This document shows, one piece after another, positions 1-64,000 of a DNA stretch of 64,000 nucleotides. The notes beneath the pieces were generated by a model, which made no database searches, was not told the DNA's origin, and saw nothing but the letters and a program-made list of their open reading frames with translations. The stretch spans positions 1 through 64,000 of the IMG/VR virus record IMGVR_UViG_3300047548_000777. One strand, 5' to 3'. The position numbers were made by a program, and so were the translations under genes. Origin of the DNA: a virus. Position 1 is the first letter of the stretch. Every line of letters begins with the position of its first letter.

Positions 1-320
1 CCGCTACGAATCACCCAATCAATATAGTGATCAGGATACAACGGATTAACATTGCTAACATAACTTCCGAATTTAACAAATGCGTTATAATACGGACTTT
101 TTGCAAACTCGTCATATGTTTTATCGCCTTTGGCGTTTTGACTTAGTTTAAAGAACCGGTTGAAGGCATCGTAACCAATACGTACTGCCTTCTCGTCTTT
201 TTGCAAGTGCCTACGCTTTTGTTCGCAGACATGTGTCACTAGCGTGCTTTCTTTGGTATATCCATGTCTGCAGTATTGACAAATATAAGGTTTTTTCGTA
301 TTCACTTTTAAGTTCAACAT
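1..320 (-). CDS. Partial hypothetical protein with N-terminal Zn-finger-like motif; runs off the window edge
   Basis: My translation from ATG at 320 (TAATG overlap with the upstream stop): MLNLKVNTKKPYICQYCRHGYTKESTLVTHVCEQKRR..., open to base 1. Not in the ORF track. Confidence 0.75.
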   Translation of the reverse strand, partial: MLNLKVNTKKPYICQYCRHGYTKESTLVTHVCEQKRRHLQKDEKAVRIGYDAFNRFFKLSQNAKGDKTYDEFAKSPYYNAFVKFGSYVSNVNPLYPDHYIDWVIRS

Positions 321-796
321 TAAAATAGGTCTTTAATTTCTTTGTCACTATACCCTAAATCTTTTGCTAGTTCTTTGAACTCTTTGAGCGTCATCAGTTC
401 CGCCAACAGTTCAAGTTCGTCTTGTTTACGATTAGGGTATACCTGCAATAAGAAGTTTAAACCTTTTTTGTTACTAGAATTCTTTTTCTTTAATCCAATC
501 CACTCATGAAAGAATATTTTTTGATTATTGTAGCTACACATGCATAGCAGTTGCCAAAGTAGCTTAGGATGCTTTTGTAACGTATTCCAGTGTTTATTAA
601 AATACTCGTTTACAGTTAAAACAAAATGTTCTTGTATATCACGTGGCTGTCCCTTTACGTTACTAATATAACGGTTAAGGATGAACAGTTCGCTTTTAAG
701 CGCCTTTTGATTTGTTTCATCAAGCTCATCCCATAGCGATCTTGCGCCAAGGTCAACTGCTACTAGTTTTTCTTTTAGTTCTACTTTAAATGTCAT
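320..796 (-). CDS. Probable clamp-loader small subunit (T4 gp62-like)
   Basis: 158 aa; LNRYIS...VNEYFNKHW...HPKLLWQLLC...HEWI pattern recalled for gp62-like proteins; replication context. Confidence 0.5.
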   Translation of the reverse strand: MTFKVELKEKLVAVDLGARSLWDELDETNQKALKSELFILNRYISNVKGQPRDIQEHFVLTVNEYFNKHWNTLQKHPKLLWQLLCMCSYNNQKIFFHEWIGLKKKNSSNKKGLNFLLQVYPNRKQDELELLAELMTLKEFKELAKDLGYSDKEIKDLF

Positions 797-1098
797 TGAT
801 CTTCCATTGGCAAAGTACCGTTACTGCATTTGCATTCGGCATTGGTAATTTCTTGAAGCATACGTTTTTCTTGTACCGTTAGTTTATCTTTATCAGTTCT
901 ACGTGGATTTCCACAAAGCATGCACCCTGGACGACCGCAATCCATTGCATGACGTTTTGCCAGTCGATGCGGTTGTTGAATAACTCGGTCATAACTGGTG
1001 TAACTACGTGATTTAGCAATTTTAACTTGCCGACACACTGCAGATTCCGATTTCAAAATACGTTTACTATGATTAAATTTATCAATGTCGTTGCTCAT
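793..1098 (-). CDS. Hypothetical basic protein with CxxxxCxxC motif
   Basis: 101 aa; DCGRPGCMLCGNPRR; ATGA overlaps with both neighbours. Confidence 0.7.
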   Translation of the reverse strand: MSNDIDKFNHSKRILKSESAVCRQVKIAKSRSYTSYDRVIQQPHRLAKRHAMDCGRPGCMLCGNPRRTDKDKLTVQEKRMLQEITNAECKCSNGTLPMEDQ

Positions 1099-1343
1099 TT
1101 TGGATCATCCTTACTTAATCTATATATCATTATAGCACGGTTTAACGCATTCTGTAAAGTTACATTTTGTTCGGATTCTATCAGAACATCATTCCAGAGA
1201 TTAAAATATCGATCAGTTAATGTTTTAAATGCGTCAGTATCGAAGCCTATCATTTTACGATCCGGTTTTCCAAACTCTCTGGCATACACTCTACCGTTAG
1301 CCCGTTCATAAACATAAACTTTGGGTTTATTTGGTGTAGTCAT
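1095..1343 (-). CDS. Hypothetical protein
   Basis: 82 aa; translationally coupled (ATGA) in the operon. Confidence 0.7.
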   Translation of the reverse strand: MTTPNKPKVYVYERANGRVYAREFGKPDRKMIGFDTDAFKTLTDRYFNLWNDVLIESEQNVTLQNALNRAIMIYRLSKDDPK

Positions 1344-1531
1344 TCTAAAGTTCCCTTTATTTTTTCAATTAGAAAATACTTTTTTTCCAACCAGGTGTAC
1401 TCGTATACAGGAGTCCCTGGACCGGTGTACATTTTAATTCCCAGATACGCTCTTTTAAACCATATTAACTTTCCAGAAGTACTACACCGATGTGGTAGCC
1501 ACGCAAATGTATAACTCCAGGATGCAGGCAT
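1340..1531 (-). CDS. Hypothetical protein
   Basis: 63 aa; TAATG and ATGA overlaps with neighbours. Confidence 0.65.
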   Translation of the reverse strand: MPASWSYTFAWLPHRCSTSGKLIWFKRAYLGIKMYTGPGTPVYEYTWLEKKYFLIEKIKGTLE

Positions 1532-2037
1532 TATAGTAACTTGTCTAATTGAATGATTTCGTGCTGTCTGCTAATGTCTTTAACAAAATAGCAGCAGTTT
1601 GGTTTGGCCCCAATTTGTGTAGGAACAGCTAATAGATGGCCCGCTTTCATTTTAGGGAAATACCATTTTACATCGTTGTAGAAATTAATAATTTCAATCG
1701 GTCGAAAATCTAATTTAAAGCTGCTCATTGGGTTAAAGCATAATGCATTGAATCCCCTATCGTTTAGACTAGTTAATGGAAGAATTTCGATGTCGCAATT
1801 GCTTTGATTATCGCCAACTGCAATGGACCAATCCAGTGGCATTGTAACTTCATCATTGCCTATTTTAAGTACCATTGCTGGTGCATTAAAACTTTCTAAG
1901 AAAATCAGAGGCATGTAAAAGAAGTCAGGTTCTGCAGGATTACTATTGTCTAGTACTGCGAATCTCATATTATCGTCTACTTCTTCGGGTAAATTGTTTA
2001 AATCAAAGGAGAAATTGTCAATGTTTAATATTTGCAT
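1531..2037 (-). CDS. Hypothetical protein, beta-rich
   Basis: 168 aa; first gene after a sigma70-like promoter. Confidence 0.75.
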   Translation of the reverse strand: MQILNIDNFSFDLNNLPEEVDDNMRFAVLDNSNPAEPDFFYMPLIFLESFNAPAMVLKIGNDEVTMPLDWSIAVGDNQSNCDIEILPLTSLNDRGFNALCFNPMSSFKLDFRPIEIINFYNDVKWYFPKMKAGHLLAVPTQIGAKPNCCYFVKDISRQHEIIQLDKLL

Positions 2038-2059
2038 AATTGTTATTAAAGATGCCGTA

Positions 2060-2088
2060 ATAATACAACATCTTTAAGAGATTGTCAA
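2060..2088 (-). promoter_or_regulatory. Sigma70-type promoter
   Basis: TTGACA (2088-2083), 17-nt spacer, TATTAT (2065-2060). Confidence 0.75.
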
Positions 2089-2093
2089 TCAAG

Positions 2094-3551
2094 TTACCAT
2101 TTTATCTTTTCTAGGGTGTAGTCGTATTTTGCATCTTTGTAGAACTTCTTACGTTCGGTTAAATGCTTTTTAGCATACTTGCAGGTCGATGTAATATCCC
2201 AAATGTCTACTTTGTCTTTGTCCTCTGCTTTTCGTATTCCTCGACCAATTGATTGTATGACTCTAACAAATGATTTACCTGGTTCCAGTAGCACCAGATT
2301 AAAAATGCGGGGTATGTTGATACCCACAGCGGCAACGCCATATGTGGCAATGATGATTTTGTTGTTTGCTGTTTTGATTTCATCGTATTCCTCTTTTCTG
2401 TCTTTAGTTTTAACTTCTCCTGATATAAAGACACTATCAGGTAATTCATTTACAAAGAACTTGCCCGTATCAATACGATTAACCAATACCAAGGTATTTC
2501 CTGTCTGGCTAATACTTTTTACTAAATCACTGATATATCTCATTCGATTTTCGTCAGTCACAAGATACTTACTTTCATCAGCATACGATTTAAATTCGGG
2601 TAAGTCAACCAGCTGCAAGATATTAACATGGCAGCTTGCTAGGACTCCTTTTTCCTGCAATTCATGTGCAGCCACTTTACCTACTACTGGGCCAATACTT
2701 GCAAAAATAGCCTCGTACTCAGCAGGGTCCTTGGGAACAGTCCCAGTTAACCCCCAGCGTATACATGAGTTATTCAAGTTTTGAGTCAATAGATTTCGTA
2801 GCACATCAGCCTTTGCCATATGTACTTCATCTACCATAACGCATGCAACACCATCTAGAAATTCTGCAAGTGTGAGAATGTCCTGTTCTTGATTTTTAGA
2901 TTTTTTATCAAGGATATTCAAACTTTGCCAGGTAGCAATAGTATGAGTTTTATTTAAATCCTTACGGTCACCATAATAAACACCTACATCAAGCCCGCAA
3001 TTAATAAAGTCTTCTTCAGTTTGTTCAACCAGACTTTTGTTAGGAACAATGGTGATGGTGCGTCCATAAGGTTCGCACAGTTTTGCTAACGTAGCCGTAG
3101 TAATGGTTTTACCAAAGCCCGTGGCAATCTCTTGTAAACACTGTGGATTTTCTAAGAACCGATTTACGACTTCAACCTGGTCGTCTCGCAAACGTATTGG
3201 TTGTCCGGCAAATCGATGCCCAGCTGGCCAGCAACTATCGCCCCAGAAGTCTTCAGTAATTTTTGGAAAGTTAATACTCACAGGATTTCGAAGATCCTCG
3301 ATCTCTGCAACATCAATTCCGTTATTTTCAAGTATTTCAAGAATTCGAGGAAGCTGACTAAGATAGCCGTTACCTCCAAGACCAAAGAGGCTTACTGTGC
3401 CATCCCATCTGCCCAATCGGTAGGCGGGATGGTATTTTGCGTAGCCAACCTCATACTTAAACTCGTTGGCCAATTTTCGACGGATTTCTACTGGGAGACC
3501 ATCAATCTTAATATTTACTTCGTCTCGAATAATAAGTTTACAGGAGTGCAT
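2094..3551 (-). CDS. uvsW: UvsW-like SF2 DNA helicase
   Basis: Walker A ATGFGKT, DEVH, GLTGT, QSIGRGIR; N-terminal WDG motif; next to uvsY and uvsX. Confidence 0.9.
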   Translation of the reverse strand: MHSCKLIIRDEVNIKIDGLPVEIRRKLANEFKYEVGYAKYHPAYRLGRWDGTVSLFGLGGNGYLSQLPRILEILENNGIDVAEIEDLRNPVSINFPKITEDFWGDSCWPAGHRFAGQPIRLRDDQVEVVNRFLENPQCLQEIATGFGKTITTATLAKLCEPYGRTITIVPNKSLVEQTEEDFINCGLDVGVYYGDRKDLNKTHTIATWQSLNILDKKSKNQEQDILTLAEFLDGVACVMVDEVHMAKADVLRNLLTQNLNNSCIRWGLTGTVPKDPAEYEAIFASIGPVVGKVAAHELQEKGVLASCHVNILQLVDLPEFKSYADESKYLVTDENRMRYISDLVKSISQTGNTLVLVNRIDTGKFFVNELPDSVFISGEVKTKDRKEEYDEIKTANNKIIIATYGVAAVGINIPRIFNLVLLEPGKSFVRVIQSIGRGIRKAEDKDKVDIWDITSTCKYAKKHLTERKKFYKDAKYDYTLEKIKW

Positions 3552-4710
3552 GAACTTCTTTGTCTAAAGGTTGTGTGTTTGTGTGATATACTACAAGATC
3601 AACATCGCTGCAATATACCGATGATTTATTGGATCGAAAACTATTGGTAAAGCTAATTACAGTTTTCGGTTTCCAATGATTCTTTATCATAAATTTTGGT
3701 AATTTATTATTGGATATGCCGGCAATAATAGTGCTGTCTCCTAAGTTTTTGTTATACCCACGTTCAGCAATTGCATGGTTAAAATTTTGAATATCCGACG
3801 ATTTATCATGCCTAAAGTATATCCCAACATCACCGGTTAATCCGCATGTTTTTATAGCGGCTTCTATCATCAACAGGACATTGGTATCTTTTTCAGGGCT
3901 GTGTCCTTCAAAAATTATTAGAGCCGGGAACCTATTAAGTTGGTGTAATGATTTGGCCAGGTCTTCAAATGAGACATGCTGTGGATTCACGTACACTTTT
4001 CTACTAGTTCGATATGCCAACTTTGAAGTCAAGGAATCATCGACAGATGACTTAGAAACGTCGTACTGATACCGAATTTTTCGATCATGTAGCAGTAATA
4101 GATTATTGTCATCAATCTCGCCCACGTCTTCCATAACTACAGTTTTTAGTTTTTGAGAACTAGTGGTAAAAATTTCAAAAGGTGTGGTTACCGTCTTTCT
4201 AATCTCTTCAATCTCTTGATAAAGAGTTAGAATTTTTTCGTCTATTTCAAAATCATCTTTCAAAAACGTACTAACAATTACCCTAACGTTATTTTCGTTA
4301 AGATAAATCACATACTTTGATCCTTTAGTTGTAAGCACACCCTCCAGGTTTGGAGAAACCTTTCCGAGTTTCTCCCTGAGCCGAGTATTAAAATTAAATT
4401 CTAATACAAAATGATTCAAAATATCCGGATCGATAGTAATTTTTCTCACTTTTTGAATCTCTCTAAAGTTTTTAGACCACATACTTGTGGCTAATGTATC
4501 GTCAATGTCCTGAAATAAACTACGGACCGCACTTAGGTTCTCTTTTAGAATTTTCACTAAAAGATTTGCCTGGTTCTCCGTCAGGAATACTCCGGATGAT
4601 ACCTGCTTTGCCAAACTTAACAGAATTCGTTTGTCTTTTTTTGGAATAAGACTTTGAATTACTGCAATATGCTGGCTAAGGTGCGGTAATATACTGTCAA
4701 TTGTGTGCAT
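3538..4710 (-). CDS. Hypothetical protein
   Basis: 390-aa ORF overlapping the helicase start; no motif recognised. Confidence 0.8.
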   Translation of the reverse strand: MHTIDSILPHLSQHIAVIQSLIPKKDKRILLSLAKQVSSGVFLTENQANLLVKILKENLSAVRSLFQDIDDTLATSMWSKNFREIQKVRKITIDPDILNHFVLEFNFNTRLREKLGKVSPNLEGVLTTKGSKYVIYLNENNVRVIVSTFLKDDFEIDEKILTLYQEIEEIRKTVTTPFEIFTTSSQKLKTVVMEDVGEIDDNNLLLLHDRKIRYQYDVSKSSVDDSLTSKLAYRTSRKVYVNPQHVSFEDLAKSLHQLNRFPALIIFEGHSPEKDTNVLLMIEAAIKTCGLTGDVGIYFRHDKSSDIQNFNHAIAERGYNKNLGDSTIIAGISNNKLPKFMIKNHWKPKTVISFTNSFRSNKSSVYCSDVDLVVYHTNTQPLDKEVHALL

Positions 4711-4719
4711 ACTAATATT

Positions 4720-5460
4720 TTACAGTCTTTCAATGTCTTCTTCAATACATATTTCACCATATTGCACTTCAAGTATATGGCAGGGTTCGGTAGTTTCATT
4801 TATTGCTTGATGCCAAACATTTTTTTCTATGATGTAGCTATGATTTGGCAATGCAACATAGTCTTTAGTTCCTGTAATTAGTTTACAGCTACCTTTTAAT
4901 ACATACCAATGCTCGTTACGTTTTGAATGTCGTTGCATACTCAATGCGCATCCGGGCATTATGATAAGTTCTTTAATTTTATAAGTTATCTTATCTTCTA
5001 AAACTCTATACCAACCCCAAGGACGTAGAGTCTTTGGAGACTTCCATTCCTCCAGTAACCAGCTGCTAGAATTCTTTTTATCTTCCCCGCCGACACCGAA
5101 AACAAACTCAACGTTAGGATCGTCAATATTCATTTCTGGAATGTTATCTTCTGTTCTATCGCCACCATTTGCAAAAATAATATGAGCATTAGGATAGCGC
5201 ATGCGGGTTAGTCTAATAGCATCACAGCTTGAGTTGTCATCATCATTATAGATAATGACTTCATCAACCACCCCCAGTGCACTTACTACAGAAAACCTCT
5301 CTCCTAATGGCATAAAAGGTCGACCTTTTTTCCTAGTCAGCCATTCGTCACTGTTTATTCCTACTACTAATGCATCGCCTAATTTTTTTGCAGCATTTAA
5401 GTAAGCGATATGCCCACTGTGCAAGGGGTCAAACCCCCCGGTGCATAAAACTATTTTCAT
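4720..5460 (-). CDS. Cytidylyltransferase-family nucleotidyltransferase fused to a mannose-6-P-isomerase-like cupin
   Basis: TGGFDPLHSGH (HxGH), VVGINSD, FANGGDR; C-terminal RPWGWY...LSMQRHSKRNEHW...WH...ILEVQYG. Confidence 0.85.
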   Translation of the reverse strand: MKIVLCTGGFDPLHSGHIAYLNAAKKLGDALVVGINSDEWLTRKKGRPFMPLGERFSVVSALGVVDEVIIYNDDDNSSCDAIRLTRMRYPNAHIIFANGGDRTEDNIPEMNIDDPNVEFVFGVGGEDKKNSSSWLLEEWKSPKTLRPWGWYRVLEDKITYKIKELIIMPGCALSMQRHSKRNEHWYVLKGSCKLITGTKDYVALPNHSYIIEKNVWHQAINETTEPCHILEVQYGEICIEEDIERL

Positions 5461-5912
5461 AGTGATGCATCTTCCATACCAGATACACGAAGCTTGATTA
5501 TGTTAGATAGCTGCCATTGTTTAATATCAAGTGCTTTAGTAATACCAAGCCATTTGTTACGCAGTAGGGCGAATTCATTGATGATTTTTTCCATATCAAT
5601 TACATCCGATTCGCCATCAACGTATTTTTCAACGTCCCTGGATGTTAACGCTCTCTGATATGTTTCTAAGTATTTTCGAAATAATGAACTACGAAGACGG
5701 CGCAGTTCAATATTTAAATATTCTAGTATTGCTTCAATTTCTTGAAGTTGTGCAAACCTAGTCTCTACGATACCAGGCATACTTGCTGACGCTTTTTCGA
5801 TATTTCCTGCAATACGACTGTCTTTGCGAGCTTCTACAAGCTCGCTTTCAAAGTACGCAATTGCATCTGGAATATAAGAAATATCCTTAGATACCTTTGT
5901 GTACCAACTCAT
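5457..5912 (-). CDS. uvsY: UvsY-like recombination mediator
   Basis: 151-aa helical protein, DVEKYVDGESDVI...KQWQLSNIIKLR; lies between UvsX and UvsW. Confidence 0.75.
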   Translation of the reverse strand: MSWYTKVSKDISYIPDAIAYFESELVEARKDSRIAGNIEKASASMPGIVETRFAQLQEIEAILEYLNIELRRLRSSLFRKYLETYQRALTSRDVEKYVDGESDVIDMEKIINEFALLRNKWLGITKALDIKQWQLSNIIKLRVSGMEDASL

Positions 5913-6166
5913 TATTCTTCCTCGTCGTAATCCCAGTTGGATTCGTCTTCGTCGATGTCAAGCTCGTCGTCAGCATCTTGACCGAGGTAATACTCAATAG
6001 CCTCATCTAATGCATCATCGTGCCCAATTGCATCCTTAAGTGTTCTATCACTAACACCGTGATCAGCTAGTAGATCAACATAACGCTCTGCCAGACCTTC
6101 GATAGCCTTTTTGTCCGTGTACTCTTTTATAAGAAGCCAAATATCGGCGATTTGATTTTCATTCAT
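5912..6166 (-). CDS. Small acidic hypothetical protein
   Basis: 84 aa, D/E-rich tail; coupled to both neighbours. Confidence 0.75.
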   Translation of the reverse strand: MNENQIADIWLLIKEYTDKKAIEGLAERYVDLLADHGVSDRTLKDAIGHDDALDEAIEYYLGQDADDELDIDEDESNWDYDEEE

Positions 6167-7221
6167 TCTACAATTTCTCCAGTTTCAGGGTCAATGCTAG
6201 ATTGTACTACAACTGAGTCATCAAACTCAAGCATAATTTTATCCAACCCACCTTCTTCGTTACGTTCCCATTCTTTCCTGTACATTTTCAATTCCACACC
6301 ATCTTTTGAAACATATTTGAGACGGTTGCCATCTTTGGCTAGCAATCCCTTAGCTTCAAACAAATCAACCAAACCACTATAAGGGCTCATGCCTGTAGCA
6401 TATGGGATTTCTACCTGGACACTTTCAAAAGGTTTTGCATAACGTGTTTTCATGATCTTACAAGCAGCACGAATACCGTTAACAGTTGAAGTTTTGTTTC
6501 CATCTGCATCGGTCTTAAGTTTAAGCTTGCGCATAGCAATAACAATAGAGCTTGCGTAAATAAAACCCTGACCACCACTAATCTTATCGTCTGGATCAAA
6601 CATGTCTTGGCTTGCATAGGTATGGTTAGTACAAACTAGTCCAACGTTATAGCTACCAAACATGTTGACACAGTTTCGAACAAGTGCTGTTAGTGCCTTA
6701 GGTTTACGACCCATGTCACCTTTAAGGTCACCTGCTTCAAACTGATTCAGGTCCGTAGGAGTCAACAACATGCCCAGACTGTCAACAACAAACAGAACTT
6801 TAGGGCGTTCTTCCATGGCCTTATATTCTTTCATGAATTCAGAAATAGTCTTTGCTACATCATCGATCATGGCCATATTCAGTTTTAGAAGTTTGTCTGC
6901 GCCGGTATCAACACCTAGTGCATGCAGCCAACTTTCGTCAAGTGCGTTCTCGCTGTCAATTAGGATAACATAAATCCCTTGCTGTTGTGCATGACGTACA
7001 ATATTGCCGGAACAAATGTATGATTTGCCAGCACCTGACTCTCCTGCAAGGACGGTGACTTTACCTAGTGGAACACCTTTATTAAAGTCAGAGCTAATCA
7101 AATAATTTAGAGCATAATTGCCAGTAGAAATCCAATCAGTAGGATCATTAAAGCCGACACCAAGTCCGTCGATGCTTTTAGTTAGAGTTTTACGAAATTT
7201 TGTTAAATCAAAAGCCTTCAT
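6163..7221 (-). CDS. uvsX: UvsX/RecA-like recombinase
   Basis: GESGAGKS, IDSENA, VVDSLG, NHTY, SGGQG; start taken at MKAFDL (7221) to avoid overlap with the upstream gene. Confidence 0.93.
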   Translation of the reverse strand: MKAFDLTKFRKTLTKSIDGLGVGFNDPTDWISTGNYALNYLISSDFNKGVPLGKVTVLAGESGAGKSYICSGNIVRHAQQQGIYVILIDSENALDESWLHALGVDTGADKLLKLNMAMIDDVAKTISEFMKEYKAMEERPKVLFVVDSLGMLLTPTDLNQFEAGDLKGDMGRKPKALTALVRNCVNMFGSYNVGLVCTNHTYASQDMFDPDDKISGGQGFIYASSIVIAMRKLKLKTDADGNKTSTVNGIRAACKIMKTRYAKPFESVQVEIPYATGMSPYSGLVDLFEAKGLLAKDGNRLKYVSKDGVELKMYRKEWERNEEGGLDKIMLEFDDSVVVQSSIDPETGEIVE

Positions 7222-7222
7222 A

Positions 7223-7426
7223 TTATTCGTCCTTTTCAATCATAGTTGCTTCTTGAACTAAGGCAAGCAGCTGCTCAATAGTATTGCACAAGATCTTTGT
7301 GGTTTTATATTCTCCATCGGAATCTCGACCGGAAATTTCAAACATAAATCCATTGTCGTACATATAAACTGAGAAGCTCTCGTTTACCTTAGATAGCTTA
7401 TTAGAAATAGTTACAGTATTATTCAT
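7223..7426 (-). CDS. Hypothetical protein
   Basis: 67 aa, between ssb and uvsX. Confidence 0.7.
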   Translation of the reverse strand: MNNTVTISNKLSKVNESFSVYMYDNGFMFEISGRDSDGEYKTTKILCNTIEQLLALVQEATMIEKDE

Positions 7427-7482
7427 ATATCATGCCTTAAGATGCCAATGAGAGTGGCATGCTCTCATTGGCTTGACGTAGA

Positions 7483-8511
7483 TTACTGTTGCTTGCGACT
7501 ACGAATCATTGCAAGAATGTCTTCGGCACGCCCGCCAGTAGTAGCAGGCTTAGGTTCTGCAGCCGGAGCCGGACGAGTAACAGCCACCGGGGCGGAAGTA
7601 CGTTCGCTATCATCTTCCCACGGAGGGGTATCTTCTACAACTGGTGCAGCACGCGGTGCCGGAGCACTAACCGGAACAGAAGCAGGCTTATTAGCAACTG
7701 GATCACCAGTTGCGCTACCCATTCCTGCGGGTTTAAAATATTGACCCCAGCGTTCCATATCGTAAGGTTCACCGTCGACACTGGCTTCAAACATCTCTTT
7801 CATTACACGAAGTTCAACTTCAGTGGGCTTCTTGGGAAGGAAGTCTTTAAGGTTAAACAGTCCGTGTGATTTTAGAGCTTCTTGTTCTTGCTCGCTCAGA
7901 GGACGCTCTCGGCGTGCCCAAGAGCTAGTAGAATAATCAGCGTAACCGCCTTTAGTTCCTTTCTTCATACGGAAATCAACCCCATGAAGGATGTCGGTAG
8001 GCAGGTTGTCCATGTCAGGATCCAACAATGCGCCACGAATCAGTTGAAAGATTTGCGGGCCAATAATGAATCGACGAACGGGATTTTCAGGACGCTGTTC
8101 TTCCTTAAGGCCGTCTTCAACAACAAAGCCTTGGAAAATGTAGCTACGCTTCTTCCAGTACTTACGACCCATTTCTTCAAGACTCTTGTCCTTGAACCAG
8201 CCACGTACTTCGCTAAGGATAGGACAGACAGAACCGTCGTTGTACATCTCAACGCAAGGAACTTGTACTTGCACTTGCTTGTTGTCAGTTTCGCCTTTGA
8301 TGCCTGCAAAAGGCAGTTTAATCATTGCGCGTTCGACCCAGAAAAAAGTGTTATCAGGATCAGCATCTGGAAGGAATCGAAGAACGCTCTCGCTACCTTC
8401 TTTGAGGTTCCAGAATGCATAAATTGAATTGTCTCCAACTCGATTGCCTTCACCGGAAGACCGGGCCTCTTGTTCTTTGAGTTTTGCGCGAATTTCTTGT
8501 AGTGTTGCCAT
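7483..8511 (-). CDS. Single-stranded DNA-binding protein (T4 gp32-like)
   Basis: LRFLPD, CPIL, YWKKRSY, GYADYSTS, low-complexity tail; AAGGAG SD. Confidence 0.88.
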   Translation of the reverse strand: MATLQEIRAKLKEQEARSSGEGNRVGDNSIYAFWNLKEGSESVLRFLPDADPDNTFFWVERAMIKLPFAGIKGETDNKQVQVQVPCVEMYNDGSVCPILSEVRGWFKDKSLEEMGRKYWKKRSYIFQGFVVEDGLKEEQRPENPVRRFIIGPQIFQLIRGALLDPDMDNLPTDILHGVDFRMKKGTKGGYADYSTSSWARRERPLSEQEQEALKSHGLFNLKDFLPKKPTEVELRVMKEMFEASVDGEPYDMERWGQYFKPAGMGSATGDPVANKPASVPVSAPAPRAAPVVEDTPPWEDDSERTSAPVAVTRPAPAAEPKPATTGGRAEDILAMIRSRKQQ

Positions 8512-8603
8512 AGTTTTTCTCCTTTAAATTGCCTATGTTCAGTTTATGTTGTTTGCCTTATATGCTTTATATTACACGTATAAAGCAAAACAGCATACGT
8601 GTT

Positions 8604-8632
8604 ATTGTATGCTGTCTTATTTATAATTGCAA
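8604..8632 (-). promoter_or_regulatory. Nested sigma70-type and T4 late-type promoters for ssb-uvsX
   Basis: TTGCAA-17-TACAAT, with TATAAATA (8625-8618) inside the spacer. Confidence 0.65.
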
Positions 8633-8669
8633 CCCCCAAGGCTGCTTAAAATAATGTTTTTTTACCAAA

Positions 8670-10820
8670 TTACTTTAGTCCTGCTATACGCAAAATAGCA
8701 GACAGTTCACTAGATTCTGAAGTCTTTTCAGTTGACTTGTTTTTAAGATCCTGTAACTGTTGTTTTAGTTTGGCTAGCTCTCCTGCTTTACTGTCTGTAC
8801 CTGATAATTTGCGATCATATTGAATCTGACGAATACGGGTTTTTATTAGCTTTTCGTTAGGCACTGATTTTTCGGATTCTTCTTTCACTCCGGATAATTT
8901 TTTCATACGATGCATCTCACCAATACTTGTCATTCTTTCAACAATTTTAGCGGCCATTGGTCCTACTCTATCACCAAACTTCTTTTCGCATGCAATCTTA
9001 ACGCCTTCGATTCCTTTAGGGAAATTACCGGCATCTTCGTTATACATTGAGTGTATAAATTCTCTTAACTCGTCGAATAACCTACTTCGACTTTCTTTTG
9101 CTATTGCCTCTGCTACAGGACCTGGTGCTGTAACTTTCGGCGTTTCGCCAGTTTCTTCCCCTGGTTCTTCACCTGTTGGCATTTCACTTGGCTCTTCACC
9201 TGGCATGCCTCCCATACCACCTGGTTCTTCACCTGTTGGCATTTCACTTGGTTCTTCTCCTGGAATTTCGCCCATGCCGCCTGGTTCTTCACCTGGCATG
9301 CCTCCCATACCACCCGGCATACCTCCCATACCACCTGGAATTTCGCCCATGCCGCCTGGTTCTTCAACCGGTGGTATTTCTGGCATTTCACCTGCTGGGG
9401 TTTCACTTGGTTCTTCACCTGCTGGGGTTTCACTTGGTACTTCTGTTTCGCCTTCTTCGTATTTTAATTGACTCAAAACATCGGTGCCTAATAATGAATC
9501 TTTTTGTTCGATGTATTCTTTGATGAACGGACGGGCATCCATACCTTCCCCGGCTTTTTCTTTGGCGATTTTCTTTAATCCGTCAACAAACCCTTTATCA
9601 AATCCAAGTCCTTCTAAACTTTGTGTTATGTTGGTTCCATCAACCCCCAACAATAATGGAGTCGCCATTAATTGATTTAGTTCTTCTATTGCAGCTGCAT
9701 TATCTTCGGAAAATATACCAGTATCTGAGGATTCTACTATGCTATGCAAATAACTTTCATACTCTGCAAACTCCGGAATAACAGTAGAAAACGAATCAGT
9801 CCCTGTATCTTCTTCAGGGTCTCCTTCACTAAGGAGATCGTCAGCGTCCAATTCTTTGACTGGAATATCATCTTCACTCACTAGTCTAAAGATATAAGGA
9901 AATACACCTTTAAGGTCTTCATTAAATGTCCGAACAGTTAACCTATCAATCCAGTCGTTCATTATTTCTTCCGGAATATCTACTGCGTGTTGCTCTGTAA
10001 ATCCTTCGGCAAACTCTTTATACGCTGCGGGACGCTGTAGATGCTGTATGTCTTTTTTAACTTTAGCAATACGCTCTAATACTTTAGCATGCACCCCACC
10101 CATTGCTTCACTTATGGCATCGTTACGCTCAACATAATTTTTAAACATACGCAATTGGCTTAGCTCCTCGCTTAGACCAACCATGTATTGTCCAATGCTG
10201 TCGTAAAGGTTACCACCATGAGAAACGTGCTGCGCTAGTGCTCTAGCACCATTTAAATGGCGATGTGGATATTTAAATCTTTCACCGTCAGCATTTTCTA
10301 CATAGATACTTTCAATACGCTGTGCTCGTCCTGCAGGATTTTGTTGATTAACTACGTCTCTATGTTTAATGATAAGTGTAGCTTCGCCGATTCTTTGGTA
10401 ACTAGTTTTTGCTGTCCCAAATAGTTTGCTTTCGCTCATAATAGACTCTCCAATGTCTCTTTCTTTGTTTGATCTTGTAATAACATGCACGTCGAACGTT
10501 AATATATGCTGTTTAGCAAATTCTCGCATTTCTTTTACAAATGCCAGAAAAAGTTTTTTTACATGTTCAACCTTGCCTTCAGTAGGATCGTTAGATATTA
10601 GGACTTCAAAACTGTCCTGATCCTCATCATTATCGTTTAAATGTATTGTAATTGTGGCAAGATTGTGACCACCAACTTCATAGTCAAAACTAAACGCCCT
10701 GGCACCTTCTACTTCATCTTCTTCAACGTCGTTGTTTTCAGCATCTTTCATTAGAAGATTCGGATAGCTAGATATTTTTGCATAGAGCTCTTTAGCTATT
10801 AGATCAAGATTTTTATTCAT
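8670..10820 (-). CDS. Large acidic protein, probably head/prohead-associated, with an internal P/G/E/M repeat
   Basis: Start MNKNLDL 5 nt after GATAAATA; C-terminus ILRIAGLK resembles the scaffold end IRRLAGL. Confidence 0.7.
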   Translation of the reverse strand: MNKNLDLIAKELYAKISSYPNLLMKDAENNDVEEDEVEGARAFSFDYEVGGHNLATITIHLNDNDEDQDSFEVLISNDPTEGKVEHVKKLFLAFVKEMREFAKQHILTFDVHVITRSNKERDIGESIMSESKLFGTAKTSYQRIGEATLIIKHRDVVNQQNPAGRAQRIESIYVENADGERFKYPHRHLNGARALAQHVSHGGNLYDSIGQYMVGLSEELSQLRMFKNYVERNDAISEAMGGVHAKVLERIAKVKKDIQHLQRPAAYKEFAEGFTEQHAVDIPEEIMNDWIDRLTVRTFNEDLKGVFPYIFRLVSEDDIPVKELDADDLLSEGDPEEDTGTDSFSTVIPEFAEYESYLHSIVESSDTGIFSEDNAAAIEELNQLMATPLLLGVDGTNITQSLEGLGFDKGFVDGLKKIAKEKAGEGMDARPFIKEYIEQKDSLLGTDVLSQLKYEEGETEVPSETPAGEEPSETPAGEMPEIPPVEEPGGMGEIPGGMGGMPGGMGGMPGEEPGGMGEIPGEEPSEMPTGEEPGGMGGMPGEEPSEMPTGEEPGEETGETPKVTAPGPVAEAIAKESRSRLFDELREFIHSMYNEDAGNFPKGIEGVKIACEKKFGDRVGPMAAKIVERMTSIGEMHRMKKLSGVKEESEKSVPNEKLIKTRIRQIQYDRKLSGTDSKAGELAKLKQQLQDLKNKSTEKTSESSELSAILRIAGLK
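9150..9440 (-). repeat. Coding tandem repeat (GEEP / SEMPT / GGMGGMP units)
   Basis: Recurrent CCTGGTTCTTCACCTG and CCTCCCATACCACC units on the + strand. Confidence 0.9.
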
Positions 10821-10831
10821 AACAATATTTA

Positions 10832-12436
10832 TCACATACTTGTTGAAATAAAGATAGGCATGGGCATATCAAACTCCTCGTCCCCATTCATAGTTGCCCC
10901 ATCGTGTGTACTTATACTTTCGAAAACTCGCGGATCCCAGTCCGCCAATACCTGTCCCATTCTTACTGCAAGCAACATGGCCGAAACTAGGTCATCTTGC
11001 TCTTCTCCTTTGGCTTTAAATGTTACACCACTAGCAATAAATGTCTTTAATTCGCTAATTAACGCTTTACTATTGACTTTCATTTTATTAGATTCTATCA
11101 GATATTTTAATCTAGCAGCAGCTGATATTTTTGCACCGTGAGTTGTGTTAAATCCTTTACGAAACTTTCTTACATGCCCTTTACGAACCGGTTCGCTTAA
11201 GAATAACCCTGGGAAATTTTCTTCTCCAATATCCCTAATGCATATTAATCCTGCTTCTCCTACAGTATTATTTTCTATACTCCAATAGATATTGCTAACA
11301 TTTTCCTCTCCAATTTGTTCTGCGAGATATTGCAACATTTCTCTTAAAATACGTATTTGACCCTGTATAGGTGTCAAATTGTGTTGCCATTCCGCAACTT
11401 GAATAAACGATGGAAGTTCTACGATTTGTATCGCAGCGTTATTGCCACCGGTACCAAGACTTGGGTCTAATGCAACGGCATACATAGAACCACCGTCCGG
11501 TTTTTTATACCATCTGGCCTGACCAACATTCATTAATGGTTTGGCCCCTTCGAGTTCTGCCAACTTCATACTACTGACTAAAGTCTCATCATAAACTAAG
11601 AATTCGCAGTTGTATTCTCGTCGGAATCGTTCTTCTCCAATACGTCCCCTTTCTAATGACGCCCATTTTTCGTCTCTATCAGGGTGGTCGCTCCAGTGGC
11701 ATGTGTACGGGAAGAATCCATTGGTACCTATATCTTGTTCATTTCCATACTCGTCAAACTTTTTATTAGCTTCTTTCCAAATAGTAGCAAATGTATCCTC
11801 GTCACTGTTTGGTGTACTAGTAATAATAGCTCGACCGCCAGTTGCTAGTGTTGGTGATATACTAGTCCAGAATTCATCGGCGATATTAGGTGGAACAAAC
11901 GCGAACTCGTCACAATATAGCAGTGAGATAGACATACCACGTCCCGTATTACCGGTAGTAGTTGTACTAACGATTCGACTACCGTTTTCAAACTCAATAC
12001 TTCCTTTGTTGTAATTGATTACACCTGCACGTATATAATCAGGACATAGCTCATATGCATACCTAATTCTTTGCATAATTTCTTGAGAACCGGTAAACTT
12101 GTGAGCGGATATTAAAATTGTCTGGTCTTGGTGGAACATTGCATACCACAATAGATATCCAGCAGCACACGTAGTTTTACCCATCTGTCTTGGAAGCATG
12201 TTAATATTAAATCGATGTCCGTGATATGCATCTAACAGCCGCTTTTGATATTCAAAGGGAGAAAACAGCATTTTTCCTTTAACTGGATGCTGTATATAAA
12301 AATAGTTCTCGCAAAAATAGTGATATCCGTTATCTGGGTTAGAACAAGCAGCCAACGCTATTAGCTGCTGTTCTGTAAATGTCTCTTTAGTGTGGGCTTT
12401 TTTAACAAGTACACCCTCAAGGCTTTTCGCTGCCAT
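10832..12436 (-). CDS. terL: Terminase large subunit (gp17-like)
   Basis: PRQMGKTT, LLYCDEFAF, ITSTPN, nuclease acids DPSLG and DDLV. Confidence 0.95.
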   Translation of the reverse strand: MAAKSLEGVLVKKAHTKETFTEQQLIALAACSNPDNGYHYFCENYFYIQHPVKGKMLFSPFEYQKRLLDAYHGHRFNINMLPRQMGKTTCAAGYLLWYAMFHQDQTILISAHKFTGSQEIMQRIRYAYELCPDYIRAGVINYNKGSIEFENGSRIVSTTTTGNTGRGMSISLLYCDEFAFVPPNIADEFWTSISPTLATGGRAIITSTPNSDEDTFATIWKEANKKFDEYGNEQDIGTNGFFPYTCHWSDHPDRDEKWASLERGRIGEERFRREYNCEFLVYDETLVSSMKLAELEGAKPLMNVGQARWYKKPDGGSMYAVALDPSLGTGGNNAAIQIVELPSFIQVAEWQHNLTPIQGQIRILREMLQYLAEQIGEENVSNIYWSIENNTVGEAGLICIRDIGEENFPGLFLSEPVRKGHVRKFRKGFNTTHGAKISAAARLKYLIESNKMKVNSKALISELKTFIASGVTFKAKGEEQDDLVSAMLLAVRMGQVLADWDPRVFESISTHDGATMNGDEEFDMPMPIFISTSM

Positions 12437-12471
12437 GTTTATCCTTTTAAATACTAGTGCTTTATTTACTC

Positions 12472-12506
12472 AAAAAAAAGCCCCAGCTAACTTGCAAGGG
12501 CTTTTT
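12472..12506 (-). terminator. Probable intrinsic terminator
   Basis: AAAAAGCCC...GGGCTTTTTTT on the minus strand, followed by the late-type element AGTAAATA before terL. Confidence 0.55.
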
Positions 12507-12542
12507 CGGGTCTTAATCACCCAGACTGCACTGGTGTTTTAT

Positions 12543-13127
12543 TTACCTTCTTTTTATTTCGTTATATAAATTTTCTAATTTAATCTTTAACGGACCTTCA
12601 GGAAGTTTAAAAGTTTGTTCGCCTTTTAATTTCATTGCATTATCGCCACCTGATGCTTTAGGATATGAACCTTTTTCTCTATGCAAATCATTTCCATCAG
12701 GTATACTGGCATCAATACCATGTATTTCTGGACCTGTATCACCGGACATGCTGTTAGCAAAATCGTCATCGATCATGTCAGCCATACTGTCTATATTTTT
12801 CTTCATTAATAAATCCGGGCCATCGCTATCGGTGTCTATATCCATATCTATTTCGTGATCTTGACTAGACTGATCAGGACCGTCCTGTATGTCTTTTAAA
12901 ACATTTAATAAATCACGAATTCCACCAGCTCCAGATCCATTCATAGTAACGTTCATAGTTACACTATCGCCCTGTTTAGGAGCAGGCTGGCTGTCTCCCA
13001 TCATGCCGCCGCACTCATCAACTAAATCATCTTCTGTAGCCTGCGAACAACTACATTCATCTTGAATGTTTTCATTGACCGGACGGTCTAATTCAGCCAT
13101 GCGTTTCATTAAATCTTGGAAATTCAT
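12543..13127 (-). CDS. Acidic hypothetical protein, possibly an internal head protein
   Basis: 194 aa, D/M-rich; VNE, VDECG motifs. Confidence 0.7.
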   Translation of the reverse strand: MNFQDLMKRMAELDRPVNENIQDECSCSQATEDDLVDECGGMMGDSQPAPKQGDSVTMNVTMNGSGAGGIRDLLNVLKDIQDGPDQSSQDHEIDMDIDTDSDGPDLLMKKNIDSMADMIDDDFANSMSGDTGPEIHGIDASIPDGNDLHREKGSYPKASGGDNAMKLKGEQTFKLPEGPLKIKLENLYNEIKRR

Positions 13128-13129
13128 AA

Positions 13130-13744
13130 TTAGTCCTTCTTAGTTCCACCGAATAGGCTTCTAGCAGGACCTGCTGCTGGCATTGTTTCGGCTTTTTCTT
13201 TGTGTAATTTTTTTGCTAACAACGAATCGTTAGTTCCCTTGTACTGTTCAGATTCTTTACGAGCTTTTGCCAAATCTTTTAAAAAGTTTGAAACATACTT
13301 GTCTCCAGCTAACACGGGGCTTTTTGTTTTTTCATAATCTTGATGCAGTAAAGGTTTAGCATCTTTAGTGGTCTCGTCTTTTTGCAAATCGTGTTCGTGT
13401 TCAATTTCCCAATTGCTTTCTTCTTGAGGAGTTCGAACTCGTATGCAATCTTTACTAATTCCAGTTGCATTAGATATTAATTCCGCAATAACTGCACTGG
13501 TTGCCGGATAGTCAACCTCAGCTTCAAACACAGTCATTTGACTATTTTTTATAGTAGGGAAATCTAATAAATTTTCCTGAATAGGTGTACTTTTACCTTT
13601 GGTAAATCTACTCACTTGGTATTTTTGCAGTGCCGCTTCCATGCAATCTTCACAGTTTTCCGGAAGGTCTCCTGCGATTTTAATTTTGAATGCGTACTTT
13701 TTTTCTTCTGCATTTTCTTTTAGGTATTCAATAAATCTTTTCAT
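13130..13744 (-). CDS. Hypothetical virion-associated protein
   Basis: 204 aa; N-terminus MKRFIEYLKE. Confidence 0.7.
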   Translation of the reverse strand: MKRFIEYLKENAEEKKYAFKIKIAGDLPENCEDCMEAALQKYQVSRFTKGKSTPIQENLLDFPTIKNSQMTVFEAEVDYPATSAVIAELISNATGISKDCIRVRTPQEESNWEIEHEHDLQKDETTKDAKPLLHQDYEKTKSPVLAGDKYVSNFLKDLAKARKESEQYKGTNDSLLAKKLHKEKAETMPAAGPARSLFGGTKKD

Positions 13745-13761
13745 AATTTTATCCCGATACC

Positions 13762-14262
13762 TTATTTATTCATATTTTTAAGTTTTTCAAGTAGGCTATT
13801 ACGGTCTGTGACAATGACACCTTCTCCTTGAACAACTTCCCCTTCGGAGCTGCCTGATTTTTGATCTATTGCTTGCTTTTTAATTTGCAACTCTATCATT
13901 TTGAGTTTTTTATCTATCTTGGCGCTTTTTGCATCTATCGCATTTTTAAGCATACCTGCGGCAACTTCGAAAACACGCCCGCTATATCTTGCTTCAACAT
14001 TCATTCCAAGATCCATGAGATCATCAAATGCATCTGTAGCACGTTGCGCTAAAGAATCTAGTTCACTATCGCTAACTTCGCCAAGTCCTTTTACCTGAGG
14101 TAGCGCAGCACTAATTTTATCTAAATCACCAATATCTCTAAACATAGGAGCAGAAGCTTTTTCAGCTTCTTTTTTCTCATAATAGTCTGTCATACGGTTA
14201 GTATTAGTTACTATTTTTTTAGATTCTGGTAGATTCAAGACTTCTTCTAATCGTTTTGTCAT
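13762..14262 (-). CDS. Probable terminase small subunit (gp16-like)
   Basis: 166 aa; two-helix core LMDLGMNVEARYSGRVFEVAAGMLKNAIDAK, with DRNSLL near the C-terminus; close to terL. Confidence 0.6.
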   Translation of the reverse strand: MTKRLEEVLNLPESKKIVTNTNRMTDYYEKKEAEKASAPMFRDIGDLDKISAALPQVKGLGEVSDSELDSLAQRATDAFDDLMDLGMNVEARYSGRVFEVAAGMLKNAIDAKSAKIDKKLKMIELQIKKQAIDQKSGSSEGEVVQGEGVIVTDRNSLLEKLKNMNK

Positions 14263-14270
14263 ATGTTTAC

Positions 14271-14711
14271 TTATCTTTTTCTAGGAGTAAGAGAAAACAG
14301 ATCTTGTTCATTTAATACACGAAACTTGACACCTTGTTTTCGACACCAAGCGGTAGCTGCTTGCCATTTAGCCATGTTACGTGCATACTCTATTTGATTA
14401 TGCTTACTACGCCCCACATGCTCTTTCATTGTTTGATTACGAGGCTTGACCTCTATCAGTTCAACATGCATTTTTCCTTCTCTATCTACATATTGGATAA
14501 AGAAGTCAGGTACGTATACTGTTTGTTTTCCGGTCATTGGACAACGATAAGGTATTGCAATTGCCTCACTTGCCCACTTAACAATAGCTGGGTGTGTATC
14601 GCAAGTTTTGCAAAAGGTGTATTCCCAACTACTACGATATGTCGGTTGACGATTACCTATATATTTTTCTGGATTTTGTACCTGATATTTTCCACTAGCG
14701 AATCGTTTCAT
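14271..14711 (-). CDS. Head completion protein (T4 gp4-like, PD-(D/E)XK/TnsA-like fold)
   Basis: YRSSWE, WASE, IPY, YVPDF, LIEVKP, N.AKW.AA. Confidence 0.88.
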   Translation of the reverse strand: MKRFASGKYQVQNPEKYIGNRQPTYRSSWEYTFCKTCDTHPAIVKWASEAIAIPYRCPMTGKQTVYVPDFFIQYVDREGKMHVELIEVKPRNQTMKEHVGRSKHNQIEYARNMAKWQAATAWCRKQGVKFRVLNEQDLFSLTPRKR

Positions 14712-15076
14712 GGTCTAATATTACGGCTTTCTGTTGTTTCTTCAGCAGTTAATACCCTGTAACCTAGTAAACTTATTTTTTCTCTGCTAGAGTTCATGAC
14801 CTGTGTAACCACATTACTAAGTTGTACATCTTGCAATCCTTTTAAAGTATCAAGCAGCTGAAACACGTTGACGTTATCAATTCTAGCCTGATTTAATAAA
14901 ACGATTGCAGTACTTTTGGCACCCAACTCGTTGAAACCTCGTTTTAGAAAAAACCCAACCACTGCATCAATTTGTGCTGCAGGGAAAGATACTGGTTCTG
15001 TAAAGTACCGATTAAAGAATAATTTAATTTCATCACTGCTATCAGTAGAAGTATCTTGTTGTGGTAAATTTGTCAT
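14708..15076 (-). CDS. Hypothetical protein
   Basis: 122 aa, coupled to gp4. Confidence 0.75.
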   Translation of the reverse strand: MTNLPQQDTSTDSSDEIKLFFNRYFTEPVSFPAAQIDAVVGFFLKRGFNELGAKSTAIVLLNQARIDNVNVFQLLDTLKGLQDVQLSNVVTQVMNSSREKISLLGYRVLTAEETTESRNIRP

Positions 15077-15077
15077 A

Positions 15078-16154
15078 TTAGAATAAATTTCTTAAATTTT
15101 GAGTAGCTGTGGTTATACTTCTTGCAGTAGCTTGTACTGTCCTTACTGCACTCGCTACAGGAAAGGCTACGTTCTGAACACCGCTAACTGCTCTATTCGA
15201 GATTGCTGTGGCTGCAGCCAATACGCCAGATACTGTGTCTAAAGTACTTAGTTTTTGGTTACCTAGCGATTTTAAATTTTGATATGTATTTACAGCAGTT
15301 ACGGCAGTTGATAATACCCCTAGAGGACTTCCTGTTGCAGTACCGTCTGCAATAGCACCGAAAACACTAGTTGCACCATCTATTGCACCGGCAACTCTGC
15401 GCACATTTCCTCCGAGTCCATACGGACTTGGTCTTGTATCATAATGTTCGATGCCAAACCCTGGAGGATTACCTTGATACACCACTCCATTATTATACGA
15501 AACTGCTTCGTAAATTAAAGTCATGCTCTGTTCTGCAGGTTGGCTGGTACTGTAATCTAAACTAGCGTGATTCCAGGTTTGTATTATGGGGTTAACTAAT
15601 GTATAGCTATTCCAGTAACCTCTAGCCATTTGATATATCGTTATATCATTAAAAAACATAGGATAGCTATTATTGTCTAACCCGTAAAGAGTACCAATAT
15701 ATGCACCAGATTTAGTTGCGTTACGGCTATATGCCCCTAATCTAGTTGCGCTAGTTGGATCTGCATAATAGTATTTGTAGTAACTTTCCCAGAGCTGTCT
15801 AGTTACACCTGCGTTATCATCATGAAATGTTATCGTAACCGGTTGATAATCTATCTTAACCTGTGTGTTCTTTTTTCTATTATACTGATTCAATGTATCT
15901 GTTTGAACAACGAATTTAGGAAGCTCGGCATCCTTAACTAACATGTTGATCTCGTTCTGATGACGAACTTTAAACCCCATGTTAGACATAACTATTGCGT
16001 TGTCATTTATGTTAAATCTAACATAATATAAGAATTTAGCCTTGGGGGCTAGTCTATGATCGTTATCAACGAAAAGTTTAGAGGCGTGATCAAAATCCCG
16101 AAGGTTAATATCACCATAAGAATTACCGAAATATTTGTTAGATTTGCTTGCCAT
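15078..16154 (-). CDS. Tail-tube-fold protein (tube initiator / gp54- or gp48-like)
   Basis: LVKDAELPKF...NQYNRK...YQPVTITFHDD pattern parallels the adjacent tube gene; start MASKSNK 5 nt after ACTAAATA. Confidence 0.65.
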   Translation of the reverse strand: MASKSNKYFGNSYGDINLRDFDHASKLFVDNDHRLAPKAKFLYYVRFNINDNAIVMSNMGFKVRHQNEINMLVKDAELPKFVVQTDTLNQYNRKKNTQVKIDYQPVTITFHDDNAGVTRQLWESYYKYYYADPTSATRLGAYSRNATKSGAYIGTLYGLDNNSYPMFFNDITIYQMARGYWNSYTLVNPIIQTWNHASLDYSTSQPAEQSMTLIYEAVSYNNGVVYQGNPPGFGIEHYDTRPSPYGLGGNVRRVAGAIDGATSVFGAIADGTATGSPLGVLSTAVTAVNTYQNLKSLGNQKLSTLDTVSGVLAAATAISNRAVSGVQNVAFPVASAVRTVQATARSITTATQNLRNLF

Positions 16155-16204
16155 ACTAATATTTAGTAATCGAAGTAATATACGTATATAACGATTACCC
16201 AAAG

Positions 16205-16228
16205 AAAAAGGCCCCTAGGGGCCTTTTT
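16205..16228. terminator. Palindromic intrinsic terminator after the tube gene
   Basis: AAAAAGGCCCCTAGGGGCCTTTTT, a perfect palindrome. Confidence 0.85.
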
Positions 16229-16236
16229 ATTAAGTA

Positions 16237-16860
16237 TTAACCTCCACCGGTGGTCATACTTCCTTGTGTACGTCCTACGTTTACGCCAACTCCAGAACCA
16301 TCTGCCTTCTGGATAGCGTTATCGTACTTGATACTGGCTGTAATTAGAACCGGTTCATTAGCGTTATATGCTAGATTGTTATAGTTAACGTTTTCTAAAT
16401 AGCAACCGTATAGTTCCCAAGTTTCTAATACAGCAGGAGTGAACTGACCGTTACCGCCATCTAGTATTTCGATACGAGTTACGAACTTGTAGTCAATACC
16501 AGATGCAGCACTAGCTTGCTCATAGAAGTCAAACTGCTTCTGTAACTGCTCACCAAATAGCTTGCTTACAACACCAGTTACTTCGTCTCTTACGTTTAGA
16601 GTAATTGGACTCCAGGTGTGTTTACCTGCTAGATAAACACGACTGTTGTAAACATCGACTGTAATTGGATCGAACGCAACTGTTGGGCGTGTGACGTCCT
16701 GCACCTGCTTAGAGATTTCAGTAACAGGTGTGTTAAAACCGAAGTTTTCTAAAGTAACGCGAAAGCGATACTTTAGCTTCGGCATTAACAAACCTTGTGT
16801 GCTAGCACTTTGATCACTTGCTAACGGGACCGTTAGTTTTGTTAATGTAGAAATTGACAT
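16237..16860 (-). CDS. Tail tube protein (gp19-like)
   Basis: 207 aa directly after the sheath; KYRFRV, LAGKHTWSPITL, WELYGC, IKYDNA. Confidence 0.85.
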   Translation of the reverse strand: MSISTLTKLTVPLASDQSASTQGLLMPKLKYRFRVTLENFGFNTPVTEISKQVQDVTRPTVAFDPITVDVYNSRVYLAGKHTWSPITLNVRDEVTGVVSKLFGEQLQKQFDFYEQASAASGIDYKFVTRIEILDGGNGQFTPAVLETWELYGCYLENVNYNNLAYNANEPVLITASIKYDNAIQKADGSGVGVNVGRTQGSMTTGGG

Positions 16861-16879
16861 TTTATTATTCCTTTAATAA

Positions 16880-19800
16880 TTATAGTCCAGAAATCTCGCC
16901 AGTATTCTTTAAGCGTAGAGGAATGTAAATAAATTCCACTGCTTTTACTGGTTCAATTGCGATATCGATCCAGAGCTCGTTACGATCAATTCTGTTTGGG
17001 GTGTTGTTACTTTCGTCACAAACAACCAAGAAGTCGTATAAAGCACGCTGACCTACTAATTCAACTAGTAAACTTTCGCAAGCGCCTTTGATCTCATCAC
17101 GGGTAACTTTATCGTTTGGTTCAAAGATGTAAGGTTTAACTAACTGGCTTAGTTGTCTACGTAAGTAGATTACTAAACGAGCTACGTTAATGCGATCTAG
17201 CGCACTAGCAGTCTTTGCACGAGTCTTCTGTCCATAGTTAACTAATCCAGTTCCAGTGAAGAAAGTAATTGGATTAATCTTAGCTTCGTATAGAGTATCA
17301 CGCTGTCCATTGTTTAGTGCAACGGTCTTGAATTCGCCTTCTTGACCATCAACATATCCCACGCTAGTAGCATTGGTGATTCCGCCACGACGTAATCCTG
17401 CCGGAGCAAACCAAGGATAAGCAACTTGATCGTTTAATGCAATGGTTCTTAGTATCATGTGGCTTGGTGGTACAACTACGTTATTACCGAAGTTGTCACT
17501 AGTAAAGCCCCAAGGATAGAACATAGCCATGTATTCGTCATAGCTTGCTGCTCCAATATCATTGTCCTCTACTGCACCATTCAAGTTCATACCCCATGCA
17601 TTTAAACTTGTTGCATCACTCGTTAGACGAGCAGGTGTATCACCAACTACGAACGCCGTTAGGCCTCGATCAAAGTTTAAGCTAACCAGTTCGCCGATTA
17701 GTTCAGGATATCCTGGACAAGCCATTAGGTTAAACACTCTGGATTCTTCGTCACGAATCTGTTGATTTTGTCCAACTAAACTTTGTAGAGCTTTTACAAC
17801 TACCACACGCTGAGCCTTACGTCCAAAGCTTCCGCTTCCGTCAGCCTGGTTTGCACTGACCGTTACCCAACGATGTGGATAATAATCAGTCATTAGTTCG
17901 TCAGCTACTCGAGCATTTCTAGATAATGTATCAATGTGATTTAATCGGAATTCCTTGACATTAAATCCGCTACGACGTAAATTCCATAGTAGCATGCCAC
18001 GTGGATACAATGCTGGATCTGGTGCATCTGGGTCTACGTAATCTTCTGTTAACAGAGATTCAATAGATCCAGCAACATCGCTGTTTTGTCCAGTTGTGTT
18101 ATAGCGAGCATCTGCAAACAATACGCCGTTGTCGGTGCTTTGATCGGCCTTGTCAACTAACAGCCACTTGGATAGGTCTGCGTCGTACTTGTAGATCATT
18201 GGGAAATTTTCAAGATCATCTGTACTGATCCAGATATCTCCGGTTACTAGCGGAGTAGTATCACGTTGAGTTTCAGGTGCCGTTGCTTGTACGAACGGTC
18301 CTTGGGCATCTGCATCAGGGAATTCATTCCTGTATCCAACCCAATTCGATCCATCATGTACCATTAGATCAACCTCGTCGATGATACTGCTGTACCATAG
18401 GCGACCATTTTCAGTTAAACTAGTTGGAGCATCTGCAGATGCAACGTACACCAAAGGCTCCCATAAGCTTGCTACAAAATCATGCGAGTCGGTATCAGCA
18501 TATAAGTTAATTGTACCAGTCCCTGTAGTAGGATTGAATGGGGATAACCCTAGGTCTGATAATGGACTTCCTACACCGTCACTTAGGTGGATATCACCGC
18601 CTGTATCGTGACTAATAACTACTCGATTCTGACTGTCAATTTCTGCAGTAACATGAGTTAACCCTGCTTGATTAATTGCACCTGCTAATGCTTCTGCATT
18701 AAGAATTGCGCTAGTAGGTGCAGGAATACTAACAGAAACTACTTCGGTGTTTAACGCATCAGAGCCCGCTACAGTTTCAGCGATAACAAATTGATATGCG
18801 CCAGTTGTAGAACTCTGGATGTTTGTCACTGTTACTGTGAAGTTATCAGTCGGAGAGGTACCGCCTATTGCGGTACCTGGGACTGTGATTGTGTCACCAA
18901 TGCTAAACCCAGTTCCTCTATTGTTAATAGATACGGAGACTTCTAATGTAGAAGGTGCAACAACAAATGTTAGTGTTAGCCCTGTTCCGCTGGTATCAGT
19001 GGCGGAAAGTGCACCGGTAGTATAGGTTCCCTCAGTTACGCCGACGACAGAGCCTAACGATAGTGCGCTAACTTGTCCAGTTATCTGTTGATTTCCCGGA
19101 GTGAATGTAGTTTGCGTAATTTTCTCGGTTCTAATTTGGGTAGGACCGACTGCTTTTCTACGGAACACTTTGAAATTTGCTAGAGGAGCCGTGTCTTCAT
19201 TATAATTAAACTTGACATACACGCTTCCTGCTGCTAGGTTGTTGCCACCGCCTGCTTTATCTAAGCTGTATAATGCAGTTTGTGCATTTTGGAACATTGG
19301 TGCATTGACTGCACTGAATGCCTTTGTCGCACTATTGTATCTGCTCAATCTCCAACGGGCACCTAGGTTTGGTTCAGTTGTCTTAATCCATACGCTACCA
19401 GTGACTGCTGGCGTATTTCCGCTGGACTTCCATTGCGGAACTTGTGTGTGCGGTGCAATAGATATCTTTGGTTGATTTGCTGTAATGTTGCTGTAGCTAG
19501 TTTTCCAATCTTCGCTACCGACTTCTACCCAAGACCCGGCGCCATTTCTATACCAAATAGTCATAGGATGACTATCAGTTAAAGCAGGGGTAGCTGGATT
19601 TGTGTCAACTGTGACAATTGCGTAGCTACCAACTTTTCCTACAGATGCTGTTGGACCAGAAGTTGCTGGATCAACCTTGGTTGGATCAGTGATAACTAAA
19701 GGAACTTTATTGACAAACTTTTGTCCTCCCTGTGTCACTGGGCGACCATCCCACTCGAAGATGCCCCACTGAGTGGTTTGTGTGTCTAACCAATATGTTC

Positions 19801-20197
19801 CGTTTCTAGGTTCTGCAGTTGGTTCGTTCGCACTAGCATCTAATTGATTTAAATCTAGATCAGCTCTAACAACAAATGCACGGTTACTTACACCTAAAAA
19901 GCTATAAGCAGCATGTAGTCCATATTCATTTTGTTCACCTGCGTGAATAGGATTTCCATTTACATCAGTTTTGAACACCGGATCACCGAATGTATCAACT
20001 AAGTCTTTCTGGCTGGTAATTAAATATACTTGGCCGGCGTTAGCCTTTAATGTACCTGGAGCAATGCCATCTCCTGCTCCATTTGTTTTGTTTTCAGCAG
20101 AAGCAACAACCAATAAAGGTGTTGTTCCAGGTTCTGCTGGTGTGTAAAACGATTCGTCAATTACTTTGACTTCCACGCCTGGTGAAGTTAATGCCAT
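16880..20197 (-). CDS. Tail sheath protein (gp18-like), enlarged
   Basis: MALTSPGVEV, PWFAPAGLRRG, RDTLYEAKINPI, DRINVARL, FEPND, VCDESNNTP, EPVKAVEFIYI. Confidence 0.95.
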   Translation of the reverse strand: MALTSPGVEVKVIDESFYTPAEPGTTPLLVVASAENKTNGAGDGIAPGTLKANAGQVYLITSQKDLVDTFGDPVFKTDVNGNPIHAGEQNEYGLHAAYSFLGVSNRAFVVRADLDLNQLDASANEPTAEPRNGTYWLDTQTTQWGIFEWDGRPVTQGGQKFVNKVPLVITDPTKVDPATSGPTASVGKVGSYAIVTVDTNPATPALTDSHPMTIWYRNGAGSWVEVGSEDWKTSYSNITANQPKISIAPHTQVPQWKSSGNTPAVTGSVWIKTTEPNLGARWRLSRYNSATKAFSAVNAPMFQNAQTALYSLDKAGGGNNLAAGSVYVKFNYNEDTAPLANFKVFRRKAVGPTQIRTEKITQTTFTPGNQQITGQVSALSLGSVVGVTEGTYTTGALSATDTSGTGLTLTFVVAPSTLEVSVSINNRGTGFSIGDTITVPGTAIGGTSPTDNFTVTVTNIQSSTTGAYQFVIAETVAGSDALNTEVVSVSIPAPTSAILNAEALAGAINQAGLTHVTAEIDSQNRVVISHDTGGDIHLSDGVGSPLSDLGLSPFNPTTGTGTINLYADTDSHDFVASLWEPLVYVASADAPTSLTENGRLWYSSIIDEVDLMVHDGSNWVGYRNEFPDADAQGPFVQATAPETQRDTTPLVTGDIWISTDDLENFPMIYKYDADLSKWLLVDKADQSTDNGVLFADARYNTTGQNSDVAGSIESLLTEDYVDPDAPDPALYPRGMLLWNLRRSGFNVKEFRLNHIDTLSRNARVADELMTDYYPHRWVTVSANQADGSGSFGRKAQRVVVVKALQSLVGQNQQIRDEESRVFNLMACPGYPELIGELVSLNFDRGLTAFVVGDTPARLTSDATSLNAWGMNLNGAVEDNDIGAASYDEYMAMFYPWGFTSDNFGNNVVVPPSHMILRTIALNDQVAYPWFAPAGLRRGGITNATSVGYVDGQEGEFKTVALNNGQRDTLYEAKINPITFFTGTGLVNYGQKTRAKTASALDRINVARLVIYLRRQLSQLVKPYIFEPNDKVTRDEIKGACESLLVELVGQRALYDFLVVCDESNNTPNRIDRNELWIDIAIEPVKAVEFIYIPLRLKNTGEISGL

Positions 20198-20310
20198 ATT
20201 AGTTTACTCCTAAAGGTTCTATGTCTTCACTTATATTTAGCCCGTTTTGTAAAAAAAGTCCTTTTATAACTACAAAAAAGGGGAACAAAAGGGATAATAT
20301 AAATAGCTAT

Positions 20311-20649
20311 ATGTCCAGACCTTTGTGTATTTGTGGTTTTAGACCAGCTGCAATTAACTATATTAAAGAAGGAAAAACACACTATCGACGAAAATGCGAA
20401 GTGTGTCTTTCTGGTGGTATCGCAAAGGGAATACCTAAGTGGTATCAAGACGGTTATCGAATAAAATCCAAATGTGACAAATGCGGATTTTCATCTAAAC
20501 ATATCGAACAATTTAATGTATTTCATGTGGATGGTGATATGAATAACACCAGAATTGTAAATCTAAAAACAGTATGTGCTAACTGTCAAAGAGTTCTTGC
20601 TAAAGAAGGCATTACCTGGCGGGCTGGTGGGATTCAACCAGACCTTTAA
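20311..20649 (+). CDS. Cys-rich HNH-like protein
   Basis: Start MSRPLCICG 5 nt after TATAAATA (20298-20305); CxxC pairs; HVDGDMNN...NLKTVCANC. Confidence 0.7.
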   Translation: MSRPLCICGFRPAAINYIKEGKTHYRRKCEVCLSGGIAKGIPKWYQDGYRIKSKCDKCGFSSKHIEQFNVFHVDGDMNNTRIVNLKTVCANCQRVLAKEGITWRAGGIQPDL

Positions 20650-21262
20650 CGCTATCAAACAGATCTAGCATGGATCCATTGTTTAAAATCACACAATCTA
20701 TACTGGCGCCAACCCAGCTACTTTCGCTCGTATGTACACCGGTCGCATCTAAATAAATTTTTGATTCATTCCACTGTGGATTACCAGTTGGGCCTTTGTT
20801 TACTACTTCAGCATGCTGGACCCAATAAGGATCTTCTCCGCGTTTAATGCGTACCACTAGACCTCCTGCATTTTTAATGGCGGCAATTTCGTTAGGAAAC
20901 CTAACATCGCTGATAACAATATTAGTATCAGTATTTCTGACCCTATTTTCTAGACTAGCGATCCAGATATCATCATGAAATCCGATTCTACAAACCTCTG
21001 TGCCCCATTGCTGTAAAACCCAACGTGGGGTTAGATTAGGTATATTCAATCGGTTAGACCACCAGGTGTCTACTTGTTCTCGCCATTCTCGAGCTTCTTT
21101 AGTTCGGCCTTCTATCATTTCTCTATCCCATCCAAACACTGCAGCCACAGCATCTTTAAGTGTATTAGCGAAACTATCTCTCTTAAATCCGCAATGCTGC
21201 ACTAAGTAATCTGCAGCAGTATCTTTCCCACTACCTATTAATCCCACTAGACCTATTAGCAT
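20612..21262 (-). CDS. Deoxynucleoside monophosphate kinase (T4 gp1-like)
   Basis: GLIGSGKDT, FANTLKD, TPRWVLQQWGTE, ISDVRFPNE, HTSE; GGAGA SD before MLIGLVG. Confidence 0.9.
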   Translation of the reverse strand: MLIGLVGLIGSGKDTAADYLVQHCGFKRDSFANTLKDAVAAVFGWDREMIEGRTKEAREWREQVDTWWSNRLNIPNLTPRWVLQQWGTEVCRIGFHDDIWIASLENRVRNTDTNIVISDVRFPNEIAAIKNAGGLVVRIKRGEDPYWVQHAEVVNKGPTGNPQWNESKIYLDATGVHTSESSWVGASIDCVILNNGSMLDLFDSVKGLVESHQPAR

Positions 21263-21282
21263 AATAATCTCCAAACTATTAT

Positions 21283-21311
21283 AGTATAATAGATTTTTAG
21301 AGAGTTGTCAA
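21283..21311 (-). promoter_or_regulatory. Sigma70-type promoter for the dNMP kinase
   Basis: TTGACA (21311-21306), 17-nt spacer, TATACT (21288-21283). Confidence 0.8.
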
Positions 21312-21315
21312 AGAA

Positions 21316-21696
21316 TTATACACCGTATTTGTTCTTTTTCTTTTTAGGCGTTGGACTAGATTTGTTAACAGAATCAAGTTCTAGACTACGCATGTCACCT
21401 TTATTTAAATCAGTGTAACTTGCACCTGCCGCTTTATATGCCAATTTAAGCATATCCTGTTCTTCTTTAGTATAAGGATGTGCAGACTTTTCCTTGCCAA
21501 TCCAAGATTCTTTATCTATATTTGGTGGGGTTTTTCCATCTGTGCCGGCCACGGCCATGCCCATACGGTAAGCAACATAATCACTGTTTGCACGAACCGC
21601 ATCATGATAGGTGTTTGCGCCTGGCATGGATTGCTGCTGCCGTTTTGTTAATTTTGCTCGGTTTTTACCCTCAGAAATTATTTCATTTATTTTCAT
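21316..21696 (-). CDS. Small basic protein, probably virion-internal
   Basis: Start MKINEIISE just after the upstream stop; ends PKKKKNKYGV. Confidence 0.7.
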   Translation of the reverse strand: MKINEIISEGKNRAKLTKRQQQSMPGANTYHDAVRANSDYVAYRMGMAVAGTDGKTPPNIDKESWIGKEKSAHPYTKEEQDMLKLAYKAAGASYTDLNKGDMRSLELDSVNKSSPTPKKKKNKYGV

Positions 21697-21697
21697 A

Positions 21698-23851
21698 TTA
21701 TGTGTTTTGAATAGTTCTAACACCGTATAAGTGTGCGCTGTTTCCATCATGGAGTGTCATAAGATGTCCTAGTGCATTAAGTTTCGCAATTCCAGGACTT
21801 GTTGCAGATAAGCGGTGTACCGAACTTCCGTCTGATCGTCTATAGAGTTCCCACGGTCCCGGACCTTCTGGAGCTAATGGGTCCGATAAGTTTTGAGATC
21901 CGGTTGGCTGCGCTAATTGTTGTTCGATATCTGATAAGTCGTCGCTTTCAATAGTTCTGACACCGTAATGTGCTAAGAGTTGGCCCCTGATCCCTAATTC
22001 TGCCATATGGCGAATTGCCTCTTGGTGCGCCAACGTCCGAGTTCTACCTCTTAGGTCTTCGATGCTTCTTCCGTTGTTCCTTCTATAAATTTCCCACGGA
22101 CCAGGCCCGTGTGGCATTAAAACTAGTACCGGATCTACGGTGTTGTCTTTAGGCACCGCGGTAGCGTCTTTAAGTAATACAATTTTCCATTTTTTAATTA
22201 TTGGGTCGTCGGGTGAGACTCCCCATTCTTCTGCAGCAGCCAGTAACGCATGGCGTTCATCGGGCGCGGCGACTTGAATCTGATCAGTTGAACTTCTACC
22301 AACCATCCAGGTAAACATTCCACCTTGTCTCGATGCTTTTCTCAATTTTAACCGCTGCTTAAGCTCTTGTTGTGCATTCCTTGGTTGTGGTAGAACGCTG
22401 TGTTTAGCAAATAACTTAACAACATCTTCACCTAGCTTAGGACTTAGTAGGGCATATAGCTTTTTAAGGTATTCAGCTTTATTTTTTTCTGGATCCATGG
22501 CAGCATCAAATGCAACTATGAATTTCATTAGTGTAGGTTTAAGTAAATCAAATTTTTCATTTAGCCAGTCATTACCGGGACTTCGAAACTCTATCCACTC
22601 TTTTCCAGAAGTTTCACTTTTCTTAGTATTGATACTTGTATATTTCTCCGTTTTTCCAGAATGTATAGAGTGGCTAGCCAGTAAATTTAGTCCCTTGTGT
22701 AAATATTCAAATGCATATGATGCGGACCTAGGTTCGTCCTTTATTGCTGTTCGAATTCGTCTCATAGCTGGGACCGTATAAATATTTAGAAGTCGTTCGA
22801 AATCTGTTAATATTTTCTCGTCACCAAGTAATAACGCTATTTTTACATAATCTAAATTATCAACACTATACCCTGGAATACTAATATTCATGTGTAACCC
22901 GGTAGAGTCGTTAGTATAGATTCCCTTTTTATCGGCCCATTTTTTAATTGTATCAAGATCTTTTAATATTTCATCTAAGGGCATTGCGGGACTAACAAAT
23001 TCTAATCCCATGGCATCACGTCTGCGTGGCTCTAAACTGCCATCTGGTTCTATGCAATAGTGGTTACCACGCGGGCATGACTTGTATCGAGGCCCCCAGT
23101 TCACTGTTCTTCCGATAACTTTCTGAAAGTCTGCAGCAGTAGCTTTGATAAAAGCGTTAGGATCCTTTGATACATCATCGGCAAGTGGCCAGGCCAGGTC
23201 ATAATCATTAGTGATGTTTCTTAAAAAGCGTTCAAGATTTTGATTCCGATAAATCCATTCATATTCAGTCAGTTCTTCGAACTCGTCTGATCGATCTTCT
23301 AGGAATTGTTCTCTTGCTTGCCGATATGCTGTACTGTTTTTGTCATGCCAAAGATCGAATACCTCTTCGTCTAACAACTCTTCGACTAATATGGAAATTA
23401 AATCATAGTACTCGGGATCATCAGTCGGAACATCTCTTAAATAGGCTTCTTCTCTGGCTTTTTCCATAGCATCTTCTTCGTCGAACCACTCTGATCTGTA
23501 GAAATTTTTGAAGTATTGACGTCCACCTTCTCGACGCCAGATGCGTTCGGTCTGTTCTTCACGCCATTTTTCAAAATCAGTCTCTAGACCGCGACCAAGC
23601 CACTCCAATTCGTTTAGACCGTTTGATTGCCCAATGGAGAAAAACTCCACCACATCAGCAATCGTAGTAATGTTATCTGGGATTTCTGTAGGCCTATCAT
23701 CAACCTCCTCAGCCGTTCCTGTTGGAACCAACATTTCAAACTCCATGCCCACTAGTACTCCTGGCAACGATTCTGCCATTTTATAAAGTTTCCTAGTCAT
23801 GTTAATTTCATTTAACACGGATTCTATAATTTTAAAATCTTTAAATCTCAT
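21698..23851 (-). CDS. Putative amidoligase (COOH-NH2 ligase, Amidoligase_2-like)
   Basis: VGMEFEM, IEPDGSL, GLEFVSP, TNDSTGLHMNIS, KYTSIN, IEFRSPG. Confidence 0.8.
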   Translation of the reverse strand: MRFKDFKIIESVLNEINMTRKLYKMAESLPGVLVGMEFEMLVPTGTAEEVDDRPTEIPDNITTIADVVEFFSIGQSNGLNELEWLGRGLETDFEKWREEQTERIWRREGGRQYFKNFYRSEWFDEEDAMEKAREEAYLRDVPTDDPEYYDLISILVEELLDEEVFDLWHDKNSTAYRQAREQFLEDRSDEFEELTEYEWIYRNQNLERFLRNITNDYDLAWPLADDVSKDPNAFIKATAADFQKVIGRTVNWGPRYKSCPRGNHYCIEPDGSLEPRRRDAMGLEFVSPAMPLDEILKDLDTIKKWADKKGIYTNDSTGLHMNISIPGYSVDNLDYVKIALLLGDEKILTDFERLLNIYTVPAMRRIRTAIKDEPRSASYAFEYLHKGLNLLASHSIHSGKTEKYTSINTKKSETSGKEWIEFRSPGNDWLNEKFDLLKPTLMKFIVAFDAAMDPEKNKAEYLKKLYALLSPKLGEDVVKLFAKHSVLPQPRNAQQELKQRLKLRKASRQGGMFTWMVGRSSTDQIQVAAPDERHALLAAAEEWGVSPDDPIIKKWKIVLLKDATAVPKDNTVDPVLVLMPHGPGPWEIYRRNNGRSIEDLRGRTRTLAHQEAIRHMAELGIRGQLLAHYGVRTIESDDLSDIEQQLAQPTGSQNLSDPLAPEGPGPWELYRRSDGSSVHRLSATSPGIAKLNALGHLMTLHDGNSAHLYGVRTIQNT

Positions 23852-23856
23852 TCAAA

Positions 23857-24621
23857 TTATCCGATAATGAAGGTATACCCAGTTCCGCCGGCTACTAATG
23901 TTTCTAACTCTTTTTCTAGTTTTTCTATTTCTGCTGTGGCTTCCGATTTTAATGCCGCCCCATTTAAAGAGGTACCGCCTTGCGGACCTGCAATTTGAGC
24001 AAACTTTTCACGAGCCTGAGCTAGTATTAGCTTGCAGTTCGATAAGGTGTAATCATATAACCACTGCTGTGCGTATATGTCACTAAGTAATACATAGTCT
24101 GGTTTATAGTTATAACAGCGAAGCATTATATTTTCGCCTTCTACAAACGGTCGTTGTAAAATTCTTAAGGTATGACTATGAGGGATCCATTGAAACTCAA
24201 TATAACTACCAAAAAATCTACCCACCATTTCTTGATATTGAGCAAATAGTTCATAAGTAGCTAGTCCACCTAACATTGTACTGTTAAGTAAGTACGTGTT
24301 TGTATATGCAAGGTTAAATGGTTCAAAATTTGTACCAGTTCCGCCACCAGTTCTGGATCCAAGTGTACGTCTAAACACACTTCTAACTTCAATTATCTCG
24401 TCAGGTAATCTATAGTCGTTGGTGTCTTTGCCCAATTCTAAAAACATATAACTTTCTTCTACCGAGTTTGGGCTTCTCTGGCGGAATTTAGTTAATGCCT
24501 TTCTTAGAGCAACTTCGTAATGAGCAGGATCTAGCTCAACGTCTATCATACCGTCACCTAGCATTAGGCGAACGTAATCGAATACTTTTTGTCTTTCGGC
24601 TTGCGGATTTATATCTGGCAT
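23857..24621 (-). CDS. Neck protein (gp13-like head-tail adaptor)
   Basis: LGDGMIDVELD, WLYDYTL, KFAQIAGPQGGTSLNG, ends FIIG. Confidence 0.85.
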   Translation of the reverse strand: MPDINPQAERQKVFDYVRLMLGDGMIDVELDPAHYEVALRKALTKFRQRSPNSVEESYMFLELGKDTNDYRLPDEIIEVRSVFRRTLGSRTGGGTGTNFEPFNLAYTNTYLLNSTMLGGLATYELFAQYQEMVGRFFGSYIEFQWIPHSHTLRILQRPFVEGENIMLRCYNYKPDYVLLSDIYAQQWLYDYTLSNCKLILAQAREKFAQIAGPQGGTSLNGAALKSEATAEIEKLEKELETLVAGGTGYTFIIG

Positions 24622-24636
24622 TTGAATCTCCTGATG

Positions 24637-24654
24637 TATTTATCCTGATAAATA
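24637..24654. promoter_or_regulatory. Back-to-back late promoters for divergent gp13 and gp14
   Basis: TATTTATC-CT-GATAAATA inverted repeat, giving GATAAATA on each strand. Confidence 0.75.
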
Positions 24655-24692
24655 TTGTATCGTGTTCAATAGTACCGCAAGGGAGAATTAAA

Positions 24693-26066
24693 ATTCCAAG
24701 ATTAAGCCTTTACAGACCCGAAAAGGGTAATGACTACAAGTTTATAGATCGAACCATATCGGAAATGTTTGGTGTCGGGGGTACAGAATTGTACATCCAT
24801 AAATACCTAGGACCTAAAAATCCTGAAGAAGGCACTGCGGCTCAACCTATATACGACACAATTAAAGAAACTAATATTCAAGATTTGCTATTTTTAGAAA
24901 ATAGAGATCGAGTATACGATAGTAGCATTTATAAAATTCGAGGTGTCTACAACGTACAAGATATCGATTTTAACCTAAGCCAATTTGGTCTATTTGTTGA
25001 CAACGATACTGTTTATATGACAGTGCATATAAATGACTACATTAGAACTATTGGCAGAAAACCATTAAGTGGTGACGTTGTTGAGGTACCACATTTAAAA
25101 GATGAGTTTGCACTCAATGATTTTGATGTGAGCCTGCCAAGGTATTTTGTTATTAGTGATATCGGTAGAGCAGCTGAAGGATTTAGTCCTACTTGGTATC
25201 CGCATTTATATAGATTAAAATTGACTAAAATAATGAATAGTCAACAGTACAAAGATATTTTTAATCAGCCAATAGTTGATCCTGTAACGGGAGAAGAAAC
25301 TGATCGAACACTTGCAGATATATTAAGTACACAAAATAAATCATTAGAAATTAATGATATCATGCTTGCACAAGCAGAAGCAGATGCCCCATACAGCGGA
25401 TATGAAACTCGGCATTTCTATACATTATCTCTGGATGATCAGGGTAATGCATCATTAGAAACTGCGGACACCATTGATGTGGATGCCAGTAGCGATTATG
25501 GAAGTCCATCTACCTACTCTAACCCTAAAAGACCTGGGTACACCGGATATTTATTGGGAGATGGTCTTCCAGAAAACGGAGCAGCATTTGGTCACGGACT
25601 CACTTTCCCTAACGGCCCAATTGAAGGGGACTACTTCTTACGAACTGACTTTTTACCAAACCGGTTATTTCGTTATGATGGATTCAGATGGATTAGACGA
25701 GAAGATGCCGTAAGAACCACTATGACGCCTAGTGCTGGTAGGAATAATCAAAAGGGCACGTTTATTAATAATACTAATAGGGTAGGTATTGATTTATTAG
25801 AATCGAATATTGTAAAATTAACCGGACTTACTATAGAGACGAATGTTAATTATACTTCAGACATATATGCCACTGTTGCGTTAGAGGATAGTGAAATCAT
25901 AGTTCCACTAGCGGTAACAAATAATAATGGAAAAGTAGCAATTCAGTTGCCAGCTAATTTCCAATCTGGGCTAGTAGTTGACTACAAAGTTTACAGGTCA
26001 AGCACAGAAGAAAAACAATCATTAAGTAAGGCACTGCGTCCTAGAAAACCTTTAGCGGATTTATAA
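24693..26066 (+). CDS. Neck/head-closure protein (gp14-like) with C-terminal extension; probable ATT start
   Basis: IQDLLFLENRDR, LSQFGL, GDVVEVPHL, WYPHLYRLK; GGGAGA SD before ATT-CCA-AGA. The ORF-track start (24495) overlaps gp13 and lies upstream of the promoter. Confidence 0.75.
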   Translation: MPRLSLYRPEKGNDYKFIDRTISEMFGVGGTELYIHKYLGPKNPEEGTAAQPIYDTIKETNIQDLLFLENRDRVYDSSIYKIRGVYNVQDIDFNLSQFGLFVDNDTVYMTVHINDYIRTIGRKPLSGDVVEVPHLKDEFALNDFDVSLPRYFVISDIGRAAEGFSPTWYPHLYRLKLTKIMNSQQYKDIFNQPIVDPVTGEETDRTLADILSTQNKSLEINDIMLAQAEADAPYSGYETRHFYTLSLDDQGNASLETADTIDVDASSDYGSPSTYSNPKRPGYTGYLLGDGLPENGAAFGHGLTFPNGPIEGDYFLRTDFLPNRLFRYDGFRWIRREDAVRTTMTPSAGRNNQKGTFINNTNRVGIDLLESNIVKLTGLTIETNVNYTSDIYATVALEDSEIIVPLAVTNNNGKVAIQLPANFQSGLVVDYKVYRSSTEEKQSLSKALRPRKPLADL

Positions 26067-27679
26067 TGTCAACAACAACATTTTTTTATGATGGTCAAAT
26101 TAGAAGATACCTTTTGCAAATAGTTAGACTACTAAGCAACTTTGCAGTAAAATATACTGATGGGACCTTGGTTCGAATTCCTGTAATATATGGAGATGCT
26201 GACAGGCAAGTAGCGCATATTATAAATCAAAACAGTGAAAATACCGTACAAAGTGCACCAAAGATCGCAATTTATATGGCAGATCTAGAGCTAGATACTA
26301 GCAGGCTTGCTGATAGTAGCCATGTAGGTAAAGTGCATGTTAGAGAACGGGCATACAATGAGCAGACACAAAGCTACGAAAATTATCAAGGAAACAGTTA
26401 TACAGTCGAACGGTTAATGCCGACACCATATAAGCTCACAGTCAAAGTAGATATTTGGTCTACCAGTATAGATCAAAAATTACAAATACTAGAGCAAATA
26501 CTAATGTTGTTTAATCCTAGTTTAGAAATTCAAACTAGCGATAACTATATTGATTGGACTAGTCTAAGTGTAGTGGATTTGACCTCTGTTGTGTTAAGTT
26601 CAAGAAGTGTACCCGTCGGTACTGCCGCAGAGATTGATATTGCTACGTTAACCTTGGCAACTCCCATATGGATTAGTCCTCCTGCCAAAGTAAAACGGCT
26701 AGGTGTTATTACTAATATTATATCGAATATCTTTACCGATAAAACTGATCAATATGGTGATTATATTGAAGGGTTAGGTGTAGACTCTTCGGCAACATAT
26801 GCCTCTCCAGCAGGATCACCTGTGGCATCGTTCAGTTCTGCAACAGCAAACTATGACATCGAAGTCACTGGAAATTCAGCAAAATTATTAGGATTTGAGA
26901 ATCAATATCCTAGATGGAATAATATCGTTAATAAATTCTCTGGAGTTTATACAGCAGGTTTAAGCAGAATTTATTTAAAAATACCTAGCGGAAACAATGT
27001 AGTTGGCACGTTTAGCTTAAATCCGCTAGACGATTCATTGCTAACTATTAACTGGGACGTTGATACTTACCCCACCAATACCTCAGTATATAGTATAAAC
27101 AGATCATCTACCACAACATTTGATGCCATCATTGATCCTACACGAACTGGTCCGAGGGATTCTAATCTACCTAAATTAAAACAAGGATCTAGGTACTTAA
27201 TTGTTGATAAAATAGGAAATAGCATTAAGGAAACGTTTGTATCCGAAACAAAGATACAGAGAATTAATACCAACACCCTGTATAAAGATGTAGTTGATCA
27301 TAAAATTTTAGTCAACGGAATTGAGGTAGGCTCCGGAAATGCACGAATACCAGATGATCTTAATACGGGGAATTACTATATTTTATTGGATGAATTTGCA
27401 CCTGCTGGCGCAGAAATTACGTATGAACTTTATACCAATGTTGACGGGCCAGAATCTTGGAAGAATAATGACGGTAGCGATTTTACAGCCAACGAAAATG
27501 ATATAATAGAGTGGGATGGTGATAAATGGAATATTGTTTTCAACTCTTTAAAGGCACAGGATCAAATAGTTTATCTATCAAACATTTTTACCAATACACA
27601 GTATATGTGGAATGGGGTACATTGGAGTAAGAGTTTTGAAGGTATTTATAGAGCCGGAGAATGGCGCCTTGAACTTTAA
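26066..27679 (+). CDS. Tail terminator / sheath stabiliser (gp15-like) with C-terminal extension
   Basis: FFYDGQIRRY, IPVIYG, MPTPYKL, QILEQILMLFNPS. Confidence 0.8.
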   Translation: MSTTTFFYDGQIRRYLLQIVRLLSNFAVKYTDGTLVRIPVIYGDADRQVAHIINQNSENTVQSAPKIAIYMADLELDTSRLADSSHVGKVHVRERAYNEQTQSYENYQGNSYTVERLMPTPYKLTVKVDIWSTSIDQKLQILEQILMLFNPSLEIQTSDNYIDWTSLSVVDLTSVVLSSRSVPVGTAAEIDIATLTLATPIWISPPAKVKRLGVITNIISNIFTDKTDQYGDYIEGLGVDSSATYASPAGSPVASFSSATANYDIEVTGNSAKLLGFENQYPRWNNIVNKFSGVYTAGLSRIYLKIPSGNNVVGTFSLNPLDDSLLTINWDVDTYPTNTSVYSINRSSTTTFDAIIDPTRTGPRDSNLPKLKQGSRYLIVDKIGNSIKETFVSETKIQRINTNTLYKDVVDHKILVNGIEVGSGNARIPDDLNTGNYYILLDEFAPAGAEITYELYTNVDGPESWKNNDGSDFTANENDIIEWDGDKWNIVFNSLKAQDQIVYLSNIFTNTQYMWNGVHWSKSFEGIYRAGEWRLEL

Positions 27680-28118
27680 AAATAAAATTGTCTGCAGTGG
27701 GGCATTATTTTATGCTAAGTCTACTAAACGAATCTTGCTGCTACAAAAGGCAAGGGGAAAGCACACTGGTACCTGGGGGTTAGTAGGTGGAACAACTGAA
27801 ACACAAGAAACTCCTTGGCAAGGACTAACCAGAGAAATCAATGAAGAAATTGGATTGTTTCCAAAGATAATAAAAACAATTCCACTAGAAACATTTGTTA
27901 GCAACGATTCTATTTTTAACTATCACACTTACTTGTGCGTAGTAGAAGAAGAATTTATTCCTAAATTAAGTTCAGAACATTCAGGCTATGCCTGGTGTGT
28001 TATAGATTACTCTCCTAAACCTTTACATCAAGGATTAAAAAACAGCTTTGGGAATAAAATTATTCGCACAAAGCTGCAGACTATATTTGAGATAATTAAT
28101 CTTATTGAAATAAAATAA
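27669..28118 (+). CDS. NUDIX hydrolase
   Basis: Complete Nudix box G-TTETQ-E-TPWQGLT-REINEEIGL; likely TTG start at 27669 after GGAGA. Confidence 0.88.
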   Translation: MNFKNKIVCSGALFYAKSTKRILLLQKARGKHTGTWGLVGGTTETQETPWQGLTREINEEIGLFPKIIKTIPLETFVSNDSIFNYHTYLCVVEEEFIPKLSSEHSGYAWCVIDYSPKPLHQGLKNSFGNKIIRTKLQTIFEIINLIEIK

Positions 28119-28138
28119 CGGGGCAATGCCCCGTTATT
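28114..28138. terminator. Bidirectional terminator between convergent genes
   Basis: AATAACGGGGC-AAT-GCCCCGTTATT. Confidence 0.8.
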
Positions 28139-28142
28139 CTTA

Positions 28143-31100
28143 TTAACCTGATGTTTCGTTAGTTGCCGTGTTAACATTAGTTGATGGGAAGCTTCTACCA
28201 ACACCCCATACAATTCTCACTGCGCCGTTTGCACCGTCACCGCCTTGGGCGGTCGCGATTCGGGTGCTTCCGCCGGCGCCGTAAGCACCCCCATCGGGTT
28301 CAATATAATACACTTGAGCGTTACCCGTTGTAGTACGGCTGCCTGGGCCGCTGCCAGCTACCGTAGAACCATACAGAGAGGATCCAGTTCCTGTTGTGCC
28401 AGCAGCTGCACCAGTGTAGCTTCCGGCATTGCCACCACTTCCGAATGTAGTGCCGGTACTTATACGTACTCCATTAGCACCATTTCCGCCGCCGTCTCCT
28501 ACGTAACCACCGCCAGTGCCGGCACTCCCTGAAGGTTGACTAACAGAGCCGACTGTGTTGTATGGAGGGGGGTTGTTCGAATTTGGAGGCGTGTAGCTAG
28601 CAATAGTACCCGAGGTTGCGCCGCCAGCACCTTTACCTGCTACGGTGGTTAGGCTACCGAAATAACTATCTCCGGCTTTTGCACTCGAAAAACTTCCGGC
28701 GGTAAGTGGGTACGGCGCAGCACTTCCTGCCCCTACTACAACAGTATAGTTAGTTCCGTATGTTGGTACAATCTTCTTGTACCCAGTTCCTCCTCCGCCA
28801 CCTGAGTATGCCGCGTCGGCGATGCCGTTTGCTCCAATGGCTCCGGATCCTCCGCCGATGCATACGACGTGTATATTTGGAATGTACGGGTCCGGTAGAG
28901 TCCAGGTACGTGTTCCGGGAGTAGTAAATACAATACTTCCCCAGGTAGTAACAGACACAGTTCTGGATGCAGTTCCTATGTTTCCGGCTTGGTCTGCAGA
29001 GGTAGTGGCTGTTATAGTTCGTGATGCACCTTCCCCTATTGCGATCAACACTGCCTCTGTAACGAGACAACTCCAATTAGTGCCGATGATGCTAATCGGT
29101 ATTGCGCCATTAGGCCCTGATAGCGATACGGTGTATCCGCTTTCTATAGTTCCTGATATATATGTAGGTGTCGCAAGACTTGCGTAAGTTAATGCAGGAA
29201 CTGCATTTATAGTTACAATAGGTGCTGTCTTATCTACGGTGATCGCTGGAGCGAATGTTATATCTGATGAATACCCCTGTGCATTGGTTTGCCTAACTTG
29301 TACAACATTCACTGCATAGGATCCTTCTCCGAGAGTAAAGCTGGTTACGTTATATGCCATAGTTGTCCAACTACCACCGCCGTTGATACTATACTGCCAA
29401 GATCCAGTTGAACCCACAGTTATACCGGAAACATTTATTGTTCCATTGCTTGTATAGTAATCAGATGCTGAACTACCGGTATCGGATGCGAGTGCCAATG
29501 TTAACTTAGGTGGGACCGTAGTTACAGTTATAGTTCTAGAAGTACTTGAAGCATTTCCTGCGGTATCTGTTGCTGTAGCAGTAATAATTCTACCAGTTCC
29601 AGCACCCATTGCGGTGAAGTCAGCAGATGTAATTAGATAACTCCAAGTTGTTCCGCTGACTGTGGCAGTTCTTACTGTTCCGTTGAGAGATACAGATACT
29701 GTACTGCCGCTTGTTACCGTTCCGGTAATTGAAGTAACTCCTGCGTCTTGAGAACTTATGATAATATCATCTCCAGAAATGATATTCATAGTTATTGTAG
29801 GAGCAGTGGTATCTACAGTAATGGTCGAAGGATATGTGGTTACAGCAGATGGATAATTTTGTGCGTTAAATTGTCTAACGTTTACGCTGTCATAGGTTCC
29901 CTCGGAGAGGACGAAACTAGTTGTAGTAGGGGCCTGATTTGCACTCCAGCTGGAACCCCCGTTGGTACTGTATTGCCAATACCCGCCAGTAACTTGTCCA
30001 GAAACTGTCATAGTTCCATTACTCGTAATTCGATCCGATGCCGAACTACCTGTATCAGATGCTAAAGTTAAAGTTAACGCAGCCGGGACTGAAGTATACG
30101 TTACTGTCTGAGTTGCAGTTGCAGTGTTTCCTGCCTTGTCTGTAGCCGTGGCAGTTATAACTTTACTAGTCCCAATACCAAGCGCTGTTAAATCAGCTGA
30201 TACAATAGTGTAAGACCAAGAAGTGCCTGTTATTGAAGCTGTTTTTGTTGTAGTACCAAATGTCAACTTAACAGTATCAATGTAATCGTCATTCACTGTT
30301 CCGGTAATTGAAGTTACCCCTGCATCCTCAGAGCTTATTAGTATGTTATCACCGGAAACTATATTCATAGTTACAGTGGGTGATGTCTTATCTACTACAA
30401 CTGCTGATGCGTATGTAGTTATAGCAGACGGATAGTTTTGTGCGTTAAACTGTTGAACTTTTATGTTATTGGCTGAATAACTTCCTTCGTCGAGAGTAAA
30501 AAATGTTGTAGTAGACGCTTGATCAGCGCTCCAATTAGCTCCTGCATCAATGCTATATCTCCAAATTCCACCAGTAACCACACCAGATACGTTCATTCTT
30601 CCATTATTTGTAATTCTATCACTTGTAGAAATACCGGTATCGGATGCCAATGCAAGCGTTAATGTAGCCGGGACGGTAGTATTAGTCACATACCTAGTCA
30701 CAGTTCCTATGTTTCCTGCAGTATCTGCAGATGTAGTAGCAGTTATAGGTATGTTTACCCCGGTTCCTAAAACTGTACTACCTATATCAGTTGAAGTAAG
30801 AGCATAGCTCCACGTTGTTCCACTGACTGTAGCAGTTCTTGTTGTTGTTTTGAGGGTCAACGTTACAGTCCTTCCGCTTTCCACAGTTCCAGTTATTGTT
30901 GTTGTGCCGGTTATAATATCGTCTCCACTTATAACATCCATGGTCACGCTCGGTGCAGTGGTATCTACAGTAACTGCTGATGCATATTTTATCGGAGTTG
31001 ATGGGTAGTTTCCATCTGCACTAAACTGCCTTGCTTGAATTTGATTGGCTGCATATGTTCCTTCTCCAAGTACAAAACTACTTGTACCCGCCGTCGGGGT

Positions 31101-32633
31101 ACTTCCGTCAGTCCAGCTAGCCCCAGAGTCGGTACTATACTGCCATTTAGCAGCACTAGCAGATATACCTGTAACCGTCATAGTTCCATTACTTGTAATT
31201 TTATCAGTTGCAGAACTACCTGTATCTTGTGCAAGTGCAATCGAAGTTAACTGGCTAGGAGCTTGGACAACTGTTACAGTCCTAGTTGCAGTTCCGTCAG
31301 TATTTCCTGCTAAATCTGTTGCAGTAGCAATTATAGTTTTATTTGTTCCATATCCAAGGCTAGTTAAATCAGCTGCTACGACAGTGTAAGTCCATGTAGA
31401 TCCGGATATTGAAGCAGTTTTTATTGTAGCTCCAAATGTTAACTTAACAGTATTGACATTTGCATCTGTTACTGTTCCGGTAATTTGAGTAATTCCTGGG
31501 TCAACGTTATCTACTAAAATGTTATCGCTAGAAATTGTATTGATGGTTATTGTCGGAGAAGTTGTATCTATCTTGATTGTCGAAGTGTTTCCTACCGGAA
31601 TTGATGAATACCCAGATGAGTTTGTTTGCCTGACTTGAATTTTATTAGCTGTGTAAGTGCCTTCTGCCAGTTCAAACGTATTTGTGCTTAGGTCTTTACT
31701 TGTCCAGCTATTTCCGCCATCGATGCTGTACTGCCAAGATCCGCCGGCACCAACATTTATATCAAGAACAAGCACTGTTCCGTTCTTTGTAATTTTATCA
31801 GTAGTTGATGTTCCGGTGTCTTCTGCAAGAGCAAAGGATACGTTGCTTGGTGCAATGCCAACAGTTACTGTTTTAGAAGTAGTTGCGGTATTTCCTGCTC
31901 GATCCGTTCCTGTAGCAGTTATAACCTTATTAGAACCAGCGCCTAATGCTAATAGATCGTCTAATACAACAGTATATGTCCATGAGGTTCCATTAACTAT
32001 TGCATTTCTGGTTACCGTATTAAATTTTAGAGTGACTGCGCTGTCACTTGTTACTACACCAGTAATAGCTGTAACGCCAGGGTCTTCGTTGCTTATTAGA
32101 ACATTATCTACAGAAATAGTATTAATTGTTATCAGAGGCGCTGTACCGTCTACTATAATTTGTGTGGGATTAGTTGCCGGGATTGAAGTAAATCCTACCG
32201 CGTTAGTTTGTCTAACTTGAACTTGTCCAACTGCGTATGTCCCGTTATTTAAAATAAAACTATTCACGTTAGTTGGTAATGGTGTCCATGATGCACCCGA
32301 GTTCGTACTGTACTCCCAATATCCGTTAGTGACATTTATGCCGGATACCACTGTTGCACCATTGCTTGTGATATTATCAGTTGATGACAGTCCTGTATCT
32401 TGTTGCAATGTAAATGATAATTTATCTGGTATTGGGTTGAAAAACGGCAGTTGCTTCCACAAAATCACATCTGTATTAATTTCACTAAACGATGCAAGTT
32501 CTACTTTTTCATTGGTAGTGTTAAATCTTAACATTCCTTCGATTGCAGTAACAGGTCGTTCGTCAGTGATTCCTACCGCAACTTTTAAGTAATCGGTATC
32601 GACTATGGATATTCCGTTAATTTGAAGGGCCAT
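28143..32633 (-). CDS. Fibre/adhesin-like virion protein with about 12 tandem bacterial Ig-like domains and a Gly-rich C-terminal domain
   Basis: Six L..DTG.S..D..T.NG...W.YS...G.SW units alternating with six D.T.P..T.....I.GT...WSY...TAT..D.AGN units. Confidence 0.8.
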   Translation of the reverse strand: MALQINGISIVDTDYLKVAVGITDERPVTAIEGMLRFNTTNEKVELASFSEINTDVILWKQLPFFNPIPDKLSFTLQQDTGLSSTDNITSNGATVVSGINVTNGYWEYSTNSGASWTPLPTNVNSFILNNGTYAVGQVQVRQTNAVGFTSIPATNPTQIIVDGTAPLITINTISVDNVLISNEDPGVTAITGVVTSDSAVTLKFNTVTRNAIVNGTSWTYTVVLDDLLALGAGSNKVITATGTDRAGNTATTSKTVTVGIAPSNVSFALAEDTGTSTTDKITKNGTVLVLDINVGAGGSWQYSIDGGNSWTSKDLSTNTFELAEGTYTANKIQVRQTNSSGYSSIPVGNTSTIKIDTTSPTITINTISSDNILVDNVDPGITQITGTVTDANVNTVKLTFGATIKTASISGSTWTYTVVAADLTSLGYGTNKTIIATATDLAGNTDGTATRTVTVVQAPSQLTSIALAQDTGSSATDKITSNGTMTVTGISASAAKWQYSTDSGASWTDGSTPTAGTSSFVLGEGTYAANQIQARQFSADGNYPSTPIKYASAVTVDTTAPSVTMDVISGDDIITGTTTITGTVESGRTVTLTLKTTTRTATVSGTTWSYALTSTDIGSTVLGTGVNIPITATTSADTAGNIGTVTRYVTNTTVPATLTLALASDTGISTSDRITNNGRMNVSGVVTGGIWRYSIDAGANWSADQASTTTFFTLDEGSYSANNIKVQQFNAQNYPSAITTYASAVVVDKTSPTVTMNIVSGDNILISSEDAGVTSITGTVNDDYIDTVKLTFGTTTKTASITGTSWSYTIVSADLTALGIGTSKVITATATDKAGNTATATQTVTYTSVPAALTLTLASDTGSSASDRITSNGTMTVSGQVTGGYWQYSTNGGSSWSANQAPTTTSFVLSEGTYDSVNVRQFNAQNYPSAVTTYPSTITVDTTAPTITMNIISGDDIIISSQDAGVTSITGTVTSGSTVSVSLNGTVRTATVSGTTWSYLITSADFTAMGAGTGRIITATATDTAGNASSTSRTITVTTVPPKLTLALASDTGSSASDYYTSNGTINVSGITVGSTGSWQYSINGGGSWTTMAYNVTSFTLGEGSYAVNVVQVRQTNAQGYSSDITFAPAITVDKTAPIVTINAVPALTYASLATPTYISGTIESGYTVSLSGPNGAIPISIIGTNWSCLVTEAVLIAIGEGASRTITATTSADQAGNIGTASRTVSVTTWGSIVFTTPGTRTWTLPDPYIPNIHVVCIGGGSGAIGANGIADAAYSGGGGGTGYKKIVPTYGTNYTVVVGAGSAAPYPLTAGSFSSAKAGDSYFGSLTTVAGKGAGGATSGTIASYTPPNSNNPPPYNTVGSVSQPSGSAGTGGGYVGDGGGNGANGVRISTGTTFGSGGNAGSYTGAAAGTTGTGSSLYGSTVAGSGPGSRTTTGNAQVYYIEPDGGAYGAGGSTRIATAQGGDGANGAVRIVWGVGRSFPSTNVNTATNETSG

Positions 32634-32654
32634 ATAATTATTTCCTAACTCACA

Positions 32655-33623
32655 TTAAACAGCAGCAGCATTATTAGGGAAACTCCTGCCTGTTCCCCAT
32701 ATTATGCGCACCACTCCATTTGCACCCGTTCCGGCAGATCCGCCGCCGCCACCGTAAGAACCACCGTTAGAAGTTTGATTAAGCCCGGTTCCGCCGCTGC
32801 CGCCGCCGCCTCGGCGCGATTGACCGTTTAGAACCGGAGATCCGGCTGTTCCGTTTGCACCAACTCCATATATACCTACGCCGCCCCCACCGCCACCGGC
32901 AGTACCACCGGAGCCACCACCACCTCCGCCACCTCCTTGTCCTGCATTACCGGAGAATTGACTAGTACTACCATTAAATCCGGAACCGCCGTCTCCGCCG
33001 GCACCGCCGTATCCTCCGGCACCACCACCCCCTCCTATCAAGGAGCCTCCGGTGCCGCCGTTGCCACCACTACCGTACAAAGATTGGTATGTGCCGCCTA
33101 GTCCGGCGGCACCATTCGTTCCACCTATTCCTCGTTTGCCGCCACCGGCTCGACAAACTTCGGCTCCATCAGGTAATTTAAAATAGCTATCTCCACCGTC
33201 AGTAGCAAACACTGAACCCCCCACTGAGTACTTACAAATTGTTCCCGGAGTTACTGGTATGTCGTTAGCATATGCTAGTGCTCCTCCCCCTCCGCCGGCG
33301 CCGTAACTACCTGCACTAGCACTTCCGCTTCCTCCGGCTCCAATGCATAATATCGAAATTTTAGTGACACCGTCCGGCACCAACCACTCTGTTTCAGAAG
33401 TGGTAGTTGCAGTGAATGTTGCATCTCCGTAGCTTGATACCCCATACCCTATATATTGCCACCCACTGCTGGTATATACTTCTAGATAGCCAATATCGGT
33501 ATTATATCTTGTCATGCCGATTACTGGAGTAGACGGTCTTTGTGCAGTAGTGCCTGCTGGTAAAGACAAATAACTAGTAGGACTATCAATAATAGTTGTT
33601 GTGCCGTTTATTCTTAATGACAT
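32655..33623 (-). CDS. Glycine-rich short fibre protein
   Basis: LPAGTTAQRP...GMTRYNT N-terminal module; W.VPDGVTKISILCIGAGG; poly-Gly runs; start MSLRING after AGGAG. Confidence 0.75.
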   Translation of the reverse strand: MSLRINGTTTIIDSPTSYLSLPAGTTAQRPSTPVIGMTRYNTDIGYLEVYTSSGWQYIGYGVSSYGDATFTATTTSETEWLVPDGVTKISILCIGAGGSGSASAGSYGAGGGGGALAYANDIPVTPGTICKYSVGGSVFATDGGDSYFKLPDGAEVCRAGGGKRGIGGTNGAAGLGGTYQSLYGSGGNGGTGGSLIGGGGGAGGYGGAGGDGGSGFNGSTSQFSGNAGQGGGGGGGGSGGTAGGGGGGVGIYGVGANGTAGSPVLNGQSRRGGGGSGGTGLNQTSNGGSYGGGGGSAGTGANGVVRIIWGTGRSFPNNAAAV

Positions 33624-33639
33624 ATCTGTTTTACTCCTG

Positions 33640-35526
33640 TTAAACAACTTTAGTTGTTAAAGTATCGACATCGTTAGATAGTTCTTTAATTGCTTCGATT
33701 AAAAATCCAATCAAGGACACATAGTTAACGCTCTTTGATCCATTTATCTCATGAACCACTTCAGGTAATACCTTTTCAATTTCTTGCGCGATTACTCCGT
33801 AACCTAAGTGCCCGGTATTCCTCCAATTAAAAGAAACTCCTCGTAATCTTGATAATACATTAACAGAATCTTGAATTGTTTTAATATTTTCTTTTAATCG
33901 TTGATCAGATGCAAAGTTAATGTTGGTTGCGTATAGAGTTTGATTTCCAGAAGTATAATACATGTTAGTGGAATCAACTGCACCTTTATCCCAGGTACCA
34001 GTTGAGGCCGACGACATAGGTAAGTAATAGGTTGTATTTGCGCAAGTTCCTGCTAACGAAATTGCTGCAGTATATTTAACTCCGTTAATGCATAATCCAG
34101 TATCATCAACCCGTAGACGTTCGCATGTTCCAGTTCCCATCAGTACAGTATTGCATAAACCAGCAGCACCTGCCATTGGCCCTATAATAATATTATTTGA
34201 ACCAGTAGTTACTGAACAGCCCGAGAAACAACCAAAGAATGTGTTATTTGATCCGGTAGTATTATTATATCCAGAACAGTACCCTGCAAAGAAATTGTGA
34301 GCTCCGGACGTATTTTTATAACCAGCCAGTCTACCGTAAAAAATATTATGTTCACCAGTAGAATTAGAATAACCATTTTCCTGACCAATAAAGATATTAT
34401 TACTGCCTGCGCCGGTTGCATTGCTCCCACTTGATTGGCCAAAGAATATATTATTACTACCTATATTTTTAAGGCCAGCATTGCATCCGATAAAAATATT
34501 ATGTGTTCCAGTTTCGTTACATGCTCCTGCGGAATAGTTAATAAATGTGTTGTAACAGCCGGTATCATTTTTATATCCTGCTTGATAGCCTATAAAAATG
34601 TTACTCATTCCAGTAGAGTTTGTAAATCCAGATAACCCACCAATAAATACGTTGGCCGAACCAGTAACGTTACATATTCCCGCTGAACCACCAATAAAGG
34701 TATTATTATTACCTACAGAATTTCTAAAACCTGCACAGAATCCAAAAAATGTATTACTTGATCCAGCAGTGTTACAGTAGCCTGCACGGTTTCCAAAAAA
34801 GTTATTATTGGACCCAGTGCTGTTTGTTACACCAGCGCAATATCCAGCAAAGAAGTTACTGGTTCCAGTCCCTCCTTGTCCTGCTTGGCTACTGTATATA
34901 GTTCCACAAACTCCTGCAGATTTTGAAATTTCTCCGCTACTGCCGGTATACCCGCATGACCCTTGGCTTCCGGTGTATCCAACAGATCCAGTATACCCAG
35001 TGTCACCTCGACTACCAACATATCCGGTGTCACCTCGACTGCCGGTATAGCCAACAGATCCAGTATACCCAGTGTCACCTCGACTACCGGCGTATCCGGT
35101 AAATACAGACCCGTTGATGAACAAGCCAGTAGCATCAACTTTTAATCTCTCGGTAGCACCTGCTGCCAGAATAACCGTATTACACAACCCAGCAGATCCA
35201 GCAACACTTCCAATGATGACGTTGTTTGATCCAGTAGTTACCGCACATCCTGCATTGCAACCAAAGAATGTATTATTACTACCTGTAGAGTTAGATCGAC
35301 CGGCACAGAATCCAGCAAAGAAATTATGTTTACCGGTGCCACCGGTGCCTGCTTGGCTACTATATATAGTTCCGCAAACACCACTTAGCTTAAATTCCCC
35401 GTAACCTTCTAAACTAATGTCACCGGTACCTAAAATACTACATCCGCCGATAGTCTTTAAGTTTGTTATGTTTTCTAAGCCTCTACTATCATTGATAACA
35501 GTACAGCTATTAATTTTAATTGCCAT
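33640..35526 (-). CDS. Tail fibre with N.F.G..AG..N..G repeats, a collagen-like segment and a C-terminal intramolecular chaperone (peptidase S74-like)
   Basis: SDQRLKENI...GVIAQEIEKVLPEVV...VNYVSLIGFLIEAIKEL. Confidence 0.82.
   Translation of the reverse strand: MAIKINSCTVINDSRGLENITNLKTIGGCSILGTGDISLEGYGEFKLSGVCGTIYSSQAGTGGTGKHNFFAGFCAGRSNSTGSNNTFFGCNAGCAVTTGSNNVIIGSVAGSAGLCNTVILAAGATERLKVDATGLFINGSVFTGYAGSRGDTGYTGSVGYTGSRGDTGYVGSRGDTGYTGSVGYTGSQGSCGYTGSSGEISKSAGVCGTIYSSQAGQGGTGTSNFFAGYCAGVTNSTGSNNNFFGNRAGYCNTAGSSNTFFGFCAGFRNSVGNNNTFIGGSAGICNVTGSANVFIGGLSGFTNSTGMSNIFIGYQAGYKNDTGCYNTFINYSAGACNETGTHNIFIGCNAGLKNIGSNNIFFGQSSGSNATGAGSNNIFIGQENGYSNSTGEHNIFYGRLAGYKNTSGAHNFFAGYCSGYNNTTGSNNTFFGCFSGCSVTTGSNNIIIGPMAGAAGLCNTVLMGTGTCERLRVDDTGLCINGVKYTAAISLAGTCANTTYYLPMSSASTGTWDKGAVDSTNMYYTSGNQTLYATNINFASDQRLKENIKTIQDSVNVLSRLRGVSFNWRNTGHLGYGVIAQEIEKVLPEVVHEINGSKSVNYVSLIGFLIEAIKELSNDVDTLTTKVV
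34935..35100 (-). repeat. Collagen-like GYTGS(RGDT/V) coding repeat
   Basis: Repeated GTGTCACCTCGACT and AACAGATCCAGTATACCCA on the + strand; G-X-Y periodicity. Confidence 0.85.
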
Positions 35527-35564
35527 CTTCGTTCTCTCCTATAACTGTGAACTCGGCACAATAT

Positions 35565-38500
35565 TTATTGGTTACCCAATCGCTTGTTTAACTCTTCTAT
35601 CTGTTCTTGTTGGCGTTTTACAACGGCAATCAGTAATGGAATTAGCTGTGAATAGTTTACACTTTTAATTCCATAGTCATTGGTACTAACTACTTCAGGT
35701 AATACCGTTTCAATATCTTGTGCTATGACACCGTATGCAGTTTTTCCGGTTTCTTTCCATGAAAATTTAACTGGTTGAACTTTCTCTAAAATGCCAAAAG
35801 AATCAGAAATTTCTTCTATATTTTCTTTGAAACGAGCATCAGACAAACTGTTTATTTCAGTAGCGCTTAATGTTCCTGTACTAGGTACAAATGTAAGTTT
35901 AGTGGAACTTACATATCCGGACTGTGCACCAGTGTTCGACGAAAAGAACGCAGGGTAATATGTTCCTGCATCGGCTGTTTCGTCAGTAATTTTTACTAAT
36001 TCATCAGTATTAGTATCAACATAAGTAGAATTAATAGTAATAACATCATCTGTCCTAGCTAACGAAATGTTAGAGCCTGCTTTTAACGTTACACTGTCAG
36101 TTCCACTACCACTTCCAGTAGCAGTTAATATAATAGTCTTTTCACCCGTTACTGCCCCATCTCCTGCACTGATACTATACGTTGTATCGGTGTTAGTTGA
36201 GTTAATTATTAACTTTTGATCCGTTTCACTCCAAGAAACTACTGTAGAACCTGAACCAGTTACTCTAATGGAATCTGTACTACTATCGTTTCCTATTAAC
36301 TGTAAATCAACGATATTAGTTGTATCTGCAGGTGTTGACCCATCTAACGAATATGTAGTATTTGTAAACGAAGAACCAAATGTAATTTGATTTTCGCTAT
36401 CCCTGGTGATAGAAATATTCGAGCCTGCTTTTAGTATTACACTGTCAGCTGATGAATCACTACCAGATAATTTTAAACTTGCGCCTCCTGTTTCTGTTTC
36501 AGCAGAAATTGTGTAAGTTGTATTTACGTAGGTAGAACCAATCGTTATTTTCTGGGTGTCTTCATCCCATGATACTGTAGTAGAGCCGATTCCGGCTATC
36601 CTAATAGAATCTGTGCTACTATCTGTTCCCACCAATTCAAGGTCAACTATATTCTCTGACGGTGATGTGCCATCTAACGAATATGTAGTATTTGTAAACG
36701 AAGAACCAAATGTAATTTGATTTTCATCATCCCTGGTGATAGAAATATTTGATCCTGCGATTAACTTCACGCTATCGGTTGATAAATCGGCTCCGGATAA
36801 TTTTAAACTTGCACCATTAGTCTCTGTTTCAGCAGAAATTGTGTAAGTTGTGTTCGTTGCAGAAATTGTTAACTTCTGATTTGTCTCATCCCAAGAAACA
36901 GTGGCAGCTCCAGAACCGGTTATTCTAATAGAATCTGTGCTACTATCTGTTCCCACCAATTCAAGGTCAACTACATTAGCTGACGGTGATGTGCCATCTA
37001 ATGTGTAAGTTGTATTGACATATGATGAATCAATTGTTAACTGCTGGGTATCCTCATCCCAGGCGACAGTAGTGGATCCTGAACCTGTTACTCTAATATA
37101 ATCTTCAACAGCATCAGAATCAATTAATTGAATATCAACTATATTAGCTGATGGGGTTGTACCATCTAGCCAATAAGTTTTATTCACAACATCCCCTGTA
37201 GTTATTGTCTGTACGTGTCCGAATGTATCAAATGTAATTGCGTTAACAAATTTATTTGTTTGGGCAGTTACGTCTTCTACGCTACTGGTATCTTTATGTT
37301 CTATACGTATAGCATCGTTATTTGCATCAGCAGATACTCTTATTCCGGATCCTGCAACTATTTTTAGCTGATCATTAACACTATCAGTTACAACTTGGGT
37401 TCCATCTGCGGTATTCCAATTATATTCGGTATCAGTGTTGTCTATAGTTATGGTATTAAACGAACTAAGACCCGTAGCAGACATAGTGACCGAATTAGTG
37501 TCGTCATCATATGCTATTAATATGTTTGATCCGGCTACCAGATTTAATCTTTCAGTATTAACATCCAGTGTTAACTTTGAATCCGTGCCATCACCTATGG
37601 TAAGCGTATGGCTGTGCCCTACTAGGGCAAAATCTTCAGCATGATAGCTGTCAAGTAAATCTGCATTTAAATTAGCAACTACAGTTGTGCTAGCTACGCT
37701 CAAAGGAGCGGTTCCTACCTCAACTGTAGATACTAATTGTGTAGCTGTTACAGTTCCTGGGAATATGGTGTTTCCAGAAGCATCCAGTAAAGTAGCAGTT
37801 CTAACATCTTCTGTACCGTATTGCCTGACATAAATTGGTTCATTTTTATTATTGCCCGTTGCAATTTCTAAAAATCCTGCATCAATACCAGTTGCGCCGC
37901 CGCCAATGTACCAGTAATCAGACTCTCCAACTAGTCCTTTAACACCCCTATTCGTATTGCCATCAGCAAAAGTGATATTTCCAGTTCCTGTTACGGTATA
38001 TGACGGGGAAGAAAAGTTTTGATTACTTGTCCAACTATCTGTAGAATCAACCCATAATATAGTTTTATCTGTGGTTCCTTTTAACGTAATGCCGCCACCG
38101 TCTGCAGTTACATCAGTCGGTCCGGTGGTTGTAATATCAGTAACTGTACCTGTAGTTGGTGCTGTACCACCAGTATACGTATACGTAATGCTAGTAGAAC
38201 TATCAACAGAAAATACTACAGCAGTACCCCCAGTTCCTATTGTTCCTGCACCATTAGTTGCTGTGATAGCGGCACCTGGAATTAGTCCAGATGTATTAGT
38301 CATTCCAGTAATTGCAGCAGTCCAGGGCCCGGTGCCAGTAATTGAGCCTACTGTTCCTGTTATACTGACAACCGCAGATACAATAGACCCAAGTTCGATA
38401 TTTTTATCGTCAACAGTTAGTATATTAGTATTAACAGTAGTGGTTGTTCCGTTTACTATTAGATTACCACTTACCACTAGACTAGGACTGTGTATTGTAG

Positions 38501-39296
38501 TCGTGCCGCCCGAAGTACTACCAACAGAAATATTAGTTATACTACCTGCCGAACCGCCAGTACCTAAGTTAACAGTTTTTGTTACACCACTACCATTGAT
38601 ACCTGTTCCAAGGTTAAGTGTATGCGCTACTGTACTACGATCTACTGTAATAGTTCCTGTTTGTAAAGTGCCGCCAATTAACAAGTCTCCGCTAGTTTGT
38701 CCGCTAGCAATTATTATTTCCGTGGTAGTATTTTCACCAAGTAATGTAGTGGCAACATTTCCTGCAGTTATTGTGCCTCCGCTAACTGTTAAATTACCCG
38801 TTACTGATGTGTTTCCGCCAACATATAAGTTTTCTGTTATACCGGCACCACCCGTGACGCGTAATGTTCCAGAAGTTGTGCTTGTCGATGGTTCGTCTTT
38901 TGTTAAAAACAAGTTATTGGTAATTTTAGCCGTTCCGCCGACTGTAAATTTGTAAAGGAACTCGCTGTTTCCTATTCCCAGACTGCCAGTGCTTGGTTGG
39001 TAAAATAAATCGCTATCATCGACTTTTAATACTTCATCTCCAGTACTATTTGAGACAAAGGTTAAAAAATGTGTTGCGGTGTCTGTAGTTTCGTTAAGTA
39101 CCGTTGATTTATTCGAAACAATAGATTCTGCAAATACAGATCCTGTAACATATACATCGCTACCTACATATAGGTCTTCTGCAATGCCTGCGCCACCTTT
39201 TACGACCAGAGATCCGGTTGTTGGGCTTACTGATGGTGTAGTAGCTGCTACTACAAGCCCGTGTTTAACTTCAAATTCTTTATTAGTTGTTGCCAT
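35565..39296 (-). CDS. Long tail fibre with C-terminal intramolecular chaperone (peptidase S74-like)
   Basis: FEVKHGL N-terminus, S.TTG.L.V.GGAGI repeats, VDDKNIELG, SDARFKENI...GVIAQDIE. Confidence 0.82.
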   Translation of the reverse strand: MATTNKEFEVKHGLVVAATTPSVSPTTGSLVVKGGAGIAEDLYVGSDVYVTGSVFAESIVSNKSTVLNETTDTATHFLTFVSNSTGDEVLKVDDSDLFYQPSTGSLGIGNSEFLYKFTVGGTAKITNNLFLTKDEPSTSTTSGTLRVTGGAGITENLYVGGNTSVTGNLTVSGGTITAGNVATTLLGENTTTEIIIASGQTSGDLLIGGTLQTGTITVDRSTVAHTLNLGTGINGSGVTKTVNLGTGGSAGSITNISVGSTSGGTTTIHSPSLVVSGNLIVNGTTTTVNTNILTVDDKNIELGSIVSAVVSITGTVGSITGTGPWTAAITGMTNTSGLIPGAAITATNGAGTIGTGGTAVVFSVDSSTSITYTYTGGTAPTTGTVTDITTTGPTDVTADGGGITLKGTTDKTILWVDSTDSWTSNQNFSSPSYTVTGTGNITFADGNTNRGVKGLVGESDYWYIGGGATGIDAGFLEIATGNNKNEPIYVRQYGTEDVRTATLLDASGNTIFPGTVTATQLVSTVEVGTAPLSVASTTVVANLNADLLDSYHAEDFALVGHSHTLTIGDGTDSKLTLDVNTERLNLVAGSNILIAYDDDTNSVTMSATGLSSFNTITIDNTDTEYNWNTADGTQVVTDSVNDQLKIVAGSGIRVSADANNDAIRIEHKDTSSVEDVTAQTNKFVNAITFDTFGHVQTITTGDVVNKTYWLDGTTPSANIVDIQLIDSDAVEDYIRVTGSGSTTVAWDEDTQQLTIDSSYVNTTYTLDGTSPSANVVDLELVGTDSSTDSIRITGSGAATVSWDETNQKLTISATNTTYTISAETETNGASLKLSGADLSTDSVKLIAGSNISITRDDENQITFGSSFTNTTYSLDGTSPSENIVDLELVGTDSSTDSIRIAGIGSTTVSWDEDTQKITIGSTYVNTTYTISAETETGGASLKLSGSDSSADSVILKAGSNISITRDSENQITFGSSFTNTTYSLDGSTPADTTNIVDLQLIGNDSSTDSIRVTGSGSTVVSWSETDQKLIINSTNTDTTYSISAGDGAVTGEKTIILTATGSGSGTDSVTLKAGSNISLARTDDVITINSTYVDTNTDELVKITDETADAGTYYPAFFSSNTGAQSGYVSSTKLTFVPSTGTLSATEINSLSDARFKENIEEISDSFGILEKVQPVKFSWKETGKTAYGVIAQDIETVLPEVVSTNDYGIKSVNYSQLIPLLIAVVKRQQEQIEELNKRLGNQ
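36230..37180 (-). repeat. About 330-nt period internal repeats in the fibre gene
   Basis: CATCTAACGAATATGTAGTATTTGTAAACGAAGAACCAAATGTAATTTGATTTTC occurs at about 36342 and 36672; TAATAGAATCTGTGCTACTATCTGTTCCCACCAATTCAAGGTCAACTA at about 36602 and 36926. Confidence 0.85.
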
Positions 39297-39341
39297 TCGC
39301 TTCCCTATCCACGAAGATTTCTAGAAAATGTTCTAGTTTAG

Positions 39342-39383
39342 TATTTATAAAAAAAGCATTGCGGTATTTTGCAATGCTTTTTT
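39342..39383 (-). terminator. Terminator immediately followed by a late promoter
   Basis: AAAAAAGCATTGC/GCAATGCTTTTTT stem (39350-39383); TATAAATA at 39349-39342. Confidence 0.8.
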
Positions 39384-39399
39384 AGTGTTACCTAACTTA

Positions 39400-42300
39400 T
39401 TAAGTCAGCTCGATCAATTGTCTTTCAGCTTTGATTACCGTTTTTCTAACTGTACCAATTGGGAGCTTACTATTTGTAATAGTAGTATTACCTTGAGGAG
39501 ATACAATCAATCTCACATTGGTTGCCGTGGTGTCTGCGCTAAATGCCGCTACGGTTCCGTTAGTTTCTAACGTTGCATATTCTGTAATATAGATATTAGG
39601 AGTTCCGGTGATAATTGCACTTGATAACGGAATAGTTGGAACCGAACTAACTCTGAACGAAGTTGAACTAATAATTTCTGTAACAAATGTATTAGATTCA
39701 AATACGCCTGTTGAAGAGTCCGAGGTTACTACTACGCCCATTCCAGGGTATAGGTTTGTTGTGCTGTTTACTGTTATCACATCTGCTGCATTTGATGCTG
39801 ATGCAGTTGAAACGTAATTTCCAACCAGTGTTCCTCTAATAGTTGCAGCGGTTAATGCCGTAGTTGGAGCATTGCTTAGTGTAATTGAAGTATCTGTTAC
39901 AAAACTTTCTACTGTTGTTCCAGCAGGTAGTGCACCAGTACCATCTACTACAACTACTGTCATACCTACATAAACACCTGCTGTACTGGTCACCGGTAAA
40001 GTTGCGGTATTACTAGTTACTCCGGAAATTGTGAATACCGGAGCATCTGTAGTTAATAGAATCTCGGAAGTTTGAGTTCTAGTAGAAGTAGTACCGACTT
40101 GAGTGGCTTGAATTGTATACTTGGCAGACCTATACATACCCCAGTTAAACCCAAGATCAAAAATTTGATTAGTTGCAAGTGTAGTAAACTCTTTCGATAT
40201 GGTGTTAACTTCTTGAATACGATTTAATATCCATTCTGCAGTTACTACTTCAGTTCCAGTTGCATTTATATTTGGGCTTGTACCTAGTTTAACGACTCCG
40301 TTTCCACTAGAAATTGTAGTACCACCGATTACAACTTCGCCAGTTACTGCTGGGAATACTTCTGCTTTTCCTGTAGTTACATCGGTAGTTAACTTAACTG
40401 TGCCTTCTGGCGTGCTTCCAATAGTTAATGTATTTCCTGTTACTGCACCACCAAATTTTAAGGTACTTGCCGCAGCAGTTGCTGCAGTTGCAATATTAAC
40501 TGTTCTTGCAGCAGTGCCAGTATTGGCAATAGTTACGGTTGCCGCATTAGCAGAATAATTAGTTGTTCCTGTTATTGTTGGGAACACATTACCTACAGAT
40601 GCAGCATTAGTTGCATCGAATGTAGCATTACCGGCTGAGCCAGTATTAATAGCAATACGGTTTGTGCCAGTAGTAGTTAATCCACCATAGGTTAATGTAT
40701 TATTATTATTACCAGTTGCGCCTGCAATAGTTAATGTAGTTGCCGAAGTAGTAGTATTTTGTAAAGTAACAGTTGTTGCATTTTCTGCAAGTTTTACTGT
40801 TCCAGAAGTTGTAGTCGGGAACAATGCAGCAGTAACCCCAGAAGTGTTTGTATCAAAGGAAGCTACACCACCAGTTGTGCCGCCTACTTTAATCGAGTTA
40901 GTTCCAGATGTTATTGCTCCACCAAACAGCATTGTGCTAGCAGCCGAAGATCCTGTAGCAATTTGTACTGATTTTGCAGCAGTTCCTGCATTAGTTAGTT
41001 GGAGTGTTGCTGCATTGTTACCGACCGAAACTACTCCAGTAACTGATGGGAATACCGTTGCACTACCTGAAGTTACATTAGTGGTAATTGTTGCAATTCC
41101 ACTGGCATCGTTTCCGCTGACTGATAAAATGGCATTTCCAGTTTCTGCACCTATTTTTACAGTAGTTGCGGCTCCTCCAAGGTTTACTGTGCCAGTTACG
41201 CTAGTGAATACGTTGGCAACGCCTGAAGTTACACCAGTTTCAAGATTGACTGTACCAGTCCCGGTACTTTCGATTTTTAATCTGTTATTCGAAGTTAACC
41301 CACCGAATTTTAGTATACTAGCAGCATCAGTTGCCGAGGTCGCAATGTCGATAGTTCTGCCAGCCGTACCAATATTTGCAATATTTACATCAGTTGCGCC
41401 ATCGAATAAGTTACCAGTTGCAACGCTTGCAAACACGTTTGCAGTTGTGACACCGATAGTAGTTCTTAGTGTAACCGTTCCTGTAGTAGAGTTTCCTACT
41501 AATTCTAGTACGCTGTTTCCAGTATTTTTACCAACACTAATTACTGTGCCTGCTTCCCCGATGTTTATAGAAGTTGCACTTCTAAACGCATTTACTGTAG
41601 TCGGTTGATTTAATAATTCGAAAGTAGTTGCTGTGGAAGTTATGTCTCCCCCGTTTACAGCTAAATCTCCACCTAGTAATGTGTTACCAGCTTCAACCTG
41701 TATTGCGTAAGGATTTGTTATTGTTACGTTACTACCAGCTAACGGAGCATTGCTAATGTACAAACTTGCGGCACTAGAGTATGTTACACCAGTATTCACA
41801 GAACCAATTGTTTGCTGATCTATTCGTGCAATAGCTCCTTGAGTTACAGTTCCACTAGCTACAGTATCTATATCGTAAAAACTATTAGTTGGAATCTTTA
41901 ATGCTACACCAGAGGTTAGGTCCACTGCACTTGCAGTCATCTCTGGACTGGCAATAAATGTTCCGGCTTTTATTGCCCCATAGCTTCCGGAGAATGTACT
42001 TGCAGCACTTTCTTGTCCATCTTTATAGAACTCAAATATACCGTCGTTATTGCTCACACCGCTGAATGCGTAACGCTGGTCAATAATAATCAATCCAGTC
42101 TGAGTGATGTTTGATGCCGGATCGCTAGGTAATGTTATATTAAATGCGCCACTTGCTGCATTGCTGATAACAAAAGTACCATTATAAACTTCAGGCAAGT
42201 TATTTGTTAAGGTAACAACATCACCGTCGGTTAGTGCTGGACCTGTATAGTTAATTGTTGCAACTGCTCCAGCATATGTTCCGCTAGAAACTTCAAGTTG

Positions 42301-43854
42301 TGTAACTCTGGTAACAGTACCTAACGCACCTGTTGTAATTACAGAACTAGATAACGAGCTTGCAAAGCTAACACTGTTAGATGTGCTATTAGTAACTTTA
42401 TACGTTCCGTTAAATCCTACAGGGTCAACACCGCTTACTGTTATTATCTGCCCAATGTTAAATTGATAGTTTGAACCTACTGTTAAGGTAGCAGTTCCAC
42501 CAGAAGCAGTTCCACCTGTTACAACAACAGAATCTCCAGCAGCTTTGTAATAATTGTATTTGACACCGATGTCATATCCATCATCTACTGTTAGATATCC
42601 AGTTAGAGGTTTATGTAAATCTATGACGCTATCTTTAATACTTGTATTTGTGGTATTAACTATAGTTTGGCTACCTTTAACAATTAAATTACCAACAACA
42701 GTTAAGTCATGATTAATTGTAGTAGTTCCGATTGCATCACCGATATTAACTTGTGTTGCATCACCACCAATGTTTAATGTGGTAACACCAGAATTTACTA
42801 AGTTATACGTAGTAATTCCAGTACCTTGTAATAAACTAGTACCGTTAGTTCCAGTTCCGCCGTTTTCTGGAGGTAAAATTCCATTGATATGGCTCACACC
42901 ATAAACCGTACCATCTAATTCAACCTTACCGTAGAAAGGCGCGGTTGTAAGCCCTCCTGAAAGTAAAACACTACCTATTGCAACATCATTGAGCCCTTCT
43001 AGATCCGTAGGAGTAGAGGCATAAATAACATCTCCAGGAGTATATGCTTTACCAGTTATACCATTGTTACTTGCTAATAATGTTGCTGCAGTAGTATACC
43101 ATTTATTATCACTTGCTGCAATAAATTCTACTGCAGTATAATTATTCATAGTATAAGCATTATTTGCCGATAGGCTGTTAATGCTTGTATTTGAATTTCC
43201 TGCTCTAACCGTTGCACCACTCAGTAGTGATTCCGACGGAACTTTATCAACTGCAAATGTAGTTCCGCTTAAAATACTAGTAACTGTCGTATTTGGTTGG
43301 AATAATCCTGTACCGGTTATTACGGTAACTTTCATTCCAGGAAATAACCCATTAGTGGTATTAACAGTAACCGTTGTTCCTGAACTAGATACTACTGTCA
43401 CATCAGAAGGTGACGATAATGGATATACCGCAATAGGATTAAGGCTTGCATTAACTATACGAACCTTTCTTCCGGTAACTGCTGGCGGAAGCCTAATGCC
43501 ATTGTAAGGTTCTACATCGTTAGTGGAATTTATTATTACTGAATTATCTTTTGTTACAACAGTGCTATCTAACTGACTTGTACCGGTTGCTTCAATTCCA
43601 ACTTCGGTTTTTGATAGCATTGTTGAATCTGTATAAGCAACCGTTCTTCGAACCAGAGCTGCTAAGTCTCCGCTGAAAGTTCCATTGGTAGATTTCTCAG
43701 AAACATATAAATTATATCCATCCCATTCAACAGATCCTGAAGCTAGATCAGGTAAATTTGTGCCTTCTTGAAAAGTTAATGGTGCGTGAGTACCATCACT
43801 AGCGGGTAAATTTACACCAGTCCTTACTAGAAATTGCTTATTAATTGTTGACAT
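39400..43854 (-). CDS. Large T/G/S-rich tail fibre/virion structural protein
   Basis: 1484 aa; beta-repeat T.V.IG/A units; C-terminal YRSAKYTIQ...TSEILL...YITEYA module shared with the upstream gene. Confidence 0.75.
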   Translation of the reverse strand: MSTINKQFLVRTGVNLPASDGTHAPLTFQEGTNLPDLASGSVEWDGYNLYVSEKSTNGTFSGDLAALVRRTVAYTDSTMLSKTEVGIEATGTSQLDSTVVTKDNSVIINSTNDVEPYNGIRLPPAVTGRKVRIVNASLNPIAVYPLSSPSDVTVVSSSGTTVTVNTTNGLFPGMKVTVITGTGLFQPNTTVTSILSGTTFAVDKVPSESLLSGATVRAGNSNTSINSLSANNAYTMNNYTAVEFIAASDNKWYTTAATLLASNNGITGKAYTPGDVIYASTPTDLEGLNDVAIGSVLLSGGLTTAPFYGKVELDGTVYGVSHINGILPPENGGTGTNGTSLLQGTGITTYNLVNSGVTTLNIGGDATQVNIGDAIGTTTINHDLTVVGNLIVKGSQTIVNTTNTSIKDSVIDLHKPLTGYLTVDDGYDIGVKYNYYKAAGDSVVVTGGTASGGTATLTVGSNYQFNIGQIITVSGVDPVGFNGTYKVTNSTSNSVSFASSLSSSVITTGALGTVTRVTQLEVSSGTYAGAVATINYTGPALTDGDVVTLTNNLPEVYNGTFVISNAASGAFNITLPSDPASNITQTGLIIIDQRYAFSGVSNNDGIFEFYKDGQESAASTFSGSYGAIKAGTFIASPEMTASAVDLTSGVALKIPTNSFYDIDTVASGTVTQGAIARIDQQTIGSVNTGVTYSSAASLYISNAPLAGSNVTITNPYAIQVEAGNTLLGGDLAVNGGDITSTATTFELLNQPTTVNAFRSATSINIGEAGTVISVGKNTGNSVLELVGNSTTGTVTLRTTIGVTTANVFASVATGNLFDGATDVNIANIGTAGRTIDIATSATDAASILKFGGLTSNNRLKIESTGTGTVNLETGVTSGVANVFTSVTGTVNLGGAATTVKIGAETGNAILSVSGNDASGIATITTNVTSGSATVFPSVTGVVSVGNNAATLQLTNAGTAAKSVQIATGSSAASTMLFGGAITSGTNSIKVGGTTGGVASFDTNTSGVTAALFPTTTSGTVKLAENATTVTLQNTTTSATTLTIAGATGNNNNTLTYGGLTTTGTNRIAINTGSAGNATFDATNAASVGNVFPTITGTTNYSANAATVTIANTGTAARTVNIATAATAAASTLKFGGAVTGNTLTIGSTPEGTVKLTTDVTTGKAEVFPAVTGEVVIGGTTISSGNGVVKLGTSPNINATGTEVVTAEWILNRIQEVNTISKEFTTLATNQIFDLGFNWGMYRSAKYTIQATQVGTTSTRTQTSEILLTTDAPVFTISGVTSNTATLPVTSTAGVYVGMTVVVVDGTGALPAGTTVESFVTDTSITLSNAPTTALTAATIRGTLVGNYVSTASASNAADVITVNSTTNLYPGMGVVVTSDSSTGVFESNTFVTEIISSTSFRVSSVPTIPLSSAIITGTPNIYITEYATLETNGTVAAFSADTTATNVRLIVSPQGNTTITNSKLPIGTVRKTVIKAERQLIELT

Positions 43855-43875
43855 TGTCCACTCCTATATCCTTAT

Positions 43876-46800
43876 TTATGCTCTAAATTTAAATGTACTT
43901 ACTCTAGTTGCGTTGACTGAGAAAGGCGTATATACTAGTTCTACATTTGACCCTGAAATTCTACTAGAAAAAACTCCCAGCAGCTGGCTGGTATGCACGA
44001 TGCCATACTCACTGGTGTTAATATCTACCCCATTGTGTACCAACATAATTTCCTGTCCAGATACCTGGTTTGTTACTGTATCCTTAACTCTCACAATATA
44101 CTTTGCTAGATTATGGTCAGCTAGTGCAAACGAATCAATGACCGTTGCATTAGCATTTAAAATCTCTATTTCTGAAGTTGTCGTATTAAATTGATTTGCA
44201 ACCACTTCACTAAACGATGCCTTTGCGGGGGTTGTCTCTCCTATAACAGTTCCATCAATGTTACCACCGGTAATAGCTACCTTAGGACTTACAAGATTTA
44301 CATTCATGGTCCCGATATTACCAGTTACCACATTATTTGTAATTCCTGAACTAGGTATGTAAGTTAACGCATCCAATGATCTAATGTATCCAAAGAATCC
44401 CTGTCGAACTAATAGGACCACAGTAGCATTTGATGTATAAGTTCCTGGTATCGCCGTCGGTGTTATTGAAATATTAAAACTAGTGCTAGTTGGGTCTGCT
44501 GCAGTGACTTTCCATTTTCCATTAAAGATTGTATTCGTCGATCCTGCGATGATAACCGAATCATTAGTAGTTATTTTAGCATTGCTAACAGTCGTATTTA
44601 AATTAACCGATGTAGTATTAGATATACCGTTTGAAGTTAGGACTATACTGTTGATTAGTGCTGCCAAGTTCGTATGATCGTTGTATTTTATACCGTAATC
44701 TACGGAACTAGGTATGCTAATTTGTTCAGGACCAAATCTAACAATAGAGTTTCCAATAATTAATTCATCTTTAACAGTTAAATCGTGTTCTACAGTAACC
44801 ATTCCCGGTTCAATAGTAAAAGCTAACTGCTCTTTAGGATAGAACTCCAGTTTTCCAGTTGCATCGTTGGTTCCAGTTGTGTAAGTTGTAAACTTAGCGC
44901 TAGAAAAATTAGTTGCTGCAATGCTATTAGTTGTGATTCTTAATGTGTTAGTTTCGTTATATCCAATATCTAACGTAGGATGCAAAGTGTAAGTACTATC
45001 AAAAATATTAACATCTTTGTTTAAATTTTTAATATTGGGTTGGGTTTCTGTAACAATGGTTCCGTCGATACTGGTAAAATAACCAGTTTTCCATTTGCTA
45101 GTAGATTTTCCAAAGTCAATACTGTTAGATAGTTCTGGAATAACTGAGGCATTACCGGTTACACCAAACACCAAATCCTGATTTAAAGATTGATTCTTTA
45201 TAAGATTAAGATCAAGTTTGATGTTGTCGACTGTCAATTCAGTCAATGTGCCCACCCGTGTTATCGTAGTCTGAGTTGGATTGGAAACTGTTGCAGCCGA
45301 TCCTGTGGCATTACCGTTTAATGTTCCATAGAAATTCGGAGACGTTACACTGGTTCCTACATTTAATCGTTTTTCAATGCCAACACCACCCTCAACAATC
45401 AATGCACCTGTATCTTTACTTGTGCTTTCAAGAGTCGATGATATAACAACTGCCCCAGTGCCTGTAGTTTTTAATATAATATTGGCATCAGCATCTACGT
45501 TAGATATAGTGTCTGATGTAATATTAATATCACCGATCGTTGCAGATAATGCCGCACCCCCTCCGCCCGCCACAAAGTCAACATACGCTTTTGTTGCGGC
45601 ATCTTGTGCACTAACAGGGGTTGCTAAATTAGAAATGATGGTGTTGGATAAATCAACTACACCAGTTCCGTTGGGATTAATAACAATATCTTGATCAGTC
45701 CCTATGCTTATTAGACTATTTCCAATTATACGTAAACTATCTATAGTAGTAGGACCAGTTACGATACCACCTGCTAAATTTAAATAGTTATTTTCTAAAT
45801 ATTGTACTATTGCTGTCTGCGTAGGAGCTGTATAATCATCTGTAAACCCAGTTGAAGAAATTAAACTAGAGTTGTTGCTAATTTCTTTTAGCTGAACACC
45901 TACTGGAACCCCATTTCTAATCAAAGGACCCAATGCACTTATATTAGATAAGTTAAAGTTACTAGCATCAATGGTGGAAGTTCCAGTTAATTGATTTATT
46001 TCTAGAACATCCCCAATTTTAAAAATTCCCGAATCAGATAAGGTTGAGAAAAATATCTTACCATAATTTGTTTCAGTAATTTCATTTAATGCATTTGGAG
46101 ATCCGCCGTTTTCTGGAAGTGCATGAAGTGTGACACCAGAGCCAACATACTTAAATCCATGTCCATTTGCTGAAATCTTACTACCAAGGTAGAAGTTAAC
46201 CTGGGTTCCTGTTTCTGCAAACAATGGTCTTGGAACTAGTGATATCAAACTATTTGTAACAACCAACGGAGTTGCTGCCGAAATATAATACTTACTAGAA
46301 TCACCCACCAACTCTAACAGCGTGCCTGTAATCGGACGAGAAAGCATGGTCCCTATGTTTAATTGTCCTACACCACTTAATTCCACACTGGTAGTGGCTT
46401 CTGTTGTTGGAGATCCTCCAGTAAGCGTTACGGACGGGACTGTTTTATATCCATAACCAGGTTCAATAATCGTTATTTGTGTCACTATTCCTGCATCTAT
46501 TACAGATGTAGCAGTAGCTTGTGTTCCAATATATTCTAGTGTGGTTGTACCGTCAACTTCAGAGCCAGATGTATGTGCTGGGGGGACCATTCCAGTGGTA
46601 CCAGCAATTATAACTTTATAAAAGTTTCCATTACTAGTTAATGTTTGCTCTATTGTATATACTGTATCCGGTTCCCAAGAGACACCTCCAGCAATCGGAG
46701 GATCAATGGAAACTGATGGCGCTTCACTGTATCCACTTCCACCACCAGTTACATTTATTAACGCGACAAAACTGTACTCGCTCTGGCTTACTATTGCATT

Positions 46801-47769
46801 AGTTTTATAAGGAACCGAAGAAAATCCATTTGCAATGAGTCCATTAATACCGTATTCAGTAGTACACGCAGATGCTTCTATAAATCCGCCCGATTCTGTC
46901 TTTAAAGATTCATAACAAAATTTGGTGACAACACCATTTGCCAGTATATATGCACCGTTTGATGCTGTTAGTCCATATCCGCCCTGGCTCTCAACAACTA
47001 ATCTATCTACAATTACGGTTTTAATTGTTGAATTGCTAGAGAATCTAGAACCGTCGACGTTAACACCACCGCCTGCACCGGCAACATCAATGCGTTTGCT
47101 GACGTTTGGTACATCTGAATTTTTTATTAAAGGGAGTGCGCCCGGTGTGATTGCTGGATTCTGAACTGTCTTTTTAGGAATAAACAGTGTACCGTCAGCT
47201 AAGAAAGGTCCTGTAATTACCGTACAATTTCTTACTATCGGAGATTCTGTAACTACAGCGCCTACTGCAATTGCAAACGCATATCCAGGAGCTCTATGGT
47301 TTTTTATTTTAACATCTTGTACTAAACAAGCATTATTAAGGTGAAAAATATCTAGAGTAGGATTTGCCGGTATAACGGTACAGTCCTGTCCTATTATTGT
47401 TATTTCGTTATCTAATTTTAAAGGATTTAATTCTTTATAAACCCCACTAGAAACTATGATAGCCGTTCCTGGAATGGCTGCTGATAGCGCTGATCTAATC
47501 GTAAGCTTAGATTCAACTATTGAAGATCCGGTATTTTTATCATCACCGCCCTTGCTAACATAAATGACGTTTTTTACAGGCCTAGAAATTAAGTCATCCT
47601 GGCTAATCCATTTTGTGCTGCCATCGAGTCTAGCAATTAGTACACTGTTATCTACACTAGGTTTCCCTAGTGCAGGTTGTGCTTCAGTTAACGAAATAAA
47701 TTCGTACCTAGAAGATTCTAAATCTTCCAAAGGAGTTACTTTTGTTTTTCCACTTAATAAATTAGGCAT
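43876..47769 (-). CDS. Large virion structural protein with an N-terminal beta-helix-like region
   Basis: VIYVSKGGDD..G...SKLTIRSAL...SGVYKE; DAATKAYVD; GGSGY...P.V.I repeats. Confidence 0.72.
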   Translation of the reverse strand: MPNLLSGKTKVTPLEDLESSRYEFISLTEAQPALGKPSVDNSVLIARLDGSTKWISQDDLISRPVKNVIYVSKGGDDKNTGSSIVESKLTIRSALSAAIPGTAIIVSSGVYKELNPLKLDNEITIIGQDCTVIPANPTLDIFHLNNACLVQDVKIKNHRAPGYAFAIAVGAVVTESPIVRNCTVITGPFLADGTLFIPKKTVQNPAITPGALPLIKNSDVPNVSKRIDVAGAGGGVNVDGSRFSSNSTIKTVIVDRLVVESQGGYGLTASNGAYILANGVVTKFCYESLKTESGGFIEASACTTEYGINGLIANGFSSVPYKTNAIVSQSEYSFVALINVTGGGSGYSEAPSVSIDPPIAGGVSWEPDTVYTIEQTLTSNGNFYKVIIAGTTGMVPPAHTSGSEVDGTTTLEYIGTQATATSVIDAGIVTQITIIEPGYGYKTVPSVTLTGGSPTTEATTSVELSGVGQLNIGTMLSRPITGTLLELVGDSSKYYISAATPLVVTNSLISLVPRPLFAETGTQVNFYLGSKISANGHGFKYVGSGVTLHALPENGGSPNALNEITETNYGKIFFSTLSDSGIFKIGDVLEINQLTGTSTIDASNFNLSNISALGPLIRNGVPVGVQLKEISNNSSLISSTGFTDDYTAPTQTAIVQYLENNYLNLAGGIVTGPTTIDSLRIIGNSLISIGTDQDIVINPNGTGVVDLSNTIISNLATPVSAQDAATKAYVDFVAGGGGAALSATIGDINITSDTISNVDADANIILKTTGTGAVVISSTLESTSKDTGALIVEGGVGIEKRLNVGTSVTSPNFYGTLNGNATGSAATVSNPTQTTITRVGTLTELTVDNIKLDLNLIKNQSLNQDLVFGVTGNASVIPELSNSIDFGKSTSKWKTGYFTSIDGTIVTETQPNIKNLNKDVNIFDSTYTLHPTLDIGYNETNTLRITTNSIAATNFSSAKFTTYTTGTNDATGKLEFYPKEQLAFTIEPGMVTVEHDLTVKDELIIGNSIVRFGPEQISIPSSVDYGIKYNDHTNLAALINSIVLTSNGISNTTSVNLNTTVSNAKITTNDSVIIAGSTNTIFNGKWKVTAADPTSTSFNISITPTAIPGTYTSNATVVLLVRQGFFGYIRSLDALTYIPSSGITNNVVTGNIGTMNVNLVSPKVAITGGNIDGTVIGETTPAKASFSEVVANQFNTTTSEIEILNANATVIDSFALADHNLAKYIVRVKDTVTNQVSGQEIMLVHNGVDINTSEYGIVHTSQLLGVFSSRISGSNVELVYTPFSVNATRVSTFKFRA

Positions 47770-50131
47770 TTGCAGTCTCTAGTATACTTAAGGTAATTTT
47801 TAAAGCGCCTGAACGGCTAGCATATGCTATCACGCTGTCAAAGCTTTCTAAAATCATTTTTCCGTTAATTACGGTTGCTGAATCGTTTGGAGGTACAGTG
47901 AATTCTTTTACCAGTTCTGTTAACGTGTCTCCTGCTTGATATCCATTTTGTGTAGACGGGTCAGCGAATACCGGTAGGCGTCGATAGTGTCCGAACGTAA
48001 CTTTTGCTGCGGTATCTGACACGTTGGCTACCTGTGCCATTAGTATAATTGCAGTAATGCCAGGTGGTGCTGTGTAAATTTTGGTAGTATTAGGGGTATT
48101 CAGCGACTTTAGATATGCAACTGCTTCTGCAACTAAGAAATCTCTATTTGCTAATAGCAGATCAAATGCTTTGTTAATTTTAGGATCTGTTGATAGTCCA
48201 GTTAAATCAATCGGTGCTGCAGCGCCAGGTGCTGCACTTGGGCCAGCGCTTATAATACCGGTAATAATATCTATTTTCTGATTAATCTGCGTAAGAATAT
48301 AGCCGTCTGTTGAGTCTATATATGCCGCAGGTAAGTTAGTAACCTGCAGTACTTCGGTTTGTAACGGTGTTGGGAATTTTGTCAAGGAAACAATGCTTGC
48401 AATAACATCTTTTAAGTAGTTATATGCATTTACTGTATCAACTTTTTCAGTAGGAACAAGGCTAATTGTTGCACTGTGATCATAGTAGTACACCCCTGCT
48501 TGAACAGCCTGCCTGTTTCCTCCCCACAAAATATCAAAACGTATACAATCAACAATATATCCTACATCTCTTGAACATAATGAAACATCATAGCTAAAAG
48601 ATCCACGAGTTTGGCTGTCAACAAATGCAACTACTTCAGCAGCTAAGAAGTCTCGATTAGCTAACAGCATTCTATATGCATTTTCTCTATCTCGATCTGC
48701 GGTATAGTTAACATTGATAGCTTCCCTAACACTGGTGTCAGGGCCGTTTTCAATCATGCCAGTAATAATGTCAATTTTAGTTTTAGCAATTTCAGAGTTA
48801 TTTAATGTACCAGGAGGAAGGTTAGTTCTTTGTTTAACTGCTGTTTGATACTTTCCTGCAACTGGGTTGCCCTCTATTACTTCATCTAATATTGATCGTA
48901 AGTAATTGAATGCGGTGACTGCTACAGATCGCTGTGTAGGGAATACGCTGGTAGTTGTAGAAAATCCATAATAGTAGACCCCGGCTTGTATACTCTGACG
49001 ATTTCCGCCGAATAATAGGTCAAAGCTAACACTATCTATAATATACCCGGCATCTCTGAAACATTTTTCTTGATCGTAGGTAAACCCATCCCAAATGCCT
49101 CCGAGACCAGTGTTATCAGAAATTTGTTTAGTAATCCATGCAATGACTTCTTCTTGTATAAAACGCTTATTATTTTGCAATAAAGTGTAAGCGTTAATAA
49201 TACCTTCAATTTGTGATCTCTCTCCGTTAGGAATTACCTGATCTGTAACTGCACTGGTTCCTGCCGTAATAATACCGGTAATAACATCAAATAATCCACC
49301 TACTAGTGTGACACTGGCTAGGTTACCTTCTGCATTATTTCCGATAAATTGCGATTCATCGTTGCCATCTGTTGGAATTACTTCAATATTTCGTATCACA
49401 TTTTGTGCTACGGTTTTTATCCTAGCAATTGCAGCAAGGGTTTGTGCGCTTTGGTCCGGAACTTGTGTCGAACCTTGGCTCCAATATTGTAATCCTGAAA
49501 AGATACTTTGAGTCGAACCATCAGTTAGCAAGTCGAAGGCAATAGAGTCTACTATTAACCGAGTATCTCTTGCGCAATCTGTTTTATTATAACTAAATGT
49601 GTTAAACTGGCTATTTACGTAAGCAATAATTTCTGATTGTAAAAATCCTCTGTTTGCATACAAAATAGCTGCAGAATTTAATAAATCTGTATCTGTAGTT
49701 TGTTCTTTATTCGGTTCAATAAGGTCTGTAACACCTTTAGTTCCGTTTTCGATAATTCTAGATATAAGATCGAATTCTGCTGCAATTTTTGACTGTCCGT
49801 TAACTCCACCTGATGGTAAATCGACTATTTGCGTTTCACCGTTTCCTGGGGATACTGATACAGTCTGGTTAATCACTAGTTGTTTAGCAACTTCTTTTGC
49901 TCGATCCAATGCCGCTAGTGTTTGCAAAGTTTCACCTGGAATTTTACTTGCACCCTGTGCCCAATATTGCAATCCAGAAAATCTCGACTGGGTTGTTCCA
50001 GAATATAAAATGTCGAATGCTATAGAATCTACAATTAGCCCGGTGTCCCTAGCGCAATTTGCAGCGTTATAAGTCGATGTGGTTAACACCGCAGTTTTTG
50101 TTTTAAATGTATTTAATGGTAGTAATGCCAT
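47762..50131 (-). CDS. Virion protein with four helical C-x-R-D repeats inserted into a small beta domain
   Basis: CARD, CARD, CFRD, CSRD repeats; C-terminal IYTAPPGITAIILMAQVAN...KMILE domain. Confidence 0.75.
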   Translation of the reverse strand: MALLPLNTFKTKTAVLTTSTYNAANCARDTGLIVDSIAFDILYSGTTQSRFSGLQYWAQGASKIPGETLQTLAALDRAKEVAKQLVINQTVSVSPGNGETQIVDLPSGGVNGQSKIAAEFDLISRIIENGTKGVTDLIEPNKEQTTDTDLLNSAAILYANRGFLQSEIIAYVNSQFNTFSYNKTDCARDTRLIVDSIAFDLLTDGSTQSIFSGLQYWSQGSTQVPDQSAQTLAAIARIKTVAQNVIRNIEVIPTDGNDESQFIGNNAEGNLASVTLVGGLFDVITGIITAGTSAVTDQVIPNGERSQIEGIINAYTLLQNNKRFIQEEVIAWITKQISDNTGLGGIWDGFTYDQEKCFRDAGYIIDSVSFDLLFGGNRQSIQAGVYYYGFSTTTSVFPTQRSVAVTAFNYLRSILDEVIEGNPVAGKYQTAVKQRTNLPPGTLNNSEIAKTKIDIITGMIENGPDTSVREAINVNYTADRDRENAYRMLLANRDFLAAEVVAFVDSQTRGSFSYDVSLCSRDVGYIVDCIRFDILWGGNRQAVQAGVYYYDHSATISLVPTEKVDTVNAYNYLKDVIASIVSLTKFPTPLQTEVLQVTNLPAAYIDSTDGYILTQINQKIDIITGIISAGPSAAPGAAAPIDLTGLSTDPKINKAFDLLLANRDFLVAEAVAYLKSLNTPNTTKIYTAPPGITAIILMAQVANVSDTAAKVTFGHYRRLPVFADPSTQNGYQAGDTLTELVKEFTVPPNDSATVINGKMILESFDSVIAYASRSGALKITLSILETANA

Positions 50132-50146
50132 GTTGCTAAATCCTCT

Positions 50147-53100
50147 TTATTCAATCGACAGTATAAACGGGGTCATTGTTGCAAACAGACTCTTTTCAAA
50201 GGTTCTTCCAGTTAATGTTCCAGTTGCCTGATTAATAACTAGACCCTCACCGATTCGGAAGTCTCCGTTCTGATCTGTACTTGTGAAGAAAACTTTTCCT
50301 CCGTCTAACATATTTACTTCTCTTTCCTGTTTAGGATCAGCACGGCCTACCATAGGTAATGCCCCGTAGTTAGATCCTGCCCCAACATACTCAAATAAGT
50401 ATCCTGATGCTGTCATGTAACTTCTCTGATAGAAGTTAATAATAGCACCATCCGGGAATAATGAAGTGTTTGTAGTATTATCTTCTAGGTTTATTAAATG
50501 ATAAGTTCCAGATCTAGCATAATAACTTAATCCTGAATAAACTGCGTTGTAGTTTCCACCAAGAGTTAAATCTTCAGCAATTTTACTTGGAATTAATGCA
50601 GAATCTCTTAGGCACTTTTCTTTATTATATGTAAATCCTGGATTTGCAACAACATAATTGTCCATAAACTTACTAATTTCTGCAACAATAAAGTTAATAT
50701 TCAATAATATCAACTCCGATGCGTCAGCATCACTTTGCGTGACGAATCCCTTTTTAACGATGCCTGGAGTCGCACTTTGACCTTGATCAAGTATGTCATA
50801 AACGATTGTTGCCAACAATAATGTCCTAGCTATTGTACCAGTTGTTGGATTGTTTGTTAAATTAAGTGTAACTTGAGGGACCGCAGTCTGTAACGGGGAA
50901 CCATACATTGTATTGGATACAATGGATTGTAGAAGTGTTCTAATGTATTCGATGGTCAATAGTTCTGGAGCTTTCTGATTATTTGGGAACACTAATAACC
51001 CTTCTGCAACCGGATCTGGAGCTTTCTCACTAGATAAAATTGTGTAATACGCTTTTCCTGCTACAAATATTGTGAAATAAGTAGGATTTTCAGGGAAACT
51101 TCCTCCTTTATTTACAGGAGTATTTAAATAGATTGTATCTGGGCCTACATCAGTAATAACTGTATCTTCCAGTAAATATCTTTCTCCGGTAACAGGATCC
51201 GAGTAACTGCCGAATTGATCTCGCACATATACGTGTTGTCCTATATACATGTCATTGACTTCTATCCCTGAAATTGTTAGACTATCTTCTATAATTTCAG
51301 AAGTTGTAATGGTACTGGTGATATATCCTGGTAGGTTTTGCTCGTTGATATAATCATCAGGAGGGATTACTTCCATTACTAATCCAATGTGCGGTCTATT
51401 TGCAGCATCTGGAACAAAAACGCAAACCTGCTGATTTCTCGGGAAATACCCGTCAGGATAGAATTGGTTAAATTCAAATGTTTTTGTTAAACTGTTGTAG
51501 ACTTTATTAGCAGGATTGTAAATTGTGCCGGAGAATTCTTTTGGTCCGTATCCTTTAGAAACCATGCAGTAGTCACCGAAGTTACTGTTCGCGTTAGTAA
51601 TGGACATAATCCCACCGTTATCTACTTGCATAGATATAGAGCAGAACACTGTGAACATCGAAACTAACTGTGTATAACCACGATTAGTTGCTCTAGCTCC
51701 GCGGCCGCCTTGATTTAGCTGTGTAAATGCATCAACAACCATAGACCTTATAGGAGATATATCGCTTACACGATCACCGTCAATAATTAATCCACCCATT
51801 GAGCCATACTTATCGTACTTACGCTGATCCCACTCTGGATAATTATCAAAATCTTTATCTTGCAACGGATAGACCGATGGGTATCCAAAATACAACCTAG
51901 AATTTGTTCCGATACCAACAGTCGGCTTATCTAATCCTATAATGTAAGTATTAGCAACTCCAGCTTTAGGTGTAACTGATGTAACCTTGGTAGATTGTTG
52001 AACGTCATCAGCGCTAACTCCAGTTGCAGCAAATAAAGCAGTTCCTTGATATATTTCTGGAACAGCTGCTTCACCATTTTCGATGATATCAGTTATAATT
52101 TTTGTATTTCTTACTATACTACCAACTGTAATTTCACCTTTTGAATAATACGTGTTTGTTACTTGCTCGCTTGTAAGATCAGGCTTAATATTCTGAACAA
52201 TATTAGTCATTAACCCTTTGGCATAGTTTAATGCATCAATTGTTTGTGTTGCTTCGCCTTCAATTACTAACACATTTGCCGAGTAGTATCCTCTGCCGGC
52301 TTCTGCTGACTTTTTATTTCCACCTAATAATATATCTTGGCTTATCGAGTCTATAATATAACCAAGATCACGTTCACATTTAGCCTTTGTGTCGTACTTT
52401 TCATTTAAAAATCCTAAAGTACTGGTTTGTATACTAGCTAAATTAGTTAAAATTGTAATCTTATCAACATTATTAGCAGTATAGTTAACACCTTTGATGT
52501 AATTAGGCATTGTTATAACTACCGTACCAGACTGTTCGATAATTATGTTAATCTGATCGATAAGAACTTGTAACGTTACTGCCTCATCAAATGTTCCCAC
52601 TGGCAGTTCTAAATATTGTCGTAAATCGTCATTTCCTTGGGTTGGAATAACTGGTATATTTTGTACAACGCTACTAATAACTTGTTTTAAATGCTCGTAG
52701 GCAGCAATTGCTTGTTGTATTTGACCTGGTAAGTAAGTTGTTGTGCCTAAATAGTAAGCATTTGCTACTTCAACAGATTGGCTATTTCCTCCGTATAGTA
52801 AATCATAAACTAACGCATCAATAATATATCCGGTATCTCGCCTACAAAGAGAAATATTATATGTAAATTCTGATGTAAAAGGAGGTGTGTTAGTTGCAAC
52901 TTGTTTATTAATCCATGCTATAACTTCTTCAACTAGGAACGGTTTATTTTTTATAATAATTCTAGATGCATTTATTTTATTTGAAGTACTTATTAACTCT
53001 TCTGATGAGGTACTTAATGGATTTATAAACTCTAAATCAGGTGCTGCAAAATCTGATACTTTATCAATTATGTCAGTTACAGTTTTAAATAACTCATTAA

Positions 53101-55204
53101 TCTTCTTAATTGTATCTGCCTTAGTAACAGGATTAAGCAGTGCAACTGCAGTATCCCTTGCAAAATTTAATCCTGCAATAGTTTTTTGTTTCTGTAAAGT
53201 AGTTACTGTTGAACTGTAGCTTCTTGTATATGCAATTCCTGCATATAAAGATCTATAATTTGTTCCTAAAATTAAATCGTCAAGTACAGAATTTAAAATA
53301 ATTCCTACGTCTCTACTACATTTAGCTTGATCAAATGTTAACAGCCCTGGGTATTTTGTATCTACATAAGAACTAACTTGTTTAATAATAAACTCTCGGT
53401 TATCCTGTATCAGCACTTCCCCGCACACCAATCCGAATTCTGCACCGGTAGAATAATATATCTTTGGTGCGGCACCAGGACCGTTTGTTATTATATTTGT
53501 AATGATGTCAATATTGTTAGATATTGGGATGAGTGCAATCAGCCCATCTGTTAAATTTGGGTTGAATACTTGAGCGTGAACACCTGTTCCAGATAACAAA
53601 TCTGGAGCTGGTAGACTAGGATTATTTTGCAGTATGCTTGTCGCTAAAGTTTTAATGTAATCGAGTGCATCAACAGTAACCGATTCTTCTCCAGGTATTA
53701 AACTAGTAACGCCGTCAAAATATGCAAGTCCAGATTCGACACTTTTACTATTTCCACCAAAGCATGCATCGTATAATACATTTTCAACAATTATACCAAC
53801 ATCCCGACGACATTTTTCTCTAGCATATACAAAGGTAGGATACGTAGTTTCTACATAAGCAAGAACCTGTTCTTGAATAAAAGGCTTATTTGCTAAAAGC
53901 AATGTTCTTGCATCAAAAAATCCAATGTCTTGCGGAGCAGTATTGATGCTCATTCCTGCTAAGGGAACATCACCACGCTTAATTTCAACTTCAATCTCGT
54001 TAAGGCCTTCAGTAAATGTAGTAATTCCAACACTTAATGGTAATTGCACTGTCTGATTTGGAATAAACATGGTGCCATCTTTGAGCCAAGGTCCAGATTG
54101 ATTTGTGCAGTTTTGTATATAGGGAGACTTATAAATCGTTAACTTGCCTGTTTTTAAATTAACATTAGTCTTTGGTACAGTATTCAGAGATTGCTTAGAA
54201 ACAAATATGGTATTACCAACCACCGACCTAACAATCGTATTCTCTGCAAAATCTTCTCCAATAATTTCAATTCCTGGGATAACCTCATCCGAAATACTGA
54301 TAACTTGTATTTCGTTACTCTTTGGCTGAATATTTCCCGTGATTTGAACTGTATTTGTTGGGAACGCTACAGTGTATGCTCCTCGATCAATGTAAGGATC
54401 AATTATACCACTTCGTCCATTTATAAATTGCATCTGTGCAAGGTATGTTGAGCTATCAACATGAAATAAATCTTGAGTTTTGTTAATAGGTTCAACTGTA
54501 GTAGTTCTTAAATCACTACCTATAACACTGGTATATGGTTTTAGTCTAAGTGGATTGTTTTCTAAGTACCTGCCTGGAAATACTTTTATGCTTGTTCCTG
54601 GCCTATACAAAGGACTTCTAATCGCTCCTCCGATAGTTCTACAGGCCCTGGTAGGATCCATACTGCTGCCATCGTTTGTATCATCTCCGTCCATTGTAAC
54701 GTATAACGTATTCGTAACAATAGGAGCAGTTCCGTACGGTATTCCGGTGACAACCAAATCTCCTTCGAAGACTGCCTTTCCTGATACATTTAACTCTTTT
54801 TCGATGTCAACACGACTAAGAATGTCTACTTTCCCAGACCCCCTTGCATCAACGACCACATCTTTGTTGACTGTGTTAGTAATTTTGTTAACAAATAAAT
54901 CATTCCATGCTTGATCCGGAATACCTAAATTGAACGTATCGCTTTGCTTAGGAATTAAATCCGAAGTAAAGTCAGCTGCAACAGAAATAGAATCACCAGG
55001 TGTTGAACCAAAAGTTAACTTTCCATCAATAGTTGTATTACCTGTAACATACAAGTTGTTGTTAACTTTAACTTGTGTTGCTGAATCATCAGAACCTAAG
55101 ACAACGTCTTTAGAATCTAACACAACCTTGCCGTTAGCTTCAACTGCTACACTGTTATCCTTAACATTTTTTTCGTTTATCTGGCTTCTTTTTAAAAACT
55201 TCAT
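50147..55204 (-). CDS. Large virion protein: beta-helix-like scaffold with five helical C-x-R-D repeats
   Basis: LYVTMDGDD..DG...RTIGGA...GRYLENNP; SMVVDAFTQLNQGG; FEYVGAG; FFTSTDQNGDFRIG. Confidence 0.75.
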   Translation of the reverse strand: MKFLKRSQINEKNVKDNSVAVEANGKVVLDSKDVVLGSDDSATQVKVNNNLYVTGNTTIDGKLTFGSTPGDSISVAADFTSDLIPKQSDTFNLGIPDQAWNDLFVNKITNTVNKDVVVDARGSGKVDILSRVDIEKELNVSGKAVFEGDLVVTGIPYGTAPIVTNTLYVTMDGDDTNDGSSMDPTRACRTIGGAIRSPLYRPGTSIKVFPGRYLENNPLRLKPYTSVIGSDLRTTTVEPINKTQDLFHVDSSTYLAQMQFINGRSGIIDPYIDRGAYTVAFPTNTVQITGNIQPKSNEIQVISISDEVIPGIEIIGEDFAENTIVRSVVGNTIFVSKQSLNTVPKTNVNLKTGKLTIYKSPYIQNCTNQSGPWLKDGTMFIPNQTVQLPLSVGITTFTEGLNEIEVEIKRGDVPLAGMSINTAPQDIGFFDARTLLLANKPFIQEQVLAYVETTYPTFVYAREKCRRDVGIIVENVLYDACFGGNSKSVESGLAYFDGVTSLIPGEESVTVDALDYIKTLATSILQNNPSLPAPDLLSGTGVHAQVFNPNLTDGLIALIPISNNIDIITNIITNGPGAAPKIYYSTGAEFGLVCGEVLIQDNREFIIKQVSSYVDTKYPGLLTFDQAKCSRDVGIILNSVLDDLILGTNYRSLYAGIAYTRSYSSTVTTLQKQKTIAGLNFARDTAVALLNPVTKADTIKKINELFKTVTDIIDKVSDFAAPDLEFINPLSTSSEELISTSNKINASRIIIKNKPFLVEEVIAWINKQVATNTPPFTSEFTYNISLCRRDTGYIIDALVYDLLYGGNSQSVEVANAYYLGTTTYLPGQIQQAIAAYEHLKQVISSVVQNIPVIPTQGNDDLRQYLELPVGTFDEAVTLQVLIDQINIIIEQSGTVVITMPNYIKGVNYTANNVDKITILTNLASIQTSTLGFLNEKYDTKAKCERDLGYIIDSISQDILLGGNKKSAEAGRGYYSANVLVIEGEATQTIDALNYAKGLMTNIVQNIKPDLTSEQVTNTYYSKGEITVGSIVRNTKIITDIIENGEAAVPEIYQGTALFAATGVSADDVQQSTKVTSVTPKAGVANTYIIGLDKPTVGIGTNSRLYFGYPSVYPLQDKDFDNYPEWDQRKYDKYGSMGGLIIDGDRVSDISPIRSMVVDAFTQLNQGGRGARATNRGYTQLVSMFTVFCSISMQVDNGGIMSITNANSNFGDYCMVSKGYGPKEFSGTIYNPANKVYNSLTKTFEFNQFYPDGYFPRNQQVCVFVPDAANRPHIGLVMEVIPPDDYINEQNLPGYITSTITTSEIIEDSLTISGIEVNDMYIGQHVYVRDQFGSYSDPVTGERYLLEDTVITDVGPDTIYLNTPVNKGGSFPENPTYFTIFVAGKAYYTILSSEKAPDPVAEGLLVFPNNQKAPELLTIEYIRTLLQSIVSNTMYGSPLQTAVPQVTLNLTNNPTTGTIARTLLLATIVYDILDQGQSATPGIVKKGFVTQSDADASELILLNINFIVAEISKFMDNYVVANPGFTYNKEKCLRDSALIPSKIAEDLTLGGNYNAVYSGLSYYARSGTYHLINLEDNTTNTSLFPDGAIINFYQRSYMTASGYLFEYVGAGSNYGALPMVGRADPKQEREVNMLDGGKVFFTSTDQNGDFRIGEGLVINQATGTLTGRTFEKSLFATMTPFILSIE

Positions 55205-55551
55205 TATGAAACTCTCAAGGTACTAATAATAGCGTTAACGCCTTTTCCGTTATCATCTGGTCCAATTGATGCAATTGCCTGAACCCTATCACCAGTTGAT
55301 AAAATAATTTTTTCAGTATCAAACGTAAAAGTCTCGCCTGCAGGTATAGTTAAACTGTTAACAACCATATTTCGAAAATCTCTTGCTTCGTTAGCTGGAA
55401 CGTAATGTACCGTTAATGTTATATCAGTGTCTGCACTATTACAAAAAATTATGCAGGTTACAGCATATTCTCGAACATCGGTAGTTGCAAGTCCGGGGCA
55501 AATAAAGATTGTAGTTTCAGCTGTTAAAATTGCTGTGCTCTGAATAGCCAT
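55204..55551 (-). CDS. Small virion structural protein
   Basis: 115 aa; TIPAGETFTFDTEKIILSTGD parallels the C-terminal domain of 47762-50131. Confidence 0.7.
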   Translation of the reverse strand: MAIQSTAILTAETTIFICPGLATTDVREYAVTCIIFCNSADTDITLTVHYVPANEARDFRNMVVNSLTIPAGETFTFDTEKIILSTGDRVQAIASIGPDDNGKGVNAIISTLRVS

Positions 55552-55560
55552 TTTTATTCC

Positions 55561-56763
55561 TTAAAATATCAAACTATAGACAATTGCTCTACGTTTGCTT
55601 ATTAATTCGTCGTTTGTTCCTTGAGTGTTTACAAAATACAACCCAGTTCCACCGCCACCAACTTCGTTTTTAGAATAGAATTTAACATACCCTGGATTGG
55701 ATTCTTGCGATGGATTATAACTCACAGGAGCATTTTTTAAATTCAATACACTATCTAATAGTAATACGTTGGTGGAAATATTAGATATACTATTAGATTC
55801 TAATCTAATATTGTCAGCGGTTAATCCAGAATTGTTAACTACGACTCTAGGAAATGCATCTACGTCAAATACGATTTCACCAAGGCCTGTTTGATTTGTA
55901 TCGAATACCTGTACTTTAGTGTCGCCTTCTTGTATTTTATTTGTAGAAAACACTCTACGATTTGTATAATCTACAATGGCTCTTATATTCGGAATCGCAT
56001 CATCATTTTTTACAGGATTCGGACGTACTGTACCTGTCGCAGAGGATGTTGCAAGGTCTGGACCTTCGTTTCTATAAGTCAGTGTTACCGCATTAGAACC
56101 AGCATCAGGAACTGAGACAACAGTAGCAAATAATGTGTCAAAAGTTGAATTATTTAAAACAAATATATCAACTTGTCCACCAGCTATTATAGTATGCGGG
56201 GCACTGGTTGTTATTGTTGCTATATTATTAATTCTAGATATAGTTGATATTTCATAAACTGTATTAAGTTTATCGTAATCAAGAATTTGTCTTTCATAAT
56301 TTAAGGTACCAGTGACATTAATAATGCCGGTACCTTGTGTGATTAAATTTAAATCATTCCCACCAGTGTCTATTCTGTTTGTTGCTATACCTTGTATTGC
56401 AGTAGATAGATCCGAAGCATCTACATAACTACTATCAACAAATACAAACTGATTAGTTCGTTCGTCCCATAATATAGAAACGTCGGGCAATGTGCCTCTT
56501 TCTATAGAGATACCAGCAGTAGATCCTAAAGTTTTAACACCGTCCAACTGTTCATTTTGATTTAGAACAATAATGTTGTCTTTAATAGCTAGATTTTCTG
56601 ACTCTATAATTGTGGTTTTGCCTTGTATATCTAAATCGCCAACAATGACTACCTTACCTTGATTTCCTAAAAAATTAGTATCAAAGGTAATTGTACCAGG
56701 ATTACCCGGAGAACCCACCACAAGTTTGTAATTACTATCTTGTACTCTAACTATTTTTGACAT
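55561..56763 (-). CDS. Virion structural / fibre-base protein
   Basis: 400 aa; GDLDIQG.TT......IKDNII.LN motif shared with the fibre genes. Confidence 0.7.
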   Translation of the reverse strand: MSKIVRVQDSNYKLVVGSPGNPGTITFDTNFLGNQGKVVIVGDLDIQGKTTIIESENLAIKDNIIVLNQNEQLDGVKTLGSTAGISIERGTLPDVSILWDERTNQFVFVDSSYVDASDLSTAIQGIATNRIDTGGNDLNLITQGTGIINVTGTLNYERQILDYDKLNTVYEISTISRINNIATITTSAPHTIIAGGQVDIFVLNNSTFDTLFATVVSVPDAGSNAVTLTYRNEGPDLATSSATGTVRPNPVKNDDAIPNIRAIVDYTNRRVFSTNKIQEGDTKVQVFDTNQTGLGEIVFDVDAFPRVVVNNSGLTADNIRLESNSISNISTNVLLLDSVLNLKNAPVSYNPSQESNPGYVKFYSKNEVGGGGTGLYFVNTQGTNDELISKRRAIVYSLIF

Positions 56764-56813
56764 TATACATTCCCTTATACAAGGGGCCGCATAGACCCCT
56801 ATAGTAAATTATA

Positions 56814-57461
56814 TTAAGCAGCAACAGTTAATGTAACCGCATTAGAAGTTACACTAGTAGCACCGGTTGCACTAACAATTACACGATATAGGTTACCGTC
56901 ATCCGATGGTTGTAAACCAAGTAATAGTAAGTTATCGTTAGTAGATGCAGTATTACTCCATGTTGCGCCAGAGTCAGTTGAAACTTGCCATAGATAAGTT
57001 AGTGTAGCACCTTCTGTTACGTTAGCAACGACCGCAAATACAGCTTCTCCATCAGCTGCGGTTTGATCAGTTGGCTGCGATGTAATCGTAATGAACGGGG
57101 AAACACTGGTTTCAACTTCATCCATTTCTGCCTTTCCATCTGTAATACTACCATCGAATGTCCAAGCATAGCTTACACCGCCGGCGACAACTCTATGTGC
57201 AGCAATCTTAGTAACTCTTCGAACAACGCCGTCATCAGTTTGTACACTGATAGACATCTCGTTAGCTGCTAACGAACCATCTGCTTTATCTACTAAGAAA
57301 CAATCACCTGTGTTAGCACCAACTGTTACTTTAAATTTTCTGGTACCTCGTTGACTTACAATTCTGCCGTCGCCTTCTGCATTGGCACCGATTTTTGCAC
57401 GAACTTTGATCTGATTACCTGCGCCAGATCCGAAATATCTCTTGTTTAGTGGACGTCCCAT
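56814..57461 (-). CDS. Putative head decoration protein with a C-terminal Ig-like domain
   Basis: ITSQPTDQT...FAVVA...LTYLWQ...DDGNLYRVIVS...SNAVTLTV; first structural gene downstream of the capsid gene; AAGGA SD. Confidence 0.65.
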   Translation of the reverse strand: MGRPLNKRYFGSGAGNQIKVRAKIGANAEGDGRIVSQRGTRKFKVTVGANTGDCFLVDKADGSLAANEMSISVQTDDGVVRRVTKIAAHRVVAGGVSYAWTFDGSITDGKAEMDEVETSVSPFITITSQPTDQTAADGEAVFAVVANVTEGATLTYLWQVSTDSGATWSNTASTNDNLLLLGLQPSDDGNLYRVIVSATGATSVTSNAVTLTVAA

Positions 57462-57480
57462 TTGTTTGATTCCTTATAAA

Positions 57481-57559
57481 TAGTATTATGGATGTGGGTT
57501 CTATCCACTACGGTGTGGGGCACCGTAAGCTATTATCTGTTAAATAGCATCCATTACTA
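57481..57559 (-). ncRNA. Candidate structured 5'-leader RNA, copy A (four-way junction)
   Basis: AUGGAUG/CAUCCAU closing stem around three hairpins; fills the space between CATAAATA (57568-57561) and the SD of 57461. Confidence 0.65.
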
Positions 57560-57565
57560 TTATTT

Positions 57566-58240
57566 ATGTATATTAAGATGAATACTCCTTACACTTACCT
57601 AATCGGATGGTCAGATTTAAATCGTTGGTATTACGGCGTTCGATATTCTAAGAATTGCCATCCAACTGACTTGTGGAATCCGTATAAGACATCAAGTAAG
57701 ATAGTATTAAAATTTATTAAAGATCACGGAGAGCCCGATATTCGAATTGTTCGTCGTACATTTAACAGCGTTAACGAAGCAAGAGTATGGGAGCATAGAG
57801 TTCTATTAAAATTAAACGTCATTAATAAAGAGAAATGGTTGAACGGACATAATACTATTGCGTTTGATATTACATTAGTTCCAAAAGGAGATCAACACTG
57901 GACTAGAAAGAATCCCGAAAAGTGGGCTAAAATTCAAAAATTTAGAAAATACCAAAAAGGGGAAATGCATTGGACTAATCAAAAAACTGCATCGGCGCAA
58001 CAGCATCGAACGCGAATGAATAGCGAAATGAATCCTAATAATTTTTTACACAACAAGATTTTAAGAAGTGAAAAGTTAAAAATCGATAATCCTGTTAATT
58101 TACCAGGAGTTAAAAATAAAATTAAAGAAACATTAACAGGATATAAGCATCCTCGTAAAATATGCGAGCACTGCGGTAAAGATGTAGCTGATTCGATTTA
58201 TACAAGATGGCACGGAACTAAATGTAAAAATTTAGGTTGA
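57566..58240 (+). mobile_element. Free-standing homing endonuclease, GIY-YIG-like
   Basis: YTYLI-(8)-WYYGVR, YKTSS, A.VWEHRVL, WLN; C-terminal CEHC...RWHG.KC; inverted relative to the structural operon. Confidence 0.75.
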
Positions 58241-58306
58241 CGTTTTAGGTCTACGCTGCGGGGTTACAGCATAAGTCTCGTGTTAAACGAGCACTCAGTT
58301 ATAGAC
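58239..58306 (-). ncRNA. Candidate structured leader RNA, copy B (orphaned)
   Basis: Same three hairpins as copy A with compensatory changes; follows late promoter GATAAATA (58319-58312). Confidence 0.65.
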
Positions 58307-58323
58307 ATATGTATTTATCATAT

Positions 58324-58352
58324 AAAGAAAAAGGCTTCCGAAGAAGCCTTTT
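58324..58352 (-). terminator. UUCG-loop intrinsic terminator after the orphan capsid tail
   Basis: AAAAGGCTTC-TTCG-GAAGCCTTTTTCTTT. Confidence 0.9.
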
Positions 58353-58374
58353 ATTGGGGGTGTTACTCAGTTAA

Positions 58375-58437
58375 TTAACTAAACTTGACTGCGCCAGAAG
58401 CGATAGCAACCTTACCTAAGTAATCTGCGGCATTTCC
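58375..58437 (-). pseudogene. Orphan duplicate of the last 20 codons plus stop of the major capsid gene
   Basis: Translates GNAADYLGKVAIASGAVKFS*, identical to the MCP end; 53/63 nt identical to 59757-59819. Confidence 0.95.
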
Positions 58438-58447
58438 TACGGAAACT

Positions 58448-58750
58448 TTATAGTGGTAATTGAGAACTAAGTTCTAGTATTCGATCTTTCATTTCAATTA
58501 GTTCGTTGTTTGTTTTTTCAATATCTGGATCATTTTTATCAGGATAATTGATATTTAAAATACTATCGATTACAGAAATAAATTCCTCAACGTTATTTAA
58601 AATCATTGCAGATCTAGAAGGAGATCTTAATCTTATCAAAATATTTAAAGATTTTTCAAGTATATCATATGTATGTTTTACAGAATCAATATCTACTCCG
58701 CGCATGTTAGACCATAATAAATTCTTATCAGTTATTTCAAATATTCTCAC
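58448..58750 (-). CDS. Hypothetical cargo protein (100 aa)
   Basis: AGGAGA SD before GTG; begins MRIFEITD; AT-rich. Confidence 0.65.
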   Translation of the reverse strand: MRIFEITDKNLLWSNMRGVDIDSVKHTYDILEKSLNILIRLRSPSRSAMILNNVEEFISVIDSILNINYPDKNDPDIEKTNNELIEMKDRILELSSQLPL

Positions 58751-58886
58751 CAAGAGATCTCCTATGCTCTAATTCTTTGATTAGATCCGTTAAATCAGAT
58801 TCTGCTTGATGACGCAAATCATTAATTTTTTTGTTTATTTCTCTAATTTTGTTAATTGTATCTTCAGATAAATTTTTATTTTCCAT
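58737..58886 (-). CDS. Small coiled-coil cargo protein (49 aa)
   Basis: My translation: MENKNLSEDTINKIREINKKINDLRHQAESDLTDLIKELEHRRSLGENI*; ATG 2 nt after the HNH stop. Not in the ORF track. Confidence 0.55.
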   Translation of the reverse strand: MENKNLSEDTINKIREINKKINDLRHQAESDLTDLIKELEHRRSLGENI

Positions 58887-58888
58887 AA

Positions 58889-59656
58889 TTATTCCGTTTT
58901 AAGTTTACAATTATCCCCGTGCCATCTAGCATATCCATTAACTGCAACTAACTGATTGCAATGAGGGCACTGCTTCTTTTCTCGTTTCATATTTAAAGCC
59001 CGCTGTGTTTCTGCTCGACGCACAACTACTTCCGGATCTTGTTTTCGCCCAGACAATGATTCACTTATCTTTTTCTTTGTATCTTCTGATACATTAATCC
59101 CAAATCTATTATTATTTTCTCCTTGTTTAGAAGCAGATAACTTTCCTCTCCATTCTTTAGAAAAAGGCTTGCGTTTTTTTCCTAATTTACTGGCAGATAT
59201 CTTCGCTCTTGCCTCTAGTTGTTTAGCACCGTTATTTTCACCGGTAACTGCTGCTCGTTGTCTTTCTGTTCCTTCTGCACTACGGTAAAATTTGTCTCCG
59301 TACATAGGATTTTTCTCGCCAGAGTATCGTTCACTTTGTAACATAGAGTATTCTTCTTTCAAATTTTCATATACTCTAGCTGTAACTTTTGTTTTATATC
59401 GTTGTTGGCGGGAATTTTCTGCTTGCATCATTCTAAATGCGTTAATCATTTTCCAGTGTGCTTCACCGGTAGGGTATATTTTTGTTAATAACCAATGGCA
59501 TATAAAATGTTCGCGGGCAGTTAAATCAGTTAAATTTTCAATGGAATCATCGCCGCCTAGACTTTTTGGCAGTATGTGATGTTTTTCTGTATAACCATCT
59601 CTAAGTGCTTTTCCTACAGTTGTAATAGCTACATACCATTTTTTGTATTTGTTCAT
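58889..59656 (-). mobile_element. Free-standing HNH homing endonuclease with NUMOD3-like repeats
   Basis: EKHHILPKSLGG.D...NL..LTAREHFICHWLL; GEKNPMYG, SEDTKKKISESLSG; C-terminal CPHC...RWHGDNC. Confidence 0.88.
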
Positions 59657-59661
59657 AACTT

Positions 59662-59712
59662 TATTTATATTCGATAACTCAACATAATACATTAAAAATA
59701 AAATTAAGTCAA
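59662..59712 (-). promoter_or_regulatory. Sigma70-type plus late promoter for the HNH gene
   Basis: TTGACT (59712-59707)-17-TATTAT (59689-59684); TATAAATA at 59669-59662. Confidence 0.7.
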
Positions 59713-59738
59713 GAAAAAACCCGCCGAAGCGGGTTTTT
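59711..59738 (-). terminator. UUCG-loop intrinsic terminator after the capsid gene
   Basis: AAAAACCCGC-TTCG-GCGGGTTTTTTCTT. Confidence 0.92.
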
Positions 59739-59756
59739 GATATATTAAATGCTCAA

Positions 59757-60932
59757 TTAAGAGAACTTAACAGCACCAGAAGCAATAGCAACCTTACCTA
59801 AGTAATCTGCAGCGTTACCTAGAGAGCTAGCAGTATTACTCAATTCCACGTAGCCATATCTCGTCATAAAGCTTACGACTGGTTCGAATGTAGACGGATC
59901 TAGAACAACACCAGAGCTCATTAGAGGAACATATGGGCAATAGAATGCAGCAGCGTCTGCTTCGCTGGAACCCTTATATCCAACTAGGATATCAGCGTTA
60001 TCAGCAGCATATGTGTTAACATAGATCTTCATTGCGTTGTTTAGTGTACCAACGAACTTGGTGTTTGTTGGAGCTTCAAAAGTACCTTCTGTAGTACGAG
60101 CAAATGCACTAGTAGTAGCAGATTGTAGAATTGTTAAAGCTAGTGGGCTAACAACTGCCCAGTTACCTGCGCCACGACGTGTACGCTGAGCGATTAAGTT
60201 AGCAACACGGTTGATCTGAACAGCTAAAGCAGCGTGCTCGTCACCAACGAAAGTAGCAGTACCGCTAACAGCAGACTGGTCATAAGTCTGTAGAGCAGCA
60301 CCTGCTAGGTTGTTTAAAGAACCTAGAACTTCTTGATCGATTTCAGCAGTAATTTCTTGTGCTAGAGCAGCCATGATTTCTGCTTCGATATCGATACCTT
60401 GTTGAGCTTGTGCATCTTGTGCAGCTTCGAAAGTCCAACGTGCGCTTAGTTTGCGTGTCTTGGCTTCGACGGTCTGCTTTAAGATTTGAATGCTCATTCT
60501 GTTACCAGCAGTACCTTCTAACGCAGCAGTATTAGCAGCCTTAGCAGCATTTGCATTTTGGTTACCAGAATAAGCTTCAGCAATCTTGAATGGGCTGAAT
60601 GCTTCTTCACCAGCTACAACGCCAGCGCCAGTGCTTGTATCACTGTAGCGAACACGTAGAGTATGAATTTGGCCAACTGGACCAGTTAGAGGCTGAACAC
60701 CAACTAGTTCGTTAGCAATAACGGTTGGCATAACGCGACGAATAACCGGTAGAATAACACGGTTTAGTGTTGCAACGTTACCAGCAGAAGTAGCGCCAGC
60801 TGTAGCACTTTCTGCAAGATACTTGCGTGTATTTTCTAATGTTACAGCCATTGTGGATTTACGGGTGCCGCGTAGGCCTTCTAATAGGGCTTCCTTGGTC
60901 TCGTTCCAACGGCCAGTGAGTAGTTCTGACAT
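59757..60932 (-). CDS. Major capsid protein (gp23-like)
   Basis: VGVQPLTGPVGQI, VEAKTRKL.A.WT.EAAQD, EITAEIDQE, FYCPYVPL, TFEPVVSFMTRYG; strong codon bias. Confidence 0.97.
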   Translation of the reverse strand: MSELLTGRWNETKEALLEGLRGTRKSTMAVTLENTRKYLAESATAGATSAGNVATLNRVILPVIRRVMPTVIANELVGVQPLTGPVGQIHTLRVRYSDTSTGAGVVAGEEAFSPFKIAEAYSGNQNANAAKAANTAALEGTAGNRMSIQILKQTVEAKTRKLSARWTFEAAQDAQAQQGIDIEAEIMAALAQEITAEIDQEVLGSLNNLAGAALQTYDQSAVSGTATFVGDEHAALAVQINRVANLIAQRTRRGAGNWAVVSPLALTILQSATTSAFARTTEGTFEAPTNTKFVGTLNNAMKIYVNTYAADNADILVGYKGSSEADAAAFYCPYVPLMSSGVVLDPSTFEPVVSFMTRYGYVELSNTASSLGNAADYLGKVAIASGAVKFS

Positions 60933-60947
60933 GTATATCTCCTTGAA

Positions 60948-62039
60948 TTATAATCCAGCTAAACGACGAATTGCAATAATGTTTGTGTCGTTTTCGCTAC
61001 TACTTATGCTGTTAGGAATTTTATTTCCTGTTACTTCTTTTGCCTCTACTAGCGCCTTACGTGTGTTAGGAGCAGCTTTACCGGCAACTACCGCTGGCAA
61101 GTATTTTTCAAAACTTGCACGTAGCTTAGTAGTTTGAACGCTTTCTAGTAATTCATTCATAATTACCTTTTGCTCACGAGCCAAAGGTGCTAATAATTCA
61201 TTCATTACTTCTTGACGTTCTTTGCTCTCCATTAGAGCCTTAATTTTTTGTTCTTTGCTTTCTAAGAGTCGTTTCGTTGCATTGGCTTCTTTACGTGCTT
61301 CGGCAACTGCGGATTCTTTCAGGTTTATAACCTTGAGCAATTTACTAATTTCTGATTTTTCGCTTAGATAACTTGTTTGGTACTCGCTTGCAAAAGCTTC
61401 AAACAATTTACGTCCGAAGTCGTTACGACGTGCTGCCTCGATATCTTCACGTAGTTGACTCATCTCTTTAGCTAGAGTTTGTTCAACTGCGCCTTCGACT
61501 ACGACTGCTGCTCTCTTGATAAACTGATCTTTTACTTTAGCAAATGCTTCGCGACCCTCACGAATTAAACGAACCTTTGTTTCTGCAAGTTCTTGTTTAT
61601 CTGTGTGGAACTCTGCAATTTCCTGTGCTAGAGCTTCTACTACAAACTGTTCAAGTTTAAAAAACTTGTCAGTCATTTGCTTTTGATCTTCATGCAATTC
61701 TTTTACTTCGGATGCTAGTTGCTTGACAACAAAATGCTTCATTGTTTCTGCGACGCGCTTGCCTTCCATTACAACCTTAGCTTTTGCTTCGGCTAATTGC
61801 ATACGATCTTCAACAAATTGAGCAATTTCTTCACGTAGTTGGTCACCCAACATACGATCTACAGCCTCGACCATGATACTTTTATCATGTTCGTAGCGCT
61901 GTGCAAATTCCTCACGTAGCTGTTGAGTTACTTGGGTACGATTCTCAGTGATTCGCTTTTCCCAAGCAGACTCAATTTCTGCTTTAACTTGTTCAGAAAT
62001 CACATTGTTTTCAAACAGGCTTTTTAATGCTTCCAACAT
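60948..62039 (-). CDS. Prohead core scaffold protein (gp22-like)
   Basis: Long E/K coiled coil between protease and MCP; GRKLFEAF. Confidence 0.85.
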   Translation of the reverse strand: MLEALKSLFENNVISEQVKAEIESAWEKRITENRTQVTQQLREEFAQRYEHDKSIMVEAVDRMLGDQLREEIAQFVEDRMQLAEAKAKVVMEGKRVAETMKHFVVKQLASEVKELHEDQKQMTDKFFKLEQFVVEALAQEIAEFHTDKQELAETKVRLIREGREAFAKVKDQFIKRAAVVVEGAVEQTLAKEMSQLREDIEAARRNDFGRKLFEAFASEYQTSYLSEKSEISKLLKVINLKESAVAEARKEANATKRLLESKEQKIKALMESKERQEVMNELLAPLAREQKVIMNELLESVQTTKLRASFEKYLPAVVAGKAAPNTRKALVEAKEVTGNKIPNSISSSENDTNIIAIRRLAGL

Positions 62040-62052
62040 GTGTTTCTCCTCG

Positions 62053-62688
62053 TTATTGGAGTCCGCCTATTATGCGTAATAGGCTTTCTTTAATATATGT
62101 TTGCGCCTTAGGATCGCCCTGCACCTCCTTCGCTATACGAAGGCTACTATATCCCCCACGAGTATTCATGAGGTGTTCGTAAATCGGTGTAGGATACGCT
62201 CCTGGAGCACTTGGTTGAGCTACCACATCAACTGTGATAATTTCAAAATCTGATACTTCACCGGAACCGTCTTCTTTGACGTTCCCGGATCCGCGACTAC
62301 TGACTCCTAACTTAACCCCACTGGTCAACATAGCTTTAACTAGTTCTCCCATTGGGGTAGGTAGGATTTTTAATTTTCCATAACCGTCTGTGCCATCCAT
62401 CCACATTTCTGTAATCATATGACTTACACGGTCAAGGTTAATTCTTAGGTCATCTGGATGATCAACTTCGCCTAAAACTGAATAGCCACCTGCGATTTGA
62501 TCGTTCAGGGTCTTGACAGCCCTAGCAATCTCTCTTGCAGGATAAACACGCTGATTTTGATTCCGCTTGTCACCTTGGATAAAGATACCTTTCATATAAA
62601 GGTTCTTACCACCAGTGCCCTCATCGGATTCAACGACCACTTTCGCCTGGTCGAAACTCAGATTTTCACGAAGATAATTCATCGTCAT
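62053..62688 (-). CDS. Prohead protease (gp21-like)
   Basis: GIFIQ...NQNQRVYP, GEVDHP, VSH, GVSSRGSG, DVVAQPSAPGAY. Confidence 0.95.
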   Translation of the reverse strand: MTMNYLRENLSFDQAKVVVESDEGTGGKNLYMKGIFIQGDKRNQNQRVYPAREIARAVKTLNDQIAGGYSVLGEVDHPDDLRINLDRVSHMITEMWMDGTDGYGKLKILPTPMGELVKAMLTSGVKLGVSSRGSGNVKEDGSGEVSDFEIITVDVVAQPSAPGAYPTPIYEHLMNTRGGYSSLRIAKEVQGDPKAQTYIKESLLRIIGGLQ

Positions 62689-62694
62689 ACCTTC

Positions 62695-63642
62695 TTACTT
62701 TGCTCTTTTCGGAGCACCATTGATAGGGCTACCTGCGCTCTTGTCGCCGTTGTCTCCACTACCTTTTCTTTCAGCACCGTGTCCTGGTTCTTTTTTCTTG
62801 AATGCTGTTTTACCAGCTTTTCCGCCAGGAACATTAATGTTGCCGAAATTTTCTTCTTTAGCAGTTGGCTTTAGTAGACCGCTTTGTACGCCCTTACCGC
62901 CAGCTTCGCCGCCCTTCACGATATTGGCAGTTGTACCGCCCATGTCGTTCTTCATGTTATCAATAACGCTCTTTACATTATCACCGTTGTCGCCAGAAGA
63001 TTTCTTTTCAGCACCGTGGCCGCCGCTGACTTTTTCAATGTACTCACGCATAAATGCTGTGGCATCGAAACTGTCTTTGATTTCTTCTTCCTCTTCCTCT
63101 TCTTCTTCGCCTTCTTCGTCGCCCATGTCCATTTCGTCATCAGCTTCGTCGTCTGCTTCGCCCTCTTCGCCACCGAAGTCCATGCCTTCAGGTTCTTCTT
63201 CGCCTTCTTCGTCGCCCATCATTTGCTCAAATTCGGCACGTAGGTCATCTAATGCGTCTTCTAGATCCATAACACGATCTTCTAGATCGCCTTCTCCTTC
63301 AGCACCATCCATGTCCATATCGGAATCCATGTCAGAATCCATATCGGAATCTGCATCGATGTCGCCCATGAAGTCATCTGTAGCATCTCCGCCGACTTCA
63401 CCGTCGTCTTCGCTACCGAATGGATCGGCGCCCATTTCGTCATCTTCGTCTTCAGTTTCACGGAAGGTAACTTCCATACCCTCGTCAACTTCTTCATCGT
63501 CATCTAGCTCTTCGGCTAAGATGGATTCATATATTTCGCGTGACTTTTCAACTACTAGTTGGTGAAATACTTCACGCGCTTTATCTTGTTCTTCACTAAT
63601 TAAATACTCGAGCATCTGCTCGAACTTGCTTCGGTCAGTCAT
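62695..63642 (-). CDS. Highly acidic prohead core protein
   Basis: 315 aa with D/E tracts and a basic Gly-rich tail; directly upstream of the protease, where T4 has gp67/gp68. Confidence 0.7.
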   Translation of the reverse strand: MTDRSKFEQMLEYLISEEQDKAREVFHQLVVEKSREIYESILAEELDDDEEVDEGMEVTFRETEDEDDEMGADPFGSEDDGEVGGDATDDFMGDIDADSDMDSDMDSDMDMDGAEGEGDLEDRVMDLEDALDDLRAEFEQMMGDEEGEEEPEGMDFGGEEGEADDEADDEMDMGDEEGEEEEEEEEEIKDSFDATAFMREYIEKVSGGHGAEKKSSGDNGDNVKSVIDNMKNDMGGTTANIVKGGEAGGKGVQSGLLKPTAKEENFGNINVPGGKAGKTAFKKKEPGHGAERKGSGDNGDKSAGSPINGAPKRAK

Positions 63643-63736
63643 TGTTTATTCTCCTTTAAGGTTGTAAGGCTGTCAAATATATTTACATATAATTGTAAAT
63701 TCTATACGGAAATAGTGATTTTTTGAATGTTTTTAT

Positions 63737-63979
63737 TTACATCGCCGGCTGAGCAGGTGGTTTATACATTTGTTCAATGAATTCTAATTCTTTTTCCTGC
63801 TCTAAAATATGTTGTTCAGATGCTTGCCGTAGCTGTTTGATCTGTTCTAATGTTAGGCGAGTTTTGCGTGTATCTTTACGCTTTATCGGCATGAGAGAGT
63901 CTCGGCTACCGTCGTAACGCATGTCGTTAGACACCGAACGGGTGTCTTGATCCATATAAAATAGTTCTCTCAATATCAT
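63737..63979 (-). CDS. Small head-module protein
   Basis: 80 aa, MILRELF...DTRKTRLTL; ATG 5 nt after TATAAATA. Confidence 0.72.
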   Translation of the reverse strand: MILRELFYMDQDTRSVSNDMRYDGSRDSLMPIKRKDTRKTRLTLEQIKQLRQASEQHILEQEKELEFIEQMYKPPAQPAM

Positions 63980-64000
63980 ATTATTATTTATACAATTGGG

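Follow-up and report, generated by a model that had tools for sequence, protein, structure and literature searches.

Phycobiliprotein-like C-x-R-D repeats in predicted fibre-type proteins of an uncultured jumbo phage

Introduction

Two adjacent phage genes encode large proteins built in part from a repeated helical domain, and each complete domain carries a C-x-R-D motif. The motif raises the question of whether a phage structural protein could hold bilin pigments. The bilin site of phycobiliproteins consists of a Cys that forms a thioether bond, an Arg that binds a propionate and an Asp that binds the pyrroles. The genes lie in a 64,000-nucleotide stretch (here, the window) that makes up positions 1 to 64,000 of IMG/VR record IMGVR_UViG_3300047548_000777. 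The record is 77.6 kb long, about 21% of the phage genome, and its source is an uncultured jumbo myovirus whose capsid resembles that of PA5oct and which is not a typical cyanophage. An earlier note on this DNA had proposed that the repeats are globin/phycobiliprotein-fold domains displayed on the virion, which might bind a tetrapyrrole or might be a fold reused structurally.

Results

The genes for P0001 and P0002 are located between the major capsid gene (59757-60932) and genes for baseplate-wedge-like and tail-sheath proteins. PHROG tail-fibre families 5342, 17885 and 4527 were matched by P0001 at E values of 1e-57 to 1e-67, and the neighbouring fibre-like P0003 shares its scaffold. Based on this homology and on their position within the structural module, P0001 and P0002 are predicted to be structural proteins of the tail-fibre/baseplate type. 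The features, in window coordinates and all on the minus strand, are as follows.

50147..55204, minus: P0001 gene, predicted 1685-aa fibre/baseplate-type protein (ORF and translation, PHROG, PF00502)
47762..50131, minus: P0002 gene, 789-aa protein (ORF and translation, PHROG, PF00502, A2 profile)
43876..47769, minus: P0003 gene, paralogous 1297-aa predicted fibre protein, no C-x-R-D domains (PHROG, BLASTP, motif scan)
53468..54001, minus: repeat 1, Cys465 of P0001, codon 53810-53812 (A2 profile E 7e-54; motif)
53105..53515, minus: repeat 2, Cys629, codon 53318-53320 (A2 profile E 2e-37; motif)
52520..53089, minus: repeat 3, Cys787, codon 52844-52846, the unit modelled with AF2 (A2 profile E 1.5e-48; AF2; fold matches)
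52061..52549, minus: repeat 4, Cys943, codon 52376-52378 (A2 profile E 1.3e-40; motif)
50771..50980, minus: isolated C-terminal repeat third, profile positions 109-176, just before repeat 5 (A2 profile E 1e-5)
50462..50809, minus: repeat 5, Cys1531, codon 50612-50614, profile positions 3-117 only (A2 profile E 3e-33; motif)
49730..50083, minus: repeat 6, Cys26 of P0002, codon 50054-50056, covers only profile positions 58-177, first two helices missing (A2 profile E 6.6e-41; motif)
49247..49774, minus: repeat 7, Cys186 of P0002, codon 49574-49576 (A2 profile E 1.9e-58)
48734..49291, minus: repeat 8, Cys357 of P0002, codon 49061-49063 (A2 profile E 1.3e-64; phmmer to smURFP)
48230..48775, minus: repeat 9, Cys519 of P0002, codon 48575-48577 (A2 profile E 6.3e-60)
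48095..48274, minus: orphan N-terminal repeat third, profile positions 2-57 (first two helices), end of the P0002 array (A2 profile E 6.4e-9)

The earlier note had counted nine C-x-R-D repeats, five of them in P0001 and four in P0002, and a motif scan for C.RD returned exactly nine, split in this way and at the codons it had given. The same scan found no motif in the paralogous neighbour P0003. When the units of about 165 aa were aligned, C, R and D were invariant in all nine, as had been claimed, and I(+7), D(+14) and Y(+30) were invariant as well. The motif cysteines account for 9 of the 17 cysteines in P0001 and P0002.

BLASTP against P0003 showed that residues ~390-1108 of P0001 (~720 aa, four repeats) are inserted between the positions that correspond to residues 205 and 209 of P0003. 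P0001 is thus composed of a scaffold common to P0003, the four-domain insertion and a fifth domain near the C-terminus, which is circularly permuted since its C-terminal third precedes repeat 5. P0002 consists of one domain that lacks the N-terminal third (repeat 6, by A2 repeat-profile search), three complete domains, the orphan N-terminal third and a C-terminal domain of ~110 aa (phrog_1276). The repeat arrays are insertions into a fibre scaffold of the beta-helix type. P0003 provides a view of the scaffold without the insertion.

Homology of the repeats to phycobiliproteins was assessed by sequence and by predicted fold. P0001 and P0002 scored 25.9 and 25.7 bits against PF00502 (gathering cut-off 22.2), although these whole-protein scores are sums over repeats, and single repeats scored 13-15 bits, under the cut-off. 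When repeat profiles were searched against PDB sequences, phycobiliproteins made up 33 of 34 and 23 of 25 matches, with a best E value of 0.003. In HMM alignments the motif Cys coincided with Cys84 of CpcA, and the G-Y and G-G that follow it were equally spaced in both. The phmmer alignment of repeat 8 to smURFP, which derives from allophycocyanin alpha, ran across the C-x-R-D motif. An AF2 model of repeat 3 was obtained with a pLDDT of 84.7 and a pTM of 0.82; its first 26 residues were unstructured. In Foldseek, one of the checks that the earlier note had suggested for single repeats, the best 47 PDB matches were all phycobiliproteins (probability 1.00, TM 0.55-0.63, ~150-160 columns). The best eight matches to the model in VIA also all belonged to the phycobiliprotein family (Z 12.2-14.7), and included the bilin domain of ApcE (118 residues, rmsd 2.2) as well as an allophycocyanin-type chain with 21% identity. 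In both programs the phycobiliprotein was aligned only from about its residue 21 onwards.

These results bear out the proposed fold, through PF00502, repeat profiles, AF2, Foldseek and VIA alike, and the profile alignments confirm the proposed equivalence of the invariant Cys, Arg and Asp with Cys84, Arg86 and Asp87. An unrelated helical repeat could in principle share a short C-x-R-D motif by chance. In keeping with such convergence, E values against individual phycobiliproteins are marginal (0.003-0.3), single repeats stay below the Pfam cut-off, and helical folds give a high background Z in VIA according to its own notes. Yet matches in four independent searches were nearly exclusive to phycobiliproteins, the structural alignment spans the whole domain (~150 of 160-185 residues), the motif occupies the start of the corresponding helix and keeps the spacing downstream of it, and both whole proteins exceed a curated Pfam cut-off, which makes convergence highly improbable. 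Homology therefore identifies the repeats, with little doubt, as globin domains of the phycobiliprotein / bilin-binding-globin family, the C-x-R-D-bearing clade.

The repeat is not peculiar to this phage. A repeat-profile search of 1.84 billion proteins yielded 1475 representative proteins at E<=1e-3 and 630 at E<=1e-30, a family of a size that places the repeat far beyond chance. In a set of 150 diverse proteins with ~1570 repeats, C, R and D were conserved at 95%, 95% and 98%, and 1462 of the 2783 cysteines in the 150 proteins fell in the motif. Asp was lost in none of 1456 repeats that had the Cys and in 21 of 63 that lacked it. Loss of Arg, Tyr(+30) and Thr(+45) was likewise coupled to loss of Cys, with odds ratios of 46, 242 and 8, respectively. 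In the same set of repeats no such coupling was detected for Asp(+14), the GGN motif or Tyr(-5), which are equally conserved. The joint loss of C, R, D, Tyr(+30) and Thr(+45) indicates that these positions behave as a ligand site.

This pattern bears on whether the captured fold may be a chromophore-less structural module, a helical bead that lengthens or stiffens fibres and retains C, R, D and Y for folding, inter-domain packing or assembly. The arrays sit inside fibre scaffolds, reach 37 copies per protein and differ in number among relatives (4+5 here, 11-19 in L005-L007), as spacer domains might, and some of the invariant residues go beyond those of phycobiliproteins. However, the motif Cys, although partnerless and without an obvious structural role, is 95% conserved and accounts for more than half of all cysteines, and the joint decay of the five positions while equally conserved structural ones persist is the signature of a binding site. 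On this evidence, and on the distribution of the family described below, a purely structural role is rather unlikely.

The same fold and site might also serve another chemistry, such as binding of heme or another host tetrapyrrole, of a metal or of a receptor sugar, or use of the Cys as a redox sensor or fibre cross-link. Fold similarity extends to heme-binding sensor globins and to the non-heme globin sensors RsbR and pXO2-61 (Z 10-12), the site has residues missing from phycobiliproteins, and one subgroup carries Ser in place of Cys while R and D are retained. Nevertheless, phycobiliproteins outrank all other globins in sequence and fold, the motif, its spacing and the G-Y and G-G that follow fit a bilin site, no equivalent of the proximal His was evident among the conserved columns of the family alignment, and the co-occurrence is specifically with bilin genes. 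Another ligand or use of the Cys is therefore quite improbable.

The earlier note had seen no bilin lyase or reductase gene in the window, and this holds for the whole record: genes for heme oxygenase, bilin reductase, CpeT and CpeS were not found in its 77.6 kb. Reductase and heme oxygenase were also not found in the recovered part of three repeat-bearing capsid relatives, which are 49-60% complete. Both absences would fit a structural module. Three large contigs were retrieved by their similarity to P0002 alone; all three carried adjacent genes for heme oxygenase and Fe_bilin_red and lacked psbA. Two of these (G001 and G002) are the closest large relatives, near-complete and with capsid proteins 81-82% identical to that of the source phage. 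When the search was started from the reductase, all three complete psbA-less genomes carried repeats. The complete T4-like genomes G003, G020 and G021 combine repeats with the heme oxygenase/bilin reductase cassette and lack psbA. Repeats and cassette share a genome, not a gene cluster (G001, G002, G003, G020 and G021); in G002 the repeat-bearing proteins lie, as inferred from gene positions, ~145 kb from the cassette. The CpeS and CpeT lyases were not found in the cassette-bearing relatives G001-G003, and bilin attachment there would therefore need to be autocatalytic. Four cultured capsid relatives (Phosso, PA5oct, Vibrio 2.275.O and Serratia BF) lacked both repeats and heme oxygenase.

Among 50,697 phage records searched by tblastn, repeats were matched only in cyanophages (305 records), and BFVD agreed with this cyanophage-only spread among isolates. 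Among 17 cyanomyoviruses, repeats were present in all 12 CpeT carriers, and the three genomes without repeats all lacked CpeT (Fisher one-sided p = 0.015, phylogeny ignored). S-PM2, Syn1 and S-RSM4 have a full-length cpeT 0.7-1.4 kb upstream of a giant repeat gene. S-ShM2 and P-SSM7 have repeats and no CpeT above threshold. Known T-type lyases act on Cys153 of beta subunits, not on Cys84 (PMC10452541). P-SSM2 and S-SSM7 have a bilin reductase without repeats, which indicates that the cyanophage reductase has other uses. The co-occurrence with bilin genes and with CpeT was seen in small samples that were in part selected and were not corrected for phylogeny. The repeat family appears confined to phages with a bilin supply, which argues against a purely structural module.

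Discussion

The phage repeats share with phycobiliproteins (PF00502) a globin-like fold of ~160 residues in which C-x-R-D opens the equivalent helix, and phycobiliproteins are their best matches by both sequence profile and fold. In contrast to free antenna subunits, they are phage-encoded, in some cases by phages without psbA, and are strung in tandem, 4 to 37 per array, within giant structural proteins of the fibre type. The first ~20 residues of phycobiliproteins (helix X) have no aligned counterpart, and the repeats add a near-invariant Asp(+14) and Tyr(+30) that are not phycobiliprotein signatures. Identity is only 14-21%, and the repeats are known here from sequence and predicted fold.

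A parallel to their arrangement in a large multidomain protein is the bilin domain of ApcE (VIA Z 13.7), and further ApcE chains (7eyd_19, 7sc7_BD and 9wg7_N2) were among the VIA matches. ApcE attaches its bilin autocatalytically. It has one such domain, with the attachment Cys elsewhere, and belongs to a cellular antenna, unlike the tandem arrays in the phage fibre-type proteins. BBAG-1 and BBAG-3 are, by published description, non-photosynthetic CXRD relatives of phycobiliproteins whose genes are likewise associated with those for heme oxygenase and bilin reductase. CXRD is the hallmark of the covalent-bilin clade that they form with phycobiliproteins, and they attach bilins themselves, without a lyase (PMC10151467, Rockwell, Martin and Lagarias 2023), the behaviour required in cassette-bearing phage relatives that lack CpeS and CpeT. 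BBAGs are single-domain cellular proteins clustered with the enzymes, whereas the phage domains are part of fibre-type proteins encoded far from the cassette.

The same repeat family occurs in giant fibre/structural proteins of cyanomyoviruses (S-PM2 p091; T4-like gene clusters 830 and 734), which share PHROGs 5342, 4527, 701 and 3442 and BFVD structural matches; repeat-profile matches numbered 9 in S-PM2, 12 in S-RSM4 and 7 in Syn1. Annotations of these cyanomyovirus proteins go no further than tail fibre, short tail fibre or structural protein, and no paper linking them to phycobiliproteins was found in the literature. The source phage differs from them in that it belongs to a separate PA5oct-like jumbo lineage, with the array split over two genes.

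Motif retention, the joint loss of site residues and the association of the family with bilin genes and CpeT tip the balance slightly towards the repeats being bilin-carrying domains in vivo. Each domain would hold a bilin covalently on the motif Cys. The bilin would be supplied by a phage cassette of heme oxygenase and ferredoxin-dependent bilin reductase that lies outside the 77.6-kb fragment, as in the closest relatives, while in cyanophages it would be drawn from the host instead. Attachment would be autocatalytic, as in BBAG-1/3, or aided by phage CpeT where it is encoded. There are no reports of coloured or fluorescent virions, a point that would also suit a structural module. More speculatively, a pigmented fibre might gate adsorption by sensing light, or it might serve photoprotection or stabilisation; a role in light sensing is doubtful. 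The repeats may thus be the acceptor of phage-made bilins.

Fibre genes and repeat arrays

The IMG/VR record, a contig of 77.6 kb, is estimated to represent 21% of the genome. Its capsid protein shares 69-72% identity with the capsids of PA5oct, Phosso, Vibrio 2.275.O and Serratia BF, and on this identity the phage is assigned to the PA5oct/Phosso lineage of jumbo myoviruses. An ordinary T4-like cyanophage was rejected by the capsid search and by the absence of psbA from relatives. A megablast search of the locus against phage genomes returned zero matches. The repeat-bearing proteins, P0001 and P0002, resemble tail-fibre and virion structural families in PHROG (E 1e-57 to 1e-67). Their genes have the major capsid gene (59757-60932) on one side and genes for baseplate-wedge-like, fibre-like and tail-sheath proteins on the other. 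Three large genes were compared:

50147-55204, minus strand: gene for P0001, 1685 aa, five C.RD motifs
47762-50131, minus strand: gene for P0002, 789 aa, four C.RD motifs; adjoins the P0001 gene
43876-47769: third large gene, after that of P0002; encodes P0003, 1297 aa, zero C.RD motifs

An earlier note had claimed nine C-x-R-D repeats, five in the first protein and four in the second, and a C.RD scan returned exactly nine, at the same codons. When the nine units of about 165 aa were aligned, C, R and D were invariant, as were I(+7), D(+14) and Y(+30), with offsets counted from the motif Cys; pairwise identity was 19-38%.

BLASTP indicated that P0001 and its repeat-free paralogue P0003 have a common scaffold of four collinear blocks, in which P0001 aa 163-389, 1109-1219 and 1582-1681 correspond to P0003 aa 65-205, 209-316 and 516-617. 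The stretch from about aa 390 to 1108 of P0001, which holds four repeats, falls between P0003 residues that are four apart and is therefore an insertion into a loop of the fibre scaffold. At aa 365-392, P0003 also weakly resembles carbohydrate-binding module family 5/12 (E 0.015, under the cut-off).

The repeat profile further indicated that some units are rearranged. The fifth P0001 repeat (window 50462-50980) is circularly permuted, with profile positions 109-176 preceding 3-117, that is, the C-terminal third followed by the first two-thirds. P0002 (window 48095-50083) opens with a unit that lacks positions 1-57, the first two helices, and closes with an orphan copy of positions 2-57, again the first two helices. 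Split units of the same kinds were also found in two complete T4-like phage genomes, G020 and G021. The two ends of an array are presumed to come together in three dimensions. Loci L005-L007 from relatives carry a longer array, with 11-19 units in one ORF of 2463-3849 aa. A third, weak PF00502 hit outside the window, at record positions 66215-66391, was dropped for want of support from the repeat profile.

Relationship to phycobiliproteins

PF00502 scored 25.9 and 25.7 bits against whole P0001 and P0002 (gathering score 22.2), and merely 13-15 bits against single repeats. When a profile of the nine repeats was run against all PDB sequences, phycobiliproteins made up 33 of the 34 matches; with a 47-repeat profile, phycobiliproteins or smURFP accounted for 23 of 25 (best E 0.003). 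The motif Cys aligned on Cys84 of phycocyanin alpha, and the downstream G-Y and G-G (18-19 residues on) were equally spaced.

The proposed phycobiliprotein/globin fold was borne out when one repeat was checked with AlphaFold and Foldseek, phycobiliproteins ranking first. The AlphaFold2 model of repeat 3, built from the 47-repeat alignment, had six helices (pLDDT 84.7, pTM 0.82), and the first 47 Foldseek matches in the PDB were all phycobiliproteins (probability 1.00, TM 0.55-0.63, alignments of about 150-160 columns). When 48,161 representative chains were compared by VIA-align, the top eight ranks went to the phycobiliprotein family (Z 12.2-14.7), among them the bilin-binding domain of ApcE (rmsd 2.2 over 118 residues) and, at 21% identity, a chain of allophycocyanin type; sensor globins and photocobilin followed (Z 10-12). 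Taken together, the repeats are very probably homologous to phycobiliproteins. Short stand-alone forms of the domain were limited to four proteins, probably fragments, and none among the stand-alone forms found provided a cellular single-domain bridge to the bilin biosynthesis-associated globins (BBAGs).

The C-x-R-D motif behaves as part of one site

The repeat profile matched 1475 representative proteins (E<=1e-3) among 1.84 billion, with a maximum of 37 units per protein. In the best 150 of these proteins, which contain about 1570 units, C was conserved in 95%, R in 95%, D in 98%, D(+14) in 99% and Y(+30) in 98% of units, and the motif Cys contributed 1462 of all 2783 cysteines. A conserved intradomain disulfide was rejected, as there is normally one Cys per repeat, without a conserved partner.

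Coupling between positions was counted in the 1519 units with all sites aligned, which are phylogenetically non-independent. The motif Asp was lost in none of 1456 units with the Cys and in 21 of 63 without it. The same coupling to Cys was seen for Arg (odds ratio 46), Tyr(+30) (242) and Thr(+45) (8.4). D(+14), the GGN turn and Tyr(-5), which are conserved to the same degree, were retained with or without the Cys, and these uncoupled control positions tell against general divergence as the simple explanation. Because Cys, Arg, Asp, Tyr(+30) and Thr(+45) are lost jointly while D(+14), GGN and Tyr(-5) stay, they behave as one site that decays together, apart from the structural residues of the fold. 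Purely structural reuse of the domain, against which this joint loss speaks, is a possible explanation that we judge less likely.

CXRD is the motif of the covalent-bilin clade, which comprises phycobiliproteins and BBAG-1/3, and lyase-free bilin attachment has been shown for BBAG-1/3 (Rockwell et al., PMC10151467). One subgroup (P0046, P0053, P0057, P0063 and P0087) has Ser in place of the motif Cys and retains Arg and Asp (S-[YF]-R-D); provided that the site is a bilin site, binding in this subgroup could be non-covalent. Another ligand or chemistry at the site, against which the correspondence to Cys84 of phycocyanin alpha speaks, we regard as improbable. Bilin carriage by the repeats is the best-supported mechanism, and we lean towards it as somewhat more probable than not.

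Bilin genes in related phages

The earlier observation that no bilin lyase or reductase is visible in the window holds, and heme oxygenase, bilin reductase and the lyase-family protein CpeT are absent from the whole 77.6-kb record. Nine viral contigs were recovered by P0002 similarity alone, the large ones being G001 (327 kb), G002 (328 kb, 92% complete) and G003 (190 kb, complete). All three carry a heme oxygenase gene next to a match to Fe_bilin_red, the bilin reductase model, and lack psbA, CpeT and CpeS. Their capsids are 81-82% (G001 and G002) and 38% (G003, a distant T4-like lineage) identical to that of the present phage, whose nearest relatives are equipped to make bilin. Absence of this gene pair from a 77.6-kb fragment is expected, because in G002 about 145 kb separates it from the capsid gene.

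In a reductase-first search, the complete psbA-less genomes (G003, G020 and G021) all had 3-11 repeat matches together with heme oxygenase. Repeats and heme oxygenase were both missing in four of four cultured capsid relatives. Three further capsid relatives (49-60% complete) have repeats and no bilin genes in the recovered part; capsid-relative contigs, at 12-60% complete, carry little information on bilin genes. A T4-like control set collected via gp32 consisted almost entirely of short contigs, with zero complete. The association between repeats and bilin genes is suggestive, because the samples are small and partly selected.

At the G002 locus (L015, G002:C1:159000-169000; ORFs 3641-7166), Hsp20 and ClpS genes lie upstream of the heme oxygenase-reductase pair and the curli secretion genes CsgF and CsgG downstream, with a FecR-domain protein beyond them. 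CsgG and CsgF, unusual in phage, hint at a Gram-negative host.

Repeats, CpeT and light-dependent adsorption in cyanophages

A tblastn search with P0002 against 50,697 phage records matched 305, all of them cyanophages, and structural matches in BFVD were cyanophage or uncultured-phage proteins. In seventeen sequenced cyanomyoviruses, the repeats were sought with their profile, and CpeT and the reductase with the Pfam models CpeT and Fe_bilin_red. Repeats and CpeT occurred together in 12, repeats without CpeT in two (S-ShM2 and P-SSM7), CpeT without repeats in none, and neither in three (P-SSM2, S-SM2 and S-SSM7), giving a one-sided Fisher p = 91/6188 = 0.015 with phylogeny ignored. The reductase did not track the repeats in cyanophages, being present without them in P-SSM2 and S-SSM7.

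In S-PM2, Syn1 and S-RSM4 a giant 'short tail fiber' gene that bears the repeats is followed by gp12 and has a full-length cpeT 0.7-1.4 kb upstream; this proximity could be inherited synteny. Between cpeT and the giant gene, S-PM2 (L252, 160000-178000) and Syn1 (L266, 17500-34000) encode a 2OG-Fe(II) oxygenase (T4-like gene cluster 104), which might modify the fibre protein. Within the coding sequence of the giant gene, the S-PM2 RefSeq record (L252, NC_006820 165928-177267) annotates 16 tRNAs under a single locus tag, apparently a mistake in its coordinates or annotation.

P-HM1 and P-HM2 show no adsorption in the dark, and P-SSM2 (less efficiently) and P-SSP7 do adsorb in the dark; light-dependent adsorption of S-PM2 is independent of host photosynthesis, and light-sensitive receptors or tail fibres are possible (Liu et al., PMC6628666). 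Repeat matches numbered four in P-HM1, four in P-HM2, nine in S-PM2 and zero in P-SSM2 and P-SSP7. With at most four independent cases, this correspondence is a lead, not evidence.

Implications

Fibre proteins of this jumbo phage carry arrays of domains that belong to the phycobiliprotein family and retain an intact attachment motif with site-like behaviour. The literature searches returned no paper describing phycobiliprotein-like domains in structural proteins of phages. Phages have been known for some twenty years to carry the bilin genes ho1, pebS, pcyA, pcyX and cpeT, and the purpose of these genes is puzzling, most of all where the host is Prochlorococcus or is not a cyanobacterium (PMC3037559, PMC11480375, PMC2984593). 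The purpose of heme oxygenase and reductase cassettes was still asked in 2024, when phytochromes or BBAGs were only speculated upon (PMC11480375). A putative phage-encoded bilin acceptor in the virion, with a canonical motif, offers a concrete and cheap test of what these genes are for. Small, possibly self-attaching bilin-binding domains could also find use as fluorescent tags.

A bolder and rather doubtful proposal is that the virion itself is pigmented: bilin-carrying fibre domains would be a photoreceptor that gates adsorption by light, and phage heme oxygenase, bilin reductase (PcyX/PebS/PcyA) and CpeT would at least partly pigment the virion, not the host antenna. If true, a pigmented virion would explain why phages of phycobilisome-less hosts synthesize bilin, and the photosynthesis-independent need for light in adsorption of S-PM2 and P-HM1/2. 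The repeats bear on the proposed origin of phycobiliproteins outside cyanobacteria (PMC10151467), and they are a candidate mechanism for the light-dependent adsorption of cyanophages (PMC6628666).

Follow-up and report, generated by a model that had tools for sequence, protein, structure and literature searches.

Two freshwater-2 RNA leaders flank an endonuclease-like gene near a phage capsid gene: copy A heads a virion-protein gene and copy B is probably a stranded relic

Two similar three-hairpin elements lie on the minus strand of a 64,000-nucleotide stretch of viral DNA (the window; positions 1 to 64,000 of IMG/VR record IMGVR_UViG_3300047548_000777), one on either side of a free-standing endonuclease-like gene, which raises the questions of what kind of RNA they are, what such an RNA does for the gene that follows it, and how one of the two copies came to stand apart from any gene of its own. 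As argued below, it is very probable that both elements, referred to here as copy A and copy B, are freshwater-2 RNA. Copy A is the working leader, copy B was probably stranded by the endonuclease gene, and the leader may act in the control of translation initiation.

A sequence-only reading of this DNA had described the pair as an unrecognised RNA, which turned out to be wrong. In a permissive Rfam scan of 3.5 kb, copy A (57481-57559, minus strand) matched RF02980, the freshwater-2 RNA, across all 84 model positions, Shine-Dalgarno sequence (SD) and AUG included, with a score of 45.2 bits (E = 6.4e-5 in the 3.5 kb and 3.4e-7 for the record), while copy B (58239-58291, minus strand) matched at 29.2 bits over model positions 1-70 (E 0.1). 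These are the top two RF02980 matches in the entire 77.6-kb virus record. The gathering score of RF02980 is 49.9 bits, which is a curation threshold and not a biological feature, and both copies miss it, copy A by 4.7 bits and copy B by far. Therefore, standard Rfam annotation is silent here. For copy A, the shortfall is attributable to a long outer stem and to an unusual spacer holding an antisense promoter box. Among sampled relatives, all 20 of 20 scored above the cut-off (50.6-76.7 bits), and in IMG/VR the two nearest homologues of the downstream protein (L008 and L009) carry the motif directly 5' of their AUG, at 51.9 and 45.1 bits, respectively. The hairpin 2 feature of RF02980 (UAUG..G and C..CGUA strands with a U-G or C-G pair) is present in both window copies. 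For its hairpin 3 feature, a stem of 3-4 bp directly after hairpin 2 with a 7-nt N-UAGAAC loop, copy A has AUAGAAC on 4 bp, and copy B deviates by one base, with CUAAAAC on a stem of 3 bp. An SD and AUG follow within about 5-30 nt in copy A and do not in copy B, and the window element shares the RF02980 neighbourhood, with a Gp23-type capsid gene upstream and an open reading frame (ORF) of the MGRP family downstream. Other Rfam matches in the region (STnc370, rsmX, and amino-acid leaders) were dismissed, as they lay far below their cut-offs, on terminators or AT-rich spacers. Judged by sequence, copies A and B are almost certainly freshwater-2 RNA. The pair in the window is made up of slightly atypical members of a known family, and the stranded copy B is the new feature. 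RF02980 is of type Cis-reg, and its motif is one that we take to come from a comparative screen of 224 motifs. To our knowledge, neither the Rfam entry nor any publication assigns it an organism, a gene context, or a function. A literature search found no paper naming freshwater-2 as an RNA, and the motif is not mentioned in the main text of the 2017 survey (PMC5737381).

The proposed three-hairpin fold of both copies on the minus strand was borne out by minimum free energy (MFE) folding. Copy A (57490-57550, minus) folded into three adjacent hairpins at -19.4 kcal/mol (z -4.87), with 0 of 200 shuffles as good, and copy B (58232-58300, minus) did so at -17.4 kcal/mol (z -3.22), with 1 of 200 shuffles as good, whereas folding of the plus strand was weaker (z -2.9 for copy A and -0.85 for copy B). 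In copy A, the MFE fold and the Rfam alignment both give hairpin 1 (GCUAUU / UAACAGAU / AAUAGC, 57529-57548), hairpin 2 (UACGGUG / CCCCA / CACCGUA, 57509-57527), and hairpin 3 (GUGG / AUAGAAC / CCAC, 57494-57508). In copy B, both give hairpin 1 (CUCGU / UUAAC / ACGAG, 58277-58291) and hairpin 2 (UAUGCUG / UAACCCCG / CAGCGUA, 58252-58273), which are followed by hairpin 3 (GAC / CUAAAAC / GUC, 58239-58251), whose loop has an A where the family has a G. The stems and loops quoted in the sequence-only reading are present in the sequence, except that the hairpin 2 loop of copy B had been given as UAACCCG, which is missing one C of the actual 8 nt. That reading was also right that the copies share UUUAACA in the hairpin 1 loop. 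The other 118 of the 120 listed family members lack it, which suggests either that donor and recipient belonged to one narrow lineage or that the copies have exchanged sequence; overall, the two are not mutually nearest relatives. The argument that G-U pairs favour the minus strand likewise held, as a U-G pair is found in hairpin 2 of 101 of the 105 listed relatives; copy A has the rarer C-G form (4 of 105).

The borders of the two copies also lie where they had been placed. Both begin 6-20 nt past a late-promoter-like octamer, which for copy A is CATAAATA (57561-57568, minus), overlapping the first ATG of the endonuclease ORF, and for copy B is GATAAATA (58312-58319, minus), the commonest octamer upstream of the listed family members (57 of 117). 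The end of copy A precedes the start of the MGRP gene (57457-57475, minus), which consists of the SD AAGGA (57475-57471), an A-rich spacer, and AUG-GG (57461-57457), and this variant of the leader-SD junction reads AAGGAATCAAAC. Copy B ends at the stop codon of the endonuclease gene (58238-58240), which is overlapped by the 3' strand of its hairpin 3. When folded with its flanks, copy A gains an additional 11-bp outer stem, the 5' strand of which (57549-57559, minus) pairs with the 3' strand at 57481-57493 (minus). The energy of this duplex is -9.2 kcal/mol (z -3.7), the strongest among 84 relatives. The long outer stem is built from two promoter-proximal arms. The spacer of copy A holds TATAAATA pointing toward the endonuclease gene (57475-57482, plus), so that copy A lies between two convergent late-promoter-like boxes, at 57475-57482 (plus) and 57561-57568 (minus); an endonuclease transcript from the plus-strand box would have leader A in antisense as its 5' UTR. 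As a feature of the family, an outer closing stem (a 'four-way junction') was rejected, given a median of -0.1 kcal/mol and z < -2 in only 6 of 84. A leader subfamily (e.g. L010, L033, L053, and L086) carries AU(C/U)GGACU(U/C)CU between hairpin 3 and the SD, which can pair with (A)GU(U)CA just past the promoter to form a short outer stem in that subfamily only.

Relatives were sought by matching a degenerate pattern of hairpins 2 and 3 to DNA, which picked out at least 120 viral contigs, and more than 150 relatives were collected from uncultured aquatic giant phages. Nearly every listed match has the same anatomy, consisting of a promoter box, a variable hairpin 1, hairpin 2, hairpin 3, AAGGAG, and AUG-GGA-CGU-CC. 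The two pairs of hairpin 2 that the pattern left free were paired in 106 of the 106 listed matches, with 13 and 36 double changes, and the inner pairs 1-3 of hairpin 3 were paired in 100, 100, and 98% of the listed matches, by CG, GC, AU, or UA, compared with 9-43% for slid controls. Hairpin 1 is unrelated in sequence between most listed loci and is missing in some. In 117 of the 119 listed matches, hairpin 2 was preceded by TAAATA at a distance of 10-40 nt, versus an occurrence in 2.7% of random 70-nt windows, and the usual forms of the promoter box, GATAAATA and CATAAATA, each agree at 7 of 8 positions with TATAAATA, the consensus of the gp55-dependent T4-type late promoter. A pairing between the UAGAAC loop and an upstream GUUC was considered and discarded: the GTTC or TGTC at +4 to +8 after TAAATA resembles a part of the initiation region, and GTTC is found in neither window copy.

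The genomic position of the motif is equally regular. In all 81 of the listed loci that include the capsid gene, the motif is downstream of that Gp23-type gene and shares its strand. Many of these loci leave a distance of just 70-130 nt from the capsid stop codon to the motif, and in the others the interval is taken up by endonuclease genes or by small variable ORFs. Across related loci (e.g. L041, L009, L020, L026, L109, and L072), this interval is a hotspot in which variable ORFs of 89-235 aa and endonuclease-like genes are found, and the order of the genes on its two sides is preserved. The ORFs downstream of the motif, among the matches listed, all belong to the MGRP family. When homologues were instead picked solely for the similarity of their proteins, the strict motif was found upstream of 59 of 67 distinct genes, with one or two more carrying variants, which supports the predicted tie between the motif and homologues of the protein that begins MGRPLNKRYFG. 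The MGRP genes of L306 and L311 have divergent leaders upstream (e.g. with a hairpin 3 loop of UUGGAAC) that were missed by the strict motif and may extend the family. With a strong leader as the query, blastn returned no match in 50,697 phage records, and an RF02980 search of the three nearest cultured phages (PA5oct, Sinorhizobium phage Phosso, and Vibrio phage 2.275.O) yielded nothing above noise. Overall, the element is a conserved cis-acting leader of the minus strand with covarying stems, and the earlier suggestion of a required cis-regulatory leader is supported at the level of the family.

Copy A is the working leader of the MGRP gene of the window (56814-57461, minus), which encodes a 215-aa virion protein starting MGRPLNKRYFG and carrying an Ig domain. 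Members of this family begin with MGRP (in a few, MA), which opens a basic N-domain that is all-beta, measures ~115 aa, and either stands alone or is followed by other modules. The window protein combines the N-domain with a C-terminal Ig-like domain (AlphaFold model, pLDDT 94), and this Ig domain matches capsid decoration proteins of phages Moo19 and N4 as well as Hoc of RB49. The PA5oct homologue, which is without a freshwater-2 leader, carries an annotation as a structural protein, detected in the virion by mass spectrometry. The pI of the N-domain is 10 in the window protein, the family median being 9.0, with a net charge of +3 over residues 1-12. A fold search with the N-domain gave a best Z of 4.7, to Tudor/SH3-like barrels and within noise, and no RNA-binding fold was recognised. 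A metagenome scan with the 215-aa protein produced a single full-length relative at 52% identity, and close relatives of the window have proteins that are 79-94% identical. Some phages carry tandem MGRP paralogues (L117, oriented, about 677-1454; L100, 534-2120; and L181), each with its own promoter and leader or with the second placed 11 nt after the first and without a leader.

The side of the locus facing the capsid gene is more complex. Here, the Gp23-type major capsid gene (59757-60932, minus) is separated from copy B by an HNH/NUMOD3 endonuclease cassette (58448-59692), which sits between two capsid-gene ends. The last 20 codons and stop of the capsid gene (59757-59819, minus) are duplicated across the cassette as a relic at 58375-58437 (minus), which encodes the same 20 residues and differs at 10 of 63 nt. 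An intrinsic terminator with a UUCG loop follows the relic (58329-58352, minus) and was the only terminator-like site from a scan of 56600-59900; a UUCG-loop terminator of its own was noted after each of the two capsid ends. No report of a capsid gene partly duplicated in association with an endonuclease emerged from a literature search. The free-standing homing-endonuclease-like gene between both leaders (57566-58240, plus) encodes 224 aa and matches PHROG 314, 'homing endonuclease' (E 1.8e-4), and PHROG 37840 (E 4e-7). This protein had been called GIY-YIG-like, and a GIY-YIG domain was not detected in it; it also had no Pfam match even at E 10, no PDB sequence match, and no close relative among the viral contigs searched. 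The endonuclease-like proteins encoded at 58889-59692 (minus) and 57566-58240 (plus) have in common a C-terminal zinc-finger-like tail (C-x-H-C...WHG..CK) and differ in their N-terminal parts.

How unusual copy B is can be judged from the DNA collected, which contained 163 relaxed matches to the core. Of these, 153 have an SD, an AUG, and an ORF after them, 5 are truncated by contig ends, and 4 are chance matches, leaving copy B as the only genuine orphan, with no SD, AUG, or ORF, of about 155 instances. It lies 101 nt after the relic capsid-gene end, the canonical distance being 70-130 nt. Its likeness to other leaders extends through GUCAACCUAAA and, in a by-eye comparison with L026-type leaders, takes in a spacer remnant, AACCUAAA (58231-58238, minus), before ending where the SD should start. 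The last three codons and the stop of the endonuclease ORF derive from this same GUCAACCUAAA stretch of copy B. Since the UAAAAC loop variant of copy B is also found in one gene-linked relative (L331), it is no proof of decay. From its position and its abrupt end, copy B is probably a stranded relic leader. The ancestral order at copy B would have been capsid-gene end, terminator, promoter, and leader, and in the simplest history the free-standing homing-endonuclease gene would have inserted at the conserved leader-SD junction, bringing with it a second promoter and leader, A, which would keep the MGRP gene expressed after the insertion. The neighbouring HNH cassette, beside its recoded capsid-end duplicate, displays the same pattern as that proposed for the endonuclease gene and the second leader.

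In a different history, copy B would once have headed another MGRP gene, a tandem paralogue whose place the endonuclease gene has taken, and the present gene would always have had copy A as its leader. Tandem promoter-leader-MGRP units do occur in L100, L181, and L022, and L117 has two paralogues in a row, which indicates that copy B could have headed a paralogue since lost. However, no MGRP coding remnant was found between copies B and A (tblastn best E 0.11), and genes of the NKR-FG type come first after the capsid gene, i.e. at the position of copy B, in L100 and L117, the two relatives examined that carry both types of paralogue. Moreover, copy B ceases to resemble other leaders precisely where the SD would lie, and the endonuclease ORF continues into its sequence. 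We therefore consider a lost paralogue unlikely. The sequence-only reading had held that copy B is the original leader and copy A its replacement, and this is likely, though unproven: the canonical spacing, the end of likeness at the SD, and the status of copy B as the only orphan speak for it, and the tandem units in relatives speak against it.

As for function, freshwater-2 is a structured 5' leader that is apparently under a T4-type late promoter and heads the MGRP gene or genes downstream of the capsid gene in a large aquatic clade of uncultured giant phages, and its most likely role would be to control how translation of this particular gene is initiated. Leader and gene family go together one to one, and this holds even where genes have been duplicated, which argues for gene-specific control rather than for a general element of late messages. 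A candidate mechanism is suggested by the loop of hairpin 2, the 3' end of which is CCCA or CCCG in most listed members and directly adjoins the stem. In copy A, the loop CCCA (57519-57516) is complementary to UGGG at 57460-57457. Among the matches listed, a 4-mer complementary to the loop is found at AUG +1 in 77% and at +2 in 15%, against a background of ≤4% at most other offsets and up to 12% near +28 to +30, and 86% of the cells are paired in the loop-to-start alignment. The loop also varies with the start: in the listed matches, a GCA (Ala) second codon is accompanied by the loop GCCA in 8 of 11 cases and never by CCCA, and 8 of the 9 GCCA loops occur with AUGGC starts. The 3' end of the hairpin 2 loop (CCCA or CCCG) may thus stack on hairpin 2 and pair with the U-G of the AUG and the following GG, which would create an H-type pseudoknot over the AUG; its formation may be modulated in trans, perhaps by the basic MGRP protein. 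With no 3' linker and at least 1 nt on the 5' side, the geometry would appear to suit an H-type pseudoknot. The candidate helix is only 3-4 bp long, and its fourth pair is mismatched where ACCA loops occur with AUGGG (about 20% of the listed relatives). Well-supported branches of the N-domain tree provide ~3 independent contrasts, in which the loop follows the start in ~2.4 and the opposite never occurs, which is not significant. Translational control through pairing of the loop with the AUG is a tentative proposal, somewhat less likely than not. We also considered whether the leader might be an insulator that keeps the ribosome site open, and set this aside given the small effect in nested folding, where openness of the site was 0.68 versus 0.61 for shuffled leaders.

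The one-to-one link with the gene family, even through duplications, would also be expected of a protein-binding operator that does without start-codon pairing, in which a phage protein, e.g. MGRP acting autogenously, recognises junctions and loops. The sites so recognised would be the junctions UUAUG and CGUAG and the loops UAGAAC and CCC. This idea and the pairing model are compatible in part. Bases in the loops and junctions are indeed invariant and the N-domain is basic, but no RNA-binding fold was recognised in it, and we regard such an operator, along with this choice of sites, as somewhat unlikely. A leader that acts on the message or the polymerase, whether as a 5' stabiliser, a processing site, or a put-like antiterminator along the late structural operon, would be consistent with a location within about 10-20 nt of the promoter box and at the head of a run of structural genes. 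Stable 5' hairpins are known to protect bacterial mRNAs. However, the leader is always near the SD and AUG of one gene family, both of which are even included in the Rfam model, its conserved loop bases would be needless for a plain stabiliser, and other late genes in the window are without this leader, all of which makes an action of this kind quite unlikely. The compact multi-hairpin fold and its conserved junction bases might also suggest a metabolite-sensing riboswitch, yet the downstream gene encodes a virion structural protein rather than a metabolic or transport function and there is no conserved alternative terminator or SD-sequestering helix, such that a riboswitch is highly improbable. 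The boldest possibility joins several of these elements: MGRP would bind its own leader and lock the hairpin 2 loop on the start codon, and the endonuclease would target the leader-SD junction, a suitable target in being highly conserved, and spread together with a cleavage-resistant leader, leaving copy B as the footprint of a 'leader swap'. We consider this combination improbable; if true, the synthesis of MGRP would be matched to capsid assembly.

Freshwater-2, until now an orphan Rfam motif, can be placed as the late-promoter-driven leader of one virion-protein family, in a context adjoining the capsid gene of uncultured giant phages. Our preferred mechanism, a pseudoknot between the hairpin 2 loop and the start codon, would be concrete and testable, and nature supplies a compensatory pair for it in GCCA loops and GCA codons. 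The stranded copy B would represent a rare natural experiment, in which a selfish endonuclease parted a leader from its gene. The gene nevertheless has an intact second leader in front of it, which suggests that the phage has need of this RNA. The gain is a moderate one, as the freshwater-2 family was already catalogued.

Compared with other members of RF02980, the window elements have the same three hairpins, the UUAUG...CGUA hairpin 2, the NUAGAAC loop of hairpin 3, and the SD and AUG, whereas copy A adds the long outer stem and a spacer with an antisense promoter box, and copy B has UAAAAC in loop 3 and is without SD, AUG, and gene. Phage T4 has autogenous translational operators in its replication genes, namely the leader pseudoknot of gene 32, the operator hairpin of gene 43, and the RegA sites. 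Freshwater-2 resembles these as a structured 5' leader at the start codon of a single phage gene, for which a pseudoknot and control by the gene's own product are possible; unlike them, it heads a late virion protein gene instead of a replication gene, and there is no homology in sequence or structure. The put RNA of HK022 mediates processive antitermination through promoter-proximal stem-loops that act in cis at the head of a phage operon. The window element similarly presents promoter-proximal stem-loops heading a phage operon, but its sequence is unlike that of put, and it accompanies the SD and AUG of a single gene family. T4-like phages also harbour free-standing homing endonuclease genes of the Seg and Mob families. 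As in these, the endonuclease-like ORF described here is intergenic, stands alone, and lies beside a highly conserved sequence, with a second endonuclease (HNH with NUMOD3) located 0.7 kb away beside the recoded capsid-end duplicate. In contrast to a clean insertion, a duplicated and diverged copy of the interrupted element was probably left behind at this locus.

What the first reader, a model, noticed from the sequence alone, without database searches (positions are those of the whole stretch)
58324..59820. HNH cassette bracketed by two synonymously recoded copies of the capsid gene 3' end, each with its own UUCG terminator
Seen: 58375-58437 encodes the same 20 residues plus stop as the capsid end (59757-59819). 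There are 10 nt differences in 9 codons, all synonymous (including TCT vs AGT), around an identical 26-nt core GCAGATTACTTAGGTAAGGTTGCTAT. Both copies are followed by a UUCG terminator. Between them lie promoters, an HNH gene and two small ORFs. The orphan has no in-frame start (a TAG lies 12 codons upstream). Inference: the element inserts inside an essential gene and supplies a replacement end, an intron-free way of being harmless. Purely silent divergence means the orphan was recently coding, for example the displaced recipient allele refreshed at each homing event. Recombination across the core would excise the cassette and leave an intact gene plus terminator. One unexplained point: the orphan has the less capsid-like codons (GGA, AAT, GCC, AGT).
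Basis: partly seen in the sequence, partly recalled or inferred. Interest (0 to 1): 0.85.

Follow-up and report, generated by a model that had tools for sequence, protein, structure and literature searches.

The report
Homing endonuclease between duplicated capsid-gene ends
A selfish DNA-cutting-enzyme cassette sits at the end of a giant phage's major capsid gene, between two differently spelled copies of the gene's last 20 codons and terminator; the layout is known from yeast and fungal mitochondria, and here empty-site relatives from other samples show how the insertion sits.

Summary
On the minus strand, 58375-58437 and 59757-59819 encode the same 20 residues plus stop. They differ at 10 bases in 9 codons, all silent, around an identical 26-nt core. 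Each copy is followed by a UUCG hairpin terminator.

Between the copies lie an intact HNH-NUMOD3 homing endonuclease gene and two small ORFs, with promoter-like motifs ahead of the HNH gene.

- Homologues of this HNH sit directly behind the capsid gene in 16 of 17 other viral contigs.
- None of those contigs duplicates capsid codons; four distinct arrangements have a second terminator behind the gene.
- Contigs from two other studies carry the empty site. Their capsid gene is near-identical to the window's except for the last ~180 nt (19 differences).
- A second, GIY-YIG-like endonuclease gene next door (57566-58240) is likewise bracketed by two diverged copies of an RNA leader (freshwater-2 motif).

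My reading is ordinary homing by double-strand-break repair, which brought a donor gene end and stranded an older one. The parallels are WHO elements at yeast FBA1 and fungal mitochondrial mORFs. The orphan looks like an untranslated scar or homology arm.

"Refreshed at every homing event" is not supported, and cleavage is untested. Earlier notes of this scan report the same layout in other phages. I found no published phage example. Interest is moderate.

The parts
59757..60932 (-). Major capsid gene (391 aa, Gp23 family) of a jumbo phage; 66-72% identical to the capsids of PA5oct, Phosso and GAP32-type phages
   Evidence: Pfam PF07068 at E 1.4e-99; tblastn against phage records
59757..59819 (-). 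Attached copy of the last 20 codons plus stop ('end1'). At 8 of the 9 differing codons it uses the codon that is commoner in the capsid gene
59756..59939 (.). Divergent tract. It has 19 differences from the empty-site allele in 184 nt, none in the next 163 nt of the same contig, and at most 2 in contigs covering the rest of the gene. This is a co-conversion-like tract beside the insert
   Evidence: records 9, 15, 18, 19
59711..59738 (-). Terminator 1: CCCGC-UUCG-GCGGG hairpin plus U-run, ending capsid transcription
   Evidence: fold; repeat D5
59662..59712 (-). Promoter-like motifs ahead of the HNH gene. TTGACT-17-TATTAT lies at 59712-59684. TATAAATA lies at 59669-59662, 5 nt before the likely start codon at 59656
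   Evidence: consensus matches only, function not shown
58889..59692 (-). HNH-NUMOD3 free-standing homing endonuclease gene. The likely true start is M13 (59656), giving 255 aa like the homologues
58737..58886 (-). 49-aa ORF, starting 2 nt after the HNH stop; function unknown
58448..58753 (-). 101-aa ORF of unknown function. It is a real gene: two homologue clusters of 62-65% identity end at the same residue. Its stop lies 10 nt before the orphan
58375..58437 (-). Orphan copy of the capsid's last 20 codons plus stop. It has no in-frame start; a TAG lies 12 residues upstream
58356..58374 (-). Spacer between the orphan's stop and terminator 2. It is homologous to the empty-site allele's spacer but about one third different from it, and unlike the spacer behind end1
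   Evidence: table 5c
58329..58352 (-). Terminator 2: GGCUUC-UUCG-GAAGCC hairpin plus U-run. It also has a T-run on the + strand, so it probably ends the convergent GIY-like gene as well. The identical terminator follows the capsid gene in three distant contigs without an endonuclease gene there (L100-L102)
58236..58355 (.). 120-nt island of recipient-type intergenic DNA between the two endonuclease cassettes; 119 of 120 identical to the empty-site allele
   Evidence: records 9 and 15
58223..58292 (-). Displaced, truncated copy B of the freshwater-2 RNA leader (model positions 1-70). In the empty-site allele it runs on through ACAAGGAG to the p215 start codon
57566..58240 (+). Second putative homing endonuclease, GIY-YIG-like (YLIGW..YYGVR), convergent with the capsid gene. 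It shares a C-terminal CxxC..H..C motif with the HNH protein. It is absent from the empty-site allele, where 8 nt replace 765
57459..57547 (-). Complete copy A of the freshwater-2 RNA leader, abutting the p215 start codon; the stems differ from copy B by paired changes
56814..57461 (-). p215, a head-protein-like gene (phrog_613). It is 7% diverged from the empty-site allele (46-47 differences in 671 nt), a tract beside the second endonuclease gene

Best explanation
The 1.4-kb insert is a free-standing HNH homing-endonuclease cassette (HNH gene, two small ORFs, promoter-like motifs upstream). Its home is the 3' flank of the major capsid gene in a group of freshwater jumbo phages.

Proposed mechanism: in a mixed infection the enzyme cuts an unoccupied allele near the capsid 3' end or terminator. 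The break is repaired from the occupied genome. This copies the donor's last ~180 nt of the capsid gene, its terminator and the cassette.

In this lineage the right-hand join was not at the allelic position. An older capsid end and its spacer stayed downstream as an untranslated orphan in front of the resident terminator.

Both copies evolved as parts of working capsid genes in different lineages. That explains why they differ only silently and why the terminator stems differ by paired changes.

The orphan has no function for the phage. At most it serves as downstream homology, together with terminator 2, for later transfers. It is also a substrate for precise loss of the cassette.

The neighbouring GIY-YIG-like gene entered the leader of the next gene in the same way. 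It brought a donor copy of the leader RNA and stranded the resident copy.

Shown: the anatomy, the family's link to this locus, the empty-site alleles and the local divergence tracts.
Inferred: the cleavage site, the immunity of the occupied allele, and the order and origin of the pieces.
For: 1. Duplicate ends with silent-only differences: chance about 1e-6.

2. The HNH protein looks intact: NUMOD3 above Pfam's cutoff, phrog_655 at E 8.6e-44, HH..N..H aligned to a known HNH domain. It has 2796 homologues of similar length.

3. Locus specificity with mobility. In 16 of 17 viral contigs the homologue lies 60-125 nt behind the capsid stop on the same strand. HNH identity does not follow capsid identity: L084 has 60% HNH and 85% capsid; L083 has 65% and 75%; L095 has 41% and 79%. 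The 80 nearest capsid loci lack it.

4. Empty sites. Contigs from two other studies join capsid stop, 17 nt, terminator 2 and leader, 8 nt, then p215, with 120 nt aligned on the shorter side of each joint.

5. Local divergence in a single contig of similar depth: 19 differences in 184 nt next to the insert, then 0 in 163 nt. Other contigs show at most 2 differences up to position 61000. This is the pattern reported for WHO elements, with 85% versus 99% identity around the cut (PMC7282813).

6. Four distinct related arrangements (five contigs: L083, L084/L085, L086, L087) have a second terminator behind the HNH gene; in L084/L085 it is an exact copy. Duplication of the flank is therefore a recurrent by-product, of variable length.

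7. The second endonuclease gene shows the mirror layout with an RNA leader. Its displaced copy is the recipient's own, lying in the island that is 119 of 120 identical to the empty-site allele.

8. Terminator 2 follows the capsid gene in three distant contigs that have no endonuclease gene there, so the orphan plus terminator 2 is a native capsid 3' unit.
Against: - No cleavage data exist, and the target site is unknown.
- The coding duplication is unique to this contig among about 100 related loci, so general rules cannot be drawn from it.
- The tail GKVAIASGAVKF occurs nowhere else in the viral or metagenome collections or among the protein hits. Two separate lineages with the same rare tail and 16% silent divergence is an uncommon combination: 1 of 92 comparable pairs.
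- The identical 26-nt core is longer than random placement of the differences predicts (P 0.013). It is unexplained; gene conversion or a crossover point are possibilities.
- The orphan uses rarer codons at 8 of 9 differing codons, which is odd for a recent capsid allele.
- The letters of the empty-site allele's last 63 nt were not shown. I therefore could not establish whether the orphan matches it.
Confidence: 0.72

Rival explanations
1. WHO-type obligatory design. The upstream copy is a selected, cleavage-resistant recoding of the target. The orphan is a required recombination arm. At every homing event the recipient's own end becomes the new orphan.
For: The layout matches the WHO model point by point. 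The silent-only differences are numerous. The second endonuclease gene shows that a displaced copy can be the recipient's own. Earlier notes of this scan list similar phage cassettes (unchecked).
Against: None of 16 related HNH loci carries a coding duplicate. The spacer next to the orphan differs from the empty-site allele at about 6 of 18 positions, while the adjacent 120 nt differ at 1. A few changes would be enough for resistance, not 10. The 26-nt identical core would defeat both resistance and recombination avoidance if it lay inside the target.
Confidence: 0.2
2. A local tandem duplication of the capsid end and terminator arose first, by slippage or unequal exchange. The endonuclease cassette later landed between the copies by chance.
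For: The direct repeat is 1382 nt apart. Duplicated terminators occur in relatives.
Against: An in-genome duplicate would start identical, and the untranslated copy would then decay at all codon positions. Instead there are 10 silent changes and no replacement (P about 1e-6). The terminator stems are fully different with paired changes. The spacers are unrelated. The divergence tract runs 120 nt beyond the repeat into the capsid gene.
Confidence: 0.04
3. The orphan is expressed and functional. For example, a +1 frameshift at CUU-AGU-U near the end of the 101-aa ORF could fuse it to the capsid's last 20 residues. Selection on that product would explain why the residues are kept.
For: The orphan lies in the +1 frame, 10 nt after the ORF's stop. 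A CUU-A slip would enter that frame after the TAG. No replacement changes are present.
Against: Both homologues of the 101-aa protein end at the same residue without any extension. The motif is short and common. The codon after the proposed slip site is not rare. No other locus has such a fusion.
Confidence: 0.03
4. Assembly artefact joining two strains that differ silently in the capsid end.
For: The sample holds many related capsid alleles; summed depth reaches about 500 against 38 for this contig. Two related records, L003 and L048, are fold-back chimeras at this very region.
Against: A second assembler (k=31, longer than the 26-nt core) gives one contig across 56800-60074 with no difference. 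The orphan's upstream junction shares no sequence with the capsid gene. Pieces of the occupied form occur in another study (X5: 59742-59925 and HNH-internal pieces).
Confidence: 0.01

Closest known systems
WHO elements at the yeast aldolase gene FBA1 (Coughlan et al. 2020, PMC7282813)
   Same: An endonuclease gene lies between a full-length target gene with a replaced 3' end and a displaced 3' fragment. Alleles are near-identical upstream and strongly diverged downstream of a point in the gene. The fragment is proposed to act as the recombination arm. No splicing is involved.
   Different: WHO proteins are intein-like LAGLIDADG-zinc-finger proteins in a eukaryotic nucleus. Here the enzyme is an HNH-NUMOD3 protein in a phage. 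The duplicate includes a transcription terminator. Only 63 nt of coding sequence are repeated. There are no clusters of successive fragments. Cleavage is untested. Sister elements of the same HNH family lack the coding duplicate.
Mobile endonuclease ORFs (mORFs) forming gene hybrids in fungal mitochondria: Allomyces atp6; Glomus atp6, atp9, cox2, nad3 (Beaudet et al. 2013, PMC3630166)
   Same: An inserted foreign C-terminus lies in frame, followed by an endonuclease ORF and the native C-terminus downstream. The two C-termini are far more alike as protein (94-100%) than as DNA (64-81%).
   Different: Those are organelle genes with GIY-YIG or LAGLIDADG ORFs, often in phase with the host gene. 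There the native copy matched close relatives. Here that match could not be shown for the orphan.
Free-standing seg and mob homing endonucleases of T4-like phages (Edgell, Gibb and Belfort 2010, PMC2988022)
   Same: These are HNH or GIY-YIG genes between essential genes. The cut is at a distance in the neighbouring gene, with co-conversion of flanking markers and endonuclease-specific promoters. T4 segD lies between the capsid gene 23 and gene 24 in the opposite orientation, as the GIY-like gene does here.
   Different: The review does not mention duplication of the neighbouring gene's end (the word stem 'duplicat' occurs 0 times). Known disruptive cases split the gene (nrdA in Aeh1, gene 39/60) rather than replace its end.
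HEG islands at boundaries of genetic exchange in phages (Barth, Dunham and Seed 2023, PMC10448857)
   Same: Endonuclease genes cluster beside essential genes, including capsid genes, and mark the edges of exchanged segments.
   Different: The families studied differ (T5orf172, IPA-HNH). In the passages I searched, no duplicated target-gene end is described.

Membership tests
Free-standing HNH homing endonuclease (HNH nuclease plus NUMOD3-type DNA-binding region) | HNH (beta-beta-alpha-metal) catalytic motif | tested here: met
   HHILPKSLGG..ENL..EH aligns to the HNH domain of a group II intron protein (6me0). The Pfam HNH models score 17-19 bits, below their cutoffs. phrog_655 'homing endonuclease' matches at E 8.6e-44.
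Free-standing HNH homing endonuclease (HNH nuclease plus NUMOD3-type DNA-binding region) | Sequence-reading DNA-binding module | tested here: met
   NUMOD3 (PF07460) scores 35.3 bits against a cutoff of 20.4. A C-terminal CxxC..H..C motif is shared with the neighbouring GIY-like protein.
Free-standing HNH homing endonuclease (HNH nuclease plus NUMOD3-type DNA-binding region) | Presence or absence at one site among otherwise near-identical genomes | tested here: met
   Empty-site contigs occur in runs X3 and X4 (two studies). The occupied form occurs in X1 and X5.
Free-standing HNH homing endonuclease (HNH nuclease plus NUMOD3-type DNA-binding region) | Same insertion locus in divergent genomes, with a gene history that differs from the host gene's | tested here: met
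   16 of 17 loci lie behind the capsid gene. Percent identities of HNH and capsid do not track each other. No tree was built.
Free-standing HNH homing endonuclease (HNH nuclease plus NUMOD3-type DNA-binding region) | Site-specific cleavage of the unoccupied allele and biased inheritance | not testable with these tools
   This needs enzyme assays or crosses. The host is unknown.
End-replacing homing elements (WHO / mORF type) | Endonuclease gene flanked by two copies of the target gene's end, the upstream one in frame and complete | tested here: met
End-replacing homing elements (WHO / mORF type) | Sharp switch from near-identity to high divergence within the target gene between occupied and empty alleles | tested here: met
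   19 differences in 184 nt, then 0 in 163 nt in one contig, and at most 2 further on.
End-replacing homing elements (WHO / mORF type) | The displaced copy is the recipient's former end | tested here: inconclusive
   Terminator 2 and the next 85 nt are recipient-type (119 of 120). The spacer beside the orphan differs at about 6 of 18 positions. The empty allele's last 63 nt were not displayed. For the second cassette, the displaced leader copy is recipient-type.
End-replacing homing elements (WHO / mORF type) | The layout recurs among elements of the same family | tested here: not met
   None of 16 related HNH loci duplicates capsid codons. Four distinct arrangements (five contigs) have a second terminator only.
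End-replacing homing elements (WHO / mORF type) | The upstream copy resists the enzyme and the empty allele is sensitive | not testable with these tools
   Requires a cleavage assay.
Group I/II intron or intein carrying the endonuclease | Intron RNA structure, or an in-frame intein, around the endonuclease gene | tested here: not met
   No intron family matches in 57000-61200 at E up to 1. The capsid ORF ends with its own stop and terminator before the HNH gene.
freshwater-2 RNA motif (Rfam RF02980) | Score at or above the curated threshold of 49.9 bits | tested here: inconclusive
   Window copy A scores 45.2 bits and copy B 29.2 bits, both below threshold. Nine related loci score 54-72 bits at the same place, each ending at the start codon of the p215 homologue.

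The most novel reading that the evidence does not exclude
In phages, free-standing homing endonuclease cassettes may routinely carry a replacement module for the neighbouring functional element: a recoded gene end with terminator, or a leader RNA. The module would serve as both immunity allele and homology arm. WHO-type end-replacing homing would then be a general, so far undescribed phage mechanism. This locus would show two such cassettes back to back around a 120-nt remnant of the original intergenic region.
Probability: 0.22. Interest if true: 0.7.

Novelty: new variant of a known kind. Interest (0 to 1): 0.52.

Why it matters
It gives a natural phage example of an endonuclease cassette occupying the end of an essential, highly expressed gene without an intron, an intein or a split gene.

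The empty and occupied alleles come from independent samples. They differ in a sharp divergence tract, so the size of the exchanged segment can be read off (about 180 nt of capsid gene).

It also shows why the capsid 3' end and the capsid-to-next-gene spacer are a mosaic hot spot in these jumbo phages. This affects capsid-based phylogenies and marker-gene surveys.

Finally, it places the orphan Rfam motif freshwater-2 as the leader of a head-protein gene of freshwater jumbo phages. If the duplicated modules turn out to be required for homing, phage endonuclease biology gains a mechanism so far known only from yeasts and fungal mitochondria.

Tried and rejected
- Megablast of 57400-61000 against phage records gave no match.
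- Exact 26-nt core: no hit in viral contigs or metagenome contigs. Degenerate patterns for the same tail residues: no hit. The own record is excluded from these scans.
- The empty-site spacer as a pattern in viral contigs gave no hit. I could therefore not obtain the DNA of the empty-site allele's last 63 nt. The differences table was cut before those rows, and read laying and the look-up of sequencing runs are capped at one call each.
The contexts of the closest HNH homologues (84% and 78%) and of the two homologues of the 101-aa ORF could not be read.
- A search with the capsid's C-terminal 61 residues found no identical fragment; the best was 95%, with a different tail.
- No contig in X1 shows the 1382-nt deletion junction. 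X5 has no cover over the orphan. Contigs drop rare variants, so neither says anything.
- Sliding-window identity of capsid genes against the relatives in hand was uninformative: all are 85% identical or less and mosaic throughout.
- T4-type late promoter: TATAAATA lies upstream of both endonuclease genes but is not enriched in the window (8 found, 8.4 expected).
- The frameshift fusion of the 101-aa ORF to the orphan was considered. The homologues end at the same residue, so I rate it unlikely.
- Pfam and the PDB sequence search gave nothing for the GIY-like protein. Its assignment rests on a weak PHROG hit, the N-terminal motif and the shared C-terminal motif.
Full report
**Where the window lies.** The window is the first 64 kb of a 77.6-kb IMG/VR virus record, estimated 21% complete. 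Its 391-aa major capsid protein belongs to the Gp23 family. It is 66-72% identical to capsids of jumbo phages such as Phosso, PA5oct and the GAP32 group. The capsid gene lies on the minus strand at 59757-60932. It follows a prohead protease-like gene and a scaffold-like gene.

**The observation.**
- The minus strand at 58375-58437 encodes GNAADYLGKVAIASGAVKFS plus stop, identical to the capsid's last 20 residues.
- The two stretches differ at 10 bases in 9 codons, all silent.
- They share a 26-nt core that occurs only twice in the record.
- Upstream of the glycine codon the similarity ends. The orphan has no start codon.
- Both copies are followed by a UUCG-loop hairpin with a U-run. The stems are entirely different but the flanks are alike.
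- Ten random substitutions would all be silent about once in a million trials. Both copies therefore diverged while coding.

**What lies between the copies.**
- An HNH-NUMOD3 protein: NUMOD3 is above the Pfam cutoff, phrog_655 matches at E 8.6e-44, and the HH..N..H motif aligns to a known HNH domain. Its likely start is the methionine at 59656.
- A 49-aa ORF that starts 2 nt after the HNH stop.
- A 101-aa ORF with two full-length homologue clusters. Its stop lies 10 nt before the orphan.
- A sigma-70-like promoter match directly after terminator 1.
- No intron RNA.

**The HNH family and its locus.** The protein has 2796 database homologues. Seventeen are on viral contigs. In 16 of these the gene sits 60-125 nt behind the capsid stop, on the same strand, after a UUCG-type terminator.

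HNH identity does not track capsid identity:

| Locus | HNH identity | Capsid identity |
|---|---|---|
| L084 | 60% | 85% |
| L083 | 65% | 75% |
| L095 | 41% | 79% |

The 80 nearest capsid loci lack the gene. At least three other endonuclease families occur in the same gap in other relatives. The capsid 3' flank is thus a homing hot spot.

None of these loci repeats capsid codons. Four distinct arrangements (five contigs: L083, L084/L085, L086, L087) have a second terminator behind the endonuclease gene; in L084/L085 it is an exact copy. Flank duplication therefore recurs with variable length. The window shows the longest case.

**Empty sites and divergence tracts.** I laid Logan contigs of four runs on 56800-61000.
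- X1, probably the source sample, has one 10,188-nt contig that matches 56800-60074 without a difference. This supports the assembly with a second assembler.
- X5, from another study, has pieces of the occupied form.
- X3 and X4, from two further studies, each have one contig in which both endonuclease cassettes are missing.

The empty-site contig reads, in order:
- p215 (46-47 differences in 671 nt);
- 8 nt;
- 58236-58355 (1 difference in 120);
- 17 nt;
- the capsid gene from its stop upward.

In the X4 contig the capsid part has 19 differences. X3 shows the same 19 within 59756-59939, so 59940-60102 has none. Other contigs of like depth have 0-2 differences up to position 61000.

The occupied and empty phages are thus near-identical in the capsid gene except for its last ~180 nt, next to the insert. 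WHO elements show the same signature at yeast FBA1. In T4-type homing it is called a co-conversion tract.

**Origin of the orphan.** Terminator 2 is also the capsid terminator of three distant contigs that have no endonuclease gene there. It is recipient-type in the window. The orphan plus terminator 2 therefore has the form of a native capsid 3' unit.

The 19-nt spacer between the orphan's stop and terminator 2 is homologous to the empty allele's 18-nt spacer, but differs at about 6 positions. The adjacent 120 nt differ at only one. So the orphan is not simply the end of an X3/X4-type recipient.

Two histories fit. The orphan came in with the cassette, and the right-hand exchange resolved in the conserved terminator. 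Or one of the two lineages has since exchanged this piece. I could not see the letters of the empty allele's last 63 nt, so this stays open.

**Open points.**
- The tail after GNAADYLG varies among relatives, and this exact tail is found nowhere else.
- Among relatives, only 1 of 92 tail pairs with 9-11 base differences encode identical residues. The combination is uncommon but natural. Selection for working hybrid capsids after transfer would enrich for it.
- The identical core is longer than random placement of the differences predicts (P 0.013). The orphan uses the rarer capsid codon at 8 of 9 differing codons. I have no tested explanation for either.

**The second cassette.** A GIY-YIG-like gene (57566-58240, plus strand) converges on terminator 2. 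It shares a C-terminal zinc-finger-like motif with the HNH protein.

It is bracketed by two copies of the Rfam motif freshwater-2. Copy A is complete (45 bits) and abuts the p215 start codon. Copy B covers model positions 1-70 (29 bits) and is cut at the cassette border.

In the empty allele, copy B runs on through ACAAGGAG to the same start codon. In nine relatives the motif scores 54-72 bits and ends exactly at the start codon of the p215 homologue.

This cassette therefore brought a donor leader plus a 7%-diverged 5' part of p215, and stranded the resident leader. Here the displaced copy is demonstrably the recipient's. The two cassettes leave a 120-nt island of the original intergenic region between them.

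**Comparison with what is known.** Free-standing HNH and GIY-YIG endonuclease genes beside essential phage genes, with co-conversion, are textbook T4 biology. T4 segD even lies behind gene 23 in the opposite orientation. Endonuclease genes at exchange boundaries near capsid genes have been surveyed.

A replaced gene end with a displaced fragment is described for WHO elements. It is also described for fungal mitochondrial mORFs, where the two ends are likewise far more alike as protein than as DNA.

My literature searches found no phage example. Earlier notes of this scan report the same layout in several other phages; I did not check them.

**Verdict.** The cassette is a mobile homing element. 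The claims that the orphan is renewed at each event and that the design is obligatory are not supported. I class it as a new variant of a known kind, of moderate interest.

Noticed in passing
window 57459-57547 and 58223-58292 (minus strand); L031, L039, L045, L046, L053, L055, L064, L073, L100: The Rfam motif freshwater-2 (RF02980, function unknown) is the 5' leader of the p215-type head-protein gene directly behind the capsid terminator in these jumbo phages. It ends at that gene's start codon. The window holds two diverged copies around the GIY-like gene.
   Followed up: partly
L003:833-3138 and L048:1880-4164: Two IMG/VR records carry two different capsid alleles joined tail to tail. One is cut at residue 381, inside the near-palindrome TACCTAGGTA of the D-Y-L-G codons. 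These are probably fold-back assembly chimeras.
   Followed up: no
L046:3972-4021 and L046:4256-4465: A glutamine riboswitch aptamer (54.7 bits) and a manA RNA (55.5 bits) lie between the capsid gene and the freshwater-2 leader in one relative.
   Followed up: no
Capsid-downstream gaps of L004-L082 (alignment A4): Three other endonuclease families (phrog_3339, phrog_559, phrog_12131) occupy the same gap in other relatives. A NifU-like gene and a SAM-decarboxylase-like gene also occur there. The gap is a general insertion hot spot.
   Followed up: partly
window 58199-58228 and 58904-58933: The two endonuclease genes share a C-terminal motif, C-x-H-C..Y-x-R-W-H-G..C-K (50% identity over 28 residues). 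It appears as a 30-nt inverted repeat because the genes converge.
   Followed up: partly
window 58451-58480 (minus strand): CUU-AGU-U near the end of the 101-aa ORF would allow a +1 slip into the orphan's frame after its upstream TAG. The homologues of the ORF end at the same residue, so this is probably a coincidence.
   Followed up: partly
window 57475-57482 (+) and 59662-59669 (-): TATAAATA lies upstream of both endonuclease genes, and behind the endonuclease gene in L083, L084 and L086. It is not enriched in the window as a whole.
   Followed up: partly
window 28900-32400 and 34300-37200: Long arrays of diverged repeats with periods of about 580 nt and about 330 nt lie in large minus-strand genes. 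They are probably repeated domains of structural or fibre proteins.
   Followed up: no
window 62695-63642 (minus strand): A 315-aa, extremely acidic (D/E-rich, repetitive) protein is encoded just upstream of the prohead protease-like gene.
   Followed up: no
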